NCBI RefSeq assembly: GCF_003334255.1
Contig: NZ_QOWU01000186.1
Source: Escherichia coli
GTDB taxonomy: Bacteria > Pseudomonadota > Gammaproteobacteria > Enterobacterales > Enterobacteriaceae
Direction: 5' to 3' (one strand)
Length of the DNA: 800 nucleotides
The translations under genes and the position numbers were made by a program. This document shows positions 1 to 800 of this stretch, piece by piece. Every line of letters starts with the position of its first letter. Within the stretch, counting starts at the first letter, position 1. A model generated the notes under the pieces. It did no database searches. It was not told the DNA's origin and saw only the letters and a list, made by a program, of their open reading frames with translations.

Positions 1-800
1 CAGGTCTCGCCCAGCGTGGTGTTCACAAAGGTTTTCAGGCCGTTGGGATCTTTCAGTGCATCCAGCCAGTCATAGACAATCTGTACCCAGGTGGTGAACG
101 GACTGTACGCCGTCCAGATATGGAATGTGATGGAGCGCGGCGGCGGAATTTCATTATCCGCGGCGCTGAAAAACGTCAGACCGTCGCGGGTCCACATCCC
201 CGTGTTTTCACAGATCCACCGCCCGTTGCTCTGGTCCAGTTCAGACTGATGGATCACGCAGCCATGATGTTCACAGAGGTAGAAAACACTTTCGGGACTG
301 TCCTTCTCCCATTTAAGGCCAAAAGGCGTGGACTCATCGCCAAATTTCAGATACTGCTCCTCCCCACAGTGCGGGCAGGGCACATAAAAACGCATGAAAT
401 GTGCCGACTCGTTGGCCGCTTTTTCGATCTGGCAGGAGCCTTTTATTTTTGGCGTCGAGCCGCGAATGGATTTTGGCCATACCGAGCCCTCAATACGCTT
501 ATCCCCCAGCAGGGTTGGCGAGCCCTCTTTTTCGACATCCGGCTCGAATGAGGAAAGTTCGTCATAGCAGACCACATCCACTGATTTTTCACGGTAGTTT
601 TTGGCGGCAGCGCCGCCCAGGCACCAGAAGCCCACACCCGATGAAAAGCGTTTCAGCGTGATGGTATTATCACGATGTTTACGTCCCAGCCAGGGAGAAA
701 GTTTTTTCAGGCAGGGAACATCGCGAATCGTCGCCTCCACGTGAGACTTCATAAAATCTTCAGCGGCAGAATCCGTGGGCTGAAAAAGCAGACTGTTTCG
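1..800 (-). CDS. A: Phage terminase large subunit, lambda gpA family (DNA-packaging ATPase region); internal fragment, 5' and 3' ends both outside the window
   Basis: Seen in sequence: the minus-strand frame with codons at plus coordinates 798-800 down to 3-5 has no stop codon across 266 codons, while the other two minus frames have 16 and 10 stops. From memory: the translation aligns with lambda gpA over blocks such as FMKxHVExTIRD, HRDNTxTxKRF, GFWCLGG, AKNYREKSVDV, YDEL, EGSPTxLGDKRIEGSVWPKSIRGSTPK, HFMRF, CPHCGEEQYLKFGD, TPFGLKW, VFYLCEH, TFHIWTAYSPFTTWVQIV and KTFVNTTLGET. The start codon lies beyond position 800 and the stop beyond position 1. Confidence 0.95.
258..377 (-). other. Cys4 cluster C-x2-C-x30-C-x4-C (CPHC ... 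CEHHGC), candidate zinc-ribbon-like metal site inside the terminase
   Basis: Read directly from the translation: Cys codons at 375-377 and 366-368 (CPHC) and at 273-275 and 258-260 (CEHHGC), with His at 369-371, 267-269 and 264-266. The equivalent lambda segment as I recall it is CPHC ... CEHNAC, so the four cysteines appear conserved. Metal binding is inferred, not shown. Confidence 0.5.
453..461 (-). other. Candidate ATPase coupling motif (C-motif) G-S-T
   Basis: Minus-strand codons 459-461, 456-458 and 453-455 encode G-S-T inside the block EGSVWPKSIRGSTPK, which matches lambda gpA by recollection. Terminase large subunits carry a short Ser/Thr-rich coupling motif downstream of Walker B; the assignment is by position and family knowledge only. 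Confidence 0.4.
558..581 (-). other. Walker B-like motif with adjacent catalytic glutamate of the packaging ATPase (VDVVCYDE)
   Basis: Minus-strand codons 579-581 through 558-560 translate to V-D-V-V-C-Y-D-E, a hydrophobic stretch ending in Asp-Glu. By recollection it corresponds to the lambda gpA Walker B region (VDVAGYDE, catalytic Glu about residue 179). The motif is read directly; the functional assignment is from recalled literature. Confidence 0.6.

Follow-up and report, generated by a model that had tools for sequence, protein, structure and literature searches.

An 800-nt Escherichia coli sequence internal to a cos-type terminase large-subunit gene of the lambda gpA/phage 21 gp2 family

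An open minus-strand frame and its identity

The window, that is, the whole 800-nt stretch of Escherichia coli DNA analysed here, is occupied on its minus strand by a single frame that runs from base 800 to base 3 through 266 codons with zero stops, and window bases 2-1 supply the initial two bases of terminase codon 365. Between 3 and 16 stops were found in each of the remaining five frames. A stop-free minus-strand frame through the whole window, as claimed in a preliminary description made from the letters only, was recovered exactly. Among 5000 mononucleotide shuffles of the window, 0 fully open frames appeared, the longest open run having a mean of 104 and a maximum of 247 codons; analytically, the probability of 266 sense codons in a row at 53% G+C is 9.4e-6 in a single frame and 5.6e-5 across all six.

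The frame is absent from the ORF list because the lister, which was used with its default 60-aa cut-off, omits ORFs reaching past either source end. Its output at this cut-off consists of 120-551(+) (143 aa), 401-661(+) (86 aa) and 443-637(-) (64 aa), in agreement with the earlier remark that three short ORFs were listed and none of them in the true frame. An end-to-end open frame thus deserves the first check, since a lister that drops ORFs extending past the ends misses the gene in any window located entirely within a long CDS.

To characterize the substitutions in this frame, the window was compared with its counterparts in phage 21 and lambda. Nucleotide differences at codon positions 1/2/3 amounted to 15/6/67 against phage 21 and 60/42/146 against lambda, and the dN/dS values (Nei-Gojobori) were 0.072 and 0.084, respectively. 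The third-position differences and the low dN/dS therefore indicate strong purifying selection on the minus-strand frame, and the window is protein-coding DNA selected in exactly this frame.

Protein and profile searches assigned the translation to the large terminases. All 266 residues aligned gap-free and with the same numbering to residues 99-364 of lambda gpA (NP_040581.1), 190 of them being identical (71%, E 9e-150), which is the full-length, high-scoring alignment that the preliminary description had predicted. PHROG 15 (phrog_15), terminase large subunit, was matched at 6.5e-152, and in addition to the Pfam GpA_ATPase match (Table 1) the opening 48 positions of the Pfam model GpA_nuclease (PF20454) were matched by fragment residues 225-266 (bases 3-128, 2.5e-09). 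Lambda gpA, GpA_ATPase and PHROG 15 thus agree on the gpA-like terminase that had been proposed for the minus strand. An NCBIfam scan of the fragment returned zero families, and phmmer of the fragment against PDB sequences matched no chain, the latter fitting the structure of lambda gpA being still unknown (PMC9410871).

The match to phage 21 gp2 (UMO75417.1; gene 2 of M81255/OL657228) was closer, with 94% identity over gp2 residues 99-364 without gaps and, at the DNA level, 89% across the window. Lambda reaches only 69% at the nucleotide level, with dS saturated at ~2.6, and is missing from the near (megablast) search because of this low DNA identity. Judged by these identities, phage 21 gp2, and not lambda gpA, is the nearest of the characterised homologues. 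Beyond the window, the full protein shares with gp2 the length of 642 aa and the C-terminal tail ...LSGGVNGYSR, and its surroundings share the flanking gene order and cosN with those of gp2. The prohead-binding C-terminal end, in which the protein differs from lambda gpA, likewise resembles phage 21 instead.

Table 1. Features of the terminase fragment in the 800-nt window
Feature	Position	Strand	Basis or remark
TerL (gpA/gp2-type) coding sequence, internal fragment	3..800	-	residues 99-364 of 642-aa protein; stop-free frame, 100% identity record
Pfam GpA_ATPase PF05876 match	216..794	-	fragment residues 3-195, model 59-247 of 247, i-Evalue 8.9e-40
Walker B + catalytic glutamate, V174-V-C-Y-D178-E179	558..575	-	sequence reading; PMC6379665 Table 1
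Walker B-to-coupling (C) motif segment E190-T214	453..527	-	G191, T194, G212-S213-T214 identical to lambda
Cys4 beta-hairpin insert (zinc-ribbon-like), residues ~233-281	252..398	-	between coupling motif and lid
Proposed ATPase lid subdomain W327-D342-T364	3..116	-	limits from PMC6379665 Table 1; overlaps GpA_nuclease start

ATPase motifs, predicted fold and a four-cysteine insert

In describing the ATPase motifs, we used lambda numbering, which applies gap-free here, and took the assignments from Ortiz et al. 2018 (PMC6379665, Table 1); conservation was counted among 111 full-length representatives, each 31-72% identical to the window segment. The lambda Walker B motif with the catalytic glutamate is VAGYD-E179 (PMC6379665), whereas VVCYD is read at Walker B here, and D178 is retained in 110/111 and E179 in 111/111 family members. 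At the end of the segment leading from Walker B to the coupling motif, the GST coupling motif itself (G212-S213-T214) takes up bases 453-461(-). Family conservation was 108/111 for G191, 98/111 for G212, 95/111 for S213, 105/111 for T214 and 107/111 for P215, and in lambda the mutations T194M and G212S lower the packaging velocity 3- to 10-fold (PMC5737356). The lid residues W327, D342 and T364 are identical across lambda, phage 21 and the window protein. Identity to lambda gpA thus extends over D178, E179, G191, T194, G212-S-T214, a four-cysteine (Cys4) pattern described below, and the three lid residues. Taken as a whole, the ATPase profile, the collinearity with gpA, Walker B with its glutamate, the coupling motif and the lid residues, by which a GpA-type TerL is recognised, were all found in the fragment.

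The deviant Walker A motif, KSARVGY(S/T) at residues 76-83, lies outside the window; it reads KSARVGYS (76-83) in lambda and KSARVGYT in the full gene of a record that is 100% identical to the window. The nuclease acidic residues D401, D465 and D590 are present in the same full gene and are invariant among 105 family members. On these motif assignments, the window carries the second half of the ATPase centre together with the lid, and not the P-loop. The term "ATPase region" used in the preliminary description consequently has to be narrowed: it holds for Walker B with E179, the coupling motif and the lid, which are inside the window, and not for Walker A and the small-subunit-binding N-terminus, which are outside.

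The fold was evaluated with an AlphaFold2 model built from a 105-sequence alignment, which had a mean pLDDT of 94.0 and values of 92-98 over residues 99-364. All of the top 20 Foldseek matches in the PDB were phage large terminases (T4 gp17, Sf6 gp2, HK97, D6E, PhiV-1, T7 and P74-26), with E from 5.6e-10 to 9.8e-05 and a probability of 1.00 each, and RecA-type ATPases ranked next. The predicted full-length fold of the window protein is that of an ASCE ATPase plus an RNase H-like nuclease, of the large-terminase type. In this two-domain arrangement of ATPase and nuclease, and in its predicted fold, the protein resembles the solved terminases (T4 gp17, Sf6 gp2, HK97 TerL, P74-26 TerL and D6E), whereas sequence identity to them is just 8-15%, undetectable by PDB sequence search, and the full-length superpositions are loose, with TM values of 0.22-0.35 (query-length normalised).

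The Cys4 segment is an insert made up of two knuckles, C240-P-H-C243 (bases 366-377) and C274-E-H-H-G-C279 (bases 258-275), and beta-hairpins stand beside both of them in the models (pLDDT 92-98). C240 and C243 show no variation in the family, and 110/111 members retain C274; the pattern CxxC...Cx(1-5)C was found in 108/113 sequences, the remaining 5 being spacing variants, and it is identical in lambda gpA. When the family profile was searched against the PDB, the sole sequence matches were zinc ribbons on this segment, namely 1qyp, an RNA polymerase II subunit (E 0.005), and the ribosomal protein L44e (E 0.018), both matching weakly; over the same segment the profile matched none of the solved terminases. 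Some family members also match the Pfam TFIIB and TFIIS zinc-ribbon models at the insert, and fold searches with the isolated insert gave nothing significant. The insert is probably a structural zinc site. A more specific proposal, that it is a structural zinc ribbon peculiar to gpA-type cos terminases and possibly engaged in DNA gripping or subunit contacts, is put forward tentatively and is, in our estimate, rather unlikely to hold in full. The full-text literature searched did not describe any zinc finger or ribbon in gpA, so that the Cys4 element appears to be a conserved, apparently undiscussed feature in the heavily studied lambda terminase ATPase domain, for which there is no experimental structure.

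Prophage context and alternative readings

The segment 4361174-4361973 of NZ_CP027340.1 (E. coli 2015C-3121 chromosome) is 100% identical to the window and falls within CDS WP_042200580.1, a 642-aa "phage terminase large subunit family protein". The ORF in this record is intact, has the same length as phage 21 gp2, and 41% of the gene is covered by the window. Gene completeness rests on the identical record, because the window itself is without Walker A and nearly all of the nuclease domain.

At the identical locus, a Q antiterminator, a holin, a lysozyme and an Rz-like lysis protein lie upstream of the packaging genes, in which the small terminase is followed by the large terminase, the stop of the former overlapping the start of the latter by 29 nt (locus L001). 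The head genes (W-like head-tail joining, portal, S49 protease, decoration, major capsid, FI and FII-like) and the tail genes (Z/U/V-like, G, T, tape measure, M and L) are also present. The cosN 12-mer GGGCGGCGACCT, identical in lambda and phage 21, was located upstream of the small-subunit gene at a distance of ~195 bp. What flanks the identical segment is therefore a complete packaging, head and tail module of a lambdoid prophage in lambda order, and the earlier placement of the window in a lambdoid phage or prophage packaging module is borne out by this order and by the lambda cosN. The window thus flags such a module, and its importance beyond correct annotation is small.

A gene for a SASA-family carbohydrate esterase (660 aa, L001 5246-7228) was observed after the Q antiterminator gene and before the lysis genes. 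Cargo (moron) genes of lambdoid phages are often situated at this Q-to-lysis position.

Related sequence was detected in 2047/5426 complete E. coli genomes (~38%), at 1-5 places per genome with a median of 2. The nearest phage GenBank records are PhiR12_1 to _5, with 99.4% nucleotide and 100% amino acid identity over the window, for which K-12 MG1655 or E. coli C is given as the host. With the full protein as phmmer query against a set of 1.84 billion cluster representatives, the GpA family comprised 8202 hits at E <= 0.001, of which 2325 reached E <= 1e-30, and GpA-family terminases occur in phages of many hosts, Wolbachia and Rhodobacter among them. The large terminase in the window is an annotated member of a thoroughly studied family and its identification is already known; with the gene annotated in RefSeq and so frequent among E. 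coli genomes, the statement that this is a known gene family and not a novel system stands.

We are therefore close to certain that the window is an internal, minus-strand part of a cos-type large terminase gene of the lambda gpA/phage 21 gp2 family in an E. coli lambdoid prophage, a reading that none of the results contradicts. It is the open frame, the homology, the motif conservation, the purifying selection, the gene context and the fold that carry this reading, and by homology with the lambda enzyme, ATP-dependent translocation and cos cleavage would be its enzymatic activities. The one indirect sign of such activity is that phages recorded on laboratory E. coli hosts encode the identical protein segment. 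Together with the small subunit, TerL would form a holoenzyme and bind concatemeric phage DNA at cos, and the C-terminal RNase H-like nuclease, encoded outside the window, would nick cosN. TerL would then dock on the portal, and the N-terminal ASCE ATPase would pump DNA into the prohead. In this scheme, the Walker B aspartate would bind Mg2+ and Glu179 would activate water for ATP hydrolysis, the loop-helix-loop of residues 190-214 with the GST motif would couple hydrolysis to movement and set the translocation velocity, and the lid subdomain is expected to move upon ATP binding, closing over the nucleotide.

Three other readings were weighed against this one. The fragment could come from a decaying prophage remnant and represent a terminase pseudogene, as defective prophages are common in E. 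coli, the window covers less than half of the gene, and with several matches in many genomes some copies are likely cryptic. However, the 642-aa ORF of the identical record is intact and sits among a full set of lysis, packaging, head and tail genes, the dN/dS of 0.07 is accompanied by retention of every catalytic residue, and isolated phages share the same protein sequence over the window; a pseudogene is thus very improbable.

Even less credible, to a degree that is nearly negligible, is that one of the listed short ORFs, chiefly the 143-aa ORF, is a real or overlapping antisense gene. Both the window and phage 21 keep this ORF open, and one promoter-like site lies at 641-670(+). The lambda counterpart of the 143-aa frame, however, is interrupted by an internal stop and lacks an ATG, and 2-3 stops break the 86-aa ORF in both lambda and phage 21. 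The substitutions track the minus-strand codon phase, and the plus strand is unannotated in every matched record. The promoter scan was itself at chance level, with 1 site found against 0.5 +/- 0.8 expected. The short ORFs on both strands were accordingly rejected as genes and regarded as shadow ORFs, interrupted in homologues.

The terminase could also have been captured by an element other than a phage, for example a phage-inducible island or a gene transfer agent. The very wide spread of GpA-family terminases over 8202 representative clusters would agree with this, but the reading is just as nearly negligible, because at the identical locus Q, holin, lysozyme and Rz are followed by the whole of the lambda head and tail gene order.

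Inspection of the window for minor sequence features found one 12-nt direct repeat in two copies; inverted and tandem repeats were also sought in the window and none was found. Three weak terminator-like hairpins, at 403-416(+), 511-526(+) and 194-177(-), were observed against 0.8 +/- 0.8 expected from shuffles. They consist of 5-6 bp stems followed by T-runs, all lie within the CDS, and they are probably incidental and were not considered functional. An Rfam scan at E <= 1 produced a single match, DicF at 589-618(+), which scored 20.2 bits where the gathering score is 48, had an E of 0.09 and was taken as chance.

Small subunit, cosB-like repeats and packaging specificity

Variation in packaging specificity among lambdoid phages is a known phenomenon, and several differences bearing on it were observed outside the window. 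In the small terminase (L001 11226-11735), the Pfam Phage_Nu1 match is limited to residues 49-150; overall identity to Nu1 is 34%, and only the C-terminal two-thirds are shared. Its N-terminal ~48 residues show no relation to those of lambda or phage 21, and full-length relatives were found in PhiR12 phages only. The corresponding N-terminal part of lambda Nu1 is DNA-binding. The first ~45 residues of the large subunit (L001 11707-11850) are likewise unlike those of lambda and of phage 21, and it is in this N-terminal stretch of the full protein, in the N-terminal part of the partner small subunit and in the cosB-like repeats that the otherwise very similar phage 21 system departs from the one described here.

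In the cos region (L001 11031-11192), the ~45 bases after cosN GGGCGGCGACCT match those of lambda and phage 21 exactly or almost exactly. Downstream of cosN, the cosB-like region has its own repeats, CATGTCCGGTT / AACCGGACATG, with copies at L001 11080 (CATGTCCGGTTT), at 11138 and 11168 (AACCGGACATG, inverted twice) and at 11175 (CATGACCGGTTT), a layout reminiscent of the R3/R2/R1 sites. Sequence comparison of the small-subunit N-terminus, the large-subunit N-terminus and the cosB-like repeats suggests that the packaging specificity differs from that of lambda and of phage 21.

Follow-up and report, generated by a model that had tools for sequence, protein, structure and literature searches.

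An 800-bp Escherichia coli segment lies within the large terminase gene, very probably of a lambda-like prophage with phage-21-type head genes in yecE

We analyzed an 800-bp stretch of E. coli DNA, referred to here as the window. Frame 0 of the minus strand is open throughout, with 266 codons and no stop, and the other five frames each contain 3-16 stops across the 800 nt. The encoded protein matches the Pfam family GpA_ATPase (PF05876, E=8.9e-40) over window-protein residues 3-195, corresponding to model positions 59-247 of 247. Residues 225-266 match the start of GpA_nuclease (PF20454, E=2.5e-9), covering the first ~42 residues of that domain. We therefore identify the window as a stretch from inside a large terminase (TerL) gene of the lambda gpA type, as had originally been assumed. 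Its placement in the 642-aa protein is exact. Window 1-800 (minus strand) encodes residues 99-364, so the window begins at residue 99 rather than at the estimated residue 115-120. The part of the gene that remains upstream is 294 bp rather than about 350 bp, and 835 bp (278 codons and the stop) remain downstream. A PDB sequence search with the window protein gave no match at E<=0.001. For the full-length TerL, taken from a public record identical to the window, PHROG 15 covers residues 1-641 (E=0), and phage 21 gp2 can be aligned with it along the entire length.

TerL proteins are built from an N-terminal TerS-binding region, a translocation ATPase, a cos endonuclease and a C-terminal portal tether (PMC9026076). 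Of these, the window takes in the greater part of the ATPase and its border with the nuclease. We placed the TerL motifs by alignment with lambda gpA, which is ungapped to about residue 530, using the lambda motif assignment from PMC6379665. In lambda gpA, the Walker B sequence VAGYD is followed by the catalytic E179 (PMC6379665). The aligned sequence here is VVCYD at window 561-575, and VVCYD-E occupies residues 174-179, with the aligned catalytic glutamate E179 of the packaging ATPase at window 558-560. By the lambda lid boundaries (PMC6379665 Table 1), the ATPase lid, W327-T364, and the start of the nuclease domain fall at window 3-116. Walker A lies just outside the window in the identical record (residues 76-83, extrapolated window 846-869); it reads KSARVGYT, whereas lambda gpA has KSARVGYS with the arginine toggle R79. 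Two cysteine pairs, CPHC (residues 240-243, window 366-377) and CEHHGC (residues 274-279, window 258-275), occur at the same positions in lambda gpA and have a putative metal-binding role. Residues 212-214 (window 453-461) are GST, as they are in lambda gpA, and we take this to be the coupling 'C-motif'. All of these features are on the minus strand.

Two plus-strand candidates within the window were rejected. A 143-aa ORF with an ATG start at window 120-551 runs antisense to TerL and most likely reflects no more than the codon usage of the opposite strand, whose frame is open throughout. The sole Rfam hit in the window, a DicF-like match at 589-618 antisense to TerL, reached 20.2 bits where the gathering score is 48 (E=0.091) and is attributed to chance.

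The flanks described here were read from a single identical public record, NZ_CP027340.1, and not from the window's own contig. In this record the locus (L001) is presented with the gene on the plus strand. The window corresponds to L001 20001-20800, and a window coordinate equals 20801 minus the L001 coordinate; features on the L001 plus strand are therefore on the minus strand of the window. The TerL gene (L001 19707-21635) is intact, with 1,929 bp and 642 codons, and its extrapolated 5' part covers window 801-1094 while its 3' end extends to -834. Along the gene strand, the order is lysis genes, cosQ/cosN/cosB, TerS, TerL, a W-like gene, portal, head genes and tail genes. Genes for a holin, a lysozyme and a lysis protein come first, followed by a 455-bp gap before the small terminase (TerS) gene at L001 19226-19735 (extrapolated window 1066-1575). 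Downstream of TerL are a W-like head-tail joining gene (L001 21619-21825, extrapolated window -1024 to -818, NCBIfam NF047331) and the portal gene (L001 21822-23414, extrapolated window -2613 to -1021, TIGR01539 portal_lambda, E=4.5e-211). Annotated beyond the portal on the same strand are an S49 protease/scaffold gene, decoration, major capsid, FI and FII genes and the tail genes; none of the head and tail genes of this record is flagged as a pseudogene. The identities of TerS, the W-like protein and the portal are backed by independent profile libraries (PHROGs, NCBIfam and Pfam), and neither TerS nor TerL was matched by any NCBIfam model. The same gene order is found in E. coli JNEC-KY204 (99.5% identical), in PhiR12_1 (99.4%), in phage 21 and in lambda.

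Given this order in the identical record, cos and TerS are to the right of the window, beyond position 800, with the portal and head genes to its left, below position 1. Both placements had been predicted, as had the orientation: the rest of the 5' end, TerS and cos are all found on the right, and the 3' end, portal and head genes on the left. The lambda order of cos, Nu1, A, W and B in one direction, from which the prediction was drawn, is also the architecture of this locus. The gene-order prediction is therefore supported, with small numerical corrections.

One of these corrections concerns TerS, which is 169 aa long rather than about 180 aa. It starts at a GTG codon, and a longer form is precluded because an in-frame TGA lies two codons upstream. 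TerS matches PHROG 57 over residues 1-169 (E=1.7e-55) and Pfam Phage_Nu1 (PF07471, E=1.4e-18) over residues 49-150, in line with central oligomerisation and C-terminal TerL-binding regions homologous to those of Nu1. The N-terminus was missed by both the Pfam Nu1 model and the PDB sequence search, which returned only chance matches for TerS (E>0.7). A model of full-length TerS (mean pLDDT 64) had no significant match in a fold search. Therefore, the N-terminal 58 aa were folded alone. The second-best Foldseek match of this TerS 1-58 model (pLDDT 87) was 1J9I, the gpNu1 DNA-binding domain, with a TMq of 0.61, a probability of 0.72 and a non-significant E of 0.46. Most of the other top matches were MerR-type or excisionase-type winged-helix DNA-binding domains, and the lowest E-value of the search, 0.35, was likewise non-significant. 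As a separate observation, the N-terminal model also resembles 6hlk (TMq 0.68, non-significant E=1.6), a structure deposited with the 'Hijacking the Hijackers' study, whose subject is E. coli pathogenicity islands able to redirect packaging by their helper phages.

The cos site lies upstream of TerS. The sequence GGGCGGCGACCT, an exact copy of the lambda cohesive-end 12-mer, was found at L001 19031-19042 (extrapolated window 1759-1770, minus strand), 184 bp before the TerS start. It occurs once in the 40.8-kb locus, and the chance expectation for this cosN 12-mer in 40.8 kb is 0.28 even with one mismatch allowed. Upstream of cosN, 26/32 bp match the lambda right end, and the cosQ and I2 flanks of cosN are lambda-like. 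The matching bases include GGGTCCT at -30 to -24 relative to cosN (extrapolated window 1794-1800, minus strand), where cosQ reportedly lies (Wieczorek and Feiss 2001).

On the other side of cosN, a repeat search identified cosB-like R repeats at extrapolated window 1616-1721 (minus strand). The repeat CATGTCCGGTT occurs at +50 in forward orientation and at +108 and +138 in inverted orientation, and a forward variant, CATGACCGGTT, at +145 overlaps the inverted copy at +138. No further copy of CATGTCCGGTT was found in the 40.8-kb locus outside cosB. The described layout of cosB is R3-I1-R2-R1 with R2 inverted (PMC9026076). The three R-like repeats, which are predicted TerS sites, follow that layout and the phage 21 annotation, and the R3-like and R2-like repeats occupy the positions annotated in phage 21. 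Between these two repeats (L001 19097-19137) is an AT-rich spacer in which no match to the IHF consensus WATCAANNNNTTR was found with up to one mismatch allowed. In both lambda and phage 21, by contrast, a single IHF (I1) match is present at +74 to +79.

The original prediction had also called for att sites or tRNA flanks to be examined in order to distinguish a prophage from a free phage. Short-word BLAST located an 11-bp att core, TTAACTGCGTG, at 4337791-4337801 and 4385546-4385556 of NZ_CP027340.1 (L004 ~12792 and L003 ~3647), inside a split yecE; an exact 12-mer search had yielded none, as the core is 11 bp. The core sits in a 19/23-bp imperfect repeat. Because the att cores lie 47,755 bp apart at the two junctions, the element is a 47,755-bp (47.8-kb) prophage in yecE, with cos near its middle. 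At one end, an excisionase gene and a tyrosine integrase gene (4384214-4385527) abut yecE (DUF72), with yecN and cmoAB beyond. The other end carries tail fibre genes, a gene with a YadA C-terminal domain, a DinI-like gene and a 96-bp 5' fragment of yecE, followed by yecD and aspS. A tRNA scan of the 40.8-kb locus found none, and the locus thus has neither a tRNA flank nor tRNA cargo. Some Stx phages are known to insert in yecE. Accessory cargo had been expected outside the window, and indeed the window is wholly within the TerL ORF. The accessory candidates are all elsewhere: a SASA-family esterase gene downstream of Q and genes for a PerC-family regulator, an adenine methyltransferase and the YadA-like protein. 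In the annotation of the identical record, the interval from Q to the esterase lacks stx.

These observations make it very probable that the window is an internal TerL piece of a lambda-like cos temperate phage with phage-21-type head genes, resident as the 47.8-kb yecE prophage. The TerL gene and its arrangement are already known and ordinary.

An alternative source for the window is the genome of a free PhiR12-type phage, virion or lytic, which would have the same gene order and lack att junctions. Among 50,697 phage records searched by megablast, the best matches to the window are five PhiR12 phages, PhiR12_1, _2, _2_star, _4 and _5 (PV340549-PV340554), all at 99.4%. These entries, submitted as complete phage genomes with laboratory hosts, are 52-54 kb long; our comparison covered the window, the cos region, TerS and the gene order. 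Their 251-bp cos region is 100% identical to that described here, their TerS is 99.4% identical and their gene order is the same. A literature search did not find their source publication. However, the sole 100% match over 800 bp is chromosomal, in E. coli 2015C-3121 (NZ_CP027340.1 4361174-4361973) among 5,426 complete E. coli genomes, while each PhiR12 record has about 5 base differences over the 800 bp. In addition, the PhiR12_1 record has an integrase near one end, a prophage-like layout. We therefore regard a free-phage origin as unlikely.

A second alternative is that this TerL segment survives in isolation from a decayed prophage in which TerS, the portal or both have been lost. Such remnants do occur. 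One decayed relative, in TB06052 (NZ_CM129848.1; L010 3992-5870), has a 5'-truncated TerS and a 3'-truncated TerL joined directly to part of a tail-tip gene and is a real case of an isolated terminase remnant. An IS66-family element, ISEc8, lies inside the cos-to-portal block of three records (H57, H59 and H60; strains MA11, 117 and 136), and in one of them it breaks the TerL gene into separately annotated pieces. Against a remnant at our locus, the identical record has an intact 642-codon TerL and a full head and tail set free of pseudogene flags, with TerS and the portal present as predicted. Of the flanking patterns that would have contradicted the prediction, the isolated terminase fragment is seen in TB06052 and not at the identical match.

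Among the 5,426 complete E. coli genomes, 2,047 have some match to the window, and the 4.4-kb cos-to-portal block is covered to 80% or more in 1,854. Counted by record, 1,857 reach this coverage of the block, as compared with 1,930 that reach it for the window, a further point against a remnant. Besides the identical chromosome, six more E. coli records match the window at 99.3-99.5%, and the next best differ at 4-5 bases. A decayed remnant is very improbable as the source of the window.

In the intact yecE prophage that we favor, the gene order, domains and sites are those read from the record, and the biochemical steps can be sketched by analogy with lambda and phage 21. TerS would bind the cosB repeats and position TerL, which would then nick cosN at positions 12 bp apart. 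TerL would subsequently dock on the portal and translocate DNA into the prohead using ATP.

A separate observation is a swapped module outside the window (L001 19073-19788, extrapolated window ~1013-1728), made up of cosB, the TerS gene and the ~27 codons with which TerL begins. Counting from cosN, the initial 41 bp are 97.6% similar to phage 21; about 717 bp with no similarity follow, and similarity returns at 94.4% from L001 ~19789 to the end of the portal gene. The module has no DNA similarity to phage 21 or to lambda. Across the first 100 residues of TerL, identity to phage 21 rises from 8/25 to 23/25, a gradient consistent with the N-terminus of TerL being the known partner of the TerS C-terminus (PMC9026076). 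The R core is CATGTCCGG here and CATGTCGG in phage 21. Neither the TerS DNA-binding domain nor the R sequences, the features by which phage 21 packaging specificity is assigned, are like those of phage 21.

In 1,141 of the 5,426 complete E. coli genomes, about a fifth, the module is covered to at least 80%; among phage records, it is found only in the five PhiR12 phages. We also observe that the breakpoint ~83 bp into TerL (L001 ~19789) recurs in many E. coli genomes. Those with the recurrent breakpoint, including Nissle 1917, ST131 and HS13-1, combine phage-21-like TerL, W and portal with another small subunit. The packaging specificities that have been tested are those of lambda, 21 and N15/Monarch (PMC4669245, PMC9026076). 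Therefore, the module may represent a further specificity, distinct from these three and exchanged as a unit at the TerL breakpoint, and we consider the arguments for and against this proposal to be evenly balanced.

For the window itself, these results have little meaning beyond correct annotation. They place an 800-bp fragment reliably in a lambda/21-type packaging operon, and inference from lambda gene order works here. The wider interest is limited to the cosB/TerS specificity module, which lies outside the window and is swapped relative to phage 21. Packaging specificity sets which helper phage can mobilise which co-resident prophages or islands, and the swapped module is found very commonly among E. 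coli prophages, with Shiga-toxin-producing strains among their hosts.

When compared with named phages, the closest studied relative of this TerL by sequence is phage 21 gp2 and not lambda gpA, which had served as the original reference. Phage 21 gp2 is identical at 587/642 aa overall and at 250/266 (94%) in the window, whereas lambda gpA is identical at 417/641 (65%) overall and at 190/266 (71%) in the window. At the DNA level, identity to phage 21 is 94.4% over the stretch that begins near TerL codon 28 and runs through the portal gene. Its W-like protein and portal are identical at 66/68 and 519/530 residues, and genes 2, 3 and 4 have the same order and lengths as here. The small subunits diverge: phage 21 gp1 is 182 aa long, as compared with 169 aa for TerS here, and 53/169 residues are identical. 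In the megablast search of the 50,697 phage records, phage 21 and its relatives matched the window at 89.3%.

The proposal that the packaging module is literally that of lambda, with Nu1/A and the lambda cosB, draws on the shared gene order, an identical cosN and nearly identical cosQ and I2, but it is almost certainly wrong and is refuted at the level of sequence identity, given that lambda, too distant for megablast, is missing among the 22 hits to the window, that TerS matches Nu1 at only 57/167 residues (34%), and that CATGTCCGGTT is unrelated to the lambda R sequences. What the two have in common is the architecture alone. The order and orientation of lambda cos-Nu1-A-W-B are the same as here, and cosQ GGGTCCT lies at the same distance from the identical cosN 12-mer. 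The TerS and TerL genes overlap by 29 bp here and by 26 bp in lambda, and the Walker A, Walker B, E179 and lid positions of lambda gpA are kept in TerL without gaps.

Follow-up and report, generated by a model that had tools for sequence, protein, structure and literature searches.

A phage-21-type Walker B strand in the terminase large subunit of an Escherichia coli prophage

The terminase large subunits of phages lambda (gpA) and 21 (gp2) are the described systems with which the gene analysed here is compared. In lambda gpA the Walker B motif is VAGYD and E179 is the catalytic carboxylate, according to PMC6379665. The Walker B table in that paper gives MIYID-E for T4, FVILD-E for P74-26 and ICWVE-E for Sf6. 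GenBank records of phage 21 gene 2 are of long standing (M81255, X02501), and hybrids of lambda and 21 that carry a chimeric 2/A gene are reported to be viable (PMC4669245). Solved structures of terminase large subunits (TerL) include those of T4 gp17, Sf6 gp2, P74-26, HK97 and D6E. These proteins have the same ASCE ATPase and RNase-H-like nuclease fold and the same hhhhD-E pattern as the protein studied here, but their sequence identity to it is 8–16%, and an extra four-Cys insert belongs to the gpA family.

The 800-nt window, by which we mean the whole stretch of DNA that was analysed, consists of one open frame that lies on the minus strand throughout. It holds an internal fragment (positions 1–800, minus strand) of a lambda-gpA-family terminase large subunit gene of the phage-21 type, comprising codons 99–364 and 2 nt of codon 365 of a 642-codon gene. 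On the plus strand, a 143-aa ATG-initiated open reading frame at positions 120–551 runs antisense to the terminase frame; it was rejected as a gene candidate, being without support.

Identity and prophage context of the gene

The window is 100% identical to a prophage coding sequence of E. coli 2015C-3121 (NZ_CP027340.1) that is annotated as terminase large subunit. In the full 642-aa protein, Pfam assigns residues 48–293 to GpA_ATPase (PF05876, E 7.5e-55) and residues 323–601 to GpA_nuclease (PF20454, E 7.6e-71), in this N-to-C order, and the protein also matches the PHROG family phrog_15, terminase large subunit (E 0). The Walker A P-loop K76-S-A-R79-V-G-Y (KSARVGYTK) lies in the same gene, outside the window, and is intact. 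Across 97 family sequences K76 is invariant, and R79 and G81 are at least 90% conserved.

In the 2015C-3121 prophage, a lysis cassette is followed by cosN and then by the genes Nu1-A-W-B (portal)-protease-D-E-FI, of which A is the terminase gene. The exact cosN sequence of lambda and 21, GGGCGGCGACCT, is found at locus coordinates 5031–5042, 184 nt upstream of the small-subunit gene Nu1. About one chance occurrence of a 12-mer with up to two mismatches is expected in the prophage locus; the cosN match is exact and correctly placed. Nu1 (5226–5735) overlaps A (5707–7635, both in locus coordinates), and W and the portal gene lie downstream. The prophage that hosts the gene is apparently an intact lambdoid prophage. 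Its spacing between cosN and Nu1 is that of phage 21.

Phage 21 gp2 (M81255 / OL657228, UMO75417.1) shares the octapeptide VDVVCYDE, the gene order and the exact cosN sequence with this locus; it is 91% identical in protein sequence over the full length and 89.3% identical in nucleotide sequence over the window. The roughly 9% of residues that differ lie mainly in the N-terminal ~60 residues, where the gp2 sequence is specific to phage 21. The gpA of phage PhiR12_1 (XSB41621.1) is identical at 642 of 642 residues, and the window is 99.4% identical at the nucleotide level to this phage, with only a handful of synonymous differences, as it is to five PhiR12 phages in the phage collection. The PhiR12_1 record names E. 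coli K-12 MG1655 as the host; a literature search found no paper describing the PhiR12 and mEp332 phage set, the viability of which is suggested by their GenBank host field. The lambda-type gene of mEp332 is ~74% identical to the window in nucleotide sequence. Lambda gpA itself (NP_040581.1) has the same GpA_ATPase and GpA_nuclease domains, the KSARVGY loop, K170-S-V-D-V, Y177-D-E-L and the D178/E179 pair, but its protein identity is 66–67%, and it carries A175/G176 in place of V175/C176 and W104 in place of F104.

Judged by F104, V175 and C176, and by an ATPase core that is nearer to that of gp2 than to that of lambda gpA, the gene is a member of the phage-21 allelic class of gpA. The identity to the PhiR12_1 protein and the 91% identity to gp2 suggest that its product would carry out ATP-dependent DNA packaging and cos cleavage.

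The Walker B strand and the ATPase core

Translation of the reverse complement of positions 558–581 (GTG GAT GTG GTC TGC TAT GAC GAA) gives V172, D173, V174, V175, C176, Y177, D178 and E179. This octapeptide constitutes the Walker B strand with the catalytic glutamate (558–581, minus strand), as indicated by the translation, the strand in the structural model and the conservation across the family; the VVCYD-E portion is noted at 558–575. The catalytic codons on the minus strand are those of D178 (561–563) and E179 (558–560). The matching positions of lambda gpA (NC_001416, NP_040581.1) read KSVDVAGYDELAAF. Codon comparison locates the difference from lambda in two adjacent codons (567–572, minus strand), V175 (GTC, 570–572) and C176 (TGC, 567–569). 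Codons 175–176 are GCG GGT in lambda, GTC TGT in phage 21 and GTC TGC in the window gene; Cys176 is retained through a synonymous codon change between the latter two.

The preliminary description had placed VDVVCYDE at these positions and set it against VDVAGYDE as the lambda sequence, to be checked against a database. The translation confirms the octapeptide and its two differences, and the NC_001416 record shows this lambda sequence to be correct. The further claim that the ATPase is probably functional, with its Asp-Glu pair intact, agrees with what we find: both D178 and E179 are intact, and the occurrence of an identical protein in phage PhiR12_1 is consistent with a working enzyme. Two of the eight Walker B residues (25%) differ from lambda, compared to 70 of the 260 residues (27%) over positions 40–299 of the ATPase region. 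Divergence around the Walker B motif therefore does not exceed that found elsewhere in the domain.

To place the octapeptide in a fold, we used an AlphaFold2 model built from a 97-sequence alignment (mean pLDDT 94.3). Residues 174–178 form a β-strand in this model (DSSP E174–178), with a pLDDT of 98 for the block. With the full protein as query, a sequence search (E up to 1) found no solved relative in the PDB; the best Foldseek matches of the model are the solved TerL structures of HK97, Sf6, T4, D6E and P74-26, each with a probability of 1.00. The predicted strand and these fold matches support reading residues 172–179 as the probable Walker B strand of an ASCE ATPase.

Two further features of the ATPase core fall within the window. 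The conserved motif G212-S213-T214 (453–461, minus strand) follows the model strand E208–213 and is invariant in seven lambdoid sequences; among 97 family members, conservation of G212 and of T214 reaches at least 90%. From general knowledge of terminase ATPases, this would be the coupling (C) motif. The other feature, also in the ATPase domain, is an insert with four cysteines that resembles a zinc ribbon, C240-P-H-C243 ... C274-E-H-H-G-C279 (258–377, minus strand), which is β-rich in the model. C240 and C243 are present in all 97 family members and C274 in 96 of them, and the fourth cysteine is found at position 277 (CxxC) in 88 of 97. In the window gene, lambda and phage 21, the fourth cysteine is instead at position 279 (CxxxxC), and position 277 is occupied by His or Asn. 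No relevant paper came out of a literature search for zinc or metal binding by gpA.

Val-Cys and its covariation across the family

The alignment of homologues that the preliminary description had proposed was run, and it finds VDVVCYDE in phage 21 gp2, PhiR5_1 and PhiR12_1, while VDVAGYDE occurs in lambda, mEp332 and phage D2. Val-Cys precedes [Y/F]DE in all 120 of the closest 90%-identity protein clusters, which derive from E. coli, Salmonella, Citrobacter and Klebsiella and some of which contain thousands of sequences. Among 5,426 complete E. coli genomes, the 800-nt segment is present as the lambda type in 3,348 and as the window type in 2,047; that lambda-type alleles might be the less common ones in E. 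coli was considered and is rejected by these counts. Val-Cys is already known: it is the standard phage-21 allele and ordinary family variation. The preliminary description had considered the pair most likely neutral family variation, a view that the shared octapeptide of phage 21 gp2 and PhiR12_1 supports. It had added that the same residues in close functional homologues would reduce the difference to a non-observation, and such homologues carry them. What looks like a mismatch to the textbook lambda sequence beside a catalytic residue is the standard allele of phage 21, and as an anomaly it deserves no more attention.

Several side observations concern these relatives. Segments of gpA-family terminases occur at up to five places per E. 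coli genome. The gpA of phage D2 (423–2351 in the coordinates of its own locus) is a natural mosaic, 21-like over residues 1–56, lambda-like over ~57–281 and 21-like from ~282 to the end, and its lambda-like block holds W104, A175 and G176 together. In three entries named 'terminase' (647–742 aa, 96–100% identical to the query), BLASTP segments that overlap in query coordinates show that ~15–145 residues of the terminase are duplicated internally; either genuine tandem duplication or an error of assembly may be the cause. Among the lambda-type representatives, many are of unusual length (434–1153 aa) but share an identical ATPase region, which suggests fusions or truncations, possibly originating from lambda vector or control DNA in the assemblies.

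For a family-wide view, a profile-free exhaustive search of 1.84 billion representatives yielded 4,513 relatives, of which the best 150 were aligned and thinned to 112 at no more than 70% identity. At position 175 these 112 representatives have V (60), A (27), G (10), I (5), S (4), L (3), C (2) and N (1). Position 176 carries I (29), Y (19), L (18), F (14), M (9), K (5), V (4), S (3), C (2), G (2) and others, and with 15 residue types it is the most variable site of the Walker B strand. Positions 178 and 179 are D and E, respectively, in 111 of the 112 representatives each. In this alignment Val175 is the family consensus, and the Gly176 of lambda is a small-residue outlier at a position that is normally larger than Cys. 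The description of Val-Cys as 'bulkier' therefore stands relative to lambda and fails across the family, where Val is usual at 175 and the residue at 176 is usually larger still. VVCYD-E fits the hydrophobic hhhhD-E pattern better than the VAGYD-E of lambda does, and the lambda VAGYD appears as an atypically small version of the Walker B motif.

We had suspected, before computing any correlation, that the exchange of W104 for F104 offsets the change of size at position 175. The F104 codon (TTT, 783–785, minus strand) lies in the model strand E101–105. In the family alignment, side-chain volume at position 175 has its most negative correlation with position 104 (Spearman rho -0.64). This pair ranks seventh most negative among 29,893 column pairs and lies ~5 SD from the background (mean 0.00, SD 0.13), in statistics that are only partly corrected for phylogeny. 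W104 is accompanied by A, G, S or C at 175 in 33 of 39 sequences, and a residue other than W at 104 (F, Y, V, L or I) by V, I or L at 175 in 61 of 71. Among 38 disjoint pairs of nearest neighbours, one with and one without W104, the residue at 175 is smaller in the W104 member in 30 pairs, of equal size in 6 and larger in 2. The combination of A175V and W104F looks like a compensated core-packing swap, as far as the alignment can tell, and covariation and strand assignment together point to a probable physical contact between residues 104 and 175. The size covariation of this pair offers a simple testable case of compensated core packing in a packaging ATPase that is without a solved structure.

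No convincing size-compensating partner was found for position 176, the best candidates being I94 (rho -0.40) and G91/A91 (-0.27); G176C is therefore taken as a change at a tolerant site that is not compensated. Within residues 40–299, stronger size anticorrelations were observed for the pairs 181–221 (-0.90), 46–203 (-0.85) and 177–197 (-0.84), and further pairs beyond 104/175 are 161–167 and 157–172 (-0.75) and 82–212 (-0.67). The more strongly anticorrelated pairs are likely core contacts and could help to validate a structural model.

Interpretation of the V175/C176 pair

VDVVCYDE is very probably the Walker B strand and catalytic glutamate of a phage-21-type TerL, with V175 and C176 as lineage-typical core residues and with a working motor. 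From general knowledge of ASCE ATPases and from lambda terminase (PMC6379665), D178 would coordinate Mg-ATP and E179 would activate the water molecule that hydrolyses ATP. V174, V175, C176 and Y177 would represent the hydrophobic 'hhhh' stretch, a buried core strand that positions D178 and E179. The size of V175 would be compensated by F104 (in lambda, A175 is smaller and W104 larger), and C176 would occupy a site that seems to tolerate almost any residue. The window enzyme is expected to package DNA as the enzymes of lambda and phage 21 do, and its kinetics are probably unchanged by V175 and C176, although 21-type and lambda-type motors may differ subtly.

The two residues could instead be adaptive, shifting the geometry of the strand such that ATP turnover or packaging velocity in 21-type enzymes is unlike that of lambda. 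They lie close to D178 and E179, and PMC6379665 reports that changes of E179 are lethal in lambda, marking the site as sensitive; moreover, the lambda and window types form two sharply distinct allele classes, both abundant at 3,348 and 2,047 of the 5,426 E. coli genomes. However, position 176 is the site at which the strand varies most, the change at 175 has a compensating counterpart at 104, and the density of differences from lambda is that of the domain average. Adaptive tuning of the kinetics is possible but unsupported, and we consider it improbable. A different role would fall to Cys176 if it were a functional thiol specific to 21-type terminases, acting as a redox- or alkylation-sensitive switch or as a metal ligand. 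The strict retention of the cysteine in 120 of 120 close clusters, despite the synonymous codon change, and its rarity in the wider family (2 of 112 representatives) would fit such a role, but in a clade whose members are at least 78% identical, descent alone would be expected to conserve it. C176 is also predicted to lie in the middle of a core β-strand, and at this position lambda has Gly and most family members have an aliphatic or aromatic residue, so that no conserved chemistry is needed. A thiol function is likewise possible but unsupported, and in our estimate very improbable.

The substitutions might also be inactivating, if selection on the terminase had ceased. Cryptic prophages are common in E. 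coli, and the window comes from a chromosomal prophage; against decay, the 642-codon frame is intact and encodes a protein identical to that of PhiR12_1, with MG1655 as its recorded host, which essentially refutes this explanation. The motif is, in addition, shared with phage 21, and neither the catalytic residues nor the set of flanking genes is disrupted.

Within the reading of V175 and C176 as lineage-typical core residues, the lambda-type (W104/A175/G176) and 21-type (F104/V175/C176) cores may represent two co-adapted packing solutions, the mixing of which (V175 with W104) would be deleterious. We put this forward tentatively, as a proposal that we think has a minor chance of being correct. 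If true, epistasis in the Walker B sheet would limit the recombination joints in lambdoid terminase genes. The co-adaptation of the two cores fits the mosaic gpA of phage D2, because the lambda-type block of residues ~57–281 is carried there as a whole.

Follow-up and report, generated by a model that had tools for sequence, protein, structure and literature searches.

Background

Lambdoid phage genomes are mosaics. Hybrids between the lambda and phage 21 terminases were reportedly the subject of earlier papers from the Feiss laboratory, and work from that laboratory is said to have established that the N-terminal segment of the large terminase determines its pairing with the small subunit. 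Viable lambda-21 hybrids are known whose crossovers lie in the terminase genes (e.g. hy51), and they have been used to map specificity domains (PMC4669245). The terminase gene of phage D2 (OM475427) has a related layout of 21, lambda and again 21 segments, which meet at codons 58 and 282. That lambdoid prophages show mosaicism inside genes is already well known, and the case described here is nothing new in kind. It differs from these examples in its parts: the lambda-21 hybrids and D2 join lambda-type to 21-type sequence, whereas the junction in our gene joins two 21-type lineages without lambda-type DNA. Literature searches for OM475427, PV340549 and PhiR12, by accession or by phage name, returned nothing relevant, and OM475427, PV340549 and the PhiR12 phages are absent from a 2025 Genome Research paper on Chi-rich lambdoid phages.

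The DNA analysed here is a single stretch of 800 nucleotides, which we call the window. The closest relatives of the terminase gene it holds are phage-21-type alleles, at 89-99% nucleotide identity in the window, rather than lambda. Phage 21 gp2 itself (OL657228 709-2637, M81255) shares with the window gene a length of 642 aa, the gene order and the Pfam architecture; the two are 91% identical in amino acids and 90% in nucleotides over the gene. Their nucleotide identity is 89.3% within the window and reaches 98-99% past codon 313. They differ toward the 5' end, where nucleotide identity is 57% in the first 45 codons, 76% in codons 99-150 and about 90% in codons 151-313, and in the neighbouring small-subunit gene, which is 510 nt long beside the window gene and 549 nt in phage 21. 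The window gene is therefore a chimera relative to gp2 rather than a simple variant of it. Its codons 1-45 are 57% identical in nucleotides to phage 21 and 60% to lambda, with a distinct N-terminus (MNISEQQLNN...); the gene has a 21-type body and an N-terminal segment of neither the 21 nor the lambda type.

Lambda gpA is the more distant of the described relatives. We used the real lambda A gene (NC_001416 711-2636) as the reference. It shares full-length homology, the Walker B Glu179, the GST at 212-214, the Cys-rich insert and the hinge with the window gene, and differs in having a different C-terminal tail, near-saturated synonymous sites and 66% amino acid and 65% nucleotide identity over the whole gene (codons 1-642). 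At the other extreme are the terminase A genes of PhiR12_1, PhiR12_2, PhiR12_4 and PhiR12_5 (PV340549 and neighbouring records), which encode the identical protein and are 99.4% identical in nucleotides in the window and 99.7% over the gene. Five synonymous changes in the window set them apart, and the exact match to the window is the prophage of E. coli 2015C-3121.

The gene and its surroundings

On its minus strand the window is open in one frame, for 266 codons; stops interrupt all the other frames. An antisense ORF of 143 aa (120-551, plus strand) was considered and rejected as a by-product of the coding strand, without support. In an Rfam scan of both strands the sole match was DicF, whose 20 bits fall short of the gathering score of 48 and are put down to chance. 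The features of the coding strand that are needed for what follows are:

1-800, minus strand: coding part of a large terminase gene (lambda gpA / phage 21 gp2 type), codons 99-364 of 642 aa
1-2, minus strand: partial codon 365 of the same gene
558-581, minus strand: VDVVCYDE, Walker B strand ending at Glu179; across 100 homologues E179 is invariant and D178 is conserved in at least 90%
453-461, minus strand: G212-S-T214, ATPase coupling (C) motif; T214 and P215 at least 90% conserved
258-377, minus strand: Cys-rich beta insert CPHC...CEHHGC with a zinc-ribbon-like look, codons 240-279, beta-strands in the AF2 model

The window matches the 2015C-3121 prophage at 100%, inside a CDS annotated as phage terminase large subunit (L001 5707-7635, 1,929 nt, 642 aa). 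The gene order there runs from lysis genes and the small terminase through the large terminase to head-tail joining (W), portal, protease, decoration and major capsid genes, and an upstream small terminase with downstream W and portal genes is annotated likewise in all 18 related loci. Pfam places GpA_ATPase (PF05876) at residues 48-293 (E=7.5e-55) and GpA_nuclease (PF20454) at residues 323-601 (E=7.6e-71), leaving a gap between the two models at residues 294-322; the window takes in the ATPase domain except for its N-terminal third and reaches just into the nuclease model. A PDB sequence search with the full protein gave no match, and structural mapping rests on an AF2 model built on 100 homologues (mean pLDDT 94.3, pTM 0.74). 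The best PDB folds for this model are the HK97, Sf6, T4 gp17 and D6E large terminases, with E-values of 7e-10 to 1e-8.

The ASCE motifs are in place in the 100 homologues, with K76 (Walker A) and T214 at least 90% conserved and E179 invariant. VDVVCYDE corresponds to the Walker B with catalytic Glu179, as established for lambda gpA, and GST 212-214 to the coupling motif; both can be read directly in the window. In the Cys-rich insert C240 and C243 are invariant, while C274 and column 277 are Cys in at least 90% of the family; the final Cys of the insert lies at 279 in both the window gene and lambda, as against the family column at 277. Every feature tested places the window gene in the lambda gpA / phage 21 gp2 family of large terminases. 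The gene is presumably functional, because its protein is 100% identical to the terminase of the isolated phage PhiR12_1, whose record gives E. coli K-12 MG1655 as host.

Patchy likeness to lambda gpA

An initial annotation, made without database searches, described blocks nearly identical to lambda gpA alternating with much more diverged stretches in part of the window, and offered lambdoid mosaicism or relaxed surface loops as possible reasons. The interval concerned and its parts are:

24-260, minus strand: the interval, codons 279-357 (79 codons), translating as CVIHQSELD...KTFV
75-128, minus strand: conserved block TFHIWTAYSPFTTWVQIV, codons 323-340, 18/18 residues identical to lambda
3-35, minus strand: conserved block KTFVNTTLGET, codons 354-364, 11/11 residues identical to lambda
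132-248, minus strand: variable stretch QSELD...PPPRS, codons 283-321, 56% amino acid identity to lambda, pN 0.34
33-74, minus strand: variable stretch YDWLDALKDPNGLK, codons 341-354, 29% amino acid identity to lambda, pN 0.57, pS 0.69

The alternation holds against the real lambda sequence, and the initial comparison was accurate for both blocks (18/18 and 11/11) and both stretches (56% and 29%). The block KTFVNTTLGET overruns the start of the interval at position 24. A runs test counted 29 runs in the interval where 37.8 were expected (p=0.023), and the stretch of 18 identical residues has p=0.002; the same test gave p=0.066 for the whole window and p=0.004 gene-wide. The patchiness of the amino acid likeness to lambda is thus modestly above chance.

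These runs of 18 and 11 residues, longer than chance would give, are the first thing that speaks for a recent exchange between a lambda-type gene and the window gene, and D2 shows that lambda/21 chimeras of the terminase gene are possible. The synonymous sites argue otherwise. In codons 323-340, where pN is 0, 6 of the 16 degenerate codons differ from lambda (pS 0.53), and in codons 354-364, again with pN 0, 5 of 11 codons differ (pS 0.59). The identical blocks were not recently exchanged with lambda, because synonymous sites differ there too. Across the gene as a whole pS against lambda is 0.62-0.89 in all segments, and the fraction of identical residues encoded by the same codon is 0.55-0.62 in the identical blocks and 0.48 gene-wide, where 0.42 is expected at full randomisation. 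That fraction rises locally at codons 331-360 (14/18, uncorrected p=0.01), which could also be read in favour of exchange, but the excess is lost after correction for about 20 independent windows.

The nucleotide comparisons agree with this. Identical nucleotide runs shared with lambda reach 20 nt at most over the whole gene, and a megablast search with the window did not retrieve lambda. Max-chi-square scans against lambda found no significant breakpoint (p=0.12 for the window, p=0.10 for the interval). Scans against mEp332 and LWY24 were likewise negative in window and interval (p=0.06-0.16 for the three genes in the interval), with the lone exception of a marginal value for LWY24 at codon 155 (p=0.04). 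Both blocks are also conserved in homologues of 30-53% identity. Recent exchange with lambda is therefore largely refuted already, and we regard it as extremely improbable. The patchy amino acid likeness to lambda is not mosaicism with lambda. For the comparison in which it was proposed, the mosaic reading falls on near-saturated synonymous sites, a shared run of at most 20 nt and the lack of a breakpoint. The uniform divergence that the initial annotation had named as refuting it is found at synonymous sites, for the comparison with lambda.

A recombination junction among phage-21-type alleles

The picture changes when the window gene is compared with its close relatives. Among 5,426 complete E. 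coli genomes, 2,047 contain matches to it, roughly 3,300 copies in all; the median number per carrier is 2 and the maximum 5. We retrieved 19 alleles for comparison. Their nucleotide identities to the window gene change in steps along the gene, as the following representatives show:

Phage 21: codons 1-45, 57%; codons 99-150, 76%; codons 151-313, 89-91%; codons 314-642, 98-99%
BEN5202 and PhiR5_1: codons 1-45, 56-63%; codons 99-150, 76-81%; codons 151-313, 91-96%; codons 314-642, 99.5-100%
U1, EC21Z151 and SCU112 (5' type of the window gene): codons 1-45, 100%; codons 99-150, 96%; codons 151-313, 95-97%; codons 314-642, 97-98%

By these per-segment identities the nearest neighbour switches between the 5' and 3' halves. 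U1, EC21Z151 and SCU112, which carry the 5' type of the window gene, are 96.8-98.1% identical to it in their 3' part (U1 and EC21Z151 96.8-97.4%). The sliding-window comparison with lambdoid terminase genes that had been proposed as a check gave sharp steps against the 21-type alleles. These steps bound the following features:

645-800, minus strand: divergent 5' patch, codons 99-150, common only to alleles with the same N-terminus
126-174, minus strand: recombination junction against the 21-type alleles, from codon 307 to codons 311-323
3-173, minus strand: first part of the 3' block, codons 308-364; the block extends to codon 642 and is near-identical among 21-type alleles

The 5' patch is 75-81% identical in nucleotides to phage 21, BEN5202 and PhiR5_1 (pS 0.60-0.73) and 93-100% identical to AR0013, CP55, SCU112, U1 and AR0085. 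A census of the 5,426 E. coli genomes for records at least 99% identical to the window found 36 for codons 99-150 (window positions 645-800), 7 for codons 166-313 (156-599) and 860 for codons 316-364 (1-149).

The junction is bounded by the last informative site of the 5' type at codon 307 (gene nt 921) and the first of the 3' type at codons 311-323 (gene nt 933-969). It lies in the Pfam gap between ATPase and nuclease, and the block with the highest nucleotide conservation in the gene follows directly downstream. BEN5202 differs from the window gene at 172 nucleotides in codons 1-307 and at 3 from codon 308 to codon 642. The 3' block shares identical runs of 171 nt with BEN5202 and 154 nt with PhiR5_1, and its pS in the window is 0.00-0.03, as against 0.35-0.73 upstream.

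Formal tests support the junction. Triplet (3SEQ-like) tests with five parent pairs gave p<=5e-5 gene-wide; restricted to the window, p was 0.0004-0.04 for four of the five pairs and 0.19 for the U1/p21 pair, and inside the 79-codon interval it was 0.02-0.09. Max-chi-square against p21 and D2, in the interval alone, placed a break at codon 314 (p=0.02-0.03). The PHI test on the 13 21-type alleles was significant for both window and gene (p<=0.001), and was not significant in the interval alone (p=0.35), where only 16 informative sites give it low power. Breakpoint tests were thus negative against lambda (p=0.10-0.12) and positive against 21-type alleles.

A reader could still hold that no recombination took place, and that all of this unevenness, phage 21 included, reflects different constraint on ATPase and nuclease halves that were inherited together. 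Pairwise max-chi-square alone cannot separate a change of rate from recombination, and the PHI result for the interval is in keeping with such a reading. Against it stands the course of pS relative to BEN5202, which is 0.73, 0.37 and 0.35 in codons 99-313 and falls at about codon 308, to 0.00 and 0.005 in codons 314-642. This drop does not come from constraint, because the 3' half has diverged from lambda no less than the 5' half has (nucleotide identity 62% against 60-74%; pN 0.27 against 0.14-0.32). The switch of nearest neighbour between halves and the triplet and PHI results for window and gene also run counter to a pure rate difference, which we think scarcely credible. There is a genuine recombination junction inside the interval, visible only against 21-type alleles. 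The suggestion of lambdoid mosaicism was therefore wrong for lambda and right for the 21-type alleles, for which a junction does fall inside the interval (triplet p<=5e-5, PHI p<=0.001). The gene is called a recombinant relative to the 21-type alleles, and the 19 alleles give no direction of transfer.

A second step lies further upstream:

600-683, minus strand: second divergence boundary, codons about 138-165, from pairwise max-chi-square

Pairwise scans against OZ121081, PhiR5_1, p21 and ETEC2265 each placed a breakpoint at codons 138-165 with p<=0.0005, and an identity step there is visible in the sliding-window and per-segment identities. The accompanying change of pS, from 0.60-0.73 to 0.17-0.37, argues for recombination at this boundary as well.

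Constraint, structure and the variable stretches

Conservation was scored in 98 independent homologues of 29-53% identity, taken from a search of 1.84 billion proteins, with the window gene and lambda left out of the scoring:

Block 323-340: family conservation 0.54, gap fraction 0
Block 354-364: family conservation 0.68, gap fraction 0
Stretch 283-321: family conservation 0.34, gap fraction 0.15
Stretch 341-354: family conservation 0.50, gap fraction 0
Gene mean: family conservation 0.45, gap fraction 0.07

N358 and L361 in block 354-364 are at least 90% conserved. Identity between the window gene and lambda tracks family conservation, with r=0.32 (p=3e-16) gene-wide and r=0.25 (p=4e-5) in the window; inside the 79-codon interval the correlation is not significant (r=0.09, p=0.42).

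In the AF2 model, with secondary structure from DSSP, block 323-340 forms a beta-strand (321-326), a loop and the start of a helix (336-346), and block 354-364 consists of helix 350-360 and the LGET segment leading into the nuclease domain. Stretch 283-321 is made of short beta-hairpins and coil after the Cys-rich insert; it spans the Pfam gap and is prone to indels. Stretch 341-354 runs from the last part of helix 336-346 through a loop into the first part of helix 350-360. The idea that the variable stretches are relaxed surface loops suits the first of these, with its hairpins and coil, conservation of 0.34 and indels, and does not suit the second, a helix-loop-helix with conservation of 0.50. 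Mapping divergence onto the model gave no general rule either, as coil is no more diverged than helices and strands in the DSSP classes (Fisher p=0.93 for the gene, 1.0 for the window and 0.48 for the interval).

The second stretch deserves a closer look, as it is here that diversifying or partner-specific selection, rather than plain relaxation, might be suspected of driving the divergence. Such selection could arise if the protein adapts to its cognate small subunit or portal, or if it evades host sensors of terminase. Codons 341-353 have the highest ratio in the window (pN 0.57 against pS 0.69), and their residues sit in regular secondary structure. Conservation of the stretch across the family is moderate, and the family consensus there (..FLxAxGDxxxLK) agrees with the window gene and leaves lambda as the outlier. 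The fold matches include a large terminase bound by the Avs3 sensor (PDB 8dgc), which shows only that such recognition exists. On the other side, dN/dS is below 1, the stretch is invariant among the 13 21-type alleles, and it is near-invariant in three lambda-type alleles, with a sole change at codon 345 of LWY24. We judge selection of this kind to be quite improbable.

Unequal purifying selection along an anciently diverged homologue very probably accounts for the patchiness against lambda. On this reading a single core strand has stayed frozen, as have the lid helices and the hinge, while the hairpin-rich, indel-prone insert and one helix-loop-helix are free to change.

Origin and meaning of the recombinant gene

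Taken together, it is very probable that the patchiness against lambda reflects constraint and that the gene is in addition a recombinant within the phage-21 allele pool, serving as a functional gpA/gp2 terminase on a phage-21-like prophage. The gene combines an allele-specific, probably old 5' part, made up of the N-terminal small-subunit-binding segment and the ATPase domain, with a 3' part that takes over between codon 307 and codons 311-323. The latter comprises the nuclease domain and the C-terminus and is near-identical in many prophages that otherwise differ. The step near codons 138-165 may mark a second and older boundary.

We infer that the exchange took place by homologous recombination between co-resident or infecting lambdoid phages. 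Partners for it are at hand, because the median carrier genome has 2 copies of the gene and the richest has 5. The crossover may have occurred in or beside tracts of high nucleotide identity, and the chimeras that survived would be those joined at a domain boundary. The Chi site (GCTGGTGG) is absent, with one 1-mismatch match against 0.83 expected.

The gene is a further documented example of a lambdoid head gene in which intragenic recombination has taken place at a domain boundary. This agrees with established lambdoid mosaicism and with the viability of lambda-21 terminase hybrids, and opens no new question. There is also a lesson of method: conserved and diverged amino acid blocks against a distant homologue are no proof of mosaicism, while synonymous sites and close relatives can supply it.

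A wider claim, which we consider doubtful, is that codons ~280-360, the transition from ATPase to nuclease in gpA-type terminases, are a recurrent and selected crossover zone. If this were true, codons 326-350 would act as a nucleotide-level 'linker', and the nuclease/portal-binding half would sweep through E. coli prophages apart from the ATPase/small-subunit-binding half. The support for it is only suggestive. Three features fall in this range, namely the junction of the window gene at codons 307-323, the lambda/21 junction of D2 at codon 282, which is inside the interval discussed above, and a drop of identity in ETEC1717 at about codons 345-360. Beside these features, in codons 326-350, three lineages that diverged deeply show unusual conservation at synonymous sites.

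Synonymous divergence beside the recombination junction

In three deep comparisons, the lowest synonymous divergence (pS) of the whole terminase gene is found in a short tract that lies directly 3' of its recombination junction relative to the phage-21-type alleles.

Window 45-119 (codons 326-350): lowest-pS stretch of the gene, from three deep comparisons

Over these codons pS is 0.45 between the window's allele and lambda, 0.25 between the window's allele and the ETEC1717 copy and 0.32 between ETEC1717 and lambda, compared with about 0.6-0.9 elsewhere, so that the tract is the gene-wide minimum in all three comparisons. It includes a 44-nt run at codons 326-340 that is identical between the window's allele and ETEC1717. 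The low divergence could be a product of optimal-codon usage, or the tract could be one that is permissive for crossover.

Overlapping this tract is a stretch that the initial annotation had singled out as diverged from lambda.

Window 33-74 (codons 341-354): the stretch called diverged, compared with distant homologues

The consensus of the distant homologues (..FLxAxGDxxxLK) agrees with the window's gene, whereas lambda KDWMKTKGDTGKRK deviates from it. Since it is lambda that is off consensus, the change is specific to the lambda lineage.

Boundaries in other terminase genes

Two further alleles change in their similarity along the gene.

L007 (OM475427) 423-2351: large terminase of phage D2, junctions at codons 58 and 282 of the window's gene (codon 282 = window 249-251)
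L013 1304-3220: ETEC1717 gene copy, 638 aa, a third lineage

The D2 gene is a clean three-part chimera, identical to phage 21 over codons 1-57, to lambda over codons 58-281 and to phage 21 again over codons 282-642. It has almost no private differences and resembles a hybrid of laboratory or very recent origin. Its right-hand junction, at codon 282, falls inside the flagged interval (window 24-260). The nucleotide identity of ETEC1717 to the window's allele is 80-86% in the ATPase part, 86% over codons 314-364 and 69.5% over codons 365-642. The fall near codons 345-360 may mark another boundary, located at the domain hinge.

Beyond the window, the N-terminus also varies in type.

L001 (E. coli 2015C-3121 prophage) 5226-5735: small terminase gene
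L001 5707-5841: N-terminus of the large terminase

The N-terminus of this allele group (MNISEQQLNN...) is of its own type, with about 57-60% nucleotide identity to both phage 21 and lambda, and its partner small-terminase gene is 510 nt long, as opposed to 549 nt in the 21-type loci. The 21-type relative PhiR5_1 has yet another N-terminal type. This N-terminal variety and the 510-nt partner gene suggest that there are additional small-subunit and packaging-specificity types.

Other features of the window

Window 258-377 (codons 240-279): Cys-rich insert CPHC...CEHHGC within the ATPase domain
Window 120-551, + strand: 143-aa ORF, antisense to the terminase frame
Window 589-618, + strand: Rfam match to DicF RNA

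The insert looks like a putative zinc ribbon. C240 and C243 are invariant among 100 homologues. The second cysteine pair, CxxC in the family consensus, is C-x4-C in both this gene and lambda. The antisense ORF has no support as a gene and probably arises as a side effect of the coding strand. The DicF match is weak, reaching 20.2 bits where the gathering score is 48 (E=0.09), and was taken as chance.

Damaged copies in other E. coli

L010 1306-3235: E. coli O157:H7 EC4115 copy, annotated as a frameshifted pseudogene
NZ_CP027587.1 2186944-2187074: partial match (H52) in E. coli 2013C-4974

The EC4115 pseudogene has as neighbours an ISEc8 transposase and a small-subunit gene that is truncated, and these together with the frameshift identify its prophage as decaying. 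The 2013C-4974 match covers just the first 131 nt of the window read in gene sense, at 92% identity, and abuts the head-tail joining gene, an arrangement which suggests that most of the terminase gene was lost there by internal deletion.
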